Assembly (NCBI GenBank): GCA_964387865.1
Contig: CAYLXC010000001.1
Span: 50,597-114,596, forward strand
Origin: an uncultured Gammaproteobacteria bacterium
GTDB taxonomy: Bacteria > Patescibacteriota > Microgenomatia > Daviesbacterales > UBA10151
Direction: 5' to 3'
Length of the DNA: 64,000 nucleotides
A program made the position numbers and the translations under genes. Positions 1 to 64,000 of this stretch are shown piece by piece (within the stretch, counting starts at the first letter, position 1; the number at the start of each line of letters is the position of its first letter). The notes beneath the pieces are model-generated. The model worked only from the letters and a program-made list of their open reading frames with translations. It ran no database searches and was not told where the DNA came from.

Positions 1-441
1 AAAAGAAGCAGCCAGTGTACTCAAAAGAGTCAAAGTTAGATATACCTTTTGGATGCTTTGAGGTTTTTGTCCCATTCATATATTCTATCAGGTATTCAAA
101 AACTTACCAGCCATGTATTCCAGTTTCTACGGACGGTCCTAAGAAAGCTTTCTGTAACATTCTAAACTAAGCATAAATTTTAGTGAGCTGAGCACTCCGG
201 TCTAGAACCTTTGTGTCACTATAGTCATTGTATCATTTCGAGGCTAAATGAGACAAATGAGACACTATAAAAAGGAATGTCTCATTTCCCAAGAAGTTAT
301 CCCATAGTTATTTATATAGTAAAAAATCCACAACTAATAAAATCTATTTCCCTACAAACCAACTCACCACTTAAACCCCAAATATAAAACCAAACTTAAG
401 TTATAGTTGAAATGCTGCTAGTCTTGAGATAGTATTTACGC

Positions 442-1470
442 ATGACAGAAGTTATAGTTAGCCCGCCACCAGTATTTGACTTTGAAAAAGCGTTGCTGGC
501 TAAAGAAACTACAGGAAAGGAAGGTTATAAAGACTTGCCTAATGTAAGAGCTGCTGGTAATTTGTGGTTATATAACAGCCCAGCTGAAAGATGGCCTGCT
601 GTTTTGAGAAAACTAGATGTTTTAAGACAAGCAGAAAAGTCTGTGTCTGGGCCGGATAACCCACTCCCGACAATCGGCTGGGAGGTAGAAATCCCCAGAA
701 AGCCATTCCAGACTTCCAGAGCTGGAATGTATGCATTATTCTTTGATTTTATGGGTTTACCACGGAATAAGAATCATACTTCCATCGTTCCTGGTGACAC
801 CCCATCTACCTCCCCATTCTTCTGGGAGTTTTCTACAGCACCTGCTTACAGTGCGGTAGTTGCTAACAGAACCTTATGTGAGTTAATAAAAGGTGGATTT
901 ATTCCTTATCTTGAGGGTCCTGCCACAGCCTTAGATAGGCGTAACCTGCTGGATGATAAACTGGTATCCTTACACATTAATCTGGGTATTCCTTCTTGGC
1001 TATTTAATAGACCTAGGGAGGGAGCTATTGATTCACAAGAAGATGCTGTACTTTTAGCATCTGGTTTTGAGTTTGCCTATACTTCACCTGAACGGTTTAC
1101 TCACCGTTCGCAAACTTCAGTGGTAGTTTCTAAGCCAGCGGAGCAAACAGCTAAAAACAATGACCCTCAAGCTTACAGATTAGAACTAAAAGCATTCGAA
1201 GTTGGAAGTGCTAATACCTATCGTCTAATGGAAGAAATACAGTTGGCTACAGCAGCTACCTTTAGTGCCATGGCTGATCGTGATCTTCCACTTACTACGG
1301 TTTGGCAGAAGACCAAAAGCAGAATCCAAGCAGTCTATAAGAAATATTATCTTGAACCCAATATGATAATTAATAGGACTGCAGCAGACAAAGTTAGAGA
1401 TGATGATGTTCAAAGGGACTTAAGACAAATTTTAACTGATGCTGCTCATCAAGTCAGGTTAGAGCTGTAA
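442..1470 (+). CDS. hypothetical protein (342 aa); lies in a block that looks GC-richer than the rest of the window
   Basis: Long ORF with no recognised motifs. Codon usage looks GC-richer than neighbouring housekeeping genes. No obvious SD. Confidence 0.45.
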   Translation: MTEVIVSPPPVFDFEKALLAKETTGKEGYKDLPNVRAAGNLWLYNSPAERWPAVLRKLDVLRQAEKSVSGPDNPLPTIGWEVEIPRKPFQTSRAGMYALFFDFMGLPRNKNHTSIVPGDTPSTSPFFWEFSTAPAYSAVVANRTLCELIKGGFIPYLEGPATALDRRNLLDDKLVSLHINLGIPSWLFNRPREGAIDSQEDAVLLASGFEFAYTSPERFTHRSQTSVVVSKPAEQTAKNNDPQAYRLELKAFEVGSANTYRLMEEIQLATAATFSAMADRDLPLTTVWQKTKSRIQAVYKKYYLEPNMIINRTAADKVRDDDVQRDLRQILTDAAHQVRLEL

Positions 1471-1500
1471 ACTTACTAGCCTGAAGTATAGAAAGACAAA

Positions 1501-1827
1501 ATGACTGAAATAGTTCCGAATAATCCTATTGAACTGCAACAAAGACTGGCTGCCTCAGGACTCGAAAACGCCCAGCTCCATAATCAAGTTGGTGAACAAG
1601 GTGATACCATTATTCAACTTAGAAGAACAATTCATGGAAAGGATGCCATTATTAAGACATTAAAAGATGTTCTTGGACATGATGAAGCTGTTGATCAACT
1701 CTCAGCAGCAAATGCCACTATTGTTGAAGCTGAGTTTGACACACATCATACTTTAAGCATGAGAGGTGTCTTTAGACAGATAATTAAATCCTACAGACAA
1801 CTTCGTATTACCACTGCGATAGAGTAA
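1501..1827 (+). CDS. hypothetical protein (108 aa)
   Basis: ORF co-oriented with and 30 nt after the previous one, with the same GC-richer composition. Confidence 0.35.
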   Translation: MTEIVPNNPIELQQRLAASGLENAQLHNQVGEQGDTIIQLRRTIHGKDAIIKTLKDVLGHDEAVDQLSAANATIVEAEFDTHHTLSMRGVFRQIIKSYRQLRITTAIE

Positions 1828-1901
1828 AAGATTATAATTGCAAAGAGCCCTATTTAGATGAAGTTACATTAATTAAATCACTTTTCCGCTATATTAATTT
1901 T

Positions 1902-2150
1902 ATGTATATGGCACATCCTCAGGTATTAAATTTTACTGAAGGTATCAGGCAGAGTATGGAAGATTACAGAAAAATTAGAGACCAAGTATTACTTCATCAA
2001 GATATAGATCCTGACACTAAACCAATGGATCTCAGGGATTATGCAAGGTATGCCCTAAAAGATGGAGGTATGGATCAAAAGAGACAACTTATACAGTTAT
2101 TTAACACCCAGCTGTACATAAAAGACAAAACTATAATCTCCAAAGCTTAA
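1902..2150 (+). CDS. hypothetical protein (82 aa)
   Basis: Co-oriented ORF in the same GC-richer block. Confidence 0.3.
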   Translation: MYMAHPQVLNFTEGIRQSMEDYRKIRDQVLLHQDIDPDTKPMDLRDYARYALKDGGMDQKRQLIQLFNTQLYIKDKTIISKA

Positions 2151-2280
2151 ACAAAGAATGTCCAAAGAGTAAGTTTCCTGAATAACAGGAGTGTGGTACG
2201 AATCTTTAATCAAAAATGTGGAGATTAGCAAGACCTATCAACCTATTCTAGAGACTACGGTCACAGGGTGTCCAATTGTG

Positions 2281-2351
2281 CTGCGGGACTAGGATTTGAA
2301 CCTAGATTAACGGATCCAGAGTCCGCTGTGCTACCGTTACACCATCCCGCA
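2281..2351 (-). tRNA. tRNA-Gln (anticodon CUG)
   Basis: Minus-strand read UGCGGGA-UG-GUGU/AACGGUAG/CACA... with anticodon stem GCGGA/UCCGU and loop CUCUGGA (anticodon CUG). T-arm CUAGG-UUCAAAU-CCUAG, 7-bp acceptor UGCGGGA/UCCCGCA, discriminator G. No encoded CCA, consistent with a cca gene in the window. Confidence 0.8.
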
Positions 2352-2387
2352 ATATATGAGAATTTTACCAAATTATGAATCGAGAAA

Positions 2388-2738
2388 CTAATGAGGAAAT
2401 TTTTTGAGGCCCCAGCCTATTACCACAACTGCAGCTGAAAAAAGACCCAATGAAAGGATAGGAAAACCTGTGTTTGGTAAAGTCTGGGCGCTGCCTTGCA
2501 TCCTTTGGGCAATCGTGTTAAATGCTGACTGAGAAGTCGGGGAAGGAGAAACAGTTGCTGTATCCTGCCCCAAAACAGAAGGAGAAGGTGAAAGAGAACC
2601 TTCAACAGATATTTCTTGAGGCTGCGTTTGAGTAGTACTATTTGTAAATAATCTTCCGCTAATTAAAAAATATCCAACAGCAACAGCTGCTAAAATTAAC
2701 CCGATAGTAACAAGCCTAATCCATCTTGGATCATCCAT
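2388..2738 (-). CDS. small Ser/Thr/Pro-rich surface protein with N-terminal signal/TM and C-terminal LPXTG-type sorting signal (LPNTG, hydrophobic stretch, KKFPH)
   Basis: The C-terminus reads ...QTLPNTGFPILSLGLFSAAVVVIGWGLKKFPH, the classical tripartite sortase substrate signal. An N-terminal hydrophobic segment is followed by a low-complexity S/T/P/Q region. Confidence 0.55.
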   Translation of the reverse strand: MDDPRWIRLVTIGLILAAVAVGYFLISGRLFTNSTTQTQPQEISVEGSLSPSPSVLGQDTATVSPSPTSQSAFNTIAQRMQGSAQTLPNTGFPILSLGLFSAAVVVIGWGLKKFPH

Positions 2739-2830
2739 GAGCGCAATTCTACCATGATCCTATAAGATATGCAATAGTTCCCTCACATCCAGACTTGACA
2801 TACTTCTGAAACTAGGTCTTACTGATTATA

Positions 2831-4486
2831 ATGGCCAAATTAAATCAAAGAGCTGCTGCCCATATTCTTCTTCTTGTAACAGCAATAGGCATTATTGCAT
2901 TAACTCTGGTTACTAATACATTCTCTTTTAAGGACAAACTATTCTCCCAGCTTTTTCCCAAATCTAAATCATTCGCATCACAATTGTATGAATCTACTCC
3001 TCTAAATGAATTATCCATGTACCCTAAAGCAAGTAATAATATTCAGTTATTTGCCTATTTTGGGGTAAATAAATTCCAACAAAACGTTCCTCAATTCGTC
3101 AAGGATTATCTGGCAAAAGAAATGGACTTTTTTTTATTTGATTTCCAACATGATTACCCCTGCATTGATAGTGGAAATTACGATTTTCCCTGTCCAAACA
3201 ATAATTATAATTTTTCAGGGCTTTGGAATTTAACAAGCGATCTTAAAGCGATTTTACCCAACAAATTAAAAGTTATTATTCATGGCTGCGAAGCATTTGG
3301 GAATCACCCCTGGTGCCCCTCTTTTCCAATACTTACTGATAATGACATTATGCACAACAAAGATAGTTCTATTAAAAGGTATATCTTAGGTTCAAGACTT
3401 TTTAATGTAAATAATCCCACAACCAGAGATAAGATTGCTTTGTATTGGAGAGATACATTTAATACAAAAAATGTAGATGGAGTTGTTTTTGATTCATTTA
3501 ATCCTGATCAGGCAGCCTCACTTGGCAGGGGGTCCTGTTTGGATGATACTTGCGACACCACTATTAATCCTGCGTCATTTATTACTGATCGGGCCGAATT
3601 CCAAAGCTGTTTGGAAGGACCTTGCGAAACTTATGATTTTTGGACAGAAAGGATGGGAGCATTTGGAAGGGAAACTATGAATTCCTCTCCTGGAAGAGAA
3701 GTTATATATAATGGTTTCTCACTGGATCCAAATTCAAAATACGGTCCTTACAACAGTAATTTTACGGATTACTTCACAGGAGCTTTAATTGAATATCCCC
3801 AGGAAATGATATTTAGCCCGGAAAAGTTTAAAAACTACTTGGACGCCATTAATTATATTCTGAACAAAGGCAAAAAATTATTCATTATTTTTCAGCCTCA
3901 GCTATCAAGCATCCCCTCATTAAATATCAATTTGAATTTGGAAAGATTTTTCCTTGCAACTTATCTTCTGCTTCAAAAGAATTCTTATACTTTTTTTAGC
4001 TACCATCCGGGAGAACCATATAGATTGGATTCTTCGGAATGGCTTTATTTTTATAAAGACTGGAATTTGGATTTTGGTACACCTTTAGATTTCTACAGAA
4101 GTGTAAACTCGCCTGATTTATATTACCGCCAATATAGCAATGGCTATGCAGTTGTTAACTCATCAGATTTTTCTGTAAACTTTCCGTTCCCGCCGGGTGA
4201 ATGGCGTGAGTGGGATCCTTATGATAGTTCAAAAGGTGTTAGCGGATCAACAGCAATACCACCTAAAACTGGAAAATTTTTCTTTGAAGCTTCCAAGTTC
4301 CCAACTCCTTCCCCTACTCCCCCACCCAAGATAGGCGATATAAATGGGGATGGGGCTGTAAATGTAGTGGATTTCTCGATTCTATTATCTAAATGGAATA
4401 CAGCAGATATAGGTGCTGATTTAAATGGAGACGGAATAGTTAATGTAGTTGATTTCTCAATCCTTTTATCTAATTGGGGGACATAG
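2831..4486 (+). CDS. secreted/membrane-anchored protein (551 aa) with a C-terminal tandem type-I dockerin module after a Pro/Thr linker; the central domain is possibly glycoside-hydrolase-like
   Basis: N-terminal signal-anchor (MAKLNQRAAAHILLLVTAIGIIALTLV), linker PTPSPTPPPK, and two dockerin repeats GDINGDGAVNVVDFSILLSKW / DLNGDGIVNVVDFSILLSNWGT (DxNxDGxVNxxD calcium-binding pattern). Confidence 0.7.
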   Translation: MAKLNQRAAAHILLLVTAIGIIALTLVTNTFSFKDKLFSQLFPKSKSFASQLYESTPLNELSMYPKASNNIQLFAYFGVNKFQQNVPQFVKDYLAKEMDFFLFDFQHDYPCIDSGNYDFPCPNNNYNFSGLWNLTSDLKAILPNKLKVIIHGCEAFGNHPWCPSFPILTDNDIMHNKDSSIKRYILGSRLFNVNNPTTRDKIALYWRDTFNTKNVDGVVFDSFNPDQAASLGRGSCLDDTCDTTINPASFITDRAEFQSCLEGPCETYDFWTERMGAFGRETMNSSPGREVIYNGFSLDPNSKYGPYNSNFTDYFTGALIEYPQEMIFSPEKFKNYLDAINYILNKGKKLFIIFQPQLSSIPSLNINLNLERFFLATYLLLQKNSYTFFSYHPGEPYRLDSSEWLYFYKDWNLDFGTPLDFYRSVNSPDLYYRQYSNGYAVVNSSDFSVNFPFPPGEWREWDPYDSSKGVSGSTAIPPKTGKFFFEASKFPTPSPTPPPKIGDINGDGAVNVVDFSILLSKWNTADIGADLNGDGIVNVVDFSILLSNWGT

Positions 4487-4528
4487 AAAGTTGACTTTAA
4501 TCCCAACTTAGCTGTTAATTAAACTAGA

Positions 4529-6316
4529 GTGAATAAATTAAATCAGGCAGGTGCTTCTCATATACTCATTCTTGTTGCTGTTGTAGGCTTTCTCTTTTTT
4601 CTACTAATATCCAACGCTTTCGACTTTAAAGATAAACTTTTTAGCAATTTATTCCCTAAACCTCCATCACATGCAGTTTCTCCATATAAAATCGGTGCCT
4701 ATTATTTTGGTATGTGGTCATCTACAGATACTGTACCGGATCATCTGGATAATGTTGAAAGAGTTTATGGAAGACGAGATCTGTGGGGAGGAGTAAAAGA
4801 CTTTTATGGTTTAGAGCCGGGAATCCCAAAAGATACCAGAGGCTGGACCGGAGATTTTTCTCATCTCAAACCGGAAATTGGATACTATGATTACAGTATT
4901 TCTGGTCCTACTATTCTAGAACAACAAATAATTCAGGCTAAACAAAACGGGTTAAGTTTTTTTAATTTTTACTGGTATTGGGATTCCACATATAAAAAAG
5001 AATTTCTTAGCAGTGGAATAAATTCTTTCTTGCAAGCAACCAATAAAAATCAGCTGCAGTTTATGATTTCAATTGCAGCTCATCCTTGGTGTAATGGCCC
5101 TACATGCCTATCAATACCTCTTCAGGATGGAGTGCAAACTACTCAAATTATTGTGGATAAATATTTCTCTCAACCAAATTATCTTAAAACTCAAAATGGA
5201 AGACCGATTATATTTATACTTGACTCACGAGGTATGTATGGAGGAACAATACAAGATACTCAAGACTATATTTCCCTTTTAAAACTAACTTCACAAAACA
5301 GATTAGGTGTTGAACCAATTGTGCTGATTTCCGTTGAAAATCCAGATGCCAGATCAATTACTAATACTGATGGATATTCTTGCGTAGCCACCTATATTCA
5401 ACCTTCTGGAGCACAATCATATCAATATTATCTTGATAATTTTACAAACCATTTTGCAACTTTCACTGATAAACCGCTCATGCCATGTTTTGTGAGTAAC
5501 TTTGATGAACGTCCAAGGCAAGATATATCAATAACAGATAGGAACCAAATACGATATTTTAGTGATTTTTCAGAAACACTTTTTAGGGATGGGGTTACTC
5601 GGGTTAAACAATACATGGATTCCCAAACAAATGAACTTAGTAAGATATTAACAATTTATGCATGGAATGAATGGCATGAAGGTGGAATAATAGAGCCTAA
5701 TGTGAGAGATAAAAATAAAAGGTTAAGCATAATAGCTGAAACATTTAGCTTAACAACAAACCCTATCGGTACTTTTGATCTTGCAAACTGCTCCTTAATA
5801 GAAGGCTGGACCTGTGATGCTGATGATTATAATGCTACGTTGAATGTTCACCTTTACAAGGATGGGCCCTATGGAAGTGGGATATTCATCGCATCAACAT
5901 CTGCAAATATTACAAGGGAGCCAGCTGTTGGAAGTTCTTGTGGAGGAAATCCCAATCATGGATTTTCTTATGTAACACCACCCTCACTAATGGATAGCCA
6001 GCCGCATACAATTTATGCATATGGTATAGATATCCCTTCCGGAACTAATTCCATTCTAAATGGTAATCCTAAAACTATTCAGTGTAATCCCACTCCCTCA
6101 CCTACCCCAACCCCAAGTCCTTCCCCATCTCCTACTCCTACCCCTACTCCACCTCCTAAGACTGGGGATATTAATGGAGATGGATCCGTAAATGTAGTTG
6201 ATTTCTCGATCCTTTTATCTAAATGGAACACATCAGATTCTGCATCTGATCTAAATGGAGATGGGATAGTTAATGTAGTAGATTTTTCTATACTTCTATC
6301 TAACTGGGGGACGTAA
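4529..6316 (+). CDS. paralogous secreted protein (595 aa) with the same N-terminal anchor and C-terminal dockerin module but a different central (putative carbohydrate-active) domain
   Basis: N-terminus MNKLNQAGASHILILVAVVGFLFFLL...DFKDKLFSNLFPK is near-identical in pattern to the upstream gene. Linker PTPSPTPTPSPSPSPTPTPTPPPK. Dockerin repeats GDINGDGSVNVVDFSILLSKW / DLNGDGIVNVVDFSILLSNWGT. The last ~170 nt of each gene are nearly identical at the DNA level. Confidence 0.7.
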   Translation: MNKLNQAGASHILILVAVVGFLFFLLISNAFDFKDKLFSNLFPKPPSHAVSPYKIGAYYFGMWSSTDTVPDHLDNVERVYGRRDLWGGVKDFYGLEPGIPKDTRGWTGDFSHLKPEIGYYDYSISGPTILEQQIIQAKQNGLSFFNFYWYWDSTYKKEFLSSGINSFLQATNKNQLQFMISIAAHPWCNGPTCLSIPLQDGVQTTQIIVDKYFSQPNYLKTQNGRPIIFILDSRGMYGGTIQDTQDYISLLKLTSQNRLGVEPIVLISVENPDARSITNTDGYSCVATYIQPSGAQSYQYYLDNFTNHFATFTDKPLMPCFVSNFDERPRQDISITDRNQIRYFSDFSETLFRDGVTRVKQYMDSQTNELSKILTIYAWNEWHEGGIIEPNVRDKNKRLSIIAETFSLTTNPIGTFDLANCSLIEGWTCDADDYNATLNVHLYKDGPYGSGIFIASTSANITREPAVGSSCGGNPNHGFSYVTPPSLMDSQPHTIYAYGIDIPSGTNSILNGNPKTIQCNPTPSPTPTPSPSPSPTPTPTPPPKTGDINGDGSVNVVDFSILLSKWNTSDSASDLNGDGIVNVVDFSILLSNWGT

Positions 6317-7652
6317 GAAATTTATGTGCTTCCTTAATCCTTTTTATACTTTCCTCCTCGCCTAAAATTTTCATGCATTCAAAAAGCGGTGGGGTTACAA
6401 TCTGGCCTGAGATTGCAACCCTAATTAGTTGAAACATATCAGATGCTGACAAACCTTCTTGACTAGCCAATTCCCTGAAAGTTTTTTCAAACACCTCTGC
6501 TTTCCATGGTTTTTCCATTCTTTCCAGCTCTTCCGCAACTCTTCCAATCTTTAATCTTAAATCTTTAATCCCTGCCTTGCCGGCAGGCAGGTTTAATCTA
6601 TTAAATACCTCTATTTCATATTCCGGCTTTTCCCATAAAAAATCTGTTAATGGCACAAAATCTGATAATTTCTTTATCCTCTCCTTTATTAAAGGTATAA
6701 CTTTTCCAATCTCTTCCTCTGTTGGATGATCCAAGGCTCCCCCTGAAATATTTTTTAAATATTCTAAAATTTGAGATTTAAGATTTGAGTTTTGAGATTT
6801 CCTTATGTATTCCCCATTTAACCACTCAAGTTTTGTTACATCAAAATACGCTGATGAAGCATTCACGTCTTTAAAATCAAAAAGTTTTATCATCTCCTCT
6901 ATTTCAAAAATTTCTTTCCCTTCAGGATGAGTCCAGCCTAAAAGTGCCAAAAAATTAAGTACAGCCTCTTTTAAATACCCATCATCCCTAAACTCTAGTG
7001 TGGATTTTGCCCCATGTCTTTTGGATAACTTAGCTCTGTCAGATCCAACCAAAACAGGCATATGGGCAAATTGCGGATGAATCCACTCAAAAGTATCATA
7101 AATCATCAAATGTTTCGGGGTTGAAGAAATAAACTCATTACCCCGGATTACATGAGTAATTTCCATTAAATGATCATCCACTACATTCGCAAAATTGTAA
7201 GTCGGATACCCGTCTGATTTTAGAATCACAAAATCTTCTTGGGTATTATTAGGAAAACTAATTTTTTTATCTCCTACCAAATCTTGCCAAACAGTTTCCC
7301 CTTCCTTCTTAACCTTAAACCTTATTGCTTTTCCGTCTTTATAAGCAAACCCTTTTTCTAAAAGCTCAAAAGCATATTTTTTATAAATATCCAGTCTTTC
7401 GGATTGAATATAGGGTGCATATGGACCACCGATATCAGGCCCTTCATCATACTCTAAACCTAACCATTTTAAAGTTTGATAAATTTGCTCAACACTTTCC
7501 GCAACAAATCTTTCCCTATCCGTATCCTCAAGCCTTAATATGAATTTCCCTCCCATTTTTTTTGCAAACACAAAATCAAATAGCGCTTGCCAGGCTGTTC
7601 CAATATGTGGTGCGCCTGTTGGGGATGGCGCAAGTCTAACCCTAACTTCCAT
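6300..7652 (-). CDS. gltX: glutamate--tRNA ligase
   Basis: Class I aaRS signatures: PSPTGAPHIG (HIGH) and KLSKR (KMSKS). Typical GluRS N-terminal catalytic-domain organisation. 450 aa. The 3' end overlaps the convergent dockerin gene by 17 nt. Confidence 0.9.
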   Translation of the reverse strand: MEVRVRLAPSPTGAPHIGTAWQALFDFVFAKKMGGKFILRLEDTDRERFVAESVEQIYQTLKWLGLEYDEGPDIGGPYAPYIQSERLDIYKKYAFELLEKGFAYKDGKAIRFKVKKEGETVWQDLVGDKKISFPNNTQEDFVILKSDGYPTYNFANVVDDHLMEITHVIRGNEFISSTPKHLMIYDTFEWIHPQFAHMPVLVGSDRAKLSKRHGAKSTLEFRDDGYLKEAVLNFLALLGWTHPEGKEIFEIEEMIKLFDFKDVNASSAYFDVTKLEWLNGEYIRKSQNSNLKSQILEYLKNISGGALDHPTEEEIGKVIPLIKERIKKLSDFVPLTDFLWEKPEYEIEVFNRLNLPAGKAGIKDLRLKIGRVAEELERMEKPWKAEVFEKTFRELASQEGLSASDMFQLIRVAISGQIVTPPLFECMKILGEEESIKRIKEAHKFLTSPS

Positions 7653-7681
7653 GCACTAATTATAACAGTTATAATTGTTAT

Positions 7682-8725
7682 ATGACCTTGACCCAAACTG
7701 CCGTTCTTACCAAACAATCCATAAAACTTACAATTATCGCCTTAATTGTAATTATATTAAGTTTTATTGGCTACAAAATCTGGTATGCATATTATCTTTC
7801 AACCCTTCCTCCTGTTGAAGAAAAGCCAGACACAAAATTTGGTAAATTACCGCCTCCTAATTTTCCAAAAATTGATGTTTCATCTTCAAACTTCTCATAT
7901 AATCTGGACACAACAACAGGCTCTTTACCAAAATTAGGAGATGAAGGTTTTGAAAAAATTATCAAAGTTTACTTTGTAATAAAACCTTTAGCAAGTTTAC
8001 TTTCTTCTGAAAGAAGCCAAACCCTTGCTCAAAAGTTTGGCATTTCTACCCCTCCACAAATTATATCTGAAACAAACTATGCTTTTAGAGAAGCAGGGAA
8101 AAATCTTAATGTGGACTTGGATAGCGGAAATTTTACTTATATAAATCTAATTAGCTCACCTCCTAATGAGCAGTTGGATGATGATAATAAACTTGTAAAA
8201 GACTTTGAAAATATTTTGGCAAACTTGGGAGTTTTGAAAAACGAGCTTAGAGAAGGACGAAGTAAAGTAACACTTTTAAAAAAAGAGGGGGCAAACTATA
8301 TTCCTACTACGCTAAGAACTGAAGCTACATCAGCCCAAATATCCCTTTGGCCTAAAGATTTGGATAAAAGATCAATTTTTACTTCGGATTTCAATAAATC
8401 TTTAGTTAATGCCCAAATTTTTGACTCTTCATCTAATTTGGATAATTATTTATCAATAAACTTTACTAATTGGCCAATTGAGAAAGAAGTTTTTGCAACT
8501 TACCCTACCAAAAGCCCGGAGGATGCTTTTAATGACTTAAAAGGAGGAAAAGGAGCAATTATTTTAAAACCTGCAAAAGGAGAGGTTTCCGTCACATCCA
8601 TCTATTTAGGATATTATCTTTCAGATACTTATACTCCCTACTTACACCCCATATATATTTTCGAAGGTCCCCAATTTGTAGCATATGTTTCAGCAGTAGA
8701 TTCTAATTTTGTTGAGGCCAAATAA
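7682..8725 (+). CDS. hypothetical membrane-anchored protein (347 aa)
   Basis: N-terminal TM helix (LTIIALIVIILSFIGYKIWYAYY) followed by a soluble domain. No recognised motif. Confidence 0.5.
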   Translation: MTLTQTAVLTKQSIKLTIIALIVIILSFIGYKIWYAYYLSTLPPVEEKPDTKFGKLPPPNFPKIDVSSSNFSYNLDTTTGSLPKLGDEGFEKIIKVYFVIKPLASLLSSERSQTLAQKFGISTPPQIISETNYAFREAGKNLNVDLDSGNFTYINLISSPPNEQLDDDNKLVKDFENILANLGVLKNELREGRSKVTLLKKEGANYIPTTLRTEATSAQISLWPKDLDKRSIFTSDFNKSLVNAQIFDSSSNLDNYLSINFTNWPIEKEVFATYPTKSPEDAFNDLKGGKGAIILKPAKGEVSVTSIYLGYYLSDTYTPYLHPIYIFEGPQFVAYVSAVDSNFVEAK

Positions 8726-8726
8726 A

Positions 8727-8798
8727 GTTGACGATTTGTGTAAAATTCCCAAAACACAAATTGTCATCCTGATCCGGCGAAGCCGGAGAAGGATCTAT
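8727..8798 (+). repeat. copy of compound stem-loop repeat family A (hairpin 'atttgtg...cacaaat' + 'ttgtcatcctga' + 'tccggcgaagccgga' + 'gaaggatct')
   Basis: Shares the 'caaattgtcatcctgatccggcgaagccggagaaggatct' core with the copies at 27846-27933, 59502-59590, 60962-61036 and 62524-62632. Lies between convergent genes. Confidence 0.7.
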
Positions 8799-9716
8799 TC
8801 AATTAGGCCATTGAAAATTCGCATATGTCCAATTTATAAGGCTCGTTGTTTCACCAAACCTGTCATCAGATCCTAAAACTATTAGCAAGACTTTATGTCC
8901 CCCTCTTTCAACCAGAGTAACCAAATTTTCCTTTGCCCCCTCAGTGTAGCCGGTTTTCACACCTAAAACTCCGCTAACTTGTGACAAAAGCTTATTTAAA
9001 TTTCTAAGCTGATGCTTATACTTTTTATCCAAAGAAACAATATCCGTATCTTTTGTTGAAAATATTCTTGAAAGTTGAGAATCCTTTAAGGCCTCTTGAG
9101 TAATTTTTGATAAATCCGAAGCAGATGAATAGTGATTGGGTGAATCAAAACCAGCCGGGTTTTCAAAATGTGTATTATTTAAATTTAACTCAATCGCTTT
9201 CTTATTCATGGCAGAAACAAAACCTAAGACTCCCCCGGGATAATTTTCGGAAATTGCGTACGCAGCATCATTTCCGGAATTTAGGAGCATTCCATAAAGA
9301 AGTGATCTGAAAGTCAAATCTTCCCCGCTAAAAAGACCTACCTTTGCACCGGGAATTTTTGCTCCATCATTTACAGTCAATACTGAGTTAGGCTGAAAAT
9401 ACCCGGATGCAACCAAAGCTGTCATAATCTTTGTGGTTGAGGCAATCGGCAAGGGAATAAATGCATCTTTTTGATATAAAATTGTATCTGTTTCCAAATC
9501 CTTAACCAAAATTGACCGTGAAGTAGAGAATGGAACTTCAATATTTTTACTTATTGGCGGAATATTATATTTTTGAACTCCGGCCACCTCAGAATTGTTT
9601 TGAGGGATTTGGGATGTAACGAAAACATCTTCTGCAAATGATAATCCTAAGGGTAGTAAAGCAACAACACAGATTGCGAAAATAATTAAAGCAGCGGAGA
9701 AAAAATAATACTTCAC
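8799..9716 (-). CDS. D-alanyl-D-alanine carboxypeptidase (peptidase S11, PBP5/6-like)
   Basis: STTKIMT (SxxK), LLNSGND (SxN) and KTGYT (KTG) motifs. N-terminal signal peptide/TM. Confidence 0.8.
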   Translation of the reverse strand: MKYYFFSAALIIFAICVVALLPLGLSFAEDVFVTSQIPQNNSEVAGVQKYNIPPISKNIEVPFSTSRSILVKDLETDTILYQKDAFIPLPIASTTKIMTALVASGYFQPNSVLTVNDGAKIPGAKVGLFSGEDLTFRSLLYGMLLNSGNDAAYAISENYPGGVLGFVSAMNKKAIELNLNNTHFENPAGFDSPNHYSSASDLSKITQEALKDSQLSRIFSTKDTDIVSLDKKYKHQLRNLNKLLSQVSGVLGVKTGYTEGAKENLVTLVERGGHKVLLIVLGSDDRFGETTSLINWTYANFQWPN

Positions 9717-9726
9717 TTTTTACTTT

Positions 9727-11079
9727 TTACTTTTTACTTAATCTAACATCCACTCTTTCCATATCCCTTGGAAATAGAGAAGCTTCCCTTATATTGGCAA
9801 GATTAAGAATATGCATAGTTATTCTCTCAAGTCCAAATGAAAAACCACCTTCAGAGGGCATGCCAAATTTAAAAGCCATCAAATACATCTCAAAATTTTT
9901 TGGATCCATGCCATGAGATTTAATTGACTCAACTAGCTGGTCATAGTTATTTATTCTCTGGCTACCACTCATTATCTCCACTCCTCTGAAAAGAAGGTCA
10001 TAGCTTAAAGAATAATTAGGATCTTTTGGATCTGGCATAGTATAAAAAGGTTTTGCAGCAATTGGAAAATGAGTCACTGTGACAAAATCGCTCCTATGTT
10101 TTTCTTTTGCCCAATTACATAAATCAATCTCATCTTGTGGAGTTAAATCTTTTTCATTGCGATTATCTCTCCCGAATTCTTTGAAGATTAATTCCTGCGC
10201 TTCCCTCAGTGTAAGCCTTGGGATCTTACCGTAGGCAACGGCATCCACACCAAACTCATCCAGTATATCTTTACATTTTTCTTCTGCATGTTTAATAGTT
10301 TCAATAGCAACTTTTTCCAAAAGGTCCAAAAGGTCTTCAAATTCAACAAATCCAATCTCACAATCCATTTGGGTGATTTCTGCCAAATGTCTGGTTGTAA
10401 CTGAAGGTTCTGCTCTGTAAGCCTTAGTCACTGTAAATACACGTTCAAAAACAGGAACTAGCATTTGTTTATAAAGCTGGGGACTTTGAGTAAGAAAAGC
10501 TTTGTGTTCAAAATAATCTATTTTAAAAACTTCTGCTCCTCCTTCTGTTGCAGATGCAGCAATTGTGGGAACAACAATTTCAGTACATCTTAATTCTCTT
10601 GCAGATTTTCTAAAACCATCCAGAATTGCCTCTTGAACCTTAAAAATTGCTTTAACCTTTGGATGCCTTAAAGTTAAAGATCTAAAATCCAAAAGGGTTG
10701 GAAGTTGTAAATCTAAATTCTTTCCTCCCATATCAAACGGTAATTCTGATGCTTTTGATAAAACTTGAATACTTTCTGCAGAAATTTCAATTTCACCGGT
10801 TGGGATTTTTTTGTTTACCATATGTGGAGGCCTTTTATTAACCTTTCCTGTTACGGAAACAACATCTTGGGGATGTAGATCCCTCACCTCGAAGGTGGGC
10901 TTTGACTCCTTCGAGGTGAATGTGGTCTGCTGCGATACTACAACTTGAATTAGTCCACTTCGATCCCCTATATCCAAGAACAAAATTTTCCCATGATCAC
11001 GCCTGGTTTGCACCCAGCCATTAATTTTCACATTTTCACCTATTTTGTTATTACAATCTAATATTAATGTCCTATTCAT
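9727..11079 (-). CDS. aspS: class IIb aminoacyl-tRNA synthetase, aspartate--tRNA ligase (archaeal/short type; AsnRS cannot be excluded)
   Basis: N-terminal OB anticodon-binding fold. Motif 2 FRAE...TRHLAE and motif 3 GGFSFGLERI. 450 aa. Carries a 39-nt palindromic in-frame insert (see the repeat at 10885-10923). Confidence 0.8.
   Translation of the reverse strand: MNRTLILDCNNKIGENVKINGWVQTRRDHGKILFLDIGDRSGLIQVVVSQQTTFTSKESKPTFEVRDLHPQDVVSVTGKVNKRPPHMVNKKIPTGEIEISAESIQVLSKASELPFDMGGKNLDLQLPTLLDFRSLTLRHPKVKAIFKVQEAILDGFRKSARELRCTEIVVPTIAASATEGGAEVFKIDYFEHKAFLTQSPQLYKQMLVPVFERVFTVTKAYRAEPSVTTRHLAEITQMDCEIGFVEFEDLLDLLEKVAIETIKHAEEKCKDILDEFGVDAVAYGKIPRLTLREAQELIFKEFGRDNRNEKDLTPQDEIDLCNWAKEKHRSDFVTVTHFPIAAKPFYTMPDPKDPNYSLSYDLLFRGVEIMSGSQRINNYDQLVESIKSHGMDPKNFEMYLMAFKFGMPSEGGFSFGLERITMHILNLANIREASLFPRDMERVDVRLSKK
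10885..10923. repeat. palindromic element family B ('cacctcgaagg-tgggctttgactc-cttcgaggtg') inserted in-frame in aspS
   Basis: Perfect 11-bp inverted repeat around a 13-nt loop. A near-identical copy lies in cca (15823-15861). It encodes ...TSKESKPTFEVRD... in the aspS frame. Confidence 0.75.
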
Positions 11080-11124
11080 TACTTAAAAACTAGATGAATG
11101 CATAATAGCAGTTTAAATCCAATC

Positions 11125-11153
11125 TTGACAAGGATTGAATTAGCTGATATATT
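11125..11153 (+). promoter_or_regulatory. sigma70-like promoter (TTGACA - 17 nt - TATATT)
   Basis: Consensus -35 hexamer at 11125-11130 and -10 hexamer at 11148-11153. An ATG follows 7 nt downstream. Confidence 0.5.
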
Positions 11154-11160
11154 ATCTTTT

Positions 11161-11208
11161 ATGCAAAACCTAAGAAGATATTTTAATTTCTTCTTTACCT
11201 TCGCTTAA
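11161..11208 (+). CDS. putative 15-aa Phe-rich leader peptide MQNLRRYFNFFFTFA
   Basis: Near-leaderless ORF directly after the promoter. Its stop codon sits at the base of hairpin A. The composition (FNFFFTF) resembles E. coli pheL ([15 protein letters not shown]). Confidence 0.35.
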   Translation: MQNLRRYFNFFFTFA

Positions 11209-11277
11209 ACGGAGGTTGGTTTTTGTGTAAAAAAACCAACATAACTTAACCTCCGTTTATAAGTGGAGGTTTTTTTT
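11207..11277 (+). promoter_or_regulatory. attenuator-like leader unit 1: hairpin A (aaacggaggtt...aacctccgttt) and alternative terminator B (acctcc..ggaggt + T8) whose 3' arm is the SD for the ATG at 11278
   Basis: Direct reading: 'ggaggt' (11211-11216), 'acctcc' (11249-11254), 'ggaggt' (11265-11270), 'tttttttt', then ATG. Confidence 0.5.
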
Positions 11278-11520
11278 ATGGAGAAAAGAAAGGAAGGTGA
11301 AAAAATGGTAGAAAGAATAATTGTAAAACCCGAATATCCCGAACAAAAAGGTATTACTCGGGCTTTAGCTGATCTTGATCGAATTCAAGTAGATATTAGA
11401 GGAAGAATGATTGGTTCAGAGCCAGTCGCACAGACAGGATCATCAAGTTTACAAACTAGAGTAAAAATATCACTAGAATATCCAGATCCTACTGAACGAA
11501 AACCATATTTCGTTCGCTAA
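11278..11520 (+). CDS. hypothetical small protein (80 aa from ATG 11278; table ORF starts at GTG 11263)
   Basis: SD GGAGGT lies 8 nt upstream of ATG 11278. The product has no recognised motif. Confidence 0.45.
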   Translation: MEKRKEGEKMVERIIVKPEYPEQKGITRALADLDRIQVDIRGRMIGSEPVAQTGSSSLQTRVKISLEYPDPTERKPYFVR

Positions 11521-11522
11521 AC

Positions 11523-11552
11523 TTGACAAAATACATAAACTGCCCTTATAAT
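11523..11552 (+). promoter_or_regulatory. sigma70-like promoter (TTGACA - 18 nt - TATAAT)
   Basis: Consensus hexamers at 11523-11528 and 11547-11552. An ATG follows 11 nt downstream. Confidence 0.5.
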
Positions 11553-11563
11553 TTAAATAGTCT

Positions 11564-11668
11564 ATGTCAAAAGTTGAAGTAATTGATTTAAGAAAAGTAG
11601 AAGTTATTCTTGGCCTCCTTATTTTAGTGCTCGTTACGGGCACTTTTTTGGGAGGTCTTTTTAGGTAA
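11564..11668 (+). CDS. putative 34-aa Leu/Val/Ile-rich leader peptide MSKVEVIDLRKVEVILGLLILVLVTGTFLGGLFR
   Basis: It starts right after the promoter. Its last codons (gggaggtcttttt) form the 5' arm of hairpin A of unit 2. Branched-chain residues (L8, V6, I3) are enriched, as in leu/ilv leader peptides. Confidence 0.35.
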   Translation: MSKVEVIDLRKVEVILGLLILVLVTGTFLGGLFR

Positions 11669-11720
11669 AAAATAACCTAAAAAAGAAAGTAATCAGACCT
11701 CCCTAACGGGAGGTTTTTTA
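11650..11720 (+). promoter_or_regulatory. attenuator-like leader unit 2: hairpin A (gggaggtct...agacctccc) and terminator B (cctccc-taac-gggagg + T6) that contains the SD of the next gene
   Basis: Direct reading of the sequence. Terminator B is a 6-bp GC stem with a 4-nt loop and a U6 tract, immediately followed by start codon TTG 11721. Confidence 0.5.
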
Positions 11721-12011
11721 TTGGGAAAAAATATGAGTGAAAGATTTAGACCAGATACAATACATAGAAGGGCCTATAAAATAGCCTCAGAAACCTTTGC
11801 GAATGTCGAAAGTTTAACTGATGAACAAGTAGGAGTAGTAGAAAATGACAGAAGAGGTAGAAGAAGAATGATCCATTCATTACAGCAAAGTCTGAAGGAA
11901 ACTTCAGGAGAAGAACGAAGACGGTTACTTGAGCAGTTACATGATCTGGAATCGCATCAATTCGCATCAAGATATGCAATCGAAAAACGTTCAGGTAAAA
12001 GATTTTTTTAA
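11721..12011 (+). CDS. hypothetical small basic protein (96 aa, Arg-rich)
   Basis: The ORF follows SD GGGAGGT at optimal spacing from start TTG 11721. No recognised domain. Confidence 0.45.
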   Translation: MGKNMSERFRPDTIHRRAYKIASETFANVESLTDEQVGVVENDRRGRRRMIHSLQQSLKETSGEERRRLLEQLHDLESHQFASRYAIEKRSGKRFF

Positions 12012-12041
12012 TATAACGAAAGAAAGGGGGTGTTTAAATTT

Positions 12042-12248
12042 ATGACAGAACGTGGAGAAATACCTGTTGAACAGCGTGGAATCTTGAATTCAACCATGGA
12101 GCCAGGAGATGTGGCATTCGGGACATTGGATATATACTACAATCCCGGCCCTGACAAAAGCGTGCCAAATTCAGAAGATGGAAATGGAACTGTACGTGAT
12201 CCTGAACCAGTAGAAGTAGTCACAGATATACGCGGTGTACCTTTTTAA
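12042..12248 (+). CDS. hypothetical small protein (68 aa from ATG 12042; table ORF starts at 12030)
   Basis: SD AAGGGGGTG lies 7 nt upstream of ATG 12042. Confidence 0.35.
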   Translation: MTERGEIPVEQRGILNSTMEPGDVAFGTLDIYYNPGPDKSVPNSEDGNGTVRDPEPVEVVTDIRGVPF

Positions 12249-12291
12249 TTCTAAAAACGACCTATTGCACAGAAAAATCAATTACGGTAGC

Positions 12292-12378
12292 ATGTATTCC
12301 ATATGCATACTAAAGCTGAAATTATTATTGGAATTATTATTACTTCTAAAAAGGGAGGTTGTTTGGCGTAAGTCTTAA
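12292..12378 (+). CDS. putative 28-aa Leu-rich leader peptide MYSICILKLKLLLELLLLLKREVVWRKS
   Basis: Ten Leu including LLLELLLLL. The ORF ends inside the 5' arm of hairpin A of unit 3. It is preceded by a weak TTGCAC-17-TAGCAT promoter-like pair. Confidence 0.4.
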   Translation: MYSICILKLKLLLELLLLLKREVVWRKS

Positions 12379-12431
12379 AAAAAGATTCCGCAACAAACCT
12401 CCTGAAAGGGAGGTTTTTTAATGAGAAAAAT
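12348..12431 (+). promoter_or_regulatory. attenuator-like leader unit 3 upstream of the cimA/leuA-family gene: hairpin A (gggaggttgtttggcg...cgcaacaaacctcc), terminator B (acctcc-tgaaag-ggaggt + T6), and an 8-codon uORF (ATG 12421, MRKIWQKL) overlapping the cimA start
   Basis: Direct reading of the sequence. SD GGGAGGT (12408-12414) is optimally spaced for ATG 12421. The cimA ATG at 12432 is in another frame. Confidence 0.5.
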
Positions 12432-14003
12432 ATGGCAGAAACTTTAAAAATAGTACCTTACGATACAACGTTAAGAGATGGTGCTCAGGATGCAAGGGCT
12501 AGACTCTCTGTAAAGAAGAAACTAAAAATTGCTCAAAGATTGGACCAACTTAGGTTCCCCTTTATAGAAGGTGGTTGGCCTGGGGCAAATGAAATTGATA
12601 CAGAATTTTTTAGACAAGCAAGAGGTATGTTTGAGAATAGCCAGTTTGTTGCGTTCGGAATGACCGCAAGAATCGGTGGCAGACCTGAAAACGACGATGG
12701 GCTAAATGCACTTCTTGAGTCTGGAACAAATTTCATCACTATTTTCGGAAAAACATGGGAGACTCATGTCCAAAATGCGTTAAGAGCACCCAGCTATAAG
12801 AACTTGGATACTATTTTCGAAAGTGTTCGCTTTCTAAAAGCTGAAGGACGAGAGGTAATATTTGATGCAGAACACTGGTTTAGTGGTTATAGAGAAAATC
12901 CAGATTATGCTCTTGAATGTTTAGAAGCAGCAGAAGCTGCTGGTGCCAGAACACTAGTTCTTTGTGATACCAATGGAGGCAGTAATCATAGATTTGTAGA
13001 AAGTGGGGTTAAAGCAGCGAGAAGTAGATTTCCAGATACAGAGTTGGGGATCCATGTACATAACGACAGTGCTCTAGCGGTTATTAACACAATCGTTGCA
13101 GTAGAAGCAGGAGTAATACAGGTTCAAGGGACTATTAACGGCTCCGGAGAAAGGGCAGGAAATGTGGATCTGTGCCAAGTATTGCCAACAGCAGAATTTA
13201 AATATGAAATACCTAGCGGTATAGATTTGAGAACTTTAACTAAAGCATCTCGCTTTGTTGAAAGTATAAACGAGATACCTGTACCGGATAATACTCCATA
13301 TGTTGGCAGAAATGCGTTTGCCCACAAGGGAGGAGTACATCAATCCGGCCAGAGGCGAGCTGATAAAAGGCAAGCGAGTGATGAGGCGGCATATGAACAT
13401 ATAGAACCAGCTTTAGTAGGAAATAAGAGAATTTATATTATGTCAGAACAAGGCGGGTCGACAAATATAGAGATTATGGCAGAAAAGCATGGATTTCAAG
13501 TTGACAGAACTGATCCATTATTTACCTTACTCGTTGAAAAAATGAAGCAAAAAGGTATTTTTGGAGATGCACAGGAGTATCTCCTGCTCTATGAAACTTT
13601 AACAAATGAACAAATACCTTTTGATGTTTTAGAAAGCCGTGTTGTAGACGAACGGGGTAGAGATCCTGAAGCTAGCATTAGAGTGCGGGTAAATGGCGAC
13701 ACTCTACATGAAGCTAATTTAGGCAAAGGTCTTATAAATGCTTTTGATAATGCTTTAAGAAAAGCTTTATTACAAAAGTATAAGGAAGTTGCAGACATAA
13801 CACTTGTTCCAGGAAGTTATAGAGTTACACTTCCCATGGGGGATAGTGATTCAGCTGCTGAAGTGGAAGTATACGCTGAGTTTGCCGCAGATGGCCAACA
13901 ATGGAGTTCACGTGTTCGCGGAACGGATCAACAACGTGCCGGAGAAGATACTTTTATCCAGGCTTACCAATATTACATTTTAAGAAGGCGTTCAGGTTTC
14001 TAA
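12432..14003 (+). CDS. cimA: (R)-citramalate synthase / 2-isopropylmalate synthase family protein (DRE-TIM metallolyase with C-terminal LeuA-dimer regulatory domain)
   Basis: N-terminal DTTLRDGAQ hallmark, HxH metal site (IHVHND), 523 aa with a C-terminal regulatory domain typical of CimA/LeuA. Composition is GC-richer than the flanking genes. Confidence 0.8.
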   Translation: MAETLKIVPYDTTLRDGAQDARARLSVKKKLKIAQRLDQLRFPFIEGGWPGANEIDTEFFRQARGMFENSQFVAFGMTARIGGRPENDDGLNALLESGTNFITIFGKTWETHVQNALRAPSYKNLDTIFESVRFLKAEGREVIFDAEHWFSGYRENPDYALECLEAAEAAGARTLVLCDTNGGSNHRFVESGVKAARSRFPDTELGIHVHNDSALAVINTIVAVEAGVIQVQGTINGSGERAGNVDLCQVLPTAEFKYEIPSGIDLRTLTKASRFVESINEIPVPDNTPYVGRNAFAHKGGVHQSGQRRADKRQASDEAAYEHIEPALVGNKRIYIMSEQGGSTNIEIMAEKHGFQVDRTDPLFTLLVEKMKQKGIFGDAQEYLLLYETLTNEQIPFDVLESRVVDERGRDPEASIRVRVNGDTLHEANLGKGLINAFDNALRKALLQKYKEVADITLVPGSYRVTLPMGDSDSAAEVEVYAEFAADGQQWSSRVRGTDQQRAGEDTFIQAYQYYILRRRSGF

Positions 14004-15574
14004 ATCCTAATATCTTTCACCTTAAGCTGTAATTTTTCAAAGCCATTAAAATCATCCAGCTCTAGATTATATGCAATATCTATTTGCCGCCCGTTCTGCA
14101 GCATATTTTCCAGCTCCCCCATGCCAAAGGCGATTGTATCCAGTCCAGAGGTCTTAAATTTTAGATGTTTTCCCTGCCCTACTGTCCTTAAATCCGAAAT
14201 TTGCATCCCGTATGTTGCAAATACAGGTCTTGGATTTCCAAAACCGTGAGGCTCAAACTTTTTTAATTCTTTAACCAAATCCAATTTTAATTTTTCATAG
14301 TCAATTTCCGCATCTATATTTAACACCTTTTCATTCTCTTCCAATTCCAACTTAACTTCCTCCATTCTTTTTTTAAAAATATTTATATGTTTAGTTAAAA
14401 TTGAAAAACCTGCTGCACCCGGATGACCCCCAACATCAACCAAGATATCCGCGTGTTTTCTTATAAGCTCTACTATATTTATTCCATTAATTGACCTTGC
14501 TGACCCTTTTGAAATACTCTCTCCAACAGAAATTGCAATTGCGGGACGATAAAATTCTTCTGTAATCCTTCCGGCAACAAGTCCGATTATCCCTGGTGAC
14601 CAGCTTTTGCTGTATAGAACATGAATCAAGTTCTCCTGAACAATTAACTTTTTTGCCTCCTCTAATGCATTAATTGTCATTTGTTGCCTGGTAGTATTTG
14701 TGTCAGAAAGCAATTTGGAAAGTTTTCTTGCTTTTACTGGATCTTTTGTGCAAAGAAGTCTTAAAGAATCTATTGCATGCTCAAGCCTTCCCATGGCATT
14801 TATTCTTGGCCCCAGAATATGACCTATTTCATATGATGAGATATTGCCAAAACTAAGTCCTGACTCATTCATTAAAGATAAAAGTCCAATATTTGTAGTT
14901 TTATTTAAAATTCTTAACCCCTCCACCGTAAACGCTCTACCCAGACTAACAAGGGGTAATAAATCACAAACAGTTGCTATTGCTGCAAATTGTAATAATT
15001 CATTTGCCAAATCTTTTTTAATAAGTCCACGGATTAAACACCATCCAACAGCTGCCCCGCACATTTTTGTGGAATGCACTATTGCAAATGAATCCGGCTT
15101 TTCATCAAGTGGAATATGATGATCGGTTATTATTAAATCCAACCCCAATTCTTTTGCATATTTCGCCTGCTCTATAGCAGTTATTCCATTATCTACAGTA
15201 ATCACAACAGTAGCTCCGGAATCTCTGGCAAACTCCAAACCCAATCTTGACAACCCATATCCTTCTTTTTCCCTATGAGGAATATAGGGCAATACTTTTG
15301 CGCCTATTGATGTTAAAGCTTTATACAAAATTGCACATCCGCAAATCCCGTCAACATCATAATCCCCAAAAACTATAATCTGTTCATTATTTTCTATAGC
15401 TTCCAGGATTCTTTTTTGTCCCTTTTCAATACCGGGTATTTCTAGATCCTTATCATAATCAGAAAGCTTTGGATGAAGAAATTGATCCTTTTCTATATCA
15501 GTTTTTATACCGCGGTTTATTAGAAGCTGCTCAGCTAAATCATCGCTTTTCTTTGGTAATACTTTCCATTTCAT
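14000..15574 (-). CDS. recJ: single-stranded-DNA-specific exonuclease RecJ (DHH/DHHA1)
   Basis: DHH-family motifs (DYDVDG, ITVDNG, IITDHH) and a C-terminal DHHA1 region with a GG motif. Confidence 0.85.
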   Translation of the reverse strand: MKWKVLPKKSDDLAEQLLINRGIKTDIEKDQFLHPKLSDYDKDLEIPGIEKGQKRILEAIENNEQIIVFGDYDVDGICGCAILYKALTSIGAKVLPYIPHREKEGYGLSRLGLEFARDSGATVVITVDNGITAIEQAKYAKELGLDLIITDHHIPLDEKPDSFAIVHSTKMCGAAVGWCLIRGLIKKDLANELLQFAAIATVCDLLPLVSLGRAFTVEGLRILNKTTNIGLLSLMNESGLSFGNISSYEIGHILGPRINAMGRLEHAIDSLRLLCTKDPVKARKLSKLLSDTNTTRQQMTINALEEAKKLIVQENLIHVLYSKSWSPGIIGLVAGRITEEFYRPAIAISVGESISKGSARSINGINIVELIRKHADILVDVGGHPGAAGFSILTKHINIFKKRMEEVKLELEENEKVLNIDAEIDYEKLKLDLVKELKKFEPHGFGNPRPVFATYGMQISDLRTVGQGKHLKFKTSGLDTIAFGMGELENMLQNGRQIDIAYNLELDDFNGFEKLQLKVKDIRI

Positions 15575-15597
15575 ACTACTCGGGGTAAAATTACATC

Positions 15598-17034
15598 ATG
15601 CATTATACACTACCTAATGAGGTAAAAAATATTTTAGATAAATTTAGAAAATCCGGATACCAAATTTATATTGTTGGAGGGGCAGTACGTGATCTTTTGA
15701 TGGGAAAAGAGATTAAGGACTGGGATTTTACAACAGATGCTAAACCTGAGGAAATCTTGAAAGTAATCCCGGAAGGTTTTTACGATAATAAATTCGGAAC
15801 AGTAGGAGTACCAACAGAGAACACCTCGAAGGTGGGCTCTGACTCCTTCGAGGTGAATGATGAAATCATGGAGATCACAACAATGAGAAAGGAAGGTAAG
15901 TATACTGATTTTCGCCACCCATCCGAAGTTTCCTGGACCAACAAAATTGAGGAAGATTTGGCAAGAAGGGACTTTACCATAAATGCTATGGCTTTGGGAA
16001 TCCCAAGCAAACACCTCCGAGGTGAAGATAATGGTGTAACACCAAGAGAACACCTCGGAGGTGAAATCCTGGAAACTGTGGATCCCTTCAGCGGCCAAAA
16101 TGATATTAAAAACCACCTCATCAGGGCTGTCGGAGACCCAACCAAACGCTTCCAGGAAGATGCTCTTCGTCTTATCAGAGCAATCAGGATTGCAACTGAA
16201 TTGGAATTTGACATAGATAAGGAAACATTTGAAGCCATCAAAAAAAATGCCAATCTTTTAAAAGAAATTGCCTGGGAAAGGATAAGAGATGAACTATTTA
16301 AACTCCTTGCATCCACGAATCCATACATGGGTACCTTGAAACTTAGGGAAGCGGGGATACTGCAAATGATTCTTCCAGAGCTTGAGCGCTGTTTTGGGAT
16401 AGTTCAGGAAGGTCCAAAACATGACAGAACTTATGACATTGGTGAGCACTCACTACTAACTTTAAAACATACCCCATCTTCCGATGCACTGACTAGATTT
16501 GCTGCACTTCTTCATGACATTGGCAAACCGGATACAGTGGAAAAGGCTCAAGATGGGAATGTCACATTTTATCAACATGATGTAGTTGGTGGAAATTTGG
16601 TTTTAAAAATAGCAAAAAGATTAAATTTATCAAGAAAACAAACAGATAAATTATTTAGATTAGTAAGATTCCATATGTTTACAGTTGCAGAGAATCAGAC
16701 GGATTCAGCAATAAGAAGATTTATTAAAAATGTAGGTCTGGAAAATATTGAAGACATGATGGCCTTAAGAGTTGGCGACAGGTTGGGAGGAGGGACACAA
16801 ACGGAAACCTCTTGGAGAATGGAAAAATTCAAAGAAAGAATTAAAGAAGTATTAAAAAAGCCATTTTCACTTTCAGATTTAAAAGTAAATGGTAATGATG
16901 TAATGGAAATTCTAAAGATTAAACCCGGCCCAAAAGTAGGTGAAATCCTCCAAAAACTCTTTGAAGAAGTCTTAGAAGATGCTTCTAAAAATAACAAAGA
17001 ATATTTATTAAAAAGGCTCCAAGAACTTAAATAA
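15598..17034 (+). CDS. cca: CCA-adding tRNA nucleotidyltransferase with C-terminal HD domain
   Basis: PolyA-pol/CCA head (GGAVRDLLMG...DWDFTT, RRDFTINA) and HD motif LLHDIGK. Contains three palindromic repeat inserts (15823-15861, 16023-16035, 16061-16073). Confidence 0.85.
   Translation: MHYTLPNEVKNILDKFRKSGYQIYIVGGAVRDLLMGKEIKDWDFTTDAKPEEILKVIPEGFYDNKFGTVGVPTENTSKVGSDSFEVNDEIMEITTMRKEGKYTDFRHPSEVSWTNKIEEDLARRDFTINAMALGIPSKHLRGEDNGVTPREHLGGEILETVDPFSGQNDIKNHLIRAVGDPTKRFQEDALRLIRAIRIATELEFDIDKETFEAIKKNANLLKEIAWERIRDELFKLLASTNPYMGTLKLREAGILQMILPELERCFGIVQEGPKHDRTYDIGEHSLLTLKHTPSSDALTRFAALLHDIGKPDTVEKAQDGNVTFYQHDVVGGNLVLKIAKRLNLSRKQTDKLFRLVRFHMFTVAENQTDSAIRRFIKNVGLENIEDMMALRVGDRLGGGTQTETSWRMEKFKERIKEVLKKPFSLSDLKVNGNDVMEILKIKPGPKVGEILQKLFEEVLEDASKNNKEYLLKRLQELK
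15823..15861. repeat. palindromic element family B copy ('cacctcgaagg-tgggctctgactc-cttcgaggtg') inserted in-frame in cca
   Basis: It differs from the aspS copy by one nucleotide in the loop. It encodes ENTSKVGSDSFEVND. Confidence 0.75.
16023..16073. repeat. two short palindromes, 'cacctccgaggtg' and 'cacctcggaggtg', which are reverse complements of each other, in-frame in cca
   Basis: Both are preceded by 'gaacacctc' and related to family B. They encode the cca-specific insertion ...KHLRGEDNGVTPREHLGGE... Confidence 0.6.
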
Positions 17035-17035
17035 T

Positions 17036-17914
17036 ATGGGTACTGAAGAAACTCAAGAAATAGCTTTCCCAGAAGGCGAAATTCAAGGCCGTGGAGATTT
17101 AGAAAATATACTTGTACAAGCAGTTAGAGAGGATAAATCAATACTACCTGAAGAACTACCAGATCAATTGACCTCGTTTGGAATTGAGAGATATATTAAT
17201 TGGATATCAGAACAAGCAAAGAATGATCCAAGAAATAGAGAGTATGCGGGAGAACTTCACATTGATGCGAATGGTAGATTTATCTACTCGAAAAGACCTA
17301 ACAAAGGATCTGAAATTTCAGTTACACCTAGGGTCACGAAAAACTACGATAAGTTTGCGACAGCTGTCTTAGTACATACCCATCCAGATTCTACATCCTT
17401 CTCAGATAGAGACTTATTAAATGTAAATCTCACAATAATACAATCAGTATCCACAACTGAATTTAATTACATTCTAATAAGAAACCCTGAAATTCTTATC
17501 GCCGAAGGTGAAAGTGATAAATTCCGCGAGGATTCCGATGAAAACCAAAAAGAATGGGCAGCGAGCATAGGTGGACTTAGGGGGACTATTACAGGTGTTG
17601 TTATGAGAGAAAACGGATTAACTTTGAATAACCCACAAGGCCAAAAATATAAATCAATTATATTGAATCTAGTAAAACATATGGAAGTTAGTATCTTTGG
17701 AGCAGACTTGACTAGATACATGCATACACTCGATTTTGCTCGTTTGACAGCTAATAAATACGGCTTAGGATTTTATTATTCGGAGAAAGATGGAATATAT
17801 AGAAGGGTTAAACCATCATTTCTTAATGACTTCACAACAAGAGTAAATCAAGAATTAGTAGAACGGGCCTACCAAGAATTACCAGGTAAACTTGCAGTCA
17901 TAAAAGAAGGCTAA
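17036..17914 (+). CDS. hypothetical protein (292 aa) with a possible JAB/MPN-like metal site (LVHTHPDSTSFSDRD)
   Basis: Its start is 1 nt after the cca stop, so it is co-transcribed. There is an HxH-x6-S-x2-D pattern preceded by acidic residues. Composition is GC-richer. Confidence 0.45.
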   Translation: MGTEETQEIAFPEGEIQGRGDLENILVQAVREDKSILPEELPDQLTSFGIERYINWISEQAKNDPRNREYAGELHIDANGRFIYSKRPNKGSEISVTPRVTKNYDKFATAVLVHTHPDSTSFSDRDLLNVNLTIIQSVSTTEFNYILIRNPEILIAEGESDKFREDSDENQKEWAASIGGLRGTITGVVMRENGLTLNNPQGQKYKSIILNLVKHMEVSIFGADLTRYMHTLDFARLTANKYGLGFYYSEKDGIYRRVKPSFLNDFTTRVNQELVERAYQELPGKLAVIKEG

Positions 17915-17984
17915 AAATAATTATGGGCTAGCTTGCTAGAGTATATTTTTTGATCCATTGATTTAAATCATTAAAACAAAAAAT

Positions 17985-18176
17985 CTAAACAGTTTGCTGC
18001 TTTAAACGTTGATTCTCTAGATGTTTACCAATAGCATGATCAATCCCTGCTCCAATTGCCATAATCGCTGCAAAACCCATATGACCTAGAAATAGTGCTA
18101 TAGCAGCAGCCCCTATTTCTACATTTCTTAGTGTATATGATACTTTCTCTAAAAATCCTCCTTTTTCTCTTTCCAT
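17985..18176 (-). CDS. small hydrophobic protein (63 aa), possible
   Basis: ORF at the end of the secF operon with one predicted TM segment. Weak support. Confidence 0.25.
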   Translation of the reverse strand: MEREKGGFLEKVSYTLRNVEIGAAAIALFLGHMGFAAIMAIGAGIDHAIGKHLENQRLKQQTV

Positions 18177-18191
18177 ATGGGTATTTTACCA

Positions 18192-19079
18192 CTAATGCCT
18201 TAATTTTTCTTCCCACCAGACCAAAAGAGCTGTTGCATTAAATATTGAAGAGTATGTTCCGGAAATTATCCCAATTAAAAGTGCTACAACAAACCACCTG
18301 ATTGTTTCCCCACCAAATAATAGCAGTGCTATTAAAACAAAAACCACAGTTAAAGATGTATTTAACGATCTTCCCAAAGTTTGTATAACAGATAAATTTG
18401 CAACATCAATAAATTTTCTTCCAATATTTTTCAAAAGATTTTCCCTGATTCTGTCAAAAACAACAATCGTGTCATGTACTGAAAATCCAATAACTGTTAA
18501 AAGCGCTGTCACAAAGAGTGTGTCCACTTCAACTGACAAAAATTTCCCCAAGATAGCAAATACCCCAACCACAACCAAAATATCATGAATTAAAGCAATC
18601 ACTGCTGCAATTCCAAACCGCCATGAAGAAGCAGGTTTAGGAACTTTTCTAAAAGAAAATGAAATATATAAAACAATCATTAAAGAAGTCAGAAGCAAAG
18701 CATAAGCTGCTTTTTGCTCAAGCTCTTTCCCGATAACTGGGCCTACAAATTCCTGCCTTCTCTCTTCCACAATTCCGAACTTTTCAGTCAAGCTTTTCTT
18801 AACGGCAGAGATTTTCCCTTGCTCCAGTGGTTTAGTTCTAATAATGTAGGTTTTATCTCCTGATTGAGTTATCTGACCCACTTCTACTCCATTCTCTGAC
18901 ACTATTTTTTTCAGCTCTTCCCTATCAACATTTCCTTCTATTCTGTACTCAAGCAATGCCCCTCCAGTAAAATCTATTCCAAGTTTTAGTCCTGAAGTTA
19001 AAAGAAAATAAAGCCCGGGTAAAATTATTAAAATTGAAAAAACAAAATAAAAAACTTTGTAACGCATTAAATTAATCAT
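18192..19079 (-). CDS. secF: protein translocase subunit SecF
   Basis: GIDFTGGALLEY motif and six-TM SecF architecture. Confidence 0.85.
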   Translation of the reverse strand: MINLMRYKVFYFVFSILIILPGLYFLLTSGLKLGIDFTGGALLEYRIEGNVDREELKKIVSENGVEVGQITQSGDKTYIIRTKPLEQGKISAVKKSLTEKFGIVEERRQEFVGPVIGKELEQKAAYALLLTSLMIVLYISFSFRKVPKPASSWRFGIAAVIALIHDILVVVGVFAILGKFLSVEVDTLFVTALLTVIGFSVHDTIVVFDRIRENLLKNIGRKFIDVANLSVIQTLGRSLNTSLTVVFVLIALLLFGGETIRWFVVALLIGIISGTYSSIFNATALLVWWEEKLRH

Positions 19080-19086
19080 TTTTTCT

Positions 19087-19416
19087 TTACCGCCTTTGGC
19101 GAATCTCCTTAATATCCTGGTGAAGCTCTACTGTCAAATCATCTGCTACTTTTTTAATCTTTTCTTCAATATTATCTACTTTTCCATTCAAAAATTCCCA
19201 GATTTTATCATCATCCCCTTCATGGACATGTTTTAAAAATACTCTTTTATCCTCCTCTGATAATTCTGAAAGGATTGCATCTAAAATAGTATGGTGAAGT
19301 GATGAATCTATAAGCGTTGCAAGATGTAATCGTTGCTCCTCAGACAAATCTAACTTATCAAGTTCTAAAGTTATAGATTCTATCTCAATTAGATGATGGT
19401 AAAATTGTTTTTTCAT
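19087..19416 (-). CDS. hypothetical acidic protein (109 aa)
   Basis: ORF overlapping neighbours by 4 nt within the secD-secF operon. Confidence 0.45.
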   Translation of the reverse strand: MKKQFYHHLIEIESITLELDKLDLSEEQRLHLATLIDSSLHHTILDAILSELSEEDKRVFLKHVHEGDDDKIWEFLNGKVDNIEEKIKKVADDLTVELHQDIKEIRQRR

Positions 19417-20312
19417 CCTAGATTGTTTACCTTAACTGGACCTAAAGGCACTTTATTATCCGGATCATTTATAAAAAAATAAAGCACTGGTCCTTTCCTT
19501 GGCCCGGTTGCCAATCCAACCATATCCATAACCTCAGGTGAACCCCCTAAGTGTTTACCTGTCCACTGAGCAGGACCAGCATCCCCAATAACCGCAACAA
19601 CAGCCTGCCCTGTTTTAGGATTTGCAATAAGCATTTTTCTATATTTAAAAAAGTCTCTATATTTTCCTACATTTTCCGCAAAACCAGGAGCCAAAAATGT
19701 TTGAATTGCCAAATAATATTTTTCCCTTTGTTTATCAATTTCACTAAATTCTTGTTTCGAGTGAGAAAAATATCCCCAAGCCCCTAAACCATGTGCAATA
19801 CCGGATGATCCGTACTTTGCCCAATCTACGGAAGTGTCTGCATGAGCATGTAAATTATCACCGGGATAGCGGTAAAGATGTTGCTCTCCTCCAATCAATC
19901 CGTAATTCCTGTTAAGTCTAATTCCATCAATTTGAGAAACCACGCTAAATTCAAAATTTTTGGAAAGTATATCTAAAATTTTTGCCTCCTCCTCTTCCGA
20001 TAAAGACCTCACTTCCTCGGGAACCTCTTTAGATAACTCATGAGCAAGTAATATATTTTGATCGAAACCTTCTAAAATATCATCTTTGCTTTGGGCTAAA
20101 GGAGTTTGTGGCAAAATAGGATTATGTGGAACTGATAATAGTAAAAGTCCACTCAATGATCCTAAAGCCAAATGTTTTGCTGAAACATTTTTGCTAAGCC
20201 AGTTTAGAGAATCCTTATGTTTGTCCCATAAATTTTGTTGGATTGTCCTGTGTTTGGCAACCCATTTTTTCCTTAAATTCTCATAATGCGGCCTTTTAGA
20301 TTTAAATTTCAT
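19413..20312 (-). CDS. membrane-anchored protein with C-terminal RlpA-like double-psi beta-barrel (lytic transglycosylase-like) domain
   Basis: N-terminal TM. The C-terminus LIANPKTGQAVVAVIGDAGP...GSPEVMDMVGL resembles the RlpA/3D-domain consensus (V.V.N..NG.SV.V.V.DRGP...IDLS). Confidence 0.45.
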   Translation of the reverse strand: MKFKSKRPHYENLRKKWVAKHRTIQQNLWDKHKDSLNWLSKNVSAKHLALGSLSGLLLLSVPHNPILPQTPLAQSKDDILEGFDQNILLAHELSKEVPEEVRSLSEEEEAKILDILSKNFEFSVVSQIDGIRLNRNYGLIGGEQHLYRYPGDNLHAHADTSVDWAKYGSSGIAHGLGAWGYFSHSKQEFSEIDKQREKYYLAIQTFLAPGFAENVGKYRDFFKYRKMLIANPKTGQAVVAVIGDAGPAQWTGKHLGGSPEVMDMVGLATGPRKGPVLYFFINDPDNKVPLGPVKVNNLG

Positions 20313-20316
20313 AAAT

Positions 20317-21582
20317 TTAGCGGATAATAAGTTTTAAAAATGTCCTGGTTACAACTATTGCTGAAAACATGGAGACTAAAACTCCGATTGAAAGCGTTAT
20401 TGCAAAACCCCTAACAATTGATGTACCAAAATAATATAGTATTGATGCAGTTATTAGGGAAGAAACATTTGAGGCCCAAATTGATGTCCAGGCTCTTTTA
20501 AACCCAAGCTCCAGTGCCGTTGTTTCAGATTTTCCCCATCTTTTCTCTTCTTTCATTCTTTCAAAAATCAAAATATTTGCATCAACCGCCATACCTATTG
20601 ATAAAATAAATCCTGCAATCCCTGCCAAAGTTAATGTAACTGGTGGGAGTAAGAATAATCCGGTTTTAAAAATTGCCAAAACCAAAATCGTATAAATTAT
20701 TAAAGCTAAATCTGCAACTAAACCTAAAAGTCCATAATATACTCCCATGTATATAGCGACAATTCCCAATCCTATAATTCCTGCAATCAGACTTTTATTA
20801 ACAGACTCCTCTCCTAAAGTTGGACCAATATGGCGCTGTTCCAAAATTTTAATTGGAACTGGTAATGCTCCTGCATTAAGTTGTACCGCCAAATTTTTAG
20901 CCTCATCTGTTGAAAATTGTCCTGTAATTACCGCGTTTCCTCCTAAAATTTCCTGCTGAACAATCGGAGGAGGCCAGCTAATTGGCACCTCATCCAAAAA
21001 CATAGCCAAAGGTTTATTTACATTTCTTTTTGTTATATCGGCAAATTTTTTTGCCCCATCAGCTGAAAACTCAATTGCAACTTGTGGTCCAGCTTGCGCT
21101 ACCCCTCCCCCAAAGGTAACCTGAGCTCTTTTTAGATCAGCTCCTGTTAGTCCGGTTGATTTAAACTGGCCTAACATTGCCTCAGCAGATTGAGTCGCCT
21201 CTGCAGATGGAGTTCCAATCATCTCTCTAAAATCCAACTGGGCAGTTTTACCAACTAAATCTGCTGCGGCAGAGGCATCCTTCAAACCAGGTAACTCCAC
21301 AAGTATTCTCCTCTCATCACCAATCTTGGAAGTCTGAACTAATGCCTCTGAAATCCCAAATAAATTAACCCTTCTTTCAATTACCTCTTTTGCAGATTCC
21401 AAGGCACTATCCCGATCTGCTTTTTCAATTTTATCCATTTGTGTTTGCAAAACCAATTGTGTCCCACCCTGTAAATCTAACCCTAATTTAAGTGGGAAGT
21501 TTATAGGTAATGGAAGATCTATAACTAATGCGAGTAAGGCAATAGCAACAATAAACCAAGGTAGAATCCGAGGTTTCATCAC
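20317..21582 (-). CDS. secD: protein translocase subunit SecD
   Basis: SecD periplasmic domain and C-terminal six-TM bundle (LDLQGGTQLVL near the N-terminus). Confidence 0.85.
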   Translation of the reverse strand: MMKPRILPWFIVAIALLALVIDLPLPINFPLKLGLDLQGGTQLVLQTQMDKIEKADRDSALESAKEVIERRVNLFGISEALVQTSKIGDERRILVELPGLKDASAAADLVGKTAQLDFREMIGTPSAEATQSAEAMLGQFKSTGLTGADLKRAQVTFGGGVAQAGPQVAIEFSADGAKKFADITKRNVNKPLAMFLDEVPISWPPPIVQQEILGGNAVITGQFSTDEAKNLAVQLNAGALPVPIKILEQRHIGPTLGEESVNKSLIAGIIGLGIVAIYMGVYYGLLGLVADLALIIYTILVLAIFKTGLFLLPPVTLTLAGIAGFILSIGMAVDANILIFERMKEEKRWGKSETTALELGFKRAWTSIWASNVSSLITASILYYFGTSIVRGFAITLSIGVLVSMFSAIVVTRTFLKLIIR

Positions 21583-22179
21583 CTATACCAACACCCCTTC
21601 CAACATCTCATCTTCATCCCCTGAAAGCATTACTTTAGATTGAGTCAAAACTCTTAAAATAAAAGGGTCACGCCTCTTAACTCTAAATTGAAATTCCGCC
21701 TCATCCATAAATGAATAATTTATTTCCTGTTCCCTTTTTGCCTGCTCATCGGAAATTATCGCTTGAAGTTCTGGTAAAACTATACTTCCAACAACCAATA
21801 CATCAACATCTTCTGATTCCGATACTCCCCCTTTTAAAAATTTCGTGGATATAAAGGCAAATTTTATTTTGCCAAGCTTTACTTTATTTCTAATGAGATT
21901 TCCACCTAAACCTGTTGTTTTTGCAACCAAAGATAAAAGCTCTTTATAAAAAAGGTAATCTTTTCTAAATCTGTAAAGTCTTCTGTTTGCCCGCCACTCA
22001 GATGTAACCATACCAAATTTTTCCATTCTTCCAAGCTCTCTTCTAACTGCATTAATTTCCTCAGAGACTCTTCTTACAATTTCACGAACATGAAAAAGAC
22101 TATCTTGAGAAGATGATAAAAAAAGCTGTAATATTTTTACCCGGACTCTTGATACAAAAAGTTCTTCTAACATTGCCAC
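21583..22179 (-). CDS. winged-helix DNA-binding domain fused to a minimal nucleotidyltransferase domain (198 aa)
   Basis: N-terminal wHTH-like segment (VKILQLF...FHVREIVRRV). C-terminal GG...SESEDVDVLVVGS matches the hG[GS]...DxD minimal NTase motif. Confidence 0.45.
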   Translation of the reverse strand: MAMLEELFVSRVRVKILQLFLSSSQDSLFHVREIVRRVSEEINAVRRELGRMEKFGMVTSEWRANRRLYRFRKDYLFYKELLSLVAKTTGLGGNLIRNKVKLGKIKFAFISTKFLKGGVSESEDVDVLVVGSIVLPELQAIISDEQAKREQEINYSFMDEAEFQFRVKRRDPFILRVLTQSKVMLSGDEDEMLEGVLV

Positions 22180-22210
22180 CTCCTTTCAGGCAGGCAATAA
22201 GGACCTGAAT

Positions 22211-23401
22211 TTAGAATTCAACCTTGGATCCCTCCGGGACAGTTTGGATCCAGACTTGTCCTTTGTTAAATTCTATTTCTTGATTTCTAGAATCAACAAA
22301 CTTTGTTCTTACAGTTCTTGATGATTTATTCCACTTACCTTCTATTACATTTCCATCTTGGAAAATTAAAGCTTTCCCTACTCCTTTTGTACCATAAAGA
22401 AGATGTAAATTATTTGGATAACCATCATTTGCATTTGATTCTCTCATAAATTGTACAATGATATTTTTAGCCATTAGTTGCTCCTTATTATTTAGATCTA
22501 TATGATCCTCCCCATTTTTTCTTTTATAAGAACTAGACATTGGATCATACGTCCACTGAACCTGGTAATCCGGCTGAGACTCCCAGAAATTGACTTTAAT
22601 TTGAGTTACTTGCCCCGAGCTTACCGATTGGGTCGAAGGATCCTTAAACTTCCAAGGAACAAAGTTCTCATCCCATCTTACTCCATCTGAATCAGTTGCT
22701 ATCCATCCCCTTTTTGCTCCAACTTCCCAAAGCTTTTGTGTTGTTGAATACATTGTATGTTCTGTTGCAACAGAATGTCCTAACCTTTGATAATCTCTCC
22801 AAAATACAGGAAAACCAATAGAAAATTGATTCAAATCTTTTACTCCATATCTTATAATTTGGCCTAAAGCATCCGCAGGTCCAGGTGTATTTGCTCCACC
22901 AACATGAGCATAAAGTGCATCATATTCCCCTAACCAATCCAAATAATAAGTTCTTGCAGAGCGAACTGGCCCAACTTGAACATCTGATAAATGACAATAG
23001 AAAATTGCCATAAAGCGGGTGATCCCACCCTCTGCAACAGCCTCATAAATAATATCTGCAGAAGATAAACCAGATTGCGGTCTTGCTTCTTTGTGATTCT
23101 CAATCATAATAGCCAAAGGACGTCTTTTCTCCCAAAATTCTTTGGCCTTTTTTGTATGCATCCGTCCATTAAGAGGACAACTTTCTGTCCTTGGCTCGTT
23201 TGGATCTTCTGCTAAAGCACCTTCTGGAGTAGGAACAGAGGATTTTGATTCCTCCTCACTTGGCAGAGTCTTCACAAATTTACTAAACAGTGTATAGGAA
23301 ACAGATGATGATGCAGCATAAAAAACTACTGCCAAAATTATTAAAACTAAAATCTTTTGTAAATTAGTTAATCCTTGAAACGTCTCAGTAACTTTATCCA
23401 T
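22211..23401 (-). CDS. membrane-anchored/secreted hypothetical protein (396 aa; DUF3048-like by memory)
   Basis: N-terminal TM followed by a large extracytoplasmic domain. No catalytic motifs recognised. Confidence 0.5.
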   Translation of the reverse strand: MDKVTETFQGLTNLQKILVLIILAVVFYAASSSVSYTLFSKFVKTLPSEEESKSSVPTPEGALAEDPNEPRTESCPLNGRMHTKKAKEFWEKRRPLAIMIENHKEARPQSGLSSADIIYEAVAEGGITRFMAIFYCHLSDVQVGPVRSARTYYLDWLGEYDALYAHVGGANTPGPADALGQIIRYGVKDLNQFSIGFPVFWRDYQRLGHSVATEHTMYSTTQKLWEVGAKRGWIATDSDGVRWDENFVPWKFKDPSTQSVSSGQVTQIKVNFWESQPDYQVQWTYDPMSSSYKRKNGEDHIDLNNKEQLMAKNIIVQFMRESNANDGYPNNLHLLYGTKGVGKALIFQDGNVIEGKWNKSSRTVRTKFVDSRNQEIEFNKGQVWIQTVPEGSKVEF

Positions 23402-23867
23402 TTTGTAAAGCCCTCCTTACTATTGTCTCCTCTTCTTCAGAAAACTGATATTTGCTTGCTCTCCCCTCACTTACCGGTTTTGCAAAAATTCTTGTGCCAG
23501 ATCTTGCGTGTAAACTGGTCAAAACAATTCCTGATCCTTCTTCATCAAGCAAAGCCAAAGTAAAACTCTGATCCCCGCCTGTATCATCATATGGGTTATA
23601 ACGCAAGAGTTCTATTCTTTGAATATAACTCATTCCCTTTTTCTCAAAATTATTCAATTTCTTTTTAAATTCATCCGAGCCTAACTTAAATTCTTCAATC
23701 TGATTTAAAACTTCCTCAAACTTTTGCCTTATATCTCTTTCTCCTGATTTTGGAAAAAGAGATTTTAAGAAATTATTTTGCCTCCCAACCAAATAACTTA
23801 AAACCAAAAGCCAAATAAAAACTGTCGCAACTGCCCCTGCGGCAAAGACGGACCAATCCGAATACAT
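23394..23867 (-). CDS. membrane-anchored hypothetical protein (157 aa; DUF4446-like by memory)
   Basis: N-terminal TM and coiled-coil. First gene of the operon leading to secDF. Confidence 0.5.
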   Translation of the reverse strand: MYSDWSVFAAGAVATVFIWLLVLSYLVGRQNNFLKSLFPKSGERDIRQKFEEVLNQIEEFKLGSDEFKKKLNNFEKKGMSYIQRIELLRYNPYDDTGGDQSFTLALLDEEGSGIVLTSLHARSGTRIFAKPVSEGRASKYQFSEEEETIVRRALQNG

Positions 23868-24038
23868 ATATTACTCTTTTATAATAGAGGATGTGAACAA
23901 AATTTGTCAATCCCGATTAAACGGGATCAACTACTCAGACATTTATTTGTATTGACACAATAACCCATAGTTTTAGCTTCATTTGGTGCTTGACATGCGT
24001 GAGTGTTCATGCTAGGCTCAATTGTGCGTAGCCAAGTT

Positions 24039-24067
24039 TGACTTGGTGTATAGCTTGCGCATAATAT
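24039..24067 (+). promoter_or_regulatory. sigma70-like promoter (TTGACT - 17 nt - ATAATA)
   Basis: Hexamers at 24039-24044 and 24062-24067, immediately before ATG 24066. Possible leaderless start. Confidence 0.4.
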
Positions 24068-24380
24068 GGCCATCCATCAAACTAAGAAACAATCGGATCT
24101 GGAGAAAAGGCTAAAGCTTCTTCGTCAGCAAGTGTATGGAAAAGCACAGGATAACAGGTCAGTAGTGAGAGGTGAGAAATCCCACATCTCTGCCCTGAGC
24201 GCACTTGTGGTGAGCGCAGTCGAACCAGTCGAAGGGCCACATCCCACATCCCACACAGATGTTTCCTATCTTTACCAGGATCTTCTAAAAATTGGCATTT
24301 TTGCCTCTGTTGCAATAGGAGTTCAAATAATACTATTTATCCTTTCGAAAAACCATATTCTGAATCTAAATTTCTTTTGA
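24066..24380 (+). CDS. hypothetical small protein (104 aa) with N-terminal coiled-coil and C-terminal TM
   Basis: The ORF begins at the promoter. Its stop codon abuts hairpin 'ggaagtctaacttcc' upstream of the next gene. Confidence 0.3.
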   Translation: MAIHQTKKQSDLEKRLKLLRQQVYGKAQDNRSVVRGEKSHISALSALVVSAVEPVEGPHPTSHTDVSYLYQDLLKIGIFASVAIGVQIILFILSKNHILNLNFF

Positions 24381-24417
24381 GGAAGTCTAACTTCCTGAAG
24401 GGAGGTGAATTTATCTT

Positions 24418-24555
24418 ATGCAGATGTATTGCGTAAAATGCCGCACTAAAAGAGATGCTGAAAATGTTCAACAAGTTACCATGAAAAATGGTAAGAAAGC
24501 TTCAAAAGGAACTTGCCCGGTTTGCGGTACTTCTATGTTTAGAATTGGCGGTTAA
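24418..24555 (+). CDS. small zinc-ribbon protein (45 aa, CxxC...CxxC)
   Basis: SD GGGAGGTG lies 9 nt upstream. Sequence MQMYCVKCRTKRDAENVQQVTMKNGKKASKGTCPVCGTSMFRIGG has two CxxC pairs. It is below the ORF-table size cutoff. Confidence 0.5.
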   Translation: MQMYCVKCRTKRDAENVQQVTMKNGKKASKGTCPVCGTSMFRIGG

Positions 24556-24590
24556 TTTAGATGGTGAGATTTCACCAATTTCGAAAGGTC

Positions 24591-24616
24591 CTGCACCGTC
24601 TGGTGCGGGATTTTTC
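24591..24616. terminator. intrinsic terminator hairpin (gcacc-gtc-tggtgc + T5), potentially bidirectional between the zinc-ribbon gene and comM
   Basis: GC stem followed by TTTTT on the plus strand and preceded by an A-run on the minus strand. Confidence 0.45.
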
Positions 24617-24621
24617 GTGAC

Positions 24622-26151
24622 TTATAACTCTTCTCTTGCTCGATATTGTAATGCCTCTGCCACATGTTCTGTCTGAATATTTACCTCACCTGCTAAATCC
24701 GCAATAGTTCTTGCAAGTTTCAAAACCTTATGATATCCCCTTGCAGAAAGATTAAGGGAGGAGATTGCCATTTTCAAAAGATTTAATCCCTCTTGATCCA
24801 AATTACAATACTCTTTTATGTCACTATTGCTCATTTCAGAATTACTTATTATTCTTCCCTTGAATCTTCTCAGCTGGATTTTGCGAGCAGCGATAACCCT
24901 GTCCCTTATAGTTTTTGAATCTTCAAATTTCAAATCCGAAGATAATTTATCCACCTCAACTGCTGGTACTTCCAAATAAATATCAATCCTATCCAAGAGT
25001 GGGCCGGAAACTCTCCTTTTATACTTTGCAATTTGACCCGGCATACAAGAACAAATCCTTTTACGATCACCCAAAAATCCGCAAGGACAGGGGTTTTGTG
25101 CAGCAAAAAGCATAAATTGAGCTGGAAAAGTTAAAGAACCTGAAGCTCTTGAGACCGTTATTTTATGATCTTCTAAAGGCTGTCTTAAAGATTCCAAAAC
25201 ATGCCTTGGGAACTCCGGCAACTCGTCCAAAAACAATACCCCTCTGTGTGATAAAGAAATTTCCCCGGGCTTTATATTATTTCCTCCACCCAAAAGCCCA
25301 ACAGCTGAAGCACTGTGATGTGGTGACCTAAAAGGACGAGTTGTAATTAATGAAGATTTCCCATCCAAAAGCCCTGCAACAGAATAAATCTTTGTTATTT
25401 CCAAGGCTTCTTCAAAACTAAGTGGAGGCAAAATTGATGGAAAAGCTCTTGCAAGCATTGTTTTCCCAGCACCTGGTGGACCTTTCAATAAAATATTGTG
25501 TCCTCCTGCTGCAGCAATTTCTAAAGATCTTTTTGCCTGTTCCTGACCTTTTATTTGAGAAAAATCATAATCATATACCCCCTCACCATCCAGCTTTATA
25601 TTTGTTTTCTTAACAGATTTTAAATCTTTTTGCCCCAATAAATATTTGATTAAATCCTGTAAAGATTCAACTGAAAAAACATTCAAATTCTTAACAACAC
25701 TTGCCTCGGATGCATTATCTTTTGGAACAATGACCCCTTTTAATTTTTTCTCTTTTGCCAAAATTGCCAAAGGTAAAATACCATGAGTTCTTCTTAAAGC
25801 ACCGTCCAATGATAATTCCCCGACAAAAAGATAATTTTTCAAATCTTCAATTTTGTCAGTAGGGATTTGTCCGCTGGCAATAAGTAACCCCAAAGCAATT
25901 GGCAAATCATAAGATGGACCTTCCTTAGGCAGATCAGCAGGTGCCAAATTTACAGTAATTTTTCTGGAAGGAAATTCTGCCCCGCAATTTCTTATTGCGG
26001 ATCTAACTCTATCTTTGCTCTCTTCAACAGCCCTATCTGCCAAACCAACAATTGTAAAAGAAGGAAGGGATTGAGAGGAAATATCCACTTCAACAGTGAT
26101 AGGAACTGCATCCAACCCAATATTTGCCCCGGATAGTATTTTTGCAAGCAT
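24622..26151 (-). CDS. comM: YifB/ComM family Mg-chelatase-like AAA+ ATPase
   Basis: N-terminal ChlI-like domain, Walker A GPPGAGKT, and C-terminal Mg-chelatase C domain. 509 aa. Confidence 0.85.
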   Translation of the reverse strand: MLAKILSGANIGLDAVPITVEVDISSQSLPSFTIVGLADRAVEESKDRVRSAIRNCGAEFPSRKITVNLAPADLPKEGPSYDLPIALGLLIASGQIPTDKIEDLKNYLFVGELSLDGALRRTHGILPLAILAKEKKLKGVIVPKDNASEASVVKNLNVFSVESLQDLIKYLLGQKDLKSVKKTNIKLDGEGVYDYDFSQIKGQEQAKRSLEIAAAGGHNILLKGPPGAGKTMLARAFPSILPPLSFEEALEITKIYSVAGLLDGKSSLITTRPFRSPHHSASAVGLLGGGNNIKPGEISLSHRGVLFLDELPEFPRHVLESLRQPLEDHKITVSRASGSLTFPAQFMLFAAQNPCPCGFLGDRKRICSCMPGQIAKYKRRVSGPLLDRIDIYLEVPAVEVDKLSSDLKFEDSKTIRDRVIAARKIQLRRFKGRIISNSEMSNSDIKEYCNLDQEGLNLLKMAISSLNLSARGYHKVLKLARTIADLAGEVNIQTEHVAEALQYRAREEL

Positions 26152-26192
26152 CAGAAAAGGCAGGAATTTTTGGGGCAGAAATATTTTTTGTG

Positions 26193-26494
26193 CCTAGGAA
26201 GATAGTAAGCCAGATTCTGTTTCAAGATGATAATTTATCTAATGCTCCTGATTTCGAAAATCGAGCGAGCAGCTCTTTCGGTTCTAGGATTGCAGCGGGG
26301 AGGATTGCCCGTTTCACTCCCACACCAGATGGTGCGGGATTCGTCACTGTTGCTCTAACTAGTGATTACTCATGCCGATTTACATCGACCACCCTGCTCT
26401 ACGCTGTCTGGACTTTCCTCCACGTTCATGTAAACTACGTTCGTGTAAACCGAATCGTAGTAAACTGAACGTGGTAATCATCCTTCTTCCTAGG
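26193..26494 (-). ncRNA. rnpB: RNase P RNA (bacterial type, reduced)
   Basis: The minus strand contains the P4 signature GGAGGAAAGTCC...AGGGTGG and the 3' P4 strand ACAGAATCTGGCTTAC. P1 is closed by 'cctaggaaga'/'tcttcctagg'. It lies in a 360-nt gene-free gap. The overlapping plus-strand ORF 26124-26468 is spurious. Confidence 0.75.
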
Positions 26495-26510
26495 CCCATA
26501 TATTATACAT

Positions 26511-27497
26511 CTAAACCTTCTTTTCTTCAATTATCTCTGTTGCAATAATTTGTAAAACAACTGCCATAGGCACAGCTAAAAGAGCCCCTCCAAATCCCAA
26601 AAGGCGCGAACCTACTGCAATTGCCAAAATTACAACTAAAGGGTTTAAACCAACAGCCCTTTTCATAACCTGTGGCACAATCAAATGGTTCTCAAGTTGT
26701 TGAATAACAAAATACATTGCTGTAACAGCCAAACTCAAAATTGGGGATATTGTTAATGCTATCAAAATCGAAGGAATTGCTGAAACAATTGGTCCTATTA
26801 CCGGCACTACTTCTAAAACCCCTGCAACAACAGCAAGAGGTAGAGCATATGGAATACCTAAAATAATAAGTCCTATATAAGATAAAAGGCCTATTATTAA
26901 ACTTAAAAAAAGTTGTCCTCTAAGCCATCCTCCCAATTTTTCCTCAATTCTTACTATTATTTTCTTTACCTTATCTTTTCTTCCTATAAAAAGGGATGCA
27001 AATCTCTCTTCCAAATTGTCGCGTTCTAAAAGTAAATAAAATGTCAAAACAAGAAGAAATATGATCATTAAGAAATTATCAAAAATTGATAGTGTAATTG
27101 AGAAAACATTTCCAGGTATACTGCTTAATTGTGATTGTAAAACAGATTTATCTATTGCCGCATTATTTAATAATCTGTCTAGAATTGGTGGAAGTGTTGA
27201 GAATAACTTACGTGTTTCTTCAACAAGCGGAGGTATAATTATAGCAAGTAGACTTGATAAAATCGCTATTATAATAATGTAGGTTATACCAATACCCAAA
27301 GCTTTCGGAAGCTTTAAATTTGTGAAAAATTTAACCATTGGAGATAAAGCAGACATTAAAATTAACGCCACAAATAAAATCAAAAGCAAATCTCTAATTA
27401 AAAATATTAACCAAAGTGATAAGATAAATATGGTAATAAAAATAACTGTTTTATGGGAAATGTCTATTTTTTGTATCATTAATATGGATGATACCAT
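26511..27497 (-). CDS. AI-2E family transporter (PerM/YdiK-like permease)
   Basis: Eight-TM architecture with the AI-2E pattern (N-terminal TM pair, conserved central loop). Confidence 0.75.
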   Translation of the reverse strand: MVSSILMIQKIDISHKTVIFITIFILSLWLIFLIRDLLLILFVALILMSALSPMVKFFTNLKLPKALGIGITYIIIIAILSSLLAIIIPPLVEETRKLFSTLPPILDRLLNNAAIDKSVLQSQLSSIPGNVFSITLSIFDNFLMIIFLLVLTFYLLLERDNLEERFASLFIGRKDKVKKIIVRIEEKLGGWLRGQLFLSLIIGLLSYIGLIILGIPYALPLAVVAGVLEVVPVIGPIVSAIPSILIALTISPILSLAVTAMYFVIQQLENHLIVPQVMKRAVGLNPLVVILAIAVGSRLLGFGGALLAVPMAVVLQIIATEIIEEKKV

Positions 27498-28483
27498 TTA
27501 GCAACTTTATTTTCTACTCTAGTTACAAAATCTTCCTTTGTAATATCAAACCAAACTACATCTTTTTCTTTCTTAAACCAAGCCAATTGTCTTCTAACGT
27601 ATCCATGAATTTTGTGTTGCATTTTTCTAATTAATCCTTTATCCCCCCAAATCTCCCTTATCTCCCCACTCAAATAATCTGCCAAAACTCCATACTCTAA
27701 ACCCAACTGTCTCATTCTTTTTAAGCTCAATCCACCTTTATATAGTTTTTTAGCCTCCTCAATCATCCCGATTCTATCTACCACCCTATCATCCACTCTT
27801 TTATACAAAAGCTGCCGTGGAGCAGTTAAGCCAATCTTCAGCGTATTTGACAAACTGCGTACAATTTTTAAACGCAGTTTGTCATCCTGAGCGAGTCCCG
27901 AGTTTATCGAGGGACGAGTCGAAGGATCTCCTTTATGATTTGATAATGCCAGTTCTATTGCCCTCACTAACCTCCTGGGGTTTTTCCTATCTGAAGAATT
28001 CATCTTTTGCCACTTTCCTAAGGAAAGTTCCCGAAGTTTTCGCTGCAATTTATCTAAAGATAATTTCTCAAGTCTCTTTCTTAATTTTTTATCCACTGGA
28101 ATCACTAAATTTGATAAACCATAAAGGATCGCCTTAAGATATAACCCTGTTCCACCAACAATAATTGGAAGTTTTCCTCTTTTTATAATCTTCTGTATCG
28201 CCCTGCGAGCATCCTTAACATAGTCGGCCACACTATATTGTTTTTTCGGATCAACCAAATCATACATCCAGATTTTTACACCATCGACTACCCAGTATCC
28301 ATTCCCTTTGACATTTCCTCCATGTTTCGAGATTATTCCAGGCAACTTCCCAGTGCCGATATCTAAGCCTTTATATACCTGCCGTGAATCACAAGCTACG
28401 AGCTCACCATCAAATCTTTTGGCCAACTTCAGTGCCAGATCTGTTTTCCCTGTTGCAGTTGGACCTAAAATAACAAGTATCAT
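27479..28483 (-). CDS. miaA: tRNA dimethylallyltransferase
   Basis: P-loop GPTATGKT, DSRQVYKGLDIGTGK. Carries an in-frame copy of repeat family A (27846-27933). Confidence 0.85.
   Translation of the reverse strand: MILVILGPTATGKTDLALKLAKRFDGELVACDSRQVYKGLDIGTGKLPGIISKHGGNVKGNGYWVVDGVKIWMYDLVDPKKQYSVADYVKDARRAIQKIIKRGKLPIIVGGTGLYLKAILYGLSNLVIPVDKKLRKRLEKLSLDKLQRKLRELSLGKWQKMNSSDRKNPRRLVRAIELALSNHKGDPSTRPSINSGLAQDDKLRLKIVRSLSNTLKIGLTAPRQLLYKRVDDRVVDRIGMIEEAKKLYKGGLSLKRMRQLGLEYGVLADYLSGEIREIWGDKGLIRKMQHKIHGYVRRQLAWFKKEKDVVWFDITKEDFVTRVENKVAKWYHPY
27846..27933 (+). repeat. repeat family A copy inserted in-frame inside miaA
   Basis: 'tatttgacaaactgcgtacaatttttaaacgcagtttgtcatcctgagcgag...gacgagtcgaaggatctcc' has the same module order as the ribosomal-operon copies. 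It encodes the miaA-specific segment ...PSINSGLAQDDKLRLKIVRSLSNTLKIGL... Confidence 0.7.
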
Positions 28484-28486
28484 TAA

Positions 28487-29125
28487 CTATTTCTTCAAAA
28501 GAAATGAAACCTCCATTCCTAAATGAGAAAAATGTTTTCTTATTATTTTGAATCCCACCTTTTTGATTATTTGTTCCAGCTCATCATGATGAAAAGGATG
28601 AACATGAGCATCCTGCCAAACTTTACCTTTAGTTTTTTCCCAAATCCACCAAACAAAACGGAAAAGTAAGCTTCCCGAATCCATTGCCACAACAATCATT
28701 CCATCATTTTTAGAAACCCTTTTTAATTCTCGTAAAACCTTATCGGGATTTTTAACATGTTCAATTGTTTCATAACAAATTATCAGATCAAAAAAATTAT
28801 TTTCAAAAGGGAGTCTGTGAGCATCTGCTTTTATAAAATTAATATGGGGATACATTTTTTTACCAAACCTGACAGCATCTTTATAAACATCAACTCCTAT
28901 TATTTCACTTTTAGGAAATACTTTGGAAATTTTATTTGTTAATGTTCCCGATGCACATCCTACATCGAGTATTTTTCCAAAATTCCTATTATTTACTATA
29001 TTCTTAAAGGCTGTAATTTTTTTGTTATGCCATAGTCTCTGTAAAATATTATTCGTAATTCCTCTTTCATAATAATCTACAGGTACTTGTTGCCAAATTT
29101 CTGTAAGTTTTTTATTGTTCTTCAT
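28487..29125 (-). CDS. class I SAM-dependent methyltransferase
   Basis: Motif I LDVGCASGTLT and motif II/post-I acidic residues. Confidence 0.7.
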   Translation of the reverse strand: MKNNKKLTEIWQQVPVDYYERGITNNILQRLWHNKKITAFKNIVNNRNFGKILDVGCASGTLTNKISKVFPKSEIIGVDVYKDAVRFGKKMYPHINFIKADAHRLPFENNFFDLIICYETIEHVKNPDKVLRELKRVSKNDGMIVVAMDSGSLLFRFVWWIWEKTKGKVWQDAHVHPFHHDELEQIIKKVGFKIIRKHFSHLGMEVSFLLKK

Positions 29126-29147
29126 TTTGTAAATAGTTTAAAATTAT

Positions 29148-30383
29148 TTACATTGTATAAAGATGAAACTTATTTATAGTGATTGTTCCCCAAAAATTTA
29201 TAATAATGCTTAAAATTAATAATATATAAGCAATTTTTGAAGGCTTTTTACCTAAACCAATGGCCACTAAGATTAATAAAAATGGCATGAAATCCTGGGC
29301 AAAACGATAACCAAATTGAGAAAAACCAACGCCAGCCCATTGGATCACTACTAATAGAGCAGATATTATCGCCAAAGTACAACTAATCATCAAAAGAGAT
29401 TTTTTTGCTTTAAAAATATAAATTAGTAGAGGACTTGTAAACCAAATAGCAGTAGCATACAAGGAAGGAATAAAGTAAGGAGCTTGCTCACTTAGTTTAG
29501 GTACTCTAAAAAAAAGTGCATCAATATGGCGAGGAATATAGCTTATACTCATGTAAACTCCATTAACTACTGTGTTTGTATCAACATTTTGAATTAAATT
29601 ATAAGGCGCTAATGGACTGAAATTTCCAAATCTTAAAAAATTATAAAAAGCATCTATTAAAATAAAAAATGCTACACCAAAACTTAACTTAATAAAGTCA
29701 ACAATTTTTTCCTTACTAATCGGCCAAAATTTTTCATATAAATAGAGGTGGAAGAAAGGGATGGTAAATAAAACTGAAGTCCTTGCCCAAAATGAAGCCC
29801 CCAAAAGTAATCCAACTAAAATTAATCTTTTTTTTGTACAAGTTTCAATTAATGCTGAAAGCAAAAAGAATAAAGCAACAATATGCGCCAAATACCAGGA
29901 TGAACCAACGCTTGAAAGAAAGTAATGATTTGTGCCGAATGCAAAAAATACCGCCATAAAAACTGCTAGATGTTGAGAAAAATTTAACTTTTTAATTAAC
30001 AAATAAACTAATACCACATTAATACTACCTAAAGTTATAGAGAATACAGTTTCGGAAAAGAACTCACCAAAGATATAAACAAAAGGTGTCATAATAATTG
30101 CAGGCATTGGAGGAAGCGCAACGAAATACTTCCCATCAACAGGAATTAGTTCATTTAACCAGGATGGACTCTCGCTTGTATATAATTTAAAATGGATAAA
30201 ACCTTCAGAAAGTCGTGTAAAATAATCGTATGGGGTTTCACCAGGAGAAGATAAAAAATATATAAAGCAAGTTATGACAAATAAAAAAATAGCAGTTTTA
30301 ATTTCTTTATTAACTAACATAAAATTTCTGCTTCTAGTCGGTTTGATTTTCCGCCTTGTTTTTTCAATTCTACCAGGATTCAA
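29148..30383 (-). CDS. polytopic membrane protein, putative GT-C-fold glycosyltransferase (start probably ATG at 30320)
   Basis: About 10 TM segments. It overlaps the divergent gene at its 5' end. The table start is TTG; an internal ATG (MLVNKEIK) is more plausible. Confidence 0.5.
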   Translation of the reverse strand: MNPGRIEKTRRKIKPTRSRNFMLVNKEIKTAIFLFVITCFIYFLSSPGETPYDYFTRLSEGFIHFKLYTSESPSWLNELIPVDGKYFVALPPMPAIIMTPFVYIFGEFFSETVFSITLGSINVVLVYLLIKKLNFSQHLAVFMAVFFAFGTNHYFLSSVGSSWYLAHIVALFFLLSALIETCTKKRLILVGLLLGASFWARTSVLFTIPFFHLYLYEKFWPISKEKIVDFIKLSFGVAFFILIDAFYNFLRFGNFSPLAPYNLIQNVDTNTVVNGVYMSISYIPRHIDALFFRVPKLSEQAPYFIPSLYATAIWFTSPLLIYIFKAKKSLLMISCTLAIISALLVVIQWAGVGFSQFGYRFAQDFMPFLLILVAIGLGKKPSKIAYILLILSIIINFWGTITINKFHLYTM

Positions 30384-31512
30384 AATTGATGTCGATGCAT
30401 GGTTTGCTTGGGCGCAAAGATTGAATCAGGTAGGGTTACAAAACTTTTACTCTGATCAAATTTGGACAAATTATACTCCTGGATATTTATATATTTTATA
30501 TTTTTTGGGTTGGGTTAAGAATTTGTTTAATATAAATGATGCTCAATTTTATTTTATATTAAAATTGCCCTCGATTCTTGCAGAAATAATATTAGGGTTA
30601 TTTATATATAAGATAATTAGTAAAAAATCCTACATTTGGGCAAAGGTTGCTACAGCATCAGTTTTGTTAAACCCTGTCTTTATTTTTAACAGTGCAATTT
30701 GGGGACAAATAGATGGATTTTTTAGTTTGATACTCCTTTTAACGATTTATTTTTTAGTCGAAAAAGAATTAATTTTATCTTCTATATCATTTGGGTTGGC
30801 ATTCTTAATAAAACCTCAGGCAATTGCAATAATACCTATCTTGATTCTTTTCCTTATTAAAAATTTCAGTTATAAAAATGTTTTAAAATTAGTTTTCCCA
30901 ATCATTTTAGTTATATTCATTTTGCCATCACCCTTTTTTATAGATCAACCTTTCACAGGAATTATTCAACTATTTTCTAAGATGTTATCCGATTATTCCT
31001 ACATTTCTCTTTTTGCCTATAATTTTTGGGGGGGGATAGGGTTTTGGGTTCTCGACGATAAATATTGGAATAATTTATCTTACCAAAATTGGGGATACAT
31101 TTTATTCGTGATATATTGGTCCATCATTACATATTTCTATTTTAAAAAGAAGTTATCACTCTTTTCTTTAGCAGCTCTTGCTACTTTAAGTTTTTATTTT
31201 TTACCAACCCGTATCCACGAAAGATACTTATATCCTGCTATTGTTTTCTTAATAATTTATTCTTTTTCAATTAAATCCAAACTGCTAATAATACTAACAA
31301 CCGTTTTATCAATTATTCATTTCTTAAATCTTTACTATGTTTATGTTTATTACAATGAATTTTATCTAAAATTACCAAAAACACTCTATATTCCAATCTT
31401 GTATAATTTCTTAGATACAAACGGAAAACTTTTGTCTATTGTTTCCACAGCTCTTTTTGTTTTAATAAGCATTAGTATAATAAAATCACAAAATGAAAAT
31501 AAAAAATCTTAG
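30274..31512 (+). CDS. polytopic membrane protein, putative GT-C-fold glycosyltransferase (PIG-V/DUF2029-like pattern)
   Basis: Multiple TM segments with conserved periplasmic-loop aromatic/acidic residues (IDVDAWFAWAQRL). Confidence 0.5.
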   Translation: MTNKKIAVLISLLTNIKFLLLVGLIFRLVFSILPGFKIDVDAWFAWAQRLNQVGLQNFYSDQIWTNYTPGYLYILYFLGWVKNLFNINDAQFYFILKLPSILAEIILGLFIYKIISKKSYIWAKVATASVLLNPVFIFNSAIWGQIDGFFSLILLLTIYFLVEKELILSSISFGLAFLIKPQAIAIIPILILFLIKNFSYKNVLKLVFPIILVIFILPSPFFIDQPFTGIIQLFSKMLSDYSYISLFAYNFWGGIGFWVLDDKYWNNLSYQNWGYILFVIYWSIITYFYFKKKLSLFSLAALATLSFYFLPTRIHERYLYPAIVFLIIYSFSIKSKLLIILTTVLSIIHFLNLYYVYVYYNEFYLKLPKTLYIPILYNFLDTNGKLLSIVSTALFVLISISIIKSQNENKKS

Positions 31513-32707
31513 CCCGAAAAAAATATTAATTCTAATTTTACTGCTGACAACATTTTTACGACTATTCCGTTTGGATTTTCCAAATAAATATATTTTTGAT
31601 GAGGTTTACCACGCATTTACTGCCAAAGAATATTTAGCCTGGCATAAAGAGGCTTGGGAATGGTGGACAACACCTCCTCCTGGAGTTGCTTATGAATGGA
31701 CCCACCCTCCTTTAGCAAAAGAAATCATGGCAATTTCTATGTTTACTCTGCATTCCCAAGATGGATGGGCATGGCGTTTACCTGGAGCATTACTTGGAGT
31801 TTTATCAGTTTATATAGTTTATCTTTTGGGTATTAAATTGCTAAATAACCAACTAGCAGCATTAATTGCGGCATTTGTATTTTCCATAGATGGATTAAAT
31901 TTTGTCCAATCAAGAACTGGCATGAATGATATTTATTTTGTCACCTTCATGCTATGTAGTTTACTACTTTTGCTAAATAAAAAGTTTCTACTTTCTTCTA
32001 TTTTTCTAGGACTTGCCATATCAGGCAAGTGGGCCGCAGTCTACACCTATTTAATAATAGTACCGCTTATACTTTTGTATCATAAGTATTTGCAGATTTT
32101 ATATTTTATTGCAGTTCCTATTATCGTTTACTTAATAATCTACATCCCATTTTTCCTACAAGGACACGGTTTAGAACAATTTATCCATCTTCAACAGCAA
32201 ATGTGGTGGTATCATACAAATTTGAAAGCAACTCATGGATATTCTTCACCTTGGTGGTCATGGCCTCTAAATTTATATCCTGTTTGGTATTTTGTAGATT
32301 ACCAAAAAAATAACATTGCCAATATTTTTGCATCCGGTAATCCTGTTATTTTTTGGTTAGGATTCGTATCAATTGCCTTAACTTCTTGGGAAGCAGTTAA
32401 GAAAAGATCAAAAAATTTGATGATCATTCTCTTAGGATTTTTTATTTTCTGGTTACCCTGGGCAATTTCTCCCAGGATCATGTTTTTATATCATTATTCC
32501 CCATCTGTCCCTTTTATGTGTTTGAGCTTAGGATATTTATTAAGTTCTATTCTTAAAGATAGAGAACGTCAAAAATTCTTAATTATTCTGCTTACTTTGT
32601 GTATACTTTCCTTTATTTTAATTTATCCATTTTTAACAGCCATTCCAATTCCTAGAGAAATGGTTAAAATTTTCTTTTCAACAAACCTAGGTAAAAATCC
32701 TTTTTAA
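31493..32707 (+). CDS. GT39-family (PMT-like) phospholipid-carrier-dependent glycosyltransferase
   Basis: N-terminal loop motif FDEVYHAFTAKEYLAWH (DE motif of PMT/GT39) and a multi-TM body. Confidence 0.7.
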   Translation: MKIKNLSPKKILILILLLTTFLRLFRLDFPNKYIFDEVYHAFTAKEYLAWHKEAWEWWTTPPPGVAYEWTHPPLAKEIMAISMFTLHSQDGWAWRLPGALLGVLSVYIVYLLGIKLLNNQLAALIAAFVFSIDGLNFVQSRTGMNDIYFVTFMLCSLLLLLNKKFLLSSIFLGLAISGKWAAVYTYLIIVPLILLYHKYLQILYFIAVPIIVYLIIYIPFFLQGHGLEQFIHLQQQMWWYHTNLKATHGYSSPWWSWPLNLYPVWYFVDYQKNNIANIFASGNPVIFWLGFVSIALTSWEAVKKRSKNLMIILLGFFIFWLPWAISPRIMFLYHYSPSVPFMCLSLGYLLSSILKDRERQKFLIILLTLCILSFILIYPFLTAIPIPREMVKIFFSTNLGKNPF

Positions 32708-33501
32708 GATGAGGCTGATGAATAACTTCTTAAAGACCAATTCCATACTCTTAATGAAAGATAAAATATAGCAATTGAAAAAATCACTGCATAAATTATT
32801 AAGTAAGGATTTAACAAACCCAATAAGGCCTTAGTTGGAAAGCTCATCATTATTCCTACAGGTATAACAAATGTCAAAAATCCCCTTAAAGGTTCTCTAT
32901 AAATATCTATGGGGAATCTTCCCATTCCAACAATATCTCTATACATCATTATTGCATGATCTATTTCCGTTGTTACCACAGCCAGTGACAAAACTAGAAT
33001 ATGAAAAGATAATGCAATTAAAAAGGCACAAGAAATTAAGATAATATAGATAAAAATATTAACTGGATTAATTAAATTCAACTTGTCCATAAAAAATATA
33101 ATTGCAAAAATTAATGGGAAAAGCGTAATAAAATCCATAACATCCGGCCCCCCGAAAAGAGAACGAAATAAAACATTAACAGGTCTTATAAGATAGAAAT
33201 CAAAATTTCCACTAACAACCGCTTGTCTAAAACGGTATACTTCACGAAACAAAAGTTGGGCTAAAATATCCACCAGATTAAAAGATAAAAAGAAAAAAAT
33301 TGTCTGATCCAAACTATATCCTGCTAAAACTTTAGTTTTTCCAACTAATATGATAATAAAAAACGTGTATACCCCAAATCTTAAAATTTTTCCAAGTAAA
33401 AAAATAATTAGAGCAAATCGAACAGAAATTTGTGTTTGAAATCCATTTATTGCAAAACGCAGCCATATTTTAAAATATTTTTTTGCCAATTTAATAACCA
33501 T
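32704..33501 (-). CDS. ABC-2 family transporter permease
   Basis: Six-TM ABC-2 pattern. In an operon with the ABC ATPase. Confidence 0.6.
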   Translation of the reverse strand: MVIKLAKKYFKIWLRFAINGFQTQISVRFALIIFLLGKILRFGVYTFFIIILVGKTKVLAGYSLDQTIFFFLSFNLVDILAQLLFREVYRFRQAVVSGNFDFYLIRPVNVLFRSLFGGPDVMDFITLFPLIFAIIFFMDKLNLINPVNIFIYIILISCAFLIALSFHILVLSLAVVTTEIDHAIMMYRDIVGMGRFPIDIYREPLRGFLTFVIPVGIMMSFPTKALLGLLNPYLIIYAVIFSIAIFYLSLRVWNWSLRSYSSASS

Positions 33502-34285
33502 AAGCAGTATATTTTCTTAAGCCAGCCTGCAAAATTTTAATCATAAAATACCAGGAAACCAAAACCCAAATACATAAAATAGAAAACCCATAAAATACCT
33601 GCTCCAAAGGAAGATTTCCCAGATAAATTTTGGCAGGAAAGTAAATAAAATAGGGAAATGGGGTCAAAAGCAAAATATCTGCAATACGCTCAGGTAAAAT
33701 ATCTATGGGAAAAAGTCCGCCTCCAAATCCCTCCAAAAGTATGCTCATTAAAAATAACGGACCCCAGGCATTTTCAACCCAGAAAGCTAACATACTTATG
33801 ATAAAAGCTATGGCAAAATATAAAAGAAGTCCCAGGAGAATTGACAAAGTGAAAAATATTAATACATTAGGTTCACGCTGAAATATAATGTTAGGTTTTA
33901 AAAGAATTACTAGTAAAGTTATTTCAACCAATACAAATAAAATATTTAGTAATTTATCGGCCAAATCTCTTGAAAAATAGTATTGGATAAATCCCAAAGG
34001 TTTGACTAAAAAATTAACTATCGAGCCCTCATTAATTTGTCCTGCTAGATCAATCGCTCTTGAAGAAAGTATAATTGCCCTTATTAGGCTTGAAACCAAA
34101 ATATATGTAAGAATTGAGGCTTTTGTATATCCAAAAACTTCAGTCTGTGATTGAAAAACACTCCACCATATAAAGTAGACCAAAAGTAACTGTAAAACTG
34201 ACCTGACTCTCCAAAGAAAAAAATTTAGTCTGTAGATCAAACCCTGTTCCCAGGATATTTTAAATACTGCTAAATATTTATTCAT
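33491..34285 (-). CDS. ABC-2 family transporter permease
   Basis: Six-TM ABC-2 pattern, paralogous to the downstream permease. Confidence 0.6.
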   Translation of the reverse strand: MNKYLAVFKISWEQGLIYRLNFFLWRVRSVLQLLLVYFIWWSVFQSQTEVFGYTKASILTYILVSSLIRAIILSSRAIDLAGQINEGSIVNFLVKPLGFIQYYFSRDLADKLLNILFVLVEITLLVILLKPNIIFQREPNVLIFFTLSILLGLLLYFAIAFIISMLAFWVENAWGPLFLMSILLEGFGGGLFPIDILPERIADILLLTPFPYFIYFPAKIYLGNLPLEQVFYGFSILCIWVLVSWYFMIKILQAGLRKYTAYGY

Positions 34286-34288
34286 AAA

Positions 34289-34618
34289 TCACGAGGATTT
34301 ACCAAAAATCCAGGGAGTGTTTGTTTTAATCTTTCTAGAAATTCCCGACTTTTGTAATGCTCCACGTAAATTCCCCTTCTCAAGCATTCTGGCAACCCTT
34401 ACAACCGTATCTGTTCCAACTTTCACTTGTTTGGCAATATTTCTTATTGATAAACCATCTTCCAATAAATTAACAATTTGGAATCTGTTTTTGAGCATCC
34501 GAAGTTCTGAATGGGTTAGCAGTTGTCTTAAAATTTCATCTGGTATATGTAAATTAATATCTCTTTTAGGTTTAGCCATGTATGGATTCATAGTGACACA
34601 TGCAATAGAAAGTGTCAA
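34289..34618 (-). CDS. TrpR/YerC-YecD family HTH protein
   Basis: HTH region LSIRNIAKQVKVGTDTVVRV and size (109 aa) match YerC/YecD Trp-repressor-like proteins. Confidence 0.55.
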   Translation of the reverse strand: MTLSIACVTMNPYMAKPKRDINLHIPDEILRQLLTHSELRMLKNRFQIVNLLEDGLSIRNIAKQVKVGTDTVVRVARMLEKGNLRGALQKSGISRKIKTNTPWIFGKSS

Positions 34619-35595
34619 GTAGTTTTACCGCTGCTAAAAATTTTGCGAATAATTTCTTCTATAGCCGGATCTTCAATAGTTAAATCTGCAACATCAAAAT
34701 TAGATAGGAGACTACTTGTTATCTCAGATATCTTACTTTTTTTAACCTGAATCTTAGCATGAAATCCATCAAACTCCTCTAAATTACCAAAGCTCCTTAA
34801 CTTTCCTCTTTCGATTTCTTTTTCAAAATCAATATTTATTACCTTAAATGGTGCATACCTTTGAACAATTTTTTCCAAAGACCCATCATATAAAATCTTC
34901 CCCTCATTGATGATAATGATCCTTTTACAAAGAGCCTTAACATCGCCCATATAATGGGATGTTAGAATAATCGTCGCCTTAAACCTTTGATTATATTCTT
35001 TTATAAAATCCCTCATAGTTTTTTGTGCAACCACATCCAACCCAATTGTTGGCTCATCCAAAAATAAAACTTTGGGGGAGTGAAGTAAGGCTGCTACCAG
35101 CTCACATTTCATCCTTTGTCCTAAAGACAATTTTCTAACCTGGATTTTAAGGATATCCTCAATATCAAGCATCTCTGATAATTCCTTCACCACTTTTTTA
35201 AATCTATCTTCCCCTATCTCATAAATTTCTTTATTTAAAATAAAACTTTCCCAAGGAGGTAAATCCCACCAAAGTTGATTTTTCTGACCCATAATTAAAG
35301 AAAATTGCTTTTGAAATTCAGCTTGCCTTTTAAATGGATCAAAGCCCAAAACTTTTACTTCTCCAGAGGTAGGATACAAAAGTCCGGATAGTACTTTCAA
35401 AGTAGTTGTCTTACCAGCGCCATTAGGACCAATAAATCCAATTAATTCTCCTTCATTAATTTCAAAAGAAATATTATCAACTGCCTTTACGTCATAATAT
35501 TTACGAGAAAATAAGGATTTAATAGATCCCCAAAAACCCGGTTCTTTCTGATGAATACTGTAATATTTCTTTAAGTTTTTAACTGAAACAGCCAC
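34615..35595 (-). CDS. ABC transporter ATP-binding protein
   Basis: Walker A GPNGAGKTTT, signature LSLGQRMK, and Walker B LFLDEPT. Confidence 0.85.
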   Translation of the reverse strand: MAVSVKNLKKYYSIHQKEPGFWGSIKSLFSRKYYDVKAVDNISFEINEGELIGFIGPNGAGKTTTLKVLSGLLYPTSGEVKVLGFDPFKRQAEFQKQFSLIMGQKNQLWWDLPPWESFILNKEIYEIGEDRFKKVVKELSEMLDIEDILKIQVRKLSLGQRMKCELVAALLHSPKVLFLDEPTIGLDVVAQKTMRDFIKEYNQRFKATIILTSHYMGDVKALCKRIIIINEGKILYDGSLEKIVQRYAPFKVINIDFEKEIERGKLRSFGNLEEFDGFHAKIQVKKSKISEITSSLLSNFDVADLTIEDPAIEEIIRKIFSSGKTT

Positions 35596-35800
35596 ACGTT
35601 AATGGTAGCATTTTACTAAAGAAGTGATCAATAACCGTATGGAGAGGATACACCTTGGCGCATGAAGAAATAGTAAACAAATATATAGATTATCCCACCA
35701 ACTATAATATAAATTAAAACCCACTGCCACAACGGCCTTTTACCATAACCTGCCATAATATTAGTGAACCACCAATAAGGAGAGCTTGTCAATATCTAAT

Positions 35801-36073
35801 TTATTTAATAAGTCTTTTTAATGTTTTCCCGGCTGTAAATCCCGGAGTTTTTTTGTTGGGGATTTGAATTGTTTCCCCTGTTTGAGGATTACGTCCACGG
35901 CGTGCTGCCCTTGATCTTATAAGAAAAGTCCCAAAACCAGTTATAACAACCTTTTCTCCTCTTACCAACCCATCCCTTACTAAATTAAATGTAGAATTTA
36001 CAGCATCAGCTGCTGCTCTTTTAGTTAAATTAGCCTTCTTAGCTACCTTTTCAATAAGCTCGTTTTTTGTCAT
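35801..36073 (-). CDS. hup: HU-family DNA-binding protein
   Basis: MTKNELIEKVAK...GFGTF...RNPQTGE, the canonical HU/IHF fold. 90 aa. Confidence 0.85.
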   Translation of the reverse strand: MTKNELIEKVAKKANLTKRAAADAVNSTFNLVRDGLVRGEKVVITGFGTFLIRSRAARRGRNPQTGETIQIPNKKTPGFTAGKTLKRLIK

Positions 36074-36157
36074 GCCACTAAATTACCAGAAGTTTTACCT
36101 TTTGTAAAGCCCCAAAATAAACTTGTCAGGCAGCTTGAATTAATCTAAACTGAAATA

Positions 36158-37294
36158 ATGAAACTATTCTCCTGGGCAATTGTGCAAATTTTTATTTTAG
36201 TCTTTCTCCAATTTTTGATTAGCAACATCAAACTTCTTGGTAAACCTCCTAGCGGAGATTTTGCTTATTTTTATAATACGGGCCAAAGAGTATTAATAGG
36301 ACAAAATCCTTATATAAGAGAGGGTGAACCATTTTTAAGAAATCCTCCACCTGCCTTATTGATTTATTCCCTATTGCCGTTGGTTCCTATTAAGATCAGT
36401 CAGATTACTTTTTTTGCTATTTCCTTTATGGCATTTTTTATTGGATCATATTTCCTTTTTAATGCTATTGGCTACAGACCAGGCTGGACACATTGGCTAA
36501 TTTATTTTATAGCAGTTTTGATTTTTTTCCCTTTTAGGTATACACTTGGTTCAGGACACATTAATAATTTATTATTTTTGTTTATTGTGCTAACTTTTTA
36601 CTTTCTTAAACGAAAGAATGAAATTGCCTCAGGATTTTTTCTGGCAACTGCAATATTATTATCTGTCACTCCTCTATTTTTAGCAGTTATTTTATTTTTA
36701 CAAAAAAAGTTCAAAATCCTTCTTTGGACTATTTTAAGTTTAATTACTGTATCTTTTGTAACTCTTTTAAGATTTGGGTTCGAAATATTCAAGAATTATC
36801 TCTCTGCTTCAACCTCATATTTAGATTTTGGTATATCCGCATATTATAATCAATCGCTAGCTGCTTTATTTACCAGAATTTTTAATGATCCAGGACTTAC
36901 ACAAAGTATTATATTTATTATTTTGATATGTTCTTTATTATATTTCTTCTACTTAATATTTAAGACCAAAGACAATACAGATCAAGGTATAATCATTTGG
37001 AATATTGGTGTAATTTATTTAATTATATTTGCTCCATTTGCGTGGCAATATCATTTTGTAATAACTATTTTCCCACTACTTACAACTTCTTATTTGATCT
37101 TAAAAACTAAGCAAGGTTTCATATTTTTATTCATTGTTGCGCTTTCTTATTCTTTGATCGGTTACAATATCAAACATCCGCAAATATTTGATAAACTAAA
37201 TATTATTGGACAAATTATTCTATCTCACGTTTTGATAGGTACTTTTATCTTGCTTATATTAAATTTTTATCTTTTAAGAAAAGTTAAAATTTAA
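36158..37294 (+). CDS. polytopic membrane protein, GT87/DUF2029-like glycosyltransferase
   Basis: N-terminal GDFAYFYNTGQRVLIGQNPY resembles the DUF2029 start motif. There are 10+ TM segments. Confidence 0.5.
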   Translation: MKLFSWAIVQIFILVFLQFLISNIKLLGKPPSGDFAYFYNTGQRVLIGQNPYIREGEPFLRNPPPALLIYSLLPLVPIKISQITFFAISFMAFFIGSYFLFNAIGYRPGWTHWLIYFIAVLIFFPFRYTLGSGHINNLLFLFIVLTFYFLKRKNEIASGFFLATAILLSVTPLFLAVILFLQKKFKILLWTILSLITVSFVTLLRFGFEIFKNYLSASTSYLDFGISAYYNQSLAALFTRIFNDPGLTQSIIFIILICSLLYFFYLIFKTKDNTDQGIIIWNIGVIYLIIFAPFAWQYHFVITIFPLLTTSYLILKTKQGFIFLFIVALSYSLIGYNIKHPQIFDKLNIIGQIILSHVLIGTFILLILNFYLLRKVKI

Positions 37295-38674
37295 CTATTG
37301 CGGTGCAGTCATTGTTGTTTCTGTGGCACGAGTTTCTCTTACGGCAGTAATTTTAACAGCTCCCGGAACCATAACTTCTTTGGAGATTCTCTCAGCTATA
37401 TCATGAACTAACTTAGGCAATTCATCATCTGAAATTTTCTCAGGAACAACAATCACCCTTACTTCCCTTCCTGCCTGAACTGCAAAAGCTCTCTCAACTC
37501 CCTCAAATGAAACTGCAATTTTTTCTATATCATCCATCCTCTTTATATAATCTTCAACATTTTCATGTCTTGCACCCGGTCTTCCACCTGATATGGCATC
37601 AGCAATGTATACCAGAATTGATTCAATTGAAGAGAAAGGTTGATCTTCATGATGTTCAGCAATACAATTAACAACTTTTTCGGGCATGTGGAATTTTTTA
37701 GCAAGTTGAACACCTTTCTCCACATGAGTCCCCTCATCACCTTCAGTTACAACTTTACCTACATCATGCAAAAGACAACCGAGTCTAACGATATTGGCAT
37801 CTGCCCCAATTTCTTTTGCCAAAGCCACACCTATTCTTGTTTCCTCTAGAGTATGTTGGATTAAATTTTGACCAAATGAAAATCTATACTTGAATCGTCC
37901 TAAAATAGTTACAAGTTCCGCAGATAAATTATAAACACCTGCATCTTTACAAAGTTTTTCACCCTCCTCAAGCATTATTTTTTCAAAGTCTTCTTCAGTC
38001 TTTTTGACAATTTCCTCAATTCTTTGAGGCTGGATTCTCCCATCAGCAATTAATCTTTCCAGAGAAACTCTGGCAATCTCACGCCTTACACTATCAAATG
38101 ATGAAATAATCAAACTGTTGGGAATCTCATCATCCATAATCACATCAACTCCAGTTGCTTGCTCAAAAGTCCTAATATTTCTTCCCTCCTTTCCAATAAT
38201 CCTTCCTTTAACTTCTTCATCCGGCAAATTCACTCTTGATGTTGTAAACTCTGAGATATAATCAGTAAAACCATGACGCATGGCATCTGCTAATATTTCT
38301 TTTGCTTTCTCATTTGCCGTCACTTTTATTTCTTCTTCTGCCTCAACAATTTTTTTGGAAATCTCGACTGCCAGATCATTCTCAACTTGTTCCAAAAGAA
38401 TTTTCTTGGCTTCATCGGCAGACATCCTGGACGATTTTTCTAACTTCTCTATTAAATCTTTTCTTATTTTTTCTAATTGTTCTAATTTTTCATCAATTAA
38501 TTTTTGCTTTTCTGATATTTGTCTTTCCCGCTCTTCTAGAATTCCTTCTCTCTTTGCCAAATCCGATTCACGATTAGAAAAATTTCCACCAGATTGTGGA
38601 ATACTTTGAGAACCAAAATTCTTGGGGCCGAAGCTTCTTTGCATATTTTTTGGAAAATTAGAAAATAACTCCAA
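37295..38674 (-). CDS. rny: ribonuclease Y
   Basis: N-terminal coiled-coil, KH domain (IGKEGRNIRTFEQATGVDVIMDD), and HD domain (LLHDVGK). Confidence 0.85.
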   Translation of the reverse strand: MELFSNFPKNMQRSFGPKNFGSQSIPQSGGNFSNRESDLAKREGILEERERQISEKQKLIDEKLEQLEKIRKDLIEKLEKSSRMSADEAKKILLEQVENDLAVEISKKIVEAEEEIKVTANEKAKEILADAMRHGFTDYISEFTTSRVNLPDEEVKGRIIGKEGRNIRTFEQATGVDVIMDDEIPNSLIISSFDSVRREIARVSLERLIADGRIQPQRIEEIVKKTEEDFEKIMLEEGEKLCKDAGVYNLSAELVTILGRFKYRFSFGQNLIQHTLEETRIGVALAKEIGADANIVRLGCLLHDVGKVVTEGDEGTHVEKGVQLAKKFHMPEKVVNCIAEHHEDQPFSSIESILVYIADAISGGRPGARHENVEDYIKRMDDIEKIAVSFEGVERAFAVQAGREVRVIVVPEKISDDELPKLVHDIAERISKEVMVPGAVKITAVRETRATETTMTAPQ

Positions 38675-38759
38675 ATTAAATGGAGCTTTGAGGATTTAAA
38701 GTTGTAGAAACTAATACATTCATAACTTATCCTATATTTCTGATTTTCCTATACTTATT

Positions 38760-39419
38760 TTACCGCTTTTCAATAAAGTTTGCAACAATATCTTTAACTT
38801 GGGAATATCCAAAACCTCTCCTCAAAAGAAAATCATATGCTTTCTTTTTAAATACCAGGGAAGGTAAATTTCTCCAAACCTCCACTTTTTTCGCCAGCAA
38901 TTTCACTGCAACTTCTTTTTCTCTGTCGACTGTAGACTGTAGACTGATGACTTCTTCAATAATTTCCCTTCCAATTCCTTTTTGAAATAACTCCGCTTTT
39001 ATTCTCTGAGGCCCATATTTTCGCAATCTACTCTCTGTCCATGCTCGTGCAAACTGCACATCATCTAAAATACCTTTCTTTTTTAGTTTATCCACTATGG
39101 AATCAACAACAATCTGGGATATTTCATCTTTCTCTTTAATTTTTCTCTTAAAAGACAAATTTCTTAAATACTCCCTTGCTTCTTTTTCCGACCTTTGCCT
39201 TATTCCAAACCATCTATACATTCGTTCCATCATCTTTCCAACCTCTGCCTCAAATAAAATTTTATCCAGGTCCTCCAGATTAATCTCTTTTCCCACCACT
39301 AAACGTCTGTTAACAACCAAATCCTCACCTGCCCCAAAAGCAAATTCCCCATCCAAAAAAATATTAAAACGACGCGGGGTATTTTTCTGCGGATCAACTG
39401 AAGTAATTTTCATTAACAA
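38760..39419 (-). CDS. recX: regulatory protein RecX
   Basis: RecX three-helix repeat pattern. Sits downstream of recA in the same orientation. Confidence 0.7.
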   Translation of the reverse strand: MLMKITSVDPQKNTPRRFNIFLDGEFAFGAGEDLVVNRRLVVGKEINLEDLDKILFEAEVGKMMERMYRWFGIRQRSEKEAREYLRNLSFKRKIKEKDEISQIVVDSIVDKLKKKGILDDVQFARAWTESRLRKYGPQRIKAELFQKGIGREIIEEVISLQSTVDREKEVAVKLLAKKVEVWRNLPSLVFKKKAYDFLLRRGFGYSQVKDIVANFIEKR

Positions 39420-39452
39420 GATTATACTCCTTGTTATTTATAAGAGAAAAAA

Positions 39453-39605
39453 CTACTTTCTTATTCTGTGCTCAGTTCTTTTGGAGGAACTTTTTCTTTC
39501 CGGCAGAAAGTAAGCATATAGAAAAACACCTACGATAAGTCCCACAAAAACCATAATAGGGTAGACTATTCCAATTAAAATGGCTCCCAATGTCTTATCA
39601 TCCAT
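39453..39605 (-). CDS. possible small membrane peptide (50 aa)
   Basis: ATG overlaps the upstream stop (ATGGATGA). Sequence MDDKTLGAILIGIVYPIMVFVGLIVGVFLYAYFLPERKSSSKRTEHRIRK has one TM. Below the table cutoff. Confidence 0.25.
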   Translation of the reverse strand: MDDKTLGAILIGIVYPIMVFVGLIVGVFLYAYFLPERKSSSKRTEHRIRK

Positions 39606-39837
39606 AATTCTTAACTATCCTTTTTGAATACCTTTTAAAATAAAAGGATAAACTTATAAATCCTAAAGCTAAAATGAAGTTTACCACAGCAACAATTGCC
39701 AATACAAGAAGAGGAAAACTTGAAACTAAATAAATAACTAATGGAGCTCCTAACACCCCTTTTGCAATATCCATAAAGAATTTCGCAAGATCCTTAAGTT
39801 CATCCGCTTCCAATTTTCCCAAAATTCTCTTAACCAT
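39598..39837 (-). CDS. small membrane protein (79 aa)
   Basis: Two predicted TM helices. Lies between recA and recX. Confidence 0.35.
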   Translation of the reverse strand: MVKRILGKLEADELKDLAKFFMDIAKGVLGAPLVIYLVSSFPLLVLAIVAVVNFILALGFISLSFYFKRYSKRIVKNYG

Positions 39838-39845
39838 TAAATTTC

Positions 39846-40913
39846 TTATGCCGCTTCTTCGACTACGCCTGCACCTTCTTCTTGGGGTCCAACTACAATT
39901 TTATCCCCTCCGTTACTCTTTTTTCCCCAGGCTTCCCTGATTTCCTTTTCCAATTTTTCAGCTTCTTTTTTATTTTCTTTAAGATAGGCACTGGCAGCCC
40001 CTCTTCCTTGACCCAATAACTTTTCACCCCATTTTATAAATGCTCCTGATTTAGTTAAAATCCCAAGTTCAATACCTACATCCAAAAGTTCACCTTCGTG
40101 AGATACTCCATTTTCATTCATATCAAATTCTGCAATCCTGAATGGAGGAGCAACTTTATTTTTTACAACCTTAACTCTGTGTCTTGATCCAACAACCATA
40201 TCCCCGTCTTTAATATTTTCAATTCTTCTAATATCAAGTCTTATTGAAGTATAAAACTTTAGAGCCAGACCACCAGGAGTTGTTTCCGGATTTCCAAACA
40301 TAACTCCAATTTTTTGTCGAAGTTGGTTGGTAAAAATTACTATGGTATTAGTATTGGAAATAGCCGCAGTTAATTTGCGTAAAGCTTGAGACATAAGTCT
40401 TGCTTGCATCCCCATAACTGCATCACCCATCTCGCCCTCCAACTCTGCGCGAGGTACCAGTGCGGCAACAGAATCAATTACCAAAACATCAATACCTCCC
40501 GAGCGAATCAACGTTTCTGCAATTTCTAAAGCCTGCTCACCGGTATCCGGTTGAGAAATCAAAAGATCATCCAAATTTACCCCGATTTTTTGAGCCCTTT
40601 GAGGATCCAAAGCATGTTCAGCATCTATAAATGCCGCAACCCCATCTTTTTTTTGTGCCTCAGCTATAACATGAAGACAGATAGTAGTTTTTCCAGATGC
40701 CTCAGGGCCAAAAACTTCAATAATCCTTCCTTTTGGCAAGCCGCCAACACCTAATGCAAGATCTAAAGCAATGGAACCTGTGGGGATAACTTGTGTGGTT
40801 AACTTTTCAACTCTTTCTCCAAGCCTCATTATTGCACCCATGCCATATTGTTTTTGAATTTGAGCCAAAGCGGCAGAAATAGCCAATTTTTTTGCTTCAC
40901 CATCTTGTGCCAT
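39846..40913 (-). CDS. recA: recombinase RecA
   Basis: GPEASGKTT Walker A, loops L1 and L2. 355 aa. Confidence 0.95.
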
Positions 40914-40985
40914 AAAACATTTATACCAAATATTTACCGAATGTCAATACCCCAAAATAGATGATGTATCAATGTATCCATACAT

Positions 40986-41501
40986 CTAAATTAATGGTAT
41001 GGGGTAGAGAGGAGGTATCCTCAATTTAATCTTTCTCAGCTCGTCATACCTTTGATGCTCGCCTGCTAATCCAAAATATTCAATAAATTTGTTTCCTATC
41101 TTAAAATCTGCTGTATAAATACCTTCAGGATATAAAACAGCTCTTTCATGCTCAATTTCTTTTTCAAATAAATAATCATCAATTATCTTTTCAGCTATAG
41201 AGTCACAAATGTGACCATCAGTCGCCAAACATTTATCAGCAAACATAATCGGATTGGGTTTATAACCTGCTGCTCTTACCGCATTATTCCAGTTACCAAA
41301 CCGATTTCTGGCAGCATGATAATGGTTGAATTCTCTTTTAAGAGGAATTCGTCCGTGTTCAGCATAGAACTTTTTAATCTGATCAAGAATTTCCTTTTCA
41401 TTTATGGATTGATGTTCTGACCTACACTTTACTGAGCAATAAATTCTGTAGTTAAAAATTCTCTTACCACAGAAAGAACAAATGATCCAACTCTTTGCCA
41501 T
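40986..41501 (-). CDS. zinc-ribbon + HNH-repeat (homing-endonuclease-associated repeat) protein with C-terminal nuclease-like region
   Basis: N-terminal CSFCGK...CSVKC, the repeat signature GRIPLKREF...ARNRFGNWNNAVRAAGY, and a C-terminal D/E/K-rich segment (YTADFKIGNKFIEYFG). Confidence 0.45.
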   Translation of the reverse strand: MAKSWIICSFCGKRIFNYRIYCSVKCRSEHQSINEKEILDQIKKFYAEHGRIPLKREFNHYHAARNRFGNWNNAVRAAGYKPNPIMFADKCLATDGHICDSIAEKIIDDYLFEKEIEHERAVLYPEGIYTADFKIGNKFIEYFGLAGEHQRYDELRKIKLRIPPLYPIPLI

Positions 41502-41569
41502 ATCGCCACGATACCCAAACTAAACCCAAATGTCAATAGAAAAACAAATCCTCAAATGAAAACCTATAG

Positions 41570-41641
41570 TCGGAGATAAGGGAATTGGACCCTTTGCCTC
41601 TCGGACCCCATCCGAGCGTTCTACCGATGAACTAATCTCCG
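41570..41641 (-). tRNA. tRNA-Pro (anticodon GGG)
   Basis: Minus-strand read CGGAGAU-UA-GUUC/AUCGGUA/GAAC-G-CUCGG/AUGGGGU/CCGAG-AGGCA-AAGGG/UCCAAUU/CCCUU-AUCUCCG-A. All four stems pair and the anticodon is GGG. Confidence 0.8.
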
Positions 41642-41690
41642 TAAACCTTTGTATTTTATCATCGCTCTTGTTAGAATACTACAAATATAT

Positions 41691-42305
41691 ATGAAATCTA
41701 TTATTGATGTATCACTACCTATATATGAAGGGATGATTAGTTATCCTAATAATCCTCCATTTAAAGTTAAGCCATTAAAAACCAAAACCACTTTTATTTC
41801 AGAGCTAAATATGAGCTCCCATACTGGGACCCATATTGATGTCCCCCGCCATGTTTTTGAAGATGGTATTGGAGTTGATAAAATAAATCTTGATCAGCTA
41901 ATCGGTCCTTGCAGAGTTTTAGACATGACACACTGCGAGATATCCATCCAAACTGGGGATCTGGTAAAAGAAAATATCCAGGAAGGTGAGAGAATTTTAG
42001 TAAAGACTAAAAATTCACTCCGTGGATTCAAAGAATTTTTTCCGGATTATGTTTACTTAGATGGTGATGCAGCTGAATTTCTGGCCCGGAAAAAGATTTC
42101 CATTTTCGGCATTGATTCTTTATCCATAAAACAAACAGGAAGCGATGATACAAGACCTCACACGGAACTTCTGAAAAATAACATCATTATCATAGAGGGT
42201 CTGGACTTATCAGATGTGATACCAGAAGAATATAATCTTTTTTGTTTACCTCTAAACCTTGTAGGATTAGATGGGACTCCGGCAAGAGTAATACTTACCA
42301 GATGA
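41691..42305 (+). CDS. cyclase-family protein / kynurenine formamidase-like (PF04199)
   Basis: HTGTHIDVPRH metal-binding motif. The start is reset to ATG 41691 because the table ORF (41649) would overlap the tRNA-Pro region. Confidence 0.7.
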   Translation: MKSIIDVSLPIYEGMISYPNNPPFKVKPLKTKTTFISELNMSSHTGTHIDVPRHVFEDGIGVDKINLDQLIGPCRVLDMTHCEISIQTGDLVKENIQEGERILVKTKNSLRGFKEFFPDYVYLDGDAAEFLARKKISIFGIDSLSIKQTGSDDTRPHTELLKNNIIIIEGLDLSDVIPEEYNLFCLPLNLVGLDGTPARVILTR

Positions 42306-43090
42306 AATTAATATCTTTAAATACATGGGGAGGGAAATTTTTTGATCATTTTATTCAATTTGTTAAAGAACATAAAATTAGTACAGACATTTTCTGTTTC
42401 CAGGAAATTTTTAGTACTACATCCAGTGTGAAACAGTTCAATTCTATTCTTAGAGCCAATCTTTTAGAAGAGCTTAACGCTATCTTAACTGATTTTAGAT
42501 CTTTTTATTTCCCAACACTAGAAGGTTTTGATGTAAAAGCAAACAAAGTAGATTTTGATCTTCTATACGGACAAGCAATTTTTATAAAAAAGGTTTTAAA
42601 AGTAAATAAGTATAAAAATTATTTTATATACCAAGATAAATCATTTAAAACTTTAAAGAAAAATTTTTCCAATCTGTCAACACCTCTTCAATATATTCAA
42701 TTTACAAAGGATTATAAAGTATTTTCTATTTTTAATTTCCATGGAACTGCCCATCCTGCAGCAAAGAAGGATACCCCAAAAAGATTAGAACAATCAAGAA
42801 AAGTTAAAAAAATCATTGATAAAACGAAAGGAGTAAAAATTTTAGTGGGTGATTTTAATTTGTCAATGTATACAAAAAGTATAGATATATTTGAAAAAGA
42901 TTTATTAAATCTCACTAGAAAATATGATATAGAAAGAACCCGAAGTAAACTTAGTCCTTTTTTTGGTAAAAGAAATTTCCAAAAATTTGCTGATTATGCT
43001 TTTGTATCTCCTGATGTTAATGTTCTAAATTTTGAGGTTCCAGACATTAAAATTTCAGATCATCTCCCAATGATCCTTGAATTTTCATAA
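42302..43090 (+). CDS. endonuclease/exonuclease/phosphatase (EEP) family protein
   Basis: MKLISLNTWGG N-terminal motif and C-terminal SDHLP. ATG overlaps the upstream stop (ATGA). Confidence 0.6.
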   Translation: MKLISLNTWGGKFFDHFIQFVKEHKISTDIFCFQEIFSTTSSVKQFNSILRANLLEELNAILTDFRSFYFPTLEGFDVKANKVDFDLLYGQAIFIKKVLKVNKYKNYFIYQDKSFKTLKKNFSNLSTPLQYIQFTKDYKVFSIFNFHGTAHPAAKKDTPKRLEQSRKVKKIIDKTKGVKILVGDFNLSMYTKSIDIFEKDLLNLTRKYDIERTRSKLSPFFGKRNFQKFADYAFVSPDVNVLNFEVPDIKISDHLPMILEFS

Positions 43091-43114
43091 CATATCAAAT
43101 ATCATTAGTCTTCT

Positions 43115-43687
43115 ATGGCTGTTGAATCTAACATGTTACCACTTGGAACTAAAGCTCCTGATTTTAATTTGATTGACGTGGTATCCGGAGAAACTGTCGC
43201 TATCCATGACTTTAAAGATAAAAAAGTTTTGCTCATTATGTTTATTTGCAGACATTGTCCATACGTTAAACATGTCCAAAATCATTTGGCACAACTTGGC
43301 AAAGATTATGCTGATAAAAATATAGCTATAGTTGCAATATCCTCCAATGACCCGGAAGCTTATCCGGAGGATGCGCCTGAATCCTTAAAAGAGCAAGCCC
43401 AAGAATTAAAATTCACCTTTCCCTACCTTTTTGATGAAACTCAAAATGTTGCAAAAACTTATACTGCAGCTTGTACTCCTGACTTTTTTCTTTTTGATGC
43501 TGATAGGAAATTAGTATATAGAGGTCAACTGGATGACTCCAGACCAGAAAGTAATATTCCTGTAACAGGTACTGACTTAAGGGAAGCCATAGATGCTGTA
43601 TTAAGTAATAATATCCCTGATGTAAATCAAAAACCTTCCGTAGGGTGCGGCATCAAATGGAAAGCAGACAACCAACCAAACACTTAA
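43115..43687 (+). CDS. thioredoxin-fold redoxin (AhpC/TSA-like thiol-disulfide oxidoreductase)
   Basis: CRHCPYV CxxC motif in a thioredoxin-fold context (APDF...VLLIMF). Confidence 0.7.
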   Translation: MAVESNMLPLGTKAPDFNLIDVVSGETVAIHDFKDKKVLLIMFICRHCPYVKHVQNHLAQLGKDYADKNIAIVAISSNDPEAYPEDAPESLKEQAQELKFTFPYLFDETQNVAKTYTAACTPDFFLFDADRKLVYRGQLDDSRPESNIPVTGTDLREAIDAVLSNNIPDVNQKPSVGCGIKWKADNQPNT

Positions 43688-43941
43688 ACATAAAAATTTC
43701 AGGTTTTGTCCAGGGAATTTTTTTCAGATTAACAGCAAAAGAAAAAGCGGAAAAATTGGACATCAGGGGATTTTCAAGAAATCAGCCAGACGGATCTGTT
43801 TATATTGAGGCAGAGGGAGATGAGAAAAGTTTAAGTGAATTTATAAAATGGTGCCACCAAGGTCCGTCCTTAGCAAAAGTGGAAAAAGTTGAAATATCAG
43901 AGGGATTGCTGAAGCATTTCTCAGAATTTGAAGCTTATTAA
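43657..43941 (+). CDS. acyP: acylphosphatase
   Basis: ISGFVQGIFFR and GFSRNQPDGSVYIEAEG signatures. Start taken as ATG 43657 (about 94 aa). Confidence 0.75.
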   Translation: MESRQPTKHLNIKISGFVQGIFFRLTAKEKAEKLDIRGFSRNQPDGSVYIEAEGDEKSLSEFIKWCHQGPSLAKVEKVEISEGLLKHFSEFEAY

Positions 43942-45047
43942 ACAATTCTTTCCCAGGGGAATTCTTCGCGCCCGAAGTGGCCATACGCGGCTGTTGGTAA
44001 ATAAATTGGCCTTTGTAAATCCAAGCCTTCCAAAATTCCTGCAACTGATGTATCCAAAATTTTATCCATAAAAGAAAGAATTATCTTGTGTGATTTTTTG
44101 TTAGTTCCAAAAGTTTCTACATCCTGCATAGTTGGCTTTTTTGCCCCAATAAAATAAGCAAGTCTTACCTCCGCTTTTTCAGCTAAGCCATGAGCTACAA
44201 CATTTTTTGCTAAAAATCTTGCAGCATAGGCCCCGCCCCTATCAACCTTTGATGGCTCTTTTCCTGAAAAGCATCCTCCTCCAACCCTTGCATATCCTCC
44301 ATAAGTATCAACAACAATTTTTCTTCCGGTTAACCCGCAATCCGATGCAGGCCCGCCATTATGCCAAATTCCTGTCCCATTAACAATTAATTCCTTCTTC
44401 TTAATTTTATATCCGAAAGTATCCAAAACCGGAGTTACTACTATATTATAAACATCATCCTTTACTTGATTTAAATTTATGGATTCTTTGTGAGGTATAG
44501 CAACAACAACTTGCAAAACTTTGTAAGGTTTGCCGTTTCTATATTCTATAGTTACTTGCGATTTCCCATCCGGTCTAAGATAATCCAACATTTTCTCCTC
44601 CCTTACTTGATCCATTCTTTTAACTAAAGCATGTGCAATCATAATTGGAACGGGCATTAATGTGGAAGTTTCTCTGCAGGCAAAACCAAACATCATGCCC
44701 TGGTCTCCTGCCCCTTTTTTCTTAACTCCTACTGCAATTTCAGGGGATTGTTCATGCACAAAAACCTCAATAGGTGACTTATCTGAAAAATTAAATTTGG
44801 GATTTGTATATCCAAGTCTCCTTATTTGCTCCCTGGCAATTTTTTTGTAATCCACTTTTGCATTCGCGCCTATTTCTCCTGCAATAATTAACCTGTTATT
44901 TGCCGCCAGACACTCAATTGCAGTCCTGCCTTTTGGATCTTGTTTTAATACTTCATCCAAAATTGCATCAGAGATCTGGTCACAAATTTTATCAGGGTGA
45001 CCGGCACAAACAGATTCTGATGTAAAAGTTGTTATACCGTTTTTCAT
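43938..45047 (-). CDS. metK: S-adenosylmethionine synthetase
   Basis: FTSESVCAGHPDKICDQISDAILD N-terminus and the GGGAFSGKD-like motif (GGGCFSGKEPSKVDRGGAYAAR). Confidence 0.9.
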   Translation of the reverse strand: MKNGITTFTSESVCAGHPDKICDQISDAILDEVLKQDPKGRTAIECLAANNRLIIAGEIGANAKVDYKKIAREQIRRLGYTNPKFNFSDKSPIEVFVHEQSPEIAVGVKKKGAGDQGMMFGFACRETSTLMPVPIMIAHALVKRMDQVREEKMLDYLRPDGKSQVTIEYRNGKPYKVLQVVVAIPHKESINLNQVKDDVYNIVVTPVLDTFGYKIKKKELIVNGTGIWHNGGPASDCGLTGRKIVVDTYGGYARVGGGCFSGKEPSKVDRGGAYAARFLAKNVVAHGLAEKAEVRLAYFIGAKKPTMQDVETFGTNKKSHKIILSFMDKILDTSVAGILEGLDLQRPIYLPTAAYGHFGREEFPWERIV

Positions 45048-45048
45048 G

Positions 45049-45190
45049 AAAAAAACCTCTCATCAAGAGAGGTCCAAAGTTTGCCCATACTGGACCACAT
45101 CCCACAATTATGTAAACTAATTGTGATTGGCACCGTTCTTTCCGGTTGCCGCCCCGTACCATACAATACAGGATCTCTTGATGCAGATAC
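45049..45190 (-). promoter_or_regulatory. metK leader: terminator/SD-sequestering hairpin (acctctc-ttgat-gagaggt + U7 + AUG), a long-range competing segment (gcatcaagagatcc), and a SAM-I-like core (GGCAACC-GAAAGAAC-GGUGCCAAU); putative SAM-responsive riboswitch
   Basis: Read from the minus strand: P3-like 'ggcggcaaccggaaagaacggtgccaatcac', the 5' strand 'catcaagagat' complementary to 'tctcttgatg' in the terminator 5' arm, and terminator stem acctctc/gagaggt followed by TTTTTTT and the metK ATG. Confidence 0.45.
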
Positions 45191-45211
45191 TAGTAAACCA
45201 TAAATCGTCTA

Positions 45212-46633
45212 TTATTGCAAGGCATCTGTATTAACCCCGTCCTTAAAATCAATTTCCGGGTATTTATGTAAAATATCAGAAAGAGTTTTTTTCAATTTTA
45301 CATATTCATCTGCTGTTTTTGCCTCATATTTTATAGTAAGATACGGACCATTTTGAGATGCCCTTATTACCCCCATCTCATCTTCTGTATCAAATCTTAC
45401 ACCATCAATTTCAACATAACTGGCATTAGGATATACCGCTTTTATATCTTTAGTTATTCCCTCTGATACCATTTTAAATTTAATATTATCCGGACAACCC
45501 ACTTTTATTTCCGGACTGCTATGATATTTTGGTAACTCATCGACAACTTGGTCTAAAGATTTATCTACTCTTGTAAGATATGCCAAAAGTCTTAAGGTTG
45601 CATATGCCTCATCATCATGACCATAAAAATTATCTGCAAAAAACATATGCCCGGAAAGTTCTCCTGCAAAAGGGGCTCTTTCTTCTTTAAGCTTTGCTTT
45701 AATAAATGAATGGCCTGTAATCCAAATTACCGGCTCACCACCATGTGCTTCAATTACATCCCTGGTTTGTTTTGAACAGAGCACGTTAAAAACAATTTTT
45801 GCTCCCGGCATAAAATCCAAAACATCCATAGCAAATATTGCAACCAAAGTATCATTCCAAATTAACCTCCCCTGCCCATCAACAATCCCCATCCTGTCAC
45901 CGTCAGTATCATATGAAAAACCAATATCTGCCTTCTCCTTAACCACTCTTTCTGCCAGTCTTTCTTGTACTTCCCTTTCAGTTGGATCAGCTGTTCCTAA
46001 AGGAAAGGTACCATCAAGTTCCGTGTGCTGCTCTATTACCTCACATCCTGCTTCTCTTAAAATTTTAGGCAAAAACATACCTGCTGTTCCATAAATTGTA
46101 TCAACAACAACTTTAAACTTTCCAATTTTTCCAGTCCGTCTTAATATATCTTTTTTATATTCAGGAAAAATATCAACTTTTTTATACTTTGCTTTGCGGT
46201 TAAACTTTTTAAACTGTCCGTCTTTTGCAATTTCCTTAAGTTTTTGAATCTCAATACCAGTCATTGTATCCGAAAAACCTACAGCCATTTTTATTCCGTT
46301 ATACTCTGCCGGATTATGGGAAGCTGTAATCATTACAGCTCCCTTAAAACGCAACGGGTATTGAGCAAAGTAAACAATTTGAGCCAAGGCCAATCCTATA
46401 TCAACAACATCTATCCCAGAATCTAAAAGTCCCTTAATAAATGCTTTGGAATAACTTTCAGATGTTGTCCTATTATCCCTTCCTATAACAACTTCCCAAA
46501 TCCTTCGCTGATAAAGAAATGTTGCATATGCCTTACCCAAAAGTTCCATTATATCTTCATTTAAATCCACCCCGGAAACTCCCCGAAGGTCATATCCTCT
46601 GAAAATATGGTCATTGATGGTTGCTTTAGACAT
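45212..46633 (-). CDS. phosphoglucomutase/phosphomannomutase family protein
   Basis: Active-site TASHNP (ITASHNPAEYNGIKM) and metal loop DTDGDR. Confidence 0.85.
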   Translation of the reverse strand: MSKATINDHIFRGYDLRGVSGVDLNEDIMELLGKAYATFLYQRRIWEVVIGRDNRTTSESYSKAFIKGLLDSGIDVVDIGLALAQIVYFAQYPLRFKGAVMITASHNPAEYNGIKMAVGFSDTMTGIEIQKLKEIAKDGQFKKFNRKAKYKKVDIFPEYKKDILRRTGKIGKFKVVVDTIYGTAGMFLPKILREAGCEVIEQHTELDGTFPLGTADPTEREVQERLAERVVKEKADIGFSYDTDGDRMGIVDGQGRLIWNDTLVAIFAMDVLDFMPGAKIVFNVLCSKQTRDVIEAHGGEPVIWITGHSFIKAKLKEERAPFAGELSGHMFFADNFYGHDDEAYATLRLLAYLTRVDKSLDQVVDELPKYHSSPEIKVGCPDNIKFKMVSEGITKDIKAVYPNASYVEIDGVRFDTEDEMGVIRASQNGPYLTIKYEAKTADEYVKLKKTLSDILHKYPEIDFKDGVNTDALQ

Positions 46634-46649
46634 AGCTTAAAATATTACC

Positions 46650-47135
46650 ATGAATCAGCTAATTAAGAAATTTTGGGCTTGGTATGAAAGACACTATACC
46701 ATAAATGTCACGGTTGCTGCCATTTTATTTACTCTTCAAATTGTTCATCTTTATTGGTTAACTACCCATGTTGTTATTCACAAAATTTTCGGCTTCAGCC
46801 TTTGGGATCCCACTGTTTTTTTACAGACCATAATAATTATTGTAGATTACACGGAAATCCCGGCAATTATTACAACATCTTTAGTTTATATTAATGATTT
46901 AAGAAAAGGGTTTAAAATAAAACCATCACTATACTTATTTTTTCTAGATATCCAACTACTTCACATTTTTTGGATTACGGATGAATTTGTTATAGAATCT
47001 TTCACAGGAACTGGTGGAGGAACTATATTACCCCTCTGGCTTGCCTGGATCGCCATAATGATTGACTACCTGGAACTTCCGGTAATTTTTGAAACCATCA
47101 AGAAAGCCCTTATTGCTTTAAAAAAATTCTCTTAA
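46650..47135 (+). CDS. hypothetical membrane protein (161 aa, 4 TM)
   Basis: Hydrophobic ORF with no recognised motif. Confidence 0.45.
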   Translation: MNQLIKKFWAWYERHYTINVTVAAILFTLQIVHLYWLTTHVVIHKIFGFSLWDPTVFLQTIIIIVDYTEIPAIITTSLVYINDLRKGFKIKPSLYLFFLDIQLLHIFWITDEFVIESFTGTGGGTILPLWLAWIAIMIDYLELPVIFETIKKALIALKKFS

Positions 47136-47163
47136 CCGAATATGTCTGCTTCAATGATTTAAA

Positions 47164-48456
47164 TCATTTTATGTTTGCTCTAATGATTCGTATCATATAA
47201 ATGGAGAGTCTTCTCTCATTGCGTCTTGCTCTCAAGTATATTGGAATTAAGAATAAAAGTAGTATTCCAGCTATAAACCATGAAGTCTGTATACTTGTAT
47301 TTTTTGCTATCCAACCTAAAACTACTAATCCTAGAGCTGCTCCAAACTTTCCCATCATAGAATCGAAAGATAAAACAGTGGCTCTTTGTTCTCCTGGAAT
47401 ATGCTTATTAAGATATGCTTTATGGGCAGGAGTTAGCATACCTCTTCCAATCTCATAAGTGAAAAAACTTACTAATACAACAGCAAAAATATTTGAAACG
47501 GAAGAAATTAATATTGGTACAGCCAAAAATATAGCAGTTAAGATAAGAATCCATGAGTATGCTCTCTCCTTTTTTAGAAGCATTTTAACGAGATAGCTTC
47601 CAATTATCATAAATAAACACATACCGGCCCAGACCCAACCCATTAGCCAAATTTGATTGCCAGCAAGATCATTCATTCTGGGTGACCAATACATATTAAG
47701 AGGCTGGAAAGCAAACATTGAAACTATAGAAGATAAAATCAACCAAAGTATGACTTTATGCTTTATACCATAAGTAATACTATCTTTAGCTACCTTTCCA
47801 ATTTGACCTATGTTTCCAACTAGATTAAGGGTCTTTTTTATTTTTGTGTCTTCATTTATATAAAATATAGAAACCAATAGCCCGGCAAATGCTACAACAG
47901 CACCAATTCCGAAAGGTAAGTTCAATGCTATAGCCCCTAGATATCCTCCCAATAACCCCCCTAAAAGGGCTGCTACTTTTCCAATAATTGCCGCATGGGA
48001 GAATATGAAATCTATTTTACCAATATAATTTTTTCTTTCCATAGAATCCACCATCCATGCATCCAAAGCACCTGAGGCAAAAGTAAAATGTATGGCGGCC
48101 AAAATTTCAGCCAAAATAAACATTGCAATATTTTTTGATTCAAAATAAACAAGCAAGGCAACTACTAAAAAGACAAAGCTTAATACGATAGCTTTTCTTC
48201 TCCCAAAATAATCTGCATAAGCCCCAGTCGGAATTTCAAAAATAAAATTTGCTACCATAAATACCAAATTAACTAGCATCACTTGAAAGACATCTAAACC
48301 TTTGCTTAAAAGAAATAGTACATATGTCGCAGCCGTTAAACCGACAGCAAAATCAAATAGAAAAGTTAGTAGATAATAAACTGCCCTCGTGTCTTTTGCA
48401 CGAATGCTATTTGAAAAACTACTTACTCTTTTATCCATGTTATTTAAGTGTAACAT
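47164..48456 (-). CDS. MFS transporter
   Basis: Twelve-TM pattern with the MFS loop 2-3 motif (GAYADYFGRRK). Confidence 0.75.
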   Translation of the reverse strand: MLHLNNMDKRVSSFSNSIRAKDTRAVYYLLTFLFDFAVGLTAATYVLFLLSKGLDVFQVMLVNLVFMVANFIFEIPTGAYADYFGRRKAIVLSFVFLVVALLVYFESKNIAMFILAEILAAIHFTFASGALDAWMVDSMERKNYIGKIDFIFSHAAIIGKVAALLGGLLGGYLGAIALNLPFGIGAVVAFAGLLVSIFYINEDTKIKKTLNLVGNIGQIGKVAKDSITYGIKHKVILWLILSSIVSMFAFQPLNMYWSPRMNDLAGNQIWLMGWVWAGMCLFMIIGSYLVKMLLKKERAYSWILILTAIFLAVPILISSVSNIFAVVLVSFFTYEIGRGMLTPAHKAYLNKHIPGEQRATVLSFDSMMGKFGAALGLVVLGWIAKNTSIQTSWFIAGILLLFLIPIYLRARRNERRLSIYMIRIIRANIK

Positions 48457-48944
48457 TATCTAAATATTGTTCTTTGTTTTTTCCTGACACTGACAATATG
48501 ATCATGCGGAATACAGTATCTAAATGATATACCTCTTATTTCATCCTCCAAATCTGATATTTTTTGTATTGCATCAGAAATTGTCTCCATGCTCCACTCA
48601 GGCAAGTTGGGTTTTATAAAGGTTTTCACTTTTGGAACTTTAACCTTTATCCAGTAACCAGGAAAAGGAGGGTCTTCCCTAATTGGCCCTTTATCTAAAA
48701 CACTTCTGACAATATGGTAATTTCTATCGAGTTCTACTACTCCTTTTAAAACTACTCTCCATACCCTACCTCTATGTTCAGTCAGAAGAATTCCATTACC
48801 CATATCAACTCCTAATGACAAAGCACTATTTGCTATATGCAAATACTCGGAAGGGTCAACTTCCAATTTGTGTCTTTCTATATGATCTACAACATGATCT
48901 ACACTTGAGCAAACATTTTCAAAATATAATCTTTCCATAACCAT
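48456..48944 (-). CDS. hypothetical protein (162 aa)
   Basis: ORF preceded by SD GGGAGGT + T7 + ATG, which is embedded in a terminator hairpin. GC-richer composition. Confidence 0.5.
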   Translation of the reverse strand: MVMERLYFENVCSSVDHVVDHIERHKLEVDPSEYLHIANSALSLGVDMGNGILLTEHRGRVWRVVLKGVVELDRNYHIVRSVLDKGPIREDPPFPGYWIKVKVPKVKTFIKPNLPEWSMETISDAIQKISDLEDEIRGISFRYCIPHDHIVSVRKKQRTIFR

Positions 48945-49120
48945 AAAAAAACCTCCCTTTTGGGAGGCTTCTGTGAATTTATTAAAATCTTCTTAGATTA
49001 AGACTTATTTACCACAGGAATAAACCTCCCACTTGAGAGGTACCAATAAGCACACGAAAAGTTGTCATTTAAAATTTTCATACTTTAATCATTGTAACAT
49101 AAAGAAAATTAACTTGTCAA
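48945..49120 (-). promoter_or_regulatory. leader with promoter (TTGACA-18-TACAAT, plus-strand coordinates 49091-49120), 27-aa leader ORF (48998-49081), hairpin A and terminator B (gcctccc-aaaa-gggaggt + U7) whose 3' arm is the SD
   Basis: Read from the minus strand. It has the same architecture as the three units at 11.1-12.4 kb. Leader peptide: MKILNDNFSCAYWYLSSGRFIPVVNKS. Confidence 0.45.
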
Positions 49121-49133
49121 CTATGGGGTATAT

Positions 49134-49394
49134 TTAAGTAGATACTGAGACAAACTTCCAAGGTTCTTTTTTACTCTTAGTTTCTTCTGCTTTTACTACC
49201 TTTTTACCTTCTTCTAAAAGATCTTTAACTAACTCATCATTTATTTCATTCAGTTTTTTATCTGTTGCAGAGAAAGGCACTACTGAAGCATTTGAAGAAT
49301 AAAAATTCTTAGAGTCTTCAGGATGTGAAGCTAGATAATCAGTTAACTTTACTGTTAAATCCATATTTTTAACTGCTTGTTGTTTTTTACTCAT
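49134..49394 (-). CDS. hypothetical small protein (86 aa)
   Basis: ORF between rpsI and the leader. Lys/Glu-rich C-terminus. Confidence 0.4.
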   Translation of the reverse strand: MSKKQQAVKNMDLTVKLTDYLASHPEDSKNFYSSNASVVPFSATDKKLNEINDELVKDLLEEGKKVVKAEETKSKKEPWKFVSVST

Positions 49395-49475
49395 ATATCA
49401 TTAATAATACACAAAAAATATTAAGAATTCAATAATTAATTAGTAAGGTTGATCAGATAAAATTCAATAGGGAGG

Positions 49476-49871
49476 TTACCTCTTTGGAGATTGTTTTTTA
49501 GCCCTTGCTTTTCCTGCATTACCATATTTTCTTCTTTCTTTAACCCTTGCATCACGAGTTAAGTAACCCTCTTTTTTTAAACTTACACGTAGTGATGGTT
49601 CAGCTTTTACAATAGCCCTTGCTATTCCATGTATAACTGCCTCAAGTTGAGAAACTCTCCCCCCACCTTCCACTTTTACTGAAATACTATATTTACCAAT
49701 AGTTTTAGTAATCTCTAATGGTCTTGTATAAAGTTTTTGGAAAATTGACCCCAAAAAATATTCTGAAATAGGCTTTCCGTTAACAGTAGTTTGACCATTT
49801 CCGGATATTAGTCTCACCCTTGCAATTGCTTCTTTTCTTCTGCCTACTGTGTTTATAAAAGATTCAGCCAC
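49476..49871 (-). CDS. rpsI: 30S ribosomal protein S9
   Basis: C-terminal ...GKARAKKQSPKR and conserved S9 core. Confidence 0.9.
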   Translation of the reverse strand: MAESFINTVGRRKEAIARVRLISGNGQTTVNGKPISEYFLGSIFQKLYTRPLEITKTIGKYSISVKVEGGGRVSQLEAVIHGIARAIVKAEPSLRVSLKKEGYLTRDARVKERRKYGNAGKARAKKQSPKR

Positions 49872-50269
49872 TAAATTACTGCCTCCTCCCCTCTATATAC
49901 TCTTAACTTTTTTATCATTTGCCTTCCCAATCTACTGTGAGGTAACATACCTTTTACGGCATGTTCAATTATATACTCAGGTCTTCTTTCAATAAGTTTA
50001 TCAAACTTTTCAACCTTTAAACCTCCCGGATAACCTGAATGTCTCATATAAATCTTTGTCTGATACTTCTTACCGGAAACTTTTATCTTACTGGCATTTT
50101 TTACAACCACAAAATCTCCTGTATCTAAATAAGGTACATATGAAGCCTTATTTTTTCCCATTAAAATAGTAGCAACTTCTGTTGCTAGCCTTCCCAAAAT
50201 TTTTCCAGATGCATCAATTACGTGCTTTGCTCTTTTTATATCTTTTGCTGATAAAACATTAGTACTCAT
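49871..50269 (-). CDS. rplM: 50S ribosomal protein L13
   Basis: L13 N-terminal pattern ([13 protein letters not shown]). Confidence 0.9.
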
Positions 50270-50297
50270 AATAGAATAAAACTGTTAGAATTATGAA

Positions 50298-50810
50298 TTA
50301 AGCTTTTTTACTCCTTCCTCGTGATTTAATCTTAGGAGAAATGACTTTGGGCTTTGATGTTTTCACAGACACTCCTCTACTTACATCTTTAGTATTTTTC
50401 TCTTCTTTGCTTAATTCTTTATTCTTAATTCTTAATTCTTTTTCCAAAGGTTTCAGCTCCTCTGCTCCAATTAAGCTCATTTTTACCATCATTGTTTGAT
50501 CTCCAAATCTAGTTCCCAATCTTACCAATGATGTGTACCCGGAATTTCTATTAGCTAATTTTGGCACAATCTCTTTAATTAATCTTTCCCTTAAATTTTT
50601 ATCATTAAGAAAAGTCTGCAACCTAGATTGAGTATTTTTTTCTTTTGCAAGATTTACAACCTTATCAACTAAACCTTTAATTGCTTTTGCCTTAGCTTCC
50701 GAGGTCTGGATAGTTCCGTAAGTAAAAAGGGATTGCACTAAACCCTTAAAAAGAGTGTCTCTTTGATCTTTATTTCTACCAAGGTGTTTACCATAAACTC
50801 TATGCCTCAC
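50298..50810 (-). CDS. rplQ: 50S ribosomal protein L17 (with Lys-rich C-terminal extension)
   Basis: MRHRVYGKHLGRNKDQRDTLFKGL L17 signature. Confidence 0.9.
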   Translation of the reverse strand: MRHRVYGKHLGRNKDQRDTLFKGLVQSLFTYGTIQTSEAKAKAIKGLVDKVVNLAKEKNTQSRLQTFLNDKNLRERLIKEIVPKLANRNSGYTSLVRLGTRFGDQTMMVKMSLIGAEELKPLEKELRIKNKELSKEEKNTKDVSRGVSVKTSKPKVISPKIKSRGRSKKA

Positions 50811-51705
50811 TAAGAGTCAACCCCCTTTCAGAAAGCTTTTCTGAAATTAGACTTAATGATTTGGTACCTAAATTTTTAGCTTTTAAAAGTTGAGGTTTCG
50901 GAATATTTATTAAATCCTCAATTGTATTTATCTCAATTGCCTTCAAAGCATTTGTAATACGTACAGGCAAATCCAATTCTTCTATTGTAAGTTTTAAAGT
51001 TTCCTCAGAAATTTTTGATCCCTCTTCTTTAATCTCCTCTTCCATATCAGGTTCATAAACTTTCTTAAAAGTTTCTGATAAAATTTTTGATGCCTCATTT
51101 AAAGCGTCAAGCGGTGTAACAGCTCCATTAGTTGTAATGTCCAAAGTCAATTTATCAAAATCCGCCTTTCTTCCAACTCTGGTTGGATCAACAGAATAAT
51201 TTACGGCAACAACAGGAGAAAATAGCGAATCAATTGAAATTACTCCTATCTCATTTATTTTCCTCTCATCTGCAACTGAATAACCTTTACCAACTTCTGC
51301 TGTTGCTTCCATATTTAATTTAGATTTGGAATCTGTAAGAGTTGCAATTACTTGATCTCCATTTACTATTTCCCCGTCCCCCTCTATCTCAAAATCCGAA
51401 GCTTTTACAACTTTTTTGCCTGATGCTTTAACAGTCAATTTTATCCCTTTTTCTGAATGAATTTGAAGGCGAACCTTTTTTAAATTTAAAATTATTTCAA
51501 TTACATCTTCCAAGATTCCATCAATTGTTGAAAATTGATGTGAAACTCCATCAATTTTTACAGAAGTTATAGCAGCACCCTTAAGGGATGCGAGCAGTAC
51601 CCTCCTTAGACTGTTTCCCAAAGTATGACCAAAACCCTCCTCTAAAGGTTCAAGTACGATCTTTGCAAAATTATCTTTTTCAACTACTATCTTTACTTTA
51701 AACAT
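50800..51705 (-). CDS. rpoA: DNA-directed RNA polymerase subunit alpha
   Basis: N-terminal domain plus alpha-CTD. The start is reset to the ATG at 51705 (MFKVKIV...); the table extension to 51744 runs through an intergenic hairpin. Confidence 0.85.
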   Translation of the reverse strand: MFKVKIVVEKDNFAKIVLEPLEEGFGHTLGNSLRRVLLASLKGAAITSVKIDGVSHQFSTIDGILEDVIEIILNLKKVRLQIHSEKGIKLTVKASGKKVVKASDFEIEGDGEIVNGDQVIATLTDSKSKLNMEATAEVGKGYSVADERKINEIGVISIDSLFSPVVAVNYSVDPTRVGRKADFDKLTLDITTNGAVTPLDALNEASKILSETFKKVYEPDMEEEIKEEGSKISEETLKLTIEELDLPVRITNALKAIEINTIEDLINIPKPQLLKAKNLGTKSLSLISEKLSERGLTLSEA

Positions 51706-51795
51706 ATCGTTCCTTCTGTCATTCCTGCGAAAGCAGGAATCCATACAAATAATTATTATATGGATCCCGTATCAAGTACGGGATGACGTTTCATG

Positions 51796-52398
51796 TCATC
51801 TTGAATAATATTCAACAATCAACTGCTCATCAATTGATTGTTCCATCTCATCTCTTGTAGGAATTCTTAAAACCCTGCCTATTGTAGCTTTTCTTTCAAG
51901 CCACTCTGGCAAGGTTTCAATTTCCTCCAGGCTGCTTTTAATTTGAGTATTATCTCTTAATTTATCAGATAATGCAATAGTTTGACCTATCCTTACCTGA
52001 AAGGATGGGAAAGCTACCTTTTTGTCATCTATCCTAATATGGCCATGTGTTACAAGTTGTCTTGCCCCAGCTCTGCTTTTGGTAAAACCTAATTTATAAA
52101 CAATATTATCTAGTCTTGTTTCCAAAGCTTGTAATAAACTTAATCCTGTTGCGCCCTTAACTTTAGAAGCCTTTTGAACATATCCCTTAAACTGTTTCTC
52201 CAATATTCCATATAATCTTTTTGCTTTTTGTTTCTCGCGAAGCTGTAAACCGTATTCGGATACGCGTCTTCGCATTCTTGCACCATGTTGTCCAGGAGGT
52301 ACTGCCCCTTTTCTCTCCAACGCCTTTACATCCTTTGTAAATAAGGGTAAACCTTCACGTCTACTTAATCTTCGTTTTGGTCCAGTATACCTAGCCAT
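51796..52398 (-). CDS. rpsD: 30S ribosomal protein S4
   Basis: MARYTGPKRRLSRREG N-terminus. Confidence 0.9.
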   Translation of the reverse strand: MARYTGPKRRLSRREGLPLFTKDVKALERKGAVPPGQHGARMRRRVSEYGLQLREKQKAKRLYGILEKQFKGYVQKASKVKGATGLSLLQALETRLDNIVYKLGFTKSRAGARQLVTHGHIRIDDKKVAFPSFQVRIGQTIALSDKLRDNTQIKSSLEEIETLPEWLERKATIGRVLRIPTRDEMEQSIDEQLIVEYYSR

Positions 52399-52524
52399 TT
52401 TTATTTGGACTTTTCTGAATTTCCTTTTTCAATGATTTAGGTTTATCTCACGAAAAGTCCAGTTCTACCTCCTTCTTGTCATTTATTTTTTTAATTCTTT
52501 ATTCATAATTCTTAATTCATAATT

Positions 52525-52923
52525 CTAAACGCGTCTGCGTTTTTTTGGTCTTGGTCCATTATGTGGAATTGGCGTCACATCAGCAATCATTGTTATATTT
52601 ATTCCTGCAGACCTTAAAGCTTTAATTGTTGCATCTCTTCCTGATCCAGGACCTTTTATATACACTTCACAACTACTCATCCCAAAACCTTTGGCTTTTT
52701 GTGCAACTGTCTCCATGGCAGAGATTGCAGCAAAAGGGGTTGCTTTTCTTGCCCCCTTAAATCCGGATCCGCCGGATGATCCCCATGCAAGAGTATTACC
52801 TTGAGAATCAGTTAAAGTTACCAAAGTATTATTAAAAGTTGCAGTCACATATACTCTACCGGATGTTAACTTCCGTTCTACTACCTTCTTTGTTGGTCTA
52901 GATTTTATTTGTTTCTTAGTCAT
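52525..52923 (-). CDS. rpsK: 30S ribosomal protein S11
   Basis: Conserved S11 core (TFNNTLVTLTD...GSS). Confidence 0.9.
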   Translation of the reverse strand: MTKKQIKSRPTKKVVERKLTSGRVYVTATFNNTLVTLTDSQGNTLAWGSSGGSGFKGARKATPFAAISAMETVAQKAKGFGMSSCEVYIKGPGSGRDATIKALRSAGINITMIADVTPIPHNGPRPKKRRRV

Positions 52924-52963
52924 AATATTGTTCCATCTCCTTCATGTTATCCTCTCACCTAAT

Positions 52964-53407
52964 TTATTTAACTCCTCCTTCTACACTCTTAACCTCTTCC
53001 GTTGTCTTTACTGCTGTTGGTCCGCCCATTTTCTCAACTGCTTCTTTTCTGAGAGTACCAACGGTTTTTCTTTTACCTCTTTTTGTTCTGGCATTTGATC
53101 TGGTTCTTTGGCCTCTTGAGGGTAAACCTCTCCTGTGTCTTAAACCCCTATAACTTCCAATCTCCTCAAGCCTTTTTATATTTTGTTCAACTTCCTGCCT
53201 TAAATCTCCCTCCACTTTAATTTGCTCAACAGCTTTTTGAAGTTTTTTTACTTCTTCCTCAGTTAAATCCTTAATTCTTTTTGCTCCATCAACTCCGGAA
53301 TCTTTAATTATCCCAACCACGTTTGACCTCCCTATACCAAATATATAGGTAAGCCCAATATCAACTCGTTTTTGTTCCGGCAAATCAACTCCAGCTATAC
53401 GTGCCAT
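52964..53407 (-). CDS. rpsM: 30S ribosomal protein S13 (C-terminal basic extension)
   Basis: [11 protein letters not shown]-terminus. Confidence 0.9.
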
Positions 53408-53412
53408 TAGAC

Positions 53413-53447
53413 AATTCTCCTTTTTTGATATTTGATATTTGATATTT
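53413..53447. repeat. heptanucleotide tandem repeat (gatattt)x5 in the rpmJ-rpsM spacer
   Basis: 'ttgatatttgatatttgatatttgatatttgaaatt' read directly from the sequence. Confidence 0.8.
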
Positions 53448-53464
53448 GATATTTGAAATTCATA

Positions 53465-53581
53465 TTATCCTTGTCTCTGTTTATGCCTCGGGTCACGAGG
53501 GCATATAACATACAACACGCCTTCGCGCTTTACTATTTTGCAAAATTTACATCTTGTTTTTATGCTTGCCTGTACTTTCAT
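53465..53581 (-). CDS. rpmJ: 50S ribosomal protein L36
   Basis: Minus-strand [41 protein letters not shown] (38 aa). Zinc-ribbon L36 consensus. Not in the table because of the size cutoff. Confidence 0.85.
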
Positions 53582-53641
53582 AGTTAAGTTAAAAGTAGAA
53601 AGTTTAAAGTAAAAAAATTTTTCCTTTTTACTTTTGCCTTT

Positions 53642-53884
53642 TTACTTTAATCTAAATGTAATCCTCCCTTTATCCAAATCATACTGCGGACTCATCTCAA
53701 CCCTTACCCTATCTCCTTCCAAAAGCCTGATGTAGTGCATCCTCATTTTACCCGAGATATGGCACAAAATCACTCTGCCTACTAATTCAGGCAGTTTGGA
53801 ACTTTCCTCAATCTCGACTCTAAACAAGGTATTGGGTAAAACCTCTTGGACTTTACCCGCAATCTCTATTACATCCTTAGCCAT
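53642..53884 (-). CDS. infA: translation initiation factor IF-1
   Basis: S1-like OB fold ([12 protein letters not shown]...FRVE...). Confidence 0.9.
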
Positions 53885-53941
53885 ATGTTTTTTGGATCGT
53901 ATGATTGTATCAGAACCAACCTACAAATACAACCCATAGCA

Positions 53942-54715
53942 TTAATCTTCCAAAGACGTCAAAACTTTAGCACTTTCTCTACCCACAATAACCGTCATTT
54001 CAAAAAGGCCACCCCATGACTTATCTGCAGCAGAGTATGTCCATCCATCCTCTGATAAAACTACATCCGGTGATCCTTTCGTATAAATAACCTCAAGCGC
54101 TAAACTCATCCCGACTTTTAGAATTGGACCCTTATTTTTTTCTCCATAACCTGGAATTTCAGGTTCCTCATGCAAACTCCTGCCTACCCCGTGTCCAACC
54201 AAAGCTCTGACAATACTATACCTTGCCCCTTCTACTCTACTTTGTATAGCATTTGAAATATCTCCAACCCTGTTTCCATCTAAAGCCTTTGAAACCCCAT
54301 CCCACAAAGCCTTCTCTCCAGTATTCAAAAACCTTTCCTTTTCATCATACTTTCCCCTTTCCCCTTTCCCCTTTCCCCTAACCAATACACTCCACGCACA
54401 ATCTGTATGCCAACCCTTAAAACTTACTGCCAAATCAACTGAAACCAAATCCCCCTCCTCAAATTTTCTATCAGTTGGTATACCATGTACAACTTTCTCA
54501 TTTACCGTAATACAAGTTGCATATTTATATCCAGCTACACTCTTGTAAGATAAATCGCCGCCTAATCTATAAATCTCTTCTTGAGCAATCCTATCAACTT
54601 CAAGTTCTGAAACCCCTACCTTTATTGATTCCAAGGACTTTCTTAAAGCAGAGGATGCAATCTTGCCACTTTTTCTCATAAGCTTTAATTCATATTTGTT
54701 TAATCTTCTAATCAT
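53942..54715 (-). CDS. map: type I methionine aminopeptidase
   Basis: Pita-bread fold with metal ligands (D..D, H, E, E). Confidence 0.85.
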   Translation of the reverse strand: MIRRLNKYELKLMRKSGKIASSALRKSLESIKVGVSELEVDRIAQEEIYRLGGDLSYKSVAGYKYATCITVNEKVVHGIPTDRKFEEGDLVSVDLAVSFKGWHTDCAWSVLVRGKGKGERGKYDEKERFLNTGEKALWDGVSKALDGNRVGDISNAIQSRVEGARYSIVRALVGHGVGRSLHEEPEIPGYGEKNKGPILKVGMSLALEVIYTKGSPDVVLSEDGWTYSAADKSWGGLFEMTVIVGRESAKVLTSLED

Positions 54716-55245
54716 TTAGACAAATTTGATCTTAATCTTTTCTGGATTGCATCCACCTCCCCCACCCCATCTATTTCAACTAATATTCCCTTATTTTTGT
54801 AGTATTCAAGTAATGGTTGCGTTTGCAGATAATAAAGTCCCAACCTTGTTCTGATTAATTCTTCGCTGTCATCTTCCCTGCCTCTTTTTAAAAGCCTTTC
54901 TAACACCACATCTTCCGCTACTTTTAAATAAAATACTTTATTAAAATTTGGATCAAAAGTTTTAAGCTGTACAATATTTCTGGGATAACCATCCATAATA
55001 AAACCGTTCTTGCAATCCTCCTTCTTTAACCTTTCCTGAACTATCTTGGATGTTGTCTCATCATTAATAAGTCTACCTTCATCCAAAATCTGCTTTACAC
55101 TTTTACCCTGATCTGTGTCCTGATTTGACAAATTTCTAAAAATATCTCCTGTACTTACAAGGGGAACTTTTAGAAATTGCGATAATAATTTTGCCTGAGT
55201 GGACTTACCCGATCCCTGAGAACCAATAAGTAGTACTTTTGTCAT
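54712..55245 (-). CDS. adk: adenylate kinase (short form without zinc lid)
   Basis: P-loop [10 protein letters not shown]. Confidence 0.85.
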
Positions 55246-56534
55246 CTTCTTGCAAATACCTCATAACTTCTTTCAATAAGCTTTGATTCAAACTGCTTTG
55301 CTGTATCCATAATAACTGAAACAACTATCAAAAGTCCTGTTCCACCTAAAACCAAGGTCTCTATCCCCGTAATTTGTGAGGCAATGGATGGCAAAATTGC
55401 AATTGATCCTAAAAAAATTGCTCCAGCCAGCGTGATTCTTACCATAATATAGTTTAGATATGCAGCTGTTTGAGTACCTGGTCTTATTCCAGGAATAAAT
55501 CCACCATATTTTTTGATTTCATCGGAAACTTTAGTTGGATTAAAAATAACGGCCGTATAAAAAAAAGTAAATCCTACTACCAAAAGAAAATACGTCAGAT
55601 TATAAACCAGACTTGAGGGATCAAAATTTGCAGCCAAAATCCTTCCTAAAAAAGACAGTTGTGGTTGATTTAATTGAGCAAGATAAGATCCTGCAAAAGA
55701 GGGAATCAATACTAAAGATACTGCAAAAATTATTGGGATGACTCCTGCCTGGTTAACTCTAAGCGGAAGATAAGTTTGAGCACCGGTTCCACCCTCTTTT
55801 CCCCCTATAAATCTTCTTGCATAAGCAACTTTTACTTGTCTTCTGCCTTCATTTATAAATACAATTCCTGCAATTACCAAAATTGATAGGCCTAAGAAAA
55901 TTAAGATATTTAAGCTTTGCGTCTGATCAAATACAGTTGCTGTTTGGGTTAAAACAACAGGTAGTCTTGCCACAATTCCCGCAAAAATAAGAAGTGATAT
56001 TCCGTTTCCAATCCCGTACTCTGTTATAAGTTCTCCAAGCCACATTAAAAAAATAGTTCCTGCAGTCATACCAATTATAATGGCTGCAATTTGTATCGGG
56101 GTTGTCTGATGCAAAACTCCCTGGTTCTTTAGTAAAACAAACATCCCGATGGCTTGGAGTGCGCTTAAAGGGACAGTCAGATATCTTGTGTATTGATTAA
56201 TCATTTGCCTTCCCATTTCACCTTCTTTAGATAAGGCTTCAAGGCGGGGTATAATCATTGTTAAAAGCTGCATGATAATCGATGCATTAATATATGGATT
56301 AAGTCCTAAAGAAATAATTGAAAAATTTGCCAAAGTTCCACCGGAGAAAATATCCAAAAGACTTAAAAATTGATTAGATGCAAAAAGTTGCTGCAGCGCT
56401 ATTAAGTCTACCCCGGAAACAGGGATGTGAGAAACTATCCGAAAAATTATAACTATTATTACAGTTATGATAATTTTTCTTCTTAATTCCTTAATTTTGA
56501 ACGCAGAAATTATGGGTGAGAGGATATTAGACAT
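55242..56534 (-). CDS. secY: preprotein translocase subunit SecY
   Basis: Ten-TM SecY pattern. 430 aa. Canonical position in the spc operon. Confidence 0.9.
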
Positions 56535-56964
56535 TTTCTACTTTCCCTCCCTTTTTCTCAATTTCTATCTTTGCTTTTTTAGAAACTGGCAATCTGATAA
56601 TTAAGGATTGGGTCAACCCCCCACCTGACAAAATCTTAACTCCCCTTTTAATATCTTTTTCACCAATAAGTTTTGCCTTCAAAAGATATTCTAAATCAAT
56701 TACGGTCTTCGACTTAAAGATATTTAATTTATTTAAATTAATTGGTTTGGGTTTTAAAGATATAACTCTATTTCCTAAACCACGTCTCAATGGAAGTTTC
56801 TTATAAGTTGGAAGCCCTGCCCCGCTAAATCCCACAGGCATCTTGCCTCGCGCTTTTTGACCTTTAGAGCCACGTCCTGCTGTTCTCCCTTTTCCAGAAC
56901 CAAGCCCACGTCCAAGACGTTTATTACTTTTAGTAACTGCCTTTTGTAATTGGTTCAGTTTCAT
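56527..56964 (-). CDS. rplO: 50S ribosomal protein L15
   Basis: Gly/Arg/Lys-rich N-terminus ([15 protein letters not shown]). Confidence 0.9.
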
Positions 56965-57497
56965 ACTCCACCCCTCATCTGTCTCAGCTCACCTAATGCT
57001 TTCATTGTTGCATAAACATTAGATGTCCTGTTTTTGGTTCCCAAAGATTTTGATACAACATCATGAACACCAGCTGCCTCAACAACCACTCTGACTGCCC
57101 CACCTGCAATTACTCCGCTACCCTCTGGTGCAGGTTTTAGCAAAACTTGCGCTGCTCCATATTTTACTAAAATTTGGTGAGGAATGGTTCTTCCCTTAAG
57201 TGGAACATTAATTAAGTGTTTTTTTGCATATGTTGTTGCCTTCCTTACCGCTGATTGAACTTCTGATGCTTTGCCCAACCCCACCCCAACTCTTCCTTTC
57301 CTATCTCCAACAACAACGAGTACTGAAAGAGATCTTCTGTCTCCTCCTTTTGTCTTTTTAGAAACACGATTAATTTGAACAACCCTTTCAAAAAATTCTG
57401 AATCTTGCTCAAGCTGATTTCTATTGCTTGAATAGTTTCTGTTACCTCTATTATATTGATTCATAAAACTAAAACTCCAACCCCCTTTCTCTTGCAC
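56961..57497 (-). CDS. rpsE: 30S ribosomal protein S5 (start possibly ATG at 57464)
   Basis: S5 dsRBD and C-terminal domain. The table start overlaps rplR by 29 nt; the internal Met (MNQYN...) is more likely. It directly abuts rplO, so no L30 gene lies between them. Confidence 0.85.
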
Positions 57498-57810
57498 CTT
57501 TCGCTAATTCTGCTATTCTTCCCTGATACAAAAACCCGCCTCTATCAAAAACTACACTTTTAATTTTACTCTTTATAGCTTTTTCAGCCAACTTTTTACC
57601 AACCTCATAAGCTTTTTGCTTTTTATTCATCTTATTTCCCGCAATTTTTGCATCAGATGCTGACACTAAAGTTTTATTAACTGTATCATCAATAATCTGT
57701 GCATAGATATGTTTATTTGATCTAAACACAGAAAGTCTTGGGCGCCTCGCTGTCCCAAAAATTTTCTTTCTAATCTTCTTATGCTTTCTTACCCTTAATA
57801 CTTTATACAT
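57469..57810 (-). CDS. rplR: 50S ribosomal protein L18
   Basis: Conserved L18 C-terminus ([23 protein letters not shown]). Confidence 0.9.
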
Positions 57811-57818
57811 ACTACTTT

Positions 57819-58385
57819 CTACTTACTACCCACTGCCCCGGCAACTCCTACCTTGGCACTCTTACCAACTTTCTTTCTTATATATTCTCCTTGATATCTA
57901 ATTCCCTTACCTTTATAAACATCTGGCACTCTAACCTTTTTAATATTTGCTGCAATTTGTCCAACCAATTGTTTATCAATACCGGAAACTTTTATCTTTG
58001 TATTATCAGAAATCTCAAATGTTATACCCTCAGGTGATTCAATTTCCACAGGATGGGAATAACCAACATTCAAAATCAGTTTATTTCCATTTACTTGTGC
58101 CCTAAAACCAACTCCCTGAAGTTCCAAATCTTTACTCCATCCATCAGTTACCCCCAAAATCATATTGGCAATCAAGTTACGAATTAAGCCATGCAAAGCC
58201 TTGATTCTTTTTTGGTCATTATCCCTTTTAACAATCAATTTATCACCTTCAACCTCCACCTTAATTTCTGGAACCATATTTAAACTAAGTCTACCTTTGG
58301 GCCCATTAACCACCAAATCATTTCCAGTTTTTTCAACTGTTACTCCAGAAGGTATAATAATAGGTGTATCTCCAATCCTACTCAT
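57819..58385 (-). CDS. rplF: 50S ribosomal protein L6
   Basis: [16 protein letters not shown]-terminus. Confidence 0.9.
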
Positions 58386-58387
58386 AT

Positions 58388-58765
58388 CTACCAGACGAGC
58401 GCTAGGACCTCCCCTCCCACCTTTTGTTTTCTAGCTTCTCTTTCTGTCATTAATCCTTTAGGGGTTGAGATTACTGCAATACCTAACCCATTTAGCACAG
58501 AAGGTAAGGTGGAAACTCCTTTATAAACCCTTAAAGAGGGCTTAGAAACTCTTTTTATATCAACAATAGCAGGTTTTCGGCCCTCATATTTTAGCGAAAC
58601 AATAACTTCTCTACCTTTTGTCTCAACAGATTGAACATATCCCTCATTTTGTAAAAGTTTCATAAGTTTCACAATAAGTTTCGAGTATTTGACTGATACT
58701 GATTGTTTACCAACCATATACCCATTTTTTATTCTGATTAATGCATCTGCAATAGAGTCACTCAT
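58388..58765 (-). CDS. rpsH: 30S ribosomal protein S8
   Basis: MSDSIADALIRIKNG N-terminus. Confidence 0.9.
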   Translation of the reverse strand: MSDSIADALIRIKNGYMVGKQSVSVKYSKLIVKLMKLLQNEGYVQSVETKGREVIVSLKYEGRKPAIVDIKRVSKPSLRVYKGVSTLPSVLNGLGIAVISTPKGLMTEREARKQKVGGEVLALVW

Positions 58766-58771
58766 TTGTCA

Positions 58772-58951
58772 TCACCAACTCGCTTTCTTCACCCCAGGTA
58801 ATAACCCTTGGTGAGCTAAATCTCTGAAACAAAGCCTGCAAAGTCCGAATTTTCTAATAAATGCCCTTGCTCTTCCACAACGCATGCATCTGCTTCTTTT
58901 TTGAACATCATATTTAAATTTAGTTTTTACAATATTACTTACTTTTGCCAT
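58772..58951 (-). CDS. rpsZ: 30S ribosomal protein S14 type Z (zinc-binding, 59 aa)
   Basis: Minus-strand [62 protein letters not shown] with a CxxC...CxxC motif. Not in the table (size cutoff). Confidence 0.85.
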
Positions 58952-58953
58952 AG

Positions 58954-59493
58954 CTAACTCCTAAAAGGCATACCTAAATATTCCAATAGTTTTCTGCCTT
59001 CCTCTTTATTTTTTGCAGTTGTTGTAATAGTAATTGCCAAACCTCTTGTTTTATCAACGGTTTTATAATCCACCTCCGGAAAAATTGTCTGCTCCTTTAA
59101 ACCAATATTTAAATTTCCAAAACTGTCAAATGATTTTTCAGATATTCCTTTAAAATCTCTAACCTTTGGTAAAACAACGCTTACCACCTTATCCAAAAAA
59201 GCATACATTCTTACTCCTCTTAAAGTTACCATCATACCAATTGGCTGACCCTTAGTTACTTTAAATGAGGCAACAGATTTTTTTGCATGCGTTATAACAG
59301 GAGTTTGTCCTGCCAAAGATGACAAGTACACCTTAACTTTATCCAAAATCCCCTGATTATCTTTTGCTTCACCAAGACCTATATTTACAACAATTTTTTC
59401 AAGCCTTGGGACAGCCAGTCTGTTTTTTAACCCAAGCTCCTCTTGCAGTTTTTTCTGCACTTCATTTAGGTACTTATCTTTAAGTCTGTTCAT
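58954..59493 (-). CDS. rplE: 50S ribosomal protein L5
   Basis: [13 protein letters not shown]-terminus. Confidence 0.9.
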
Positions 59494-59501
59494 AATTCTT
59501 G

Positions 59502-59590
59502 CCGATTTGACAATTTGAATACAATTTTTAATTCAAATTGTCATCCTGATCCGGCGAAGCCGGAGAAGGATCTCCTTCATGAGTCCTCTC
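59502..59590 (+). repeat. repeat family A copy in the rplE-rplX spacer (13-bp-stem hairpin 'tgacaatttgaat/attcaaattgtca' + 'tcctga' + GC hairpin 'tccggcgaagccgga' + 'gaaggatctccttcatgagtcc')
   Basis: Read directly from the sequence. It fills almost the entire 103-nt spacer. Confidence 0.75.
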
Positions 59591-59596
59591 ACTTCC

Positions 59597-59902
59597 TCAT
59601 TTAAACTCCTTCTTACATTTTTTACATATCCTCATCTTGTCTTTACCAACCACCTTGAACCCCACCCTTGTTACTTTTTTACAATTTGGACAAATCAAGC
59701 CGACATTTGATACATCCAAAGGTTTTGGAATATTAATTATTCCACCTTCAATTTGTCCTTGTTTTTTTACATGTCTCTTATAAATATTTGCACCTTCAAC
59801 AAACACTTTTCCCTCTCCTGCTTTCACATAAGCCACATTTCCTTCTTTTCCCCTATCTTTACCAAGTATTATTTTAACTTTGTCGCCTTTTTTAATCTTC
59901 AT
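59597..59902 (-). CDS. rplX: 50S ribosomal protein L24 (KOW) with C-terminal zinc-ribbon (CPNC...CKKC)
   Basis: MKIKKGDKVKII KOW start. The table ORF begins 6 codons upstream. Confidence 0.85.
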   Translation of the reverse strand: MKIKKGDKVKIILGKDRGKEGNVAYVKAGEGKVFVEGANIYKRHVKKQGQIEGGIINIPKPLDVSNVGLICPNCKKVTRVGFKVVGKDKMRICKKCKKEFK

Positions 59903-59913
59903 CTTTTCTCTCC

Positions 59914-60282
59914 CTACCAAACCTCCTGTGCTAAAGAAACAATCTTGCTAAACCCTGCATCCCTTATTTCCCTTGCAATTGGTCCAAATATCCTTGTTGC
60001 TCTCAAATTTCCCTCATTATCAATAACAACACCTGCATTATCATCAAATTTTACATATGAACCATCCTCACGTCTTATTTCTTTTTTGCATCTGACAATA
60101 ACTATCCTTACAATTTCATGATCTTTAACCTGACCATTAGGGTCTGCCCCTTTCACAACCCCTACAACAAGTTGTCCTAATGTGGCTTTCCTTTTTCCGG
60201 ATCCGCCAAGAGGCTGAATTACCTGCAGCGCTTTTGCTCCGCTATTATCTGCAACTGTTAACATTGTCCTATGTTGTACCAT
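59914..60282 (-). CDS. rplN: 50S ribosomal protein L14
   Basis: [17 protein letters not shown] canonical start. The table ORF (to 60384) is an upstream read-through extension overlapping rpsQ. Confidence 0.85.
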
Positions 60283-60703
60283 GGGCCCCTTTCTTTTTTC
60301 GTGGCTTTTTCTGTTTCTCATCCATTTTTCTCTCTGTCTGAGGACTCGCTTCGCGAAGCGAGCTGGCGACTGACGACTCTTCAATCTTTTCTTCTGGCAT
60401 TACTTGCCTGCCGACAGGCACGGCCTCAGCAATTATTCCTTCTGCTTCTTTTTTCAGTTTTTCCTCAGCAATTTCAGCAAGGTTTCTGCCTAAAACTTTT
60501 GTAATCTTCCAATGTTTATTTTTAGAAATTGGTCGGCATTTAATAATATCTACGATATCCCCTATTTTTACTCCAATTGGGTCATCAACCAAAAATCTTT
60601 TGCTTTGCACATAGGTTTTTTTATACAAAGGATGCATTGCCATTCTCTCCACCAAAACCGTGACTGTATTTTTTAATTTTGTTGACACAACTCTTCCAAT
60701 CAT
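60269..60703 (-). CDS. rpsQ: 30S ribosomal protein S17 (about 60-aa Lys-rich C-terminal extension)
   Basis: [18 protein letters not shown]-fold start. Confidence 0.85.
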
Positions 60704-60948
60704 AACTTTGACTCCTTATGACTTATCTGACTCTTTGACTCTAATTCAGCAAGTAGCTCTTTTTGCCTCATAACTGTCAGCACTTGTGCCAAATCTCTTC
60801 TTTTTTTAGAAATCTTCTTCACATCCTTTAATTTCTTCATATTTTTATCCATTACCAAATTTGCTATTTCATCTTTAATGTTTTTAGCTTTATTTCTTAG
60901 TTCTTTTGGGTCCAAACCCTTTATTTGTGTTAGTTCGTTCTTTTTCAT
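60700..60948 (-). CDS. rpmC: 50S ribosomal protein L29
   Basis: Helical L29 pattern (ELRNK...L). 82 aa. Confidence 0.8.
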   Translation of the reverse strand: MKKNELTQIKGLDPKELRNKAKNIKDEIANLVMDKNMKKLKDVKKISKKRRDLAQVLTVMRQKELLAELESKSQISHKESKL

Positions 60949-60961
60949 AATTTTCTACTTA

Positions 60962-61036
60962 GCCGATTTGACAATTTGAATATAATTTCTGAATTCAAAT
61001 TGTCATCCTGAGCGAGCGTAGCGAGTCGAAGGATCT
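60962..61036 (+). repeat. repeat family A copy in the rpmC-rplP spacer
   Basis: 'ccgatttgacaatttgaatataatttctgaattcaaattgtcatcctgagcgagcgtagcgagtcgaaggatct'. Confidence 0.75.
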
Positions 61037-61039
61037 TCA

Positions 61040-61453
61040 TCATATTTTCCCCACGATCTTTGTATTAAGTGGCAGTTTATGGGAAGCTAACCTTAATGCT
61101 TCATGAGCAACAATTTCTGTAACTGCTCCCATTTCAAAAATTAACTGTCCTCTCTTTACAACAGCTACATACCCCTCTACATCACCTTTTCCAGATCCCA
61201 TCCTTGATTCTGCGGGATGTTTGGTAACAGGTTTATCCGGAAAAATCCTAATCCAAATTCTTCCACCTCTTTGGGTATAATGAGCCATTGCACGCCTTGC
61301 AGATTCAATTTGTCTTGCACTTATCCACCCATTTTCCATAGATTTTAGTCCAAATGCTCCAAAGGCAAGTCTGTTGCCTCTTGTGGCAACACCTCCTCTT
61401 GTCCCCTTAAACATTTTTCGGTATTTAGTTCTTTTCGGTTGTAACAGTGCCAT
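61040..61453 (-). CDS. rplP: 50S ribosomal protein L16
   Basis: [14 protein letters not shown]-terminus. Confidence 0.9.
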
Positions 61454-62094
61454 TAAATCTCAACCTCCCCTTTATTTATCCATACCTTTACACCAACATA
61501 TCCTGATTTTGTTAATGCAGGATAAACCGAAAAATCTATATCTGCTCTTAATGTATGTAAAGGCATTGTTCCTGAGGCTTTCCATTCACGTCTCGCAATT
61601 TCTGCCCCCCCAATCCTTCCTGATATAACAACTCTTACACCTTTTGCCCCGGATCTCATAACCCTATCTATTGCCTGATTCATTACTCTTTGTGCAGGCA
61701 ATCTCTTTGCAAGTTGTTCAGCAACAGATTGTGCAACTAAATAGGCAGAAAGATCAGCAGATTTCAACTCCATAGGCACAATTTCCAAACTATTTTCATC
61801 TTTTAAATTAAGTCCCTTCATCAAAAATTTCTTAATCTCAGTGAGCCCACTACCTCCTCTTCCAATTAAAACTCCCGGGCGGGATACGAAAATTATCACC
61901 TTGAGCTTATTAACTGCCCGTTCAATTTCAACGGATTGAATACTCGCAGGCCTTAATTTTTTCATAAGCAAATCCCTAATCTTTATGTCTTCTAAAACAT
62001 TTTGCTTATACTTTTCACCTTTGGCAAACCATCTTGATTTCCAGGTTGCCGAAGTACCCATTCTGAAACCGACAGGATGTATCTTTTGTCCCAT
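61453..62094 (-). CDS. rpsC: 30S ribosomal protein S3
   Basis: [11 protein letters not shown] and KH domain. Confidence 0.9.
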
Positions 62095-62125
62095 AAGTTA
62101 GGGTTAAGGGTTAAGGGAAAAGTTT

Positions 62126-62515
62126 TTATTCTTTACCCTTTACGCTTTCCGCTTTACCCTTACCTCCTTTCTTACTATCCACTTTTCCCTCATCACTTAA
62201 CACTATCTTTATATGACTCATTCTTCTTTTATACGGCTTAACCCTGCCTCTTGATCCTGCTCTAAAACGGCGCATTTTTGTGCTTTCATTAATTTCAAAT
62301 TTTTTAAATCCTACCTTTTCTACATCCATTCCAGCATGTTTAGCATTTGCCAAAACTGTTTGTATGGCTTTTACCAAATCTCTTCCAGCTACTTTTGGTG
62401 TTACCATTAAAACATCAACTGCCTTTTGAGGCTCCATTCCTCTAACCATATCAGCAACCAACCTCAGCTTCCTGGGGCTAGTATGTATATAGCGTTGTAT
62501 TGTTTGTATTTCCAT
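62126..62515 (-). CDS. rplV: 50S ribosomal protein L22
   Basis: L22 core (ISPRKLRLVADMVRG). Confidence 0.9.
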   Translation of the reverse strand: MEIQTIQRYIHTSPRKLRLVADMVRGMEPQKAVDVLMVTPKVAGRDLVKAIQTVLANAKHAGMDVEKVGFKKFEINESTKMRRFRAGSRGRVKPYKRRMSHIKIVLSDEGKVDSKKGGKGKAESVKGKE

Positions 62516-62523
62516 ATTTGTTA

Positions 62524-62632
62524 TTTGACAATTTGCGTAAAATTACTAAACGCAAATTGTCATCCTGAGCGAGCGAAGTCGAGTCAGACTCGACGGAGCG
62601 AGTCGAAGGATCTCCTTCATGAGTCCGCTCAC
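62524..62632 (+). repeat. repeat family A copy in the rplV-rpsS spacer (longest copy, extra GC hairpin 'gtcgagtcagactcgac')
   Basis: 'tttgacaatttgcgtaaaattactaaacgcaaattgtcatcctgagcgagcgaagtcgagtcagactcgacggagcgagtcgaaggatctccttcatgagtccgctcac'. Confidence 0.75.
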
Positions 62633-62647
62633 TCTTTTTAACCTACT

Positions 62648-62932
62648 TTAAGTTTTAGCCGTGCTTTTCTCAGTTACTTTTCCATGTGACCTAAATATTC
62701 TTGTTGGTGCAAATTCACCTAATCTTTGTCCAACCATAGACTCTGTCACAAAAACAGACACAAAATTTTTGCCTTGATGAACCAAAAATGTATGCCCCAC
62801 AAACTCGGGTGGAATTTGTGACCTTCTGGCCCAGGTTTTTATAGGTGTTTTAGCACCACCAGCCTTTTGAGCCATTACTTTTTTCAAGAGCTTCTCATCA
62901 ATAAAAGGTCCTTTTTTAGTTGATCTACTCAT
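62648..62932 (-). CDS. rpsS: 30S ribosomal protein S19
   Basis: [13 protein letters not shown]-terminus. Confidence 0.9.
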
Positions 62933-63002
62933 AATAGTCGTAAACTGTCAGCTCTCAGCTATCAGGCAAGCTGTCTGACGACTGAATACTGATGACTGAT
63001 AG

Positions 63003-63758
63003 CTAACTTTTCCTCCTTTTCAAAATATATCTATTAGATCTATTTTTCTTATTTCTTGTTTTTCCTACTGCCGGCCTTCCATAAACTGTCATAGGCCTTT
63101 TTCTTCCAATTCCGGATCTTCCTTCTCCACCTCCATGCGGATGAGAATCCGGATCTTGAGCAACACCTCTGACATTTGGTTTTATCCCCATATGTCTGGA
63201 TCTGCCTGCCTTACCTATTACCATTTGTTTAACATCTTCATTCCCCAATACCCCAATTGTTGCCAAGCAGTCCAAAGGTATCATTCTAACTTCTCCTGAC
63301 GGCATTTTCAAATGAGCAAATCCACTCTCTTTTGCAAGAAGCTGCAATCCTACTCCCGCACTTCTACCAATTTGTCCACCTCTTCCGGGCATAAGTTCCA
63401 CATTATGAACCAAAGTTCCTATTGTTATATTTTTAAGCTTCATAGCATTACCTGTTTTCATATCACTTTTTTCGGAAGATAAAACTATATCTCCAATCTT
63501 CATTCCTTTTGGAGATAAAATATATCTGTATTCCCCGTCTTTGTATTTAATAAGAGCAATTTCAATATTTCTGTTTGGATCATATTCTATCCCCGCTACT
63601 TCTCCCTCTACCCCAAATTTATCTCTTTTAAAATCTATTTCCCGATAAAATCTTTTATGTCTTCCACCCTGGCTTCTAACAGTAACCATTCCTCCTGCAG
63701 ACCTACCAGAATGCTTTTTAAGTATCGTTTTCAAATGTTTAATGCTTTGTGTTTGCAT
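63003..63758 (-). CDS. rplB: 50S ribosomal protein L2 (short N-terminus)
   Basis: EYDPNRN...GMKIGD... and C-terminal GGGEGR motif. Confidence 0.9.
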   Translation of the reverse strand: MQTQSIKHLKTILKKHSGRSAGGMVTVRSQGGRHKRFYREIDFKRDKFGVEGEVAGIEYDPNRNIEIALIKYKDGEYRYILSPKGMKIGDIVLSSEKSDMKTGNAMKLKNITIGTLVHNVELMPGRGGQIGRSAGVGLQLLAKESGFAHLKMPSGEVRMIPLDCLATIGVLGNEDVKQMVIGKAGRSRHMGIKPNVRGVAQDPDSHPHGGGEGRSGIGRKRPMTVYGRPAVGKTRNKKNRSNRYILKRRKS

Positions 63759-63779
63759 AGTTTTTTAATTGATTCCTCC

Positions 63780-64000
63780 TTACGTCGGAATCACCTTTCT
63801 TTGTGTTGTTGGTGCAGCTCCTACTGCACTTTTTTCCACTTTTACCTTAGTTCTTCCTAAAATATCTTTTCTCTCTTTTAATTTAATTGGTTCACCCTCA
63901 GCAGTTGTAACGGTTACCTCCTCTTTTGGTGTTTCAAAAAGTGCTATCTTTTGAGTCTTGCCAATCTGAACAATTGCTTTTTTAAACCCGGAAGTTTTAT
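63780..64000 (-). CDS. rplW: 50S ribosomal protein L23, partial (N-terminus beyond window end), with unusual C-terminal extension
   Basis: Minus-strand frame ends ...KKAIVQIGKTQKIALFE..., matching the L23 C-terminal core (WKKAYVTLKEG), followed by about 45 extra residues ending ...QRKVIPT. Confidence 0.6.
   Translation of the reverse strand, partial: KTSGFKKAIVQIGKTQKIALFETPKEEVTVTTAEGEPIKLKERKDILGRTKVKVEKSAVGAAPTTQRKVIPT

Follow-up and report, generated by a model that had tools for sequence, protein, structure and literature searches.

The elements that occupy three long spacers of the ribosomal protein operon in this CPR genome probably represent a REP-type DNA repeat that is small, palindromic and non-coding, carried as tolerated genomic passengers and not as operon regulators. 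Gene calls and Pfam matches confirmed the spacers as the initial annotation had given them: L24(rplX) to L5(rplE) at 59494-59596 (103 nt), L16(rplP) to L29(rpmC) at 60949-61039 (91 nt) and S19(rpsS) to L22(rplV) at 62516-62647 (132 nt). The operon runs on the minus strand of the window, the whole 64-kb stretch of DNA that we analysed, and the copies of the element lie on the plus strand. Five compound copies were found in the window, all in the same orientation, as had been claimed; the two reported outside the operon (at 8727-8798 and within miaA) are real and were placed at 8728-8797 and 27845-27941. Wherever the transcript of a gene has to include a copy, that copy is antisense to the gene, which leaves room for a strand-specific effect.

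The first module of the compound element is an AT-rich hairpin of 13 bp (hairpin 1), present in every copy, whose 3' arm holds the tag TGTCA of a second, GC-rich hairpin with the layout TGTC-ATCCT-GA...GA-AGGAT-CT. This tagged hairpin spans 36-57 nt across the five copies and folds both as RNA and as DNA. TGTCAT and ...AGGAT-C-T are found in all five. In the compound copies the TGTC tag is predicted to pair with its upstream complement in hairpin 1, so that it is present but not unpaired. Copy 1 (8728-8797, plus strand) consists of hairpin 1, TGACGATTTGTGT...ACACAAATTGTCA, and the tagged GA-type hairpin TGTCATCCTGA-TCCGGCGAAGCCGGA-GAAGGATCTA, and has no tail; it starts 3 nt past the stop codon of a plus-strand gene (7682-8725) and lies between convergent neighbours, a 347-aa ORF of unknown function and a D-Ala-D-Ala carboxypeptidase. 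Copy 2 (27845-27941, plus strand) is a complete compound element lying in frame within miaA (ORF 27479-28483, minus strand), where it is translated as ...SNHKGDPSTRPSINSGLAQDDKLRLKIVRSLSN..., and its hairpin 1 carries the compensatory changes AAACTG/CAGTTT. The remaining three plus-strand copies are those of the operon. Copy 3 (59504-59592), in the L24-L5 spacer, comprises hairpin 1 (59507-59543), the tagged hairpin (59539-59574) with the inner stem TCCGGC-GAA-GCCGGA, and a tail (59572-59592). Copy 4 (60966-61039), in the L16-L29 spacer, has hairpin 1 at 60968-61005 and the tagged hairpin at 61001-61037, with no tail, and copy 5 (62521-62632), in the S19-L22 spacer, has hairpin 1 at 62525-62562, a tagged hairpin at 62558-62614 with an additional nested stem, TCGAGTC-AGA-CTCGAC, and a tail ending at 62632.

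The repeated hairpin pattern TTGACAATTTG-N-CAAATTGTCA occurred three times against 0.00 expected from shuffles, and CAAATTGTCATCCTGA, with up to three mismatches, gave six matches against 1.04 expected, namely four exact ones, the miaA copy with two mismatches and a spurious one in RNase P RNA. A repeat search of the window recovered the same element families. The fixed module order that had been proposed for the element holds in outline, except that the tail is not in all copies and the GC-rich hairpin is not a separate module. Only the copies at 59504 and 62521 have the complete tail 'ctccttcatgagtcc(g/t)ctcac', which had been attributed to each copy; the miaA copy has part of it, and those at 8728 and 60966 have none. 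The GC-rich hairpin forms a single nested hairpin with the flanking 'tcctga...gaaggatct', built from an outer stem ATCCT/AGGAT, tandem G.A mismatches and a variable inner stem. Four copies fold far better than their shuffled counterparts, with z values of -4.5 to -7.3 as RNA and -5.6 to -6.8 as DNA. The copy at 60966 scores less well (z about -2 to -3); its core depends on G.A pairs, for which the energy models give no credit.

We then compared the spacers with those of relatives. Where L16 is 85-89% identical, the L24/L5, L16/L29 and S19/L22 junctions hold 0-7 nt or the genes overlap, and therefore the copies in the three spacers are insertions; the element is without trace at the orthologous junctions of four loci (L240, L241, L242 and L245). 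At the level of sequence, this comparison shows the three operon copies to be recent and lineage-specific. They sit precisely where a stop and a start codon used to overlap (ATGA or TAA-ATG), and in each case the downstream genes no longer have a Shine-Dalgarno sequence close by. On the mRNA strand, copy 4 provides a 32-codon mini-ORF running from an ATG that overlaps the L16 stop to a TGA that overlaps the L29 start. The three dated insertions show no consistent target-site duplication: all that their flanks share is ATGA or, at one site, 10 nt with an indel, and this also restores the start codon. The L16/L29 copy is common to a relative with 95% identity, with identical core and flanks. There, the entire interior of hairpin 1 has been replaced (29 nt by 14 nt), with the GAC/GTC pairing of the tag and the frame of the coupling mini-ORF both kept, which hints at selection on pairing as well as on translatability. 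In one relative, the same compound element follows L6 in the ribosomal protein operon, but its orientation with respect to transcription is the reverse of that seen here. We saw no presence/absence polymorphism within one population. The contigs of two relatives end inside the element. The initial annotation had named, as evidence against its reading, copies limited to the window together with unrelated sequence in the spacers of relatives; this is not what we found, though the insertions are absent in relatives.

The copy in miaA adds about 30 residues to a variable surface region of the protein. According to an alignment with close orthologues, the insertion is in frame and retained in several of them at 63-70% identity, having been kept through speciation. 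This copy is old, compatible with relics and with active elements alike. A PDB comparison was uninformative for this insertion, as the region varies in length, and the question was settled by the close-orthologue alignment. In-frame palindromes were also observed in other genes of the window, encoding S17, an AspRS-like protein and a protein like the CCA-adding enzyme. In-frame insertion into protein genes is also known from the Rickettsia palindromic elements (RPE), which apart from RPE-4/6 (CGTC repeats) belong to another sequence family; Rickettsia is an obligate intracellular alphaproteobacterium, whereas the host here is a CPR bacterium. The MIRU elements, reportedly described by Supply et al. 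in 1997, are said to sit in operon spacers with the ends of a small ORF overlapping the stop and start of the flanking genes, so that translational coupling is preserved. Copy 4 has exactly such an ORF between operon genes, but the two sequences are unrelated, MIRUs are not tagged hairpins, and copies 3 and 5 have merely a short ORF that ends inside hairpin 1.

The tagged core extends well beyond this genome. In a genome collection, TTGTCATCCTGA-N(8-38)-GAAGGATCT was found at no fewer than 119 loci, compared with about 8 estimated by chance, and the phyla among the listed loci include Acidobacteriota, Bacteroidota, Bacillota, Proteobacteria, Actinomycetota, Patescibacteria and others. A 25-base version of the core occurs at 120 or more metagenomic loci, and 54 viral contigs carry the GA-type core, with identical copies inside single contigs. 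As these matches show, the GA-type core forms a dispersed repeat family across many bacterial phyla and viral contigs. Its general layout is YGTC-AT-YYY-GA...GA-RRR-AT-C-T. The outer stem covaries (ATCCT 375, ATTCT 80, ATCCC 26, ATTCC 23, ATGCT 17), and hairpin 1 is 96% paired, with five pairs changed on both sides and a score that none of 500 shuffles reached. In 112 units found without use of tag or tail, the four bases 5' of the stem are T or C (87% and 10%), G (96%), T (96%) and C (95%). Directly 3' of the palindrome, C stands in 96% of them. Triloops are the commonest class of apical loop, and 65 of 95 triloops are GNA, with GNRA in only 7 of 78 tetraloops; judging from this prevalence of GNA triloops and scarcity of GNRA tetraloops, the GA-type loops are of the ssDNA type. 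The units are distributed in the manner of REPs: intergenic ones lie between co-directional (70), convergent (46) or divergent (17) genes, and 101 of 294 units belong to inverted dimers with their tags outward. Their strand bias is weak, against gene direction (42 to 28) as well as against GC skew (71 to 53). Arrays with a CRISPR-like period of 72 nt at three loci (L158, L177 and L198) hold constant 'spacers' and were set aside as tandem satellites of the unit.

The small GIY-YIG nuclease Ssn binds a hairpin in ssDNA, and its cut falls a few bases to the 5' side of the tag (PMC11893778). Its cleavage is governed mainly by the three bases 5' of the palindrome, and the C just past the palindrome is the base most crucial for binding (PMC11893778). 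Going by the base frequencies given above, GA-type units are conserved at those very positions that the published work found critical for Ssn. GIY-YIG ORFs adjoin GA-type units at four loci found through the motif (L027, L028, L130 and L136), and when GIY-YIG homologues were looked up by protein, all four (L303-L306) were flanked by GA-type units. These ORFs, candidate members of the cd10448 type, were identified through the Pfam GIY-YIG family and a PDB match, 1zg2 (UPF0213). A screen of the neighbours of 101 units found no enriched gene family; the GIY-YIG genes escaped it because ORFs that overlap the unit had been excluded. In viral contigs, one partial match to an Ssn-like gene was the only one found. 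By association in other organisms, the candidate partner nuclease in the host would be of the Ssn type as well.

CPR bacteria are generally regarded as symbionts. Published SRMs are enriched in symbionts (PMC11893778), and the elements described here resemble them in several respects. Like SRMs (Chenal et al. 2025, PMC11893778), they are oriented hairpins with a non-palindromic 5' tag, (C/T)GTC, a stem starting with AT and a C right after the palindrome, and the units occur in many intergenic copies, often as inverted pairs, and in other organisms flank small single-domain GIY-YIG genes. All five window copies have the HGTC tag followed by W-Y and the C 3' of the palindrome, and their tagged hairpins of 36-57 nt were counted as agreeing with the semi-palindromic SRM hairpin of 20-50 nt. 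In contrast to the plain 7-9 bp stem and short loop of SRMs (PMC11893778), the stem here has 5 bp, tandem G.A mismatches and a variable, often nested inner stem. The CPR compound form also differs in pairing the tag and the expected cleavage region in an extra hairpin, and in the flanking ssn gene: we found no Ssn-like gene in ~76 kb of the host genome (the 64-kb window and 12 kb of extra flank, L307 and L309). The published pattern, HGTCWYN(0-2)YYVSBRHN(0-5)WNVSBRGN(0-2)RNCYNB, matches none of the five window copies and none of 566 GA-type units, so that the case for placing them in the SRM family is made by their layout, by the conserved determinants and by the association with genes.

The element is closest to the superfamily of CGTC-tagged REPs (Neisseria dRS3/NTS, Rickettsia RPE-4/6) together with Ssn-related motifs. 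It shares with CGTC-1 to CGTC-4 (Di Nocera et al. 2013, PMC3733652) a CGTC tag that is often TGTC, a stem starting with A-T and a 3-nt tail. As in CGTC-tagged REPs, including Rickettsia RPE-4/RPE-6 (PMC3733652), inverted dimers predominate, genes around the copies are co-directional or convergent, some copies are in frame within genes, and a transposase dedicated to them is not known. In the known CGTC repeats, stems measure 8-9 bp and loops 4-5 nt, and the tail is CCA (PMC3733652). The compound copies keep the A-T start, but their stem is interrupted, GNA triloops or else long nested inserts take the place of the loop, the tail is CTN and the tag is paired. Canonical CGTC/TGTC dimers occur in the same genome as the compound copies. 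An inverted dimer with a unit on each strand (51717-51788) fills the rpsD to rpoA spacer, with the plus-strand unit TGTC-ATTCCTGC-GAAA-GCAGGAAT-CCA and the minus-strand unit CGTC-ATCCCGTA-CTTGA-TACGGGAT-CCA. It has the 8-9 bp stem, A-T start and 4-5 nt loop of canonical CGTC repeats, and its minus-strand unit (51761-51788) matches the published SRM pattern, with 0.12 matches expected by chance. By its layout, this dimer is a textbook form of the superfamily to which the compound element belongs. What is new is the compound architecture with its paired tag, found in a CPR genome; tagged hairpins of this kind are already known. We know of no demonstration that Ssn nucleases copy or move these repeats. 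Di Nocera et al. list five phyla for CGTC repeats, Patescibacteria not among them, and detected no transposase dedicated to these repeats (PMC3733652).

Several other readings have to be weighed. Roles in RNA processing or stability have been reported for E. coli REPs, ERIC and Correia elements, and the elements here could be selected RNA structures in the ribosomal protein mRNA, serving as RNase III/E processing sites or as 3'-exonuclease barriers that uncouple the stability of its segments. The stem-loops on the mRNA strand are predicted to be very stable (-21 to -50 kcal/mol, z down to -5.5), all three operon copies share one orientation, and expression of the downstream genes, with no nearby Shine-Dalgarno sequence, must depend on the context that the element provides. 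As the elements' reason to exist, RNA processing or stability is nevertheless unlikely, because the copy after L6 in a relative has the reverse orientation with respect to transcription, the orientation of the wider family is only weakly biased with respect to co-directional genes (42 to 28), and the loops are of the ssDNA type (65 GNA triloops against 7 GNRA tetraloops). The element is also missing from the junctions of relatives with 85-89% identical L16, recurs in identical form between convergent genes and inside a coding region, and matches no Rfam family, and Ssn does not bind RNA (PMC11893778). Rfam scans at the gathering threshold and at a permissive one gave only chance miRNA and CRISPR-DR matches on hairpin 1. 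A self-cleaving ribozyme was also rejected: when the CUGA...GAA core was compared by eye with the hammerhead consensus, CUGAGCGA or CUGAUCC stood in place of CUGANGA and the helix III partner was absent, in agreement with Rfam. A literature search with the literal element sequence returned unrelated primer matches only. Scarcely credible is the reading of the elements as autoregulatory binding sites of ribosomal proteins, or as internal promoters or terminators of the S10/spc operon. Their position in operon spacers would suit such a role, as would the presence of TTGACA, a TAnAAT-like hexamer in the hairpin-1 loop of 9 of 10 well-aligned compound copies and one sigma-70-like match (10/12) on the mRNA strand of copy 4. 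Against this, promoter-like sites number 12 versus 10.9 ± 3.4 in shuffles and occur in just one of the three operon copies, no terminator-like site overlaps any element, the same element is found outside ribosomal protein genes, and the elements are not conserved: close relatives lack the sequences altogether, so that the autoregulation proposed in the initial annotation finds no support.

The alternative suggestion of that annotation, a non-autonomous mobile element, fared better, being supported by the absence from relatives' junctions, the one insertion shared with the 95% relative, the unrelated contexts including miaA and the dispersed core. Its qualifier 'MITE-like' did not stand in the classical sense, as there is no consistent target-site duplication, no long terminal inverted repeat and no DDE transposase. 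We hold it to be very unlikely that a DDE transposase, or a tyrosine transposase of the RAYT/IS200 type, moves the elements in trans as classical MITEs or REPINs. The units begin with TG..., outward-tag inverted dimers resemble REPIN doublets, and identical copies occur inside genomes; however, the tag is YGTC and lacks GTAG, the gene actually flanking the units encodes a GIY-YIG nuclease, and the three dated insertions show no consistent duplication. Neither a Y1 nor a DDE transposase was found in 101 neighbouring ORFs (the 25 most frequent of 130 families), and none of the 10 scanned ORFs bracketed by inverted units encodes a transposase. The unit forms a hairpin of its own, with no terminal inverted repeats of an IS at its borders.

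We thus favour a REP-type repeat that would spread or be maintained via ssDNA transactions involving an Ssn-like nuclease. In this Daviesbacteria-like CPR lineage, the core has acquired the AT-rich hairpin of 13 bp, with the tag itself as its 3' arm, often along with a short inverted tail. The operon copies may persist as both flanking genes stay intact and a new start context is supplied, and between L16 and L29 the translation of the two genes may also stay coupled through the stop-free mini-ORF. In miaA, the copy would persist since the element can be read through in one frame. Such tolerated passengers would place strong stem-loops in a polycistronic mRNA. More speculatively, and with considerable doubt on our part, the GA-type hairpin (TGTC-ATYYY-GA...GA-RRRAT-C) could be a large nuclease-associated class missed by the SRM definition, and the CPR compound form, with hairpin 1 pairing the tag and cleavage region, could represent bound but uncut, 'cleavage-proof' copies that are safe in essential operons. 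The latter is supported by the close relative's hairpin 1, which kept the GAC/GTC pairing and the mini-ORF frame when its interior was replaced.

In this reading of the elements as REP-type passengers, the odd long spacers in a highly conserved operon of a streamlined CPR genome would be explained by repeat insertion and not by regulation, and the tagged-hairpin/Ssn repeat system would be extended to Patescibacteria. A very common form of the motif, with the stem interrupted by tandem G.A pairs, escapes the published search pattern, so that the copy numbers and host range of the Ssn repeat system are probably underestimated. In practice, such repeats break metagenome assemblies and generate spurious small ORFs. 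The insertions at ATGA overlaps, the mini-ORF bridging L16 and L29 and the retained miaA copy provide concrete cases of essential genes tolerating palindromic invaders.

Three spacers of the S10/spc operon, which is encoded on the minus strand of the window, are occupied by a repeated compound element. ORF calls together with Pfam matches placed these spacers at 59494-59596 (L24 to L5, 103 nt), 60949-61039 (L16 to L29, 91 nt) and 62516-62647 (S19 to L22, 132 nt), bearing out the coordinates of the initial annotation. As had also been described there, one plus-strand copy of the element makes up nearly all of each spacer (copies 3 to 5, at 59504-59592, 60966-61039 and 62521-62632), and two extra copies were found at 8728-8797, with convergent genes on either side (copy 1), and at 27845-27941 within miaA (copy 2). 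The element recurs in the window much more often than chance predicts, with three occurrences of the hairpin pattern against 0 expected and 6 matches to a 16-mer junction against 1.04 expected. Plus-strand GC skew is negative over the entire window, so the tagged sense of all five compound copies lies on the G-poor strand.

Each copy combines an AT-rich hairpin (hairpin 1) with a tagged core. The modules had been described correctly, except that the GC-rich hairpin is not a separate one: with its flanking TCCTGA...GAAGGATCT it forms a single nested hairpin, in which an outer stem (ATCCT/AGGAT) is followed by tandem G.A/A.G mismatches and then by a variable inner stem. The latter is TCCGGC-GAA-GCCGGA in two of the five copies and GC-GTA-GC with a second G.A step in one; the remaining two carry extra nested stems. 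Hairpin 1 (TTGACAATTTGnnn...nnnCAAATTGTCA) ends in the bases TGTCA, which double as the 5' flank of the core hairpin. Its pairing reaches 96% across 12 compound copies, and five pairs are altered on both sides. It is specific to a few low-GC contigs, being present in 5 of 89 units on contigs below 42% GC and in 1 of 547 units on those with at least 50% GC. Only copies 3 and 5 have the tail, CTCCTTCATGAGTCCnCTCAC, in full; it resembles a truncated, inverted partner of the core.

Comparison with related genomes showed that each operon copy of this tagged hairpin repeat is a lineage-specific insertion. The spacers had been called unusually long, and in four relatives whose L16 is 85-89% identical (L240, L241, L242 and L245) the genes at all three junctions are indeed 0-7 nt apart or overlap. 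In the alignment to these relatives, each insertion falls exactly on the former stop/start overlap, between AAATGA and ATTATGA-ACAGA for L24/L5, between AATATGA and AATTATGA-AAAAG for L16/L29, and between CTTAA and AAAT-ATGG for S19/L22. The closest relative found (contigs L243 and L244, L16 identity 95%) carries the L16/L29 element with core and flanks identical to the window copy. The interior of its hairpin 1 is swapped, from the 29 nt AATTTGAAT...ATTCAAATT to the 14 nt CACGCCAGAGGCGG, and the GAC/GTC pairing is retained despite this exchange. Both contigs terminate within the element, so that such repeats apparently interrupt the assembly of short-read metagenomes. In L245, a compound copy directly follows L6, reversed relative to transcription.

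The core itself occurs widely. The pattern TTGTCATCCTGA-N(8-38)-GAAGGATCT was found at at least 119 loci in one-genome-per-species contigs, against an estimated chance expectation of ~8, with Acidobacteriota, Bacteroidota, Bacillota, Proteobacteria, Actinomycetota, Chloroflexota, Omnitrophota, Patescibacteria and others among the matches listed. A 25-base version of the core occurs at at least 120 metagenome loci (contig GC 27-72% among the matches listed), and the motif is present in 54 viral contigs, with identical copies inside one contig. The units are mainly intergenic, and no gene family was enriched among their neighbours. Flanking gene pairs are co-directional in 70 cases, convergent in 46 and divergent in 17, and unit orientation relative to co-directional genes is split by no more than 42 to 28. 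One third of the units (101/294) have an inverted partner no more than 150 nt away, with the tags facing outward. The outer stem covaries, ATCCT, ATTCT, ATCCC, ATTCC and ATGCT each occurring with the matching 3' arm. Among 112 units collected without use of the flanks, the 5' bases T/C-G-T-C and the first 3' base C are each conserved at ~95%. The apical loops are mostly triloops, of the GNA type in 65 of 95, and GNRA accounts for only 7 of 78 tetraloops. Very stable ssDNA mini-hairpins such as d(GCGAAGC) have C-GNA-G triloops and tandem sheared G.A pairs as their hallmarks, and selected RNA hairpins are typified by GNRA/UNCG tetraloops.

We also observed units of this class (GA-type, TGTC-ATYYY-GA...GA-RRRAT-C) in other settings. 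In a Pedobacter sp. locus (L063), two Flavo-1 RNA matches (Rfam RF01705; 5168-5259 and 5450-5541) each have a GA-type unit (GUCACCCUGAGCGGAGUCGAAGGGGA) inserted in the apical loop, and a third unit lies in between. Three further loci (L158 1138-1542, L177 3515-3841 and L198 1297-1989) contain tandem arrays with a 72-nt period, each repeat consisting of one GA-type unit and a degenerate inverted half; a CRISPR-like reading was rejected, as the intervening 33 nt are constant.

These features recall the CGTC-tagged REP superfamily, in which the tag is frequently TGTC, the stem starts A-T and a tail of 3 nt comes after it (Di Nocera et al., PMC3733652). Its members occur as inverted dimers between co-directional or convergent genes, as well as in frame within genes, lack a dedicated transposase, and include Neisseria dRS3 and Rickettsia RPE-4/6 (PMC3733652). 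A longer Neisseria form (NTS, CGTCATTCCCGCGMAVGCGGGAATCYRG) and related Ssn-related motifs (SRMs) flank ssnA, a small GIY-YIG gene (Chenal et al., PMC11893778). SsnA acts on neither RNA nor dsDNA: it binds the hairpin as ssDNA only, for which the C directly after the palindrome is the most crucial base, and cleaves a few nucleotides 5' of the hairpin, with cleavage depending mainly on the three bases that precede the palindrome (PMC11893778). The GA-type core shares these determinants, with tag bases 5' and a C directly 3' of the palindrome, but the published degenerate SRM pattern matches neither the five window copies nor any of 566 GA-type units. That pattern does match one textbook unit in the window, half of an inverted CGTC/TGTC-tagged dimer at 51717-51788 that fills the rpsD to rpoA spacer and has 8-bp stems, loops of 4-5 nt and CCA tails. 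For rpoA, the longest ORF called begins within this dimer, with the ATG at 51705 as its likely true start. The rpe/rpiB spacer, just upstream of the window, contains another textbook dimer (L309 7394-7475).

The association of units with GIY-YIG genes was tested both from the motif side and from the protein side. In four loci fetched for the motif alone (L027, L028, L130 and L136), a single-domain GIY-YIG ORF adjoins a unit; Pfam confirmed the domain in L027 and L130, and the nearest solved structure to the product is UPF0213 BH0048. Conversely, GA-type units flank all four homologues chosen for their long contigs, with up to nine units within 1.7 kb. The core class of the repeat is thus shown to be associated with Ssn-like (Pfam GIY-YIG) nucleases in other organisms. 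No Ssn-like ORF was found in the ~76 kb read from this genome.

The insertions bear on translation. The Shine-Dalgarno sequences of L5, L29 and L22 are located within the preceding genes, at the 3' ends of these, and are now 100-130 nt from the start codons; no replacement was found beside these starts. In the mRNA sense, copy 4 has an ATG that overlaps the L16 stop and opens a 32-codon ORF, closed by a TGA overlapping the L29 ATG, and the 15-nt length difference in the closest relative's hairpin 1 preserves this frame. Copies 3 and 5 contain a shorter ORF, (V)xGLMKEIL...LRMTI, in frame with the downstream start, with a stop within hairpin 1, 39 or 27 nt before that start. The miaA copy is in frame with the coding sequence, and orthologues with 63-70% identity (P0122, P0123, P0124, P0125 and P0129) have a recognisable insert at the same place (...NHxGDPS...QDDKLRLxIxRSLSN...), indicating that this insertion is old and evolves as protein.

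Other palindromes and features were also noted. A distinct 38-nt palindrome (CACCTCGAAGGTGGGCTyTGACTCCTTCGAGGTGAATG; 10885-10922 and 15822-15859, 97% identical) lies in frame in two unrelated genes, an AspRS-like tRNA synthetase and a CCA-adding-enzyme-like protein, adding ~12 residues (TSKESKPTFEV / TSKVGSDSFEV). The S17 gene (60269-60703, 144 aa) has GC-rich palindromes at 60341-60378 and 60401-60430, in frame in a C-terminal extension; neither is present in four relatives, and the inserted residues comprise AVPVGRQ plus a longer tail. Other hairpin families occupy r-protein spacers at 52399-52524, 62933-63002 and 62095-62125. The S11 to S4 spacer contains the hairpin GGACTTTTCGTGAG...TTCAGAAAAGTCC, of a family also present in the L2 to S19 spacer of L242; the window's own L2 to S19 spacer has GCTATCAG...CTGATAGC, and GGGTTAAGGG repeats are located after L22. 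In L241, a Microgenomates Gr01-1014_7-like relative, an extra 214-aa ORF without a Pfam match (6757-7401) lies between S8 and L6 of the spc operon. A terminator-like hairpin with a T-run (11250-11286, 11694-11730 and 12394-12430) directly precedes the starts of three consecutive ORFs, two short and one of 523 aa. Finally, the minus strand encodes a bacterial class A RNase P RNA (26190-26493) and two tRNAs (2281-2351 and 41570-41641).

Autoregulation by r-proteins, put forward in the initial annotation, is not supported, nor are promoter or terminator sites, the elements having no counterpart at the junctions of the four relatives with 85-89% L16 identity. A role in processing or stabilising the r-protein mRNA is disfavoured by the opposite orientation of the L245 copy, by the copies outside operons and by the loop statistics, with GNA triloops and few GNRA tetraloops. 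The suggestion of a non-autonomous, MITE-like element holds insofar as the copies are insertions relative to the relatives' junctions, but mobility driven by a RAYT or DDE transposase found no support.

The repeat family may instead be propagated or maintained via ssDNA transactions involving an Ssn-type nuclease. More speculatively, hairpin 1 might hide the tag and cleavage region, such that these copies would be bound but uncut. Operon insertions would survive only where stop/start overlaps existed, and the downstream genes could be translated either independently of a Shine-Dalgarno sequence, with initiation on the A/U-rich 3' flank, or through coupling via the element ORFs. The odd r-protein spacers are a real feature, and the element in them is best classed as a new, compound form of an established repeat type, the CGTC-tagged REP / SRM, and not as an operon regulator.
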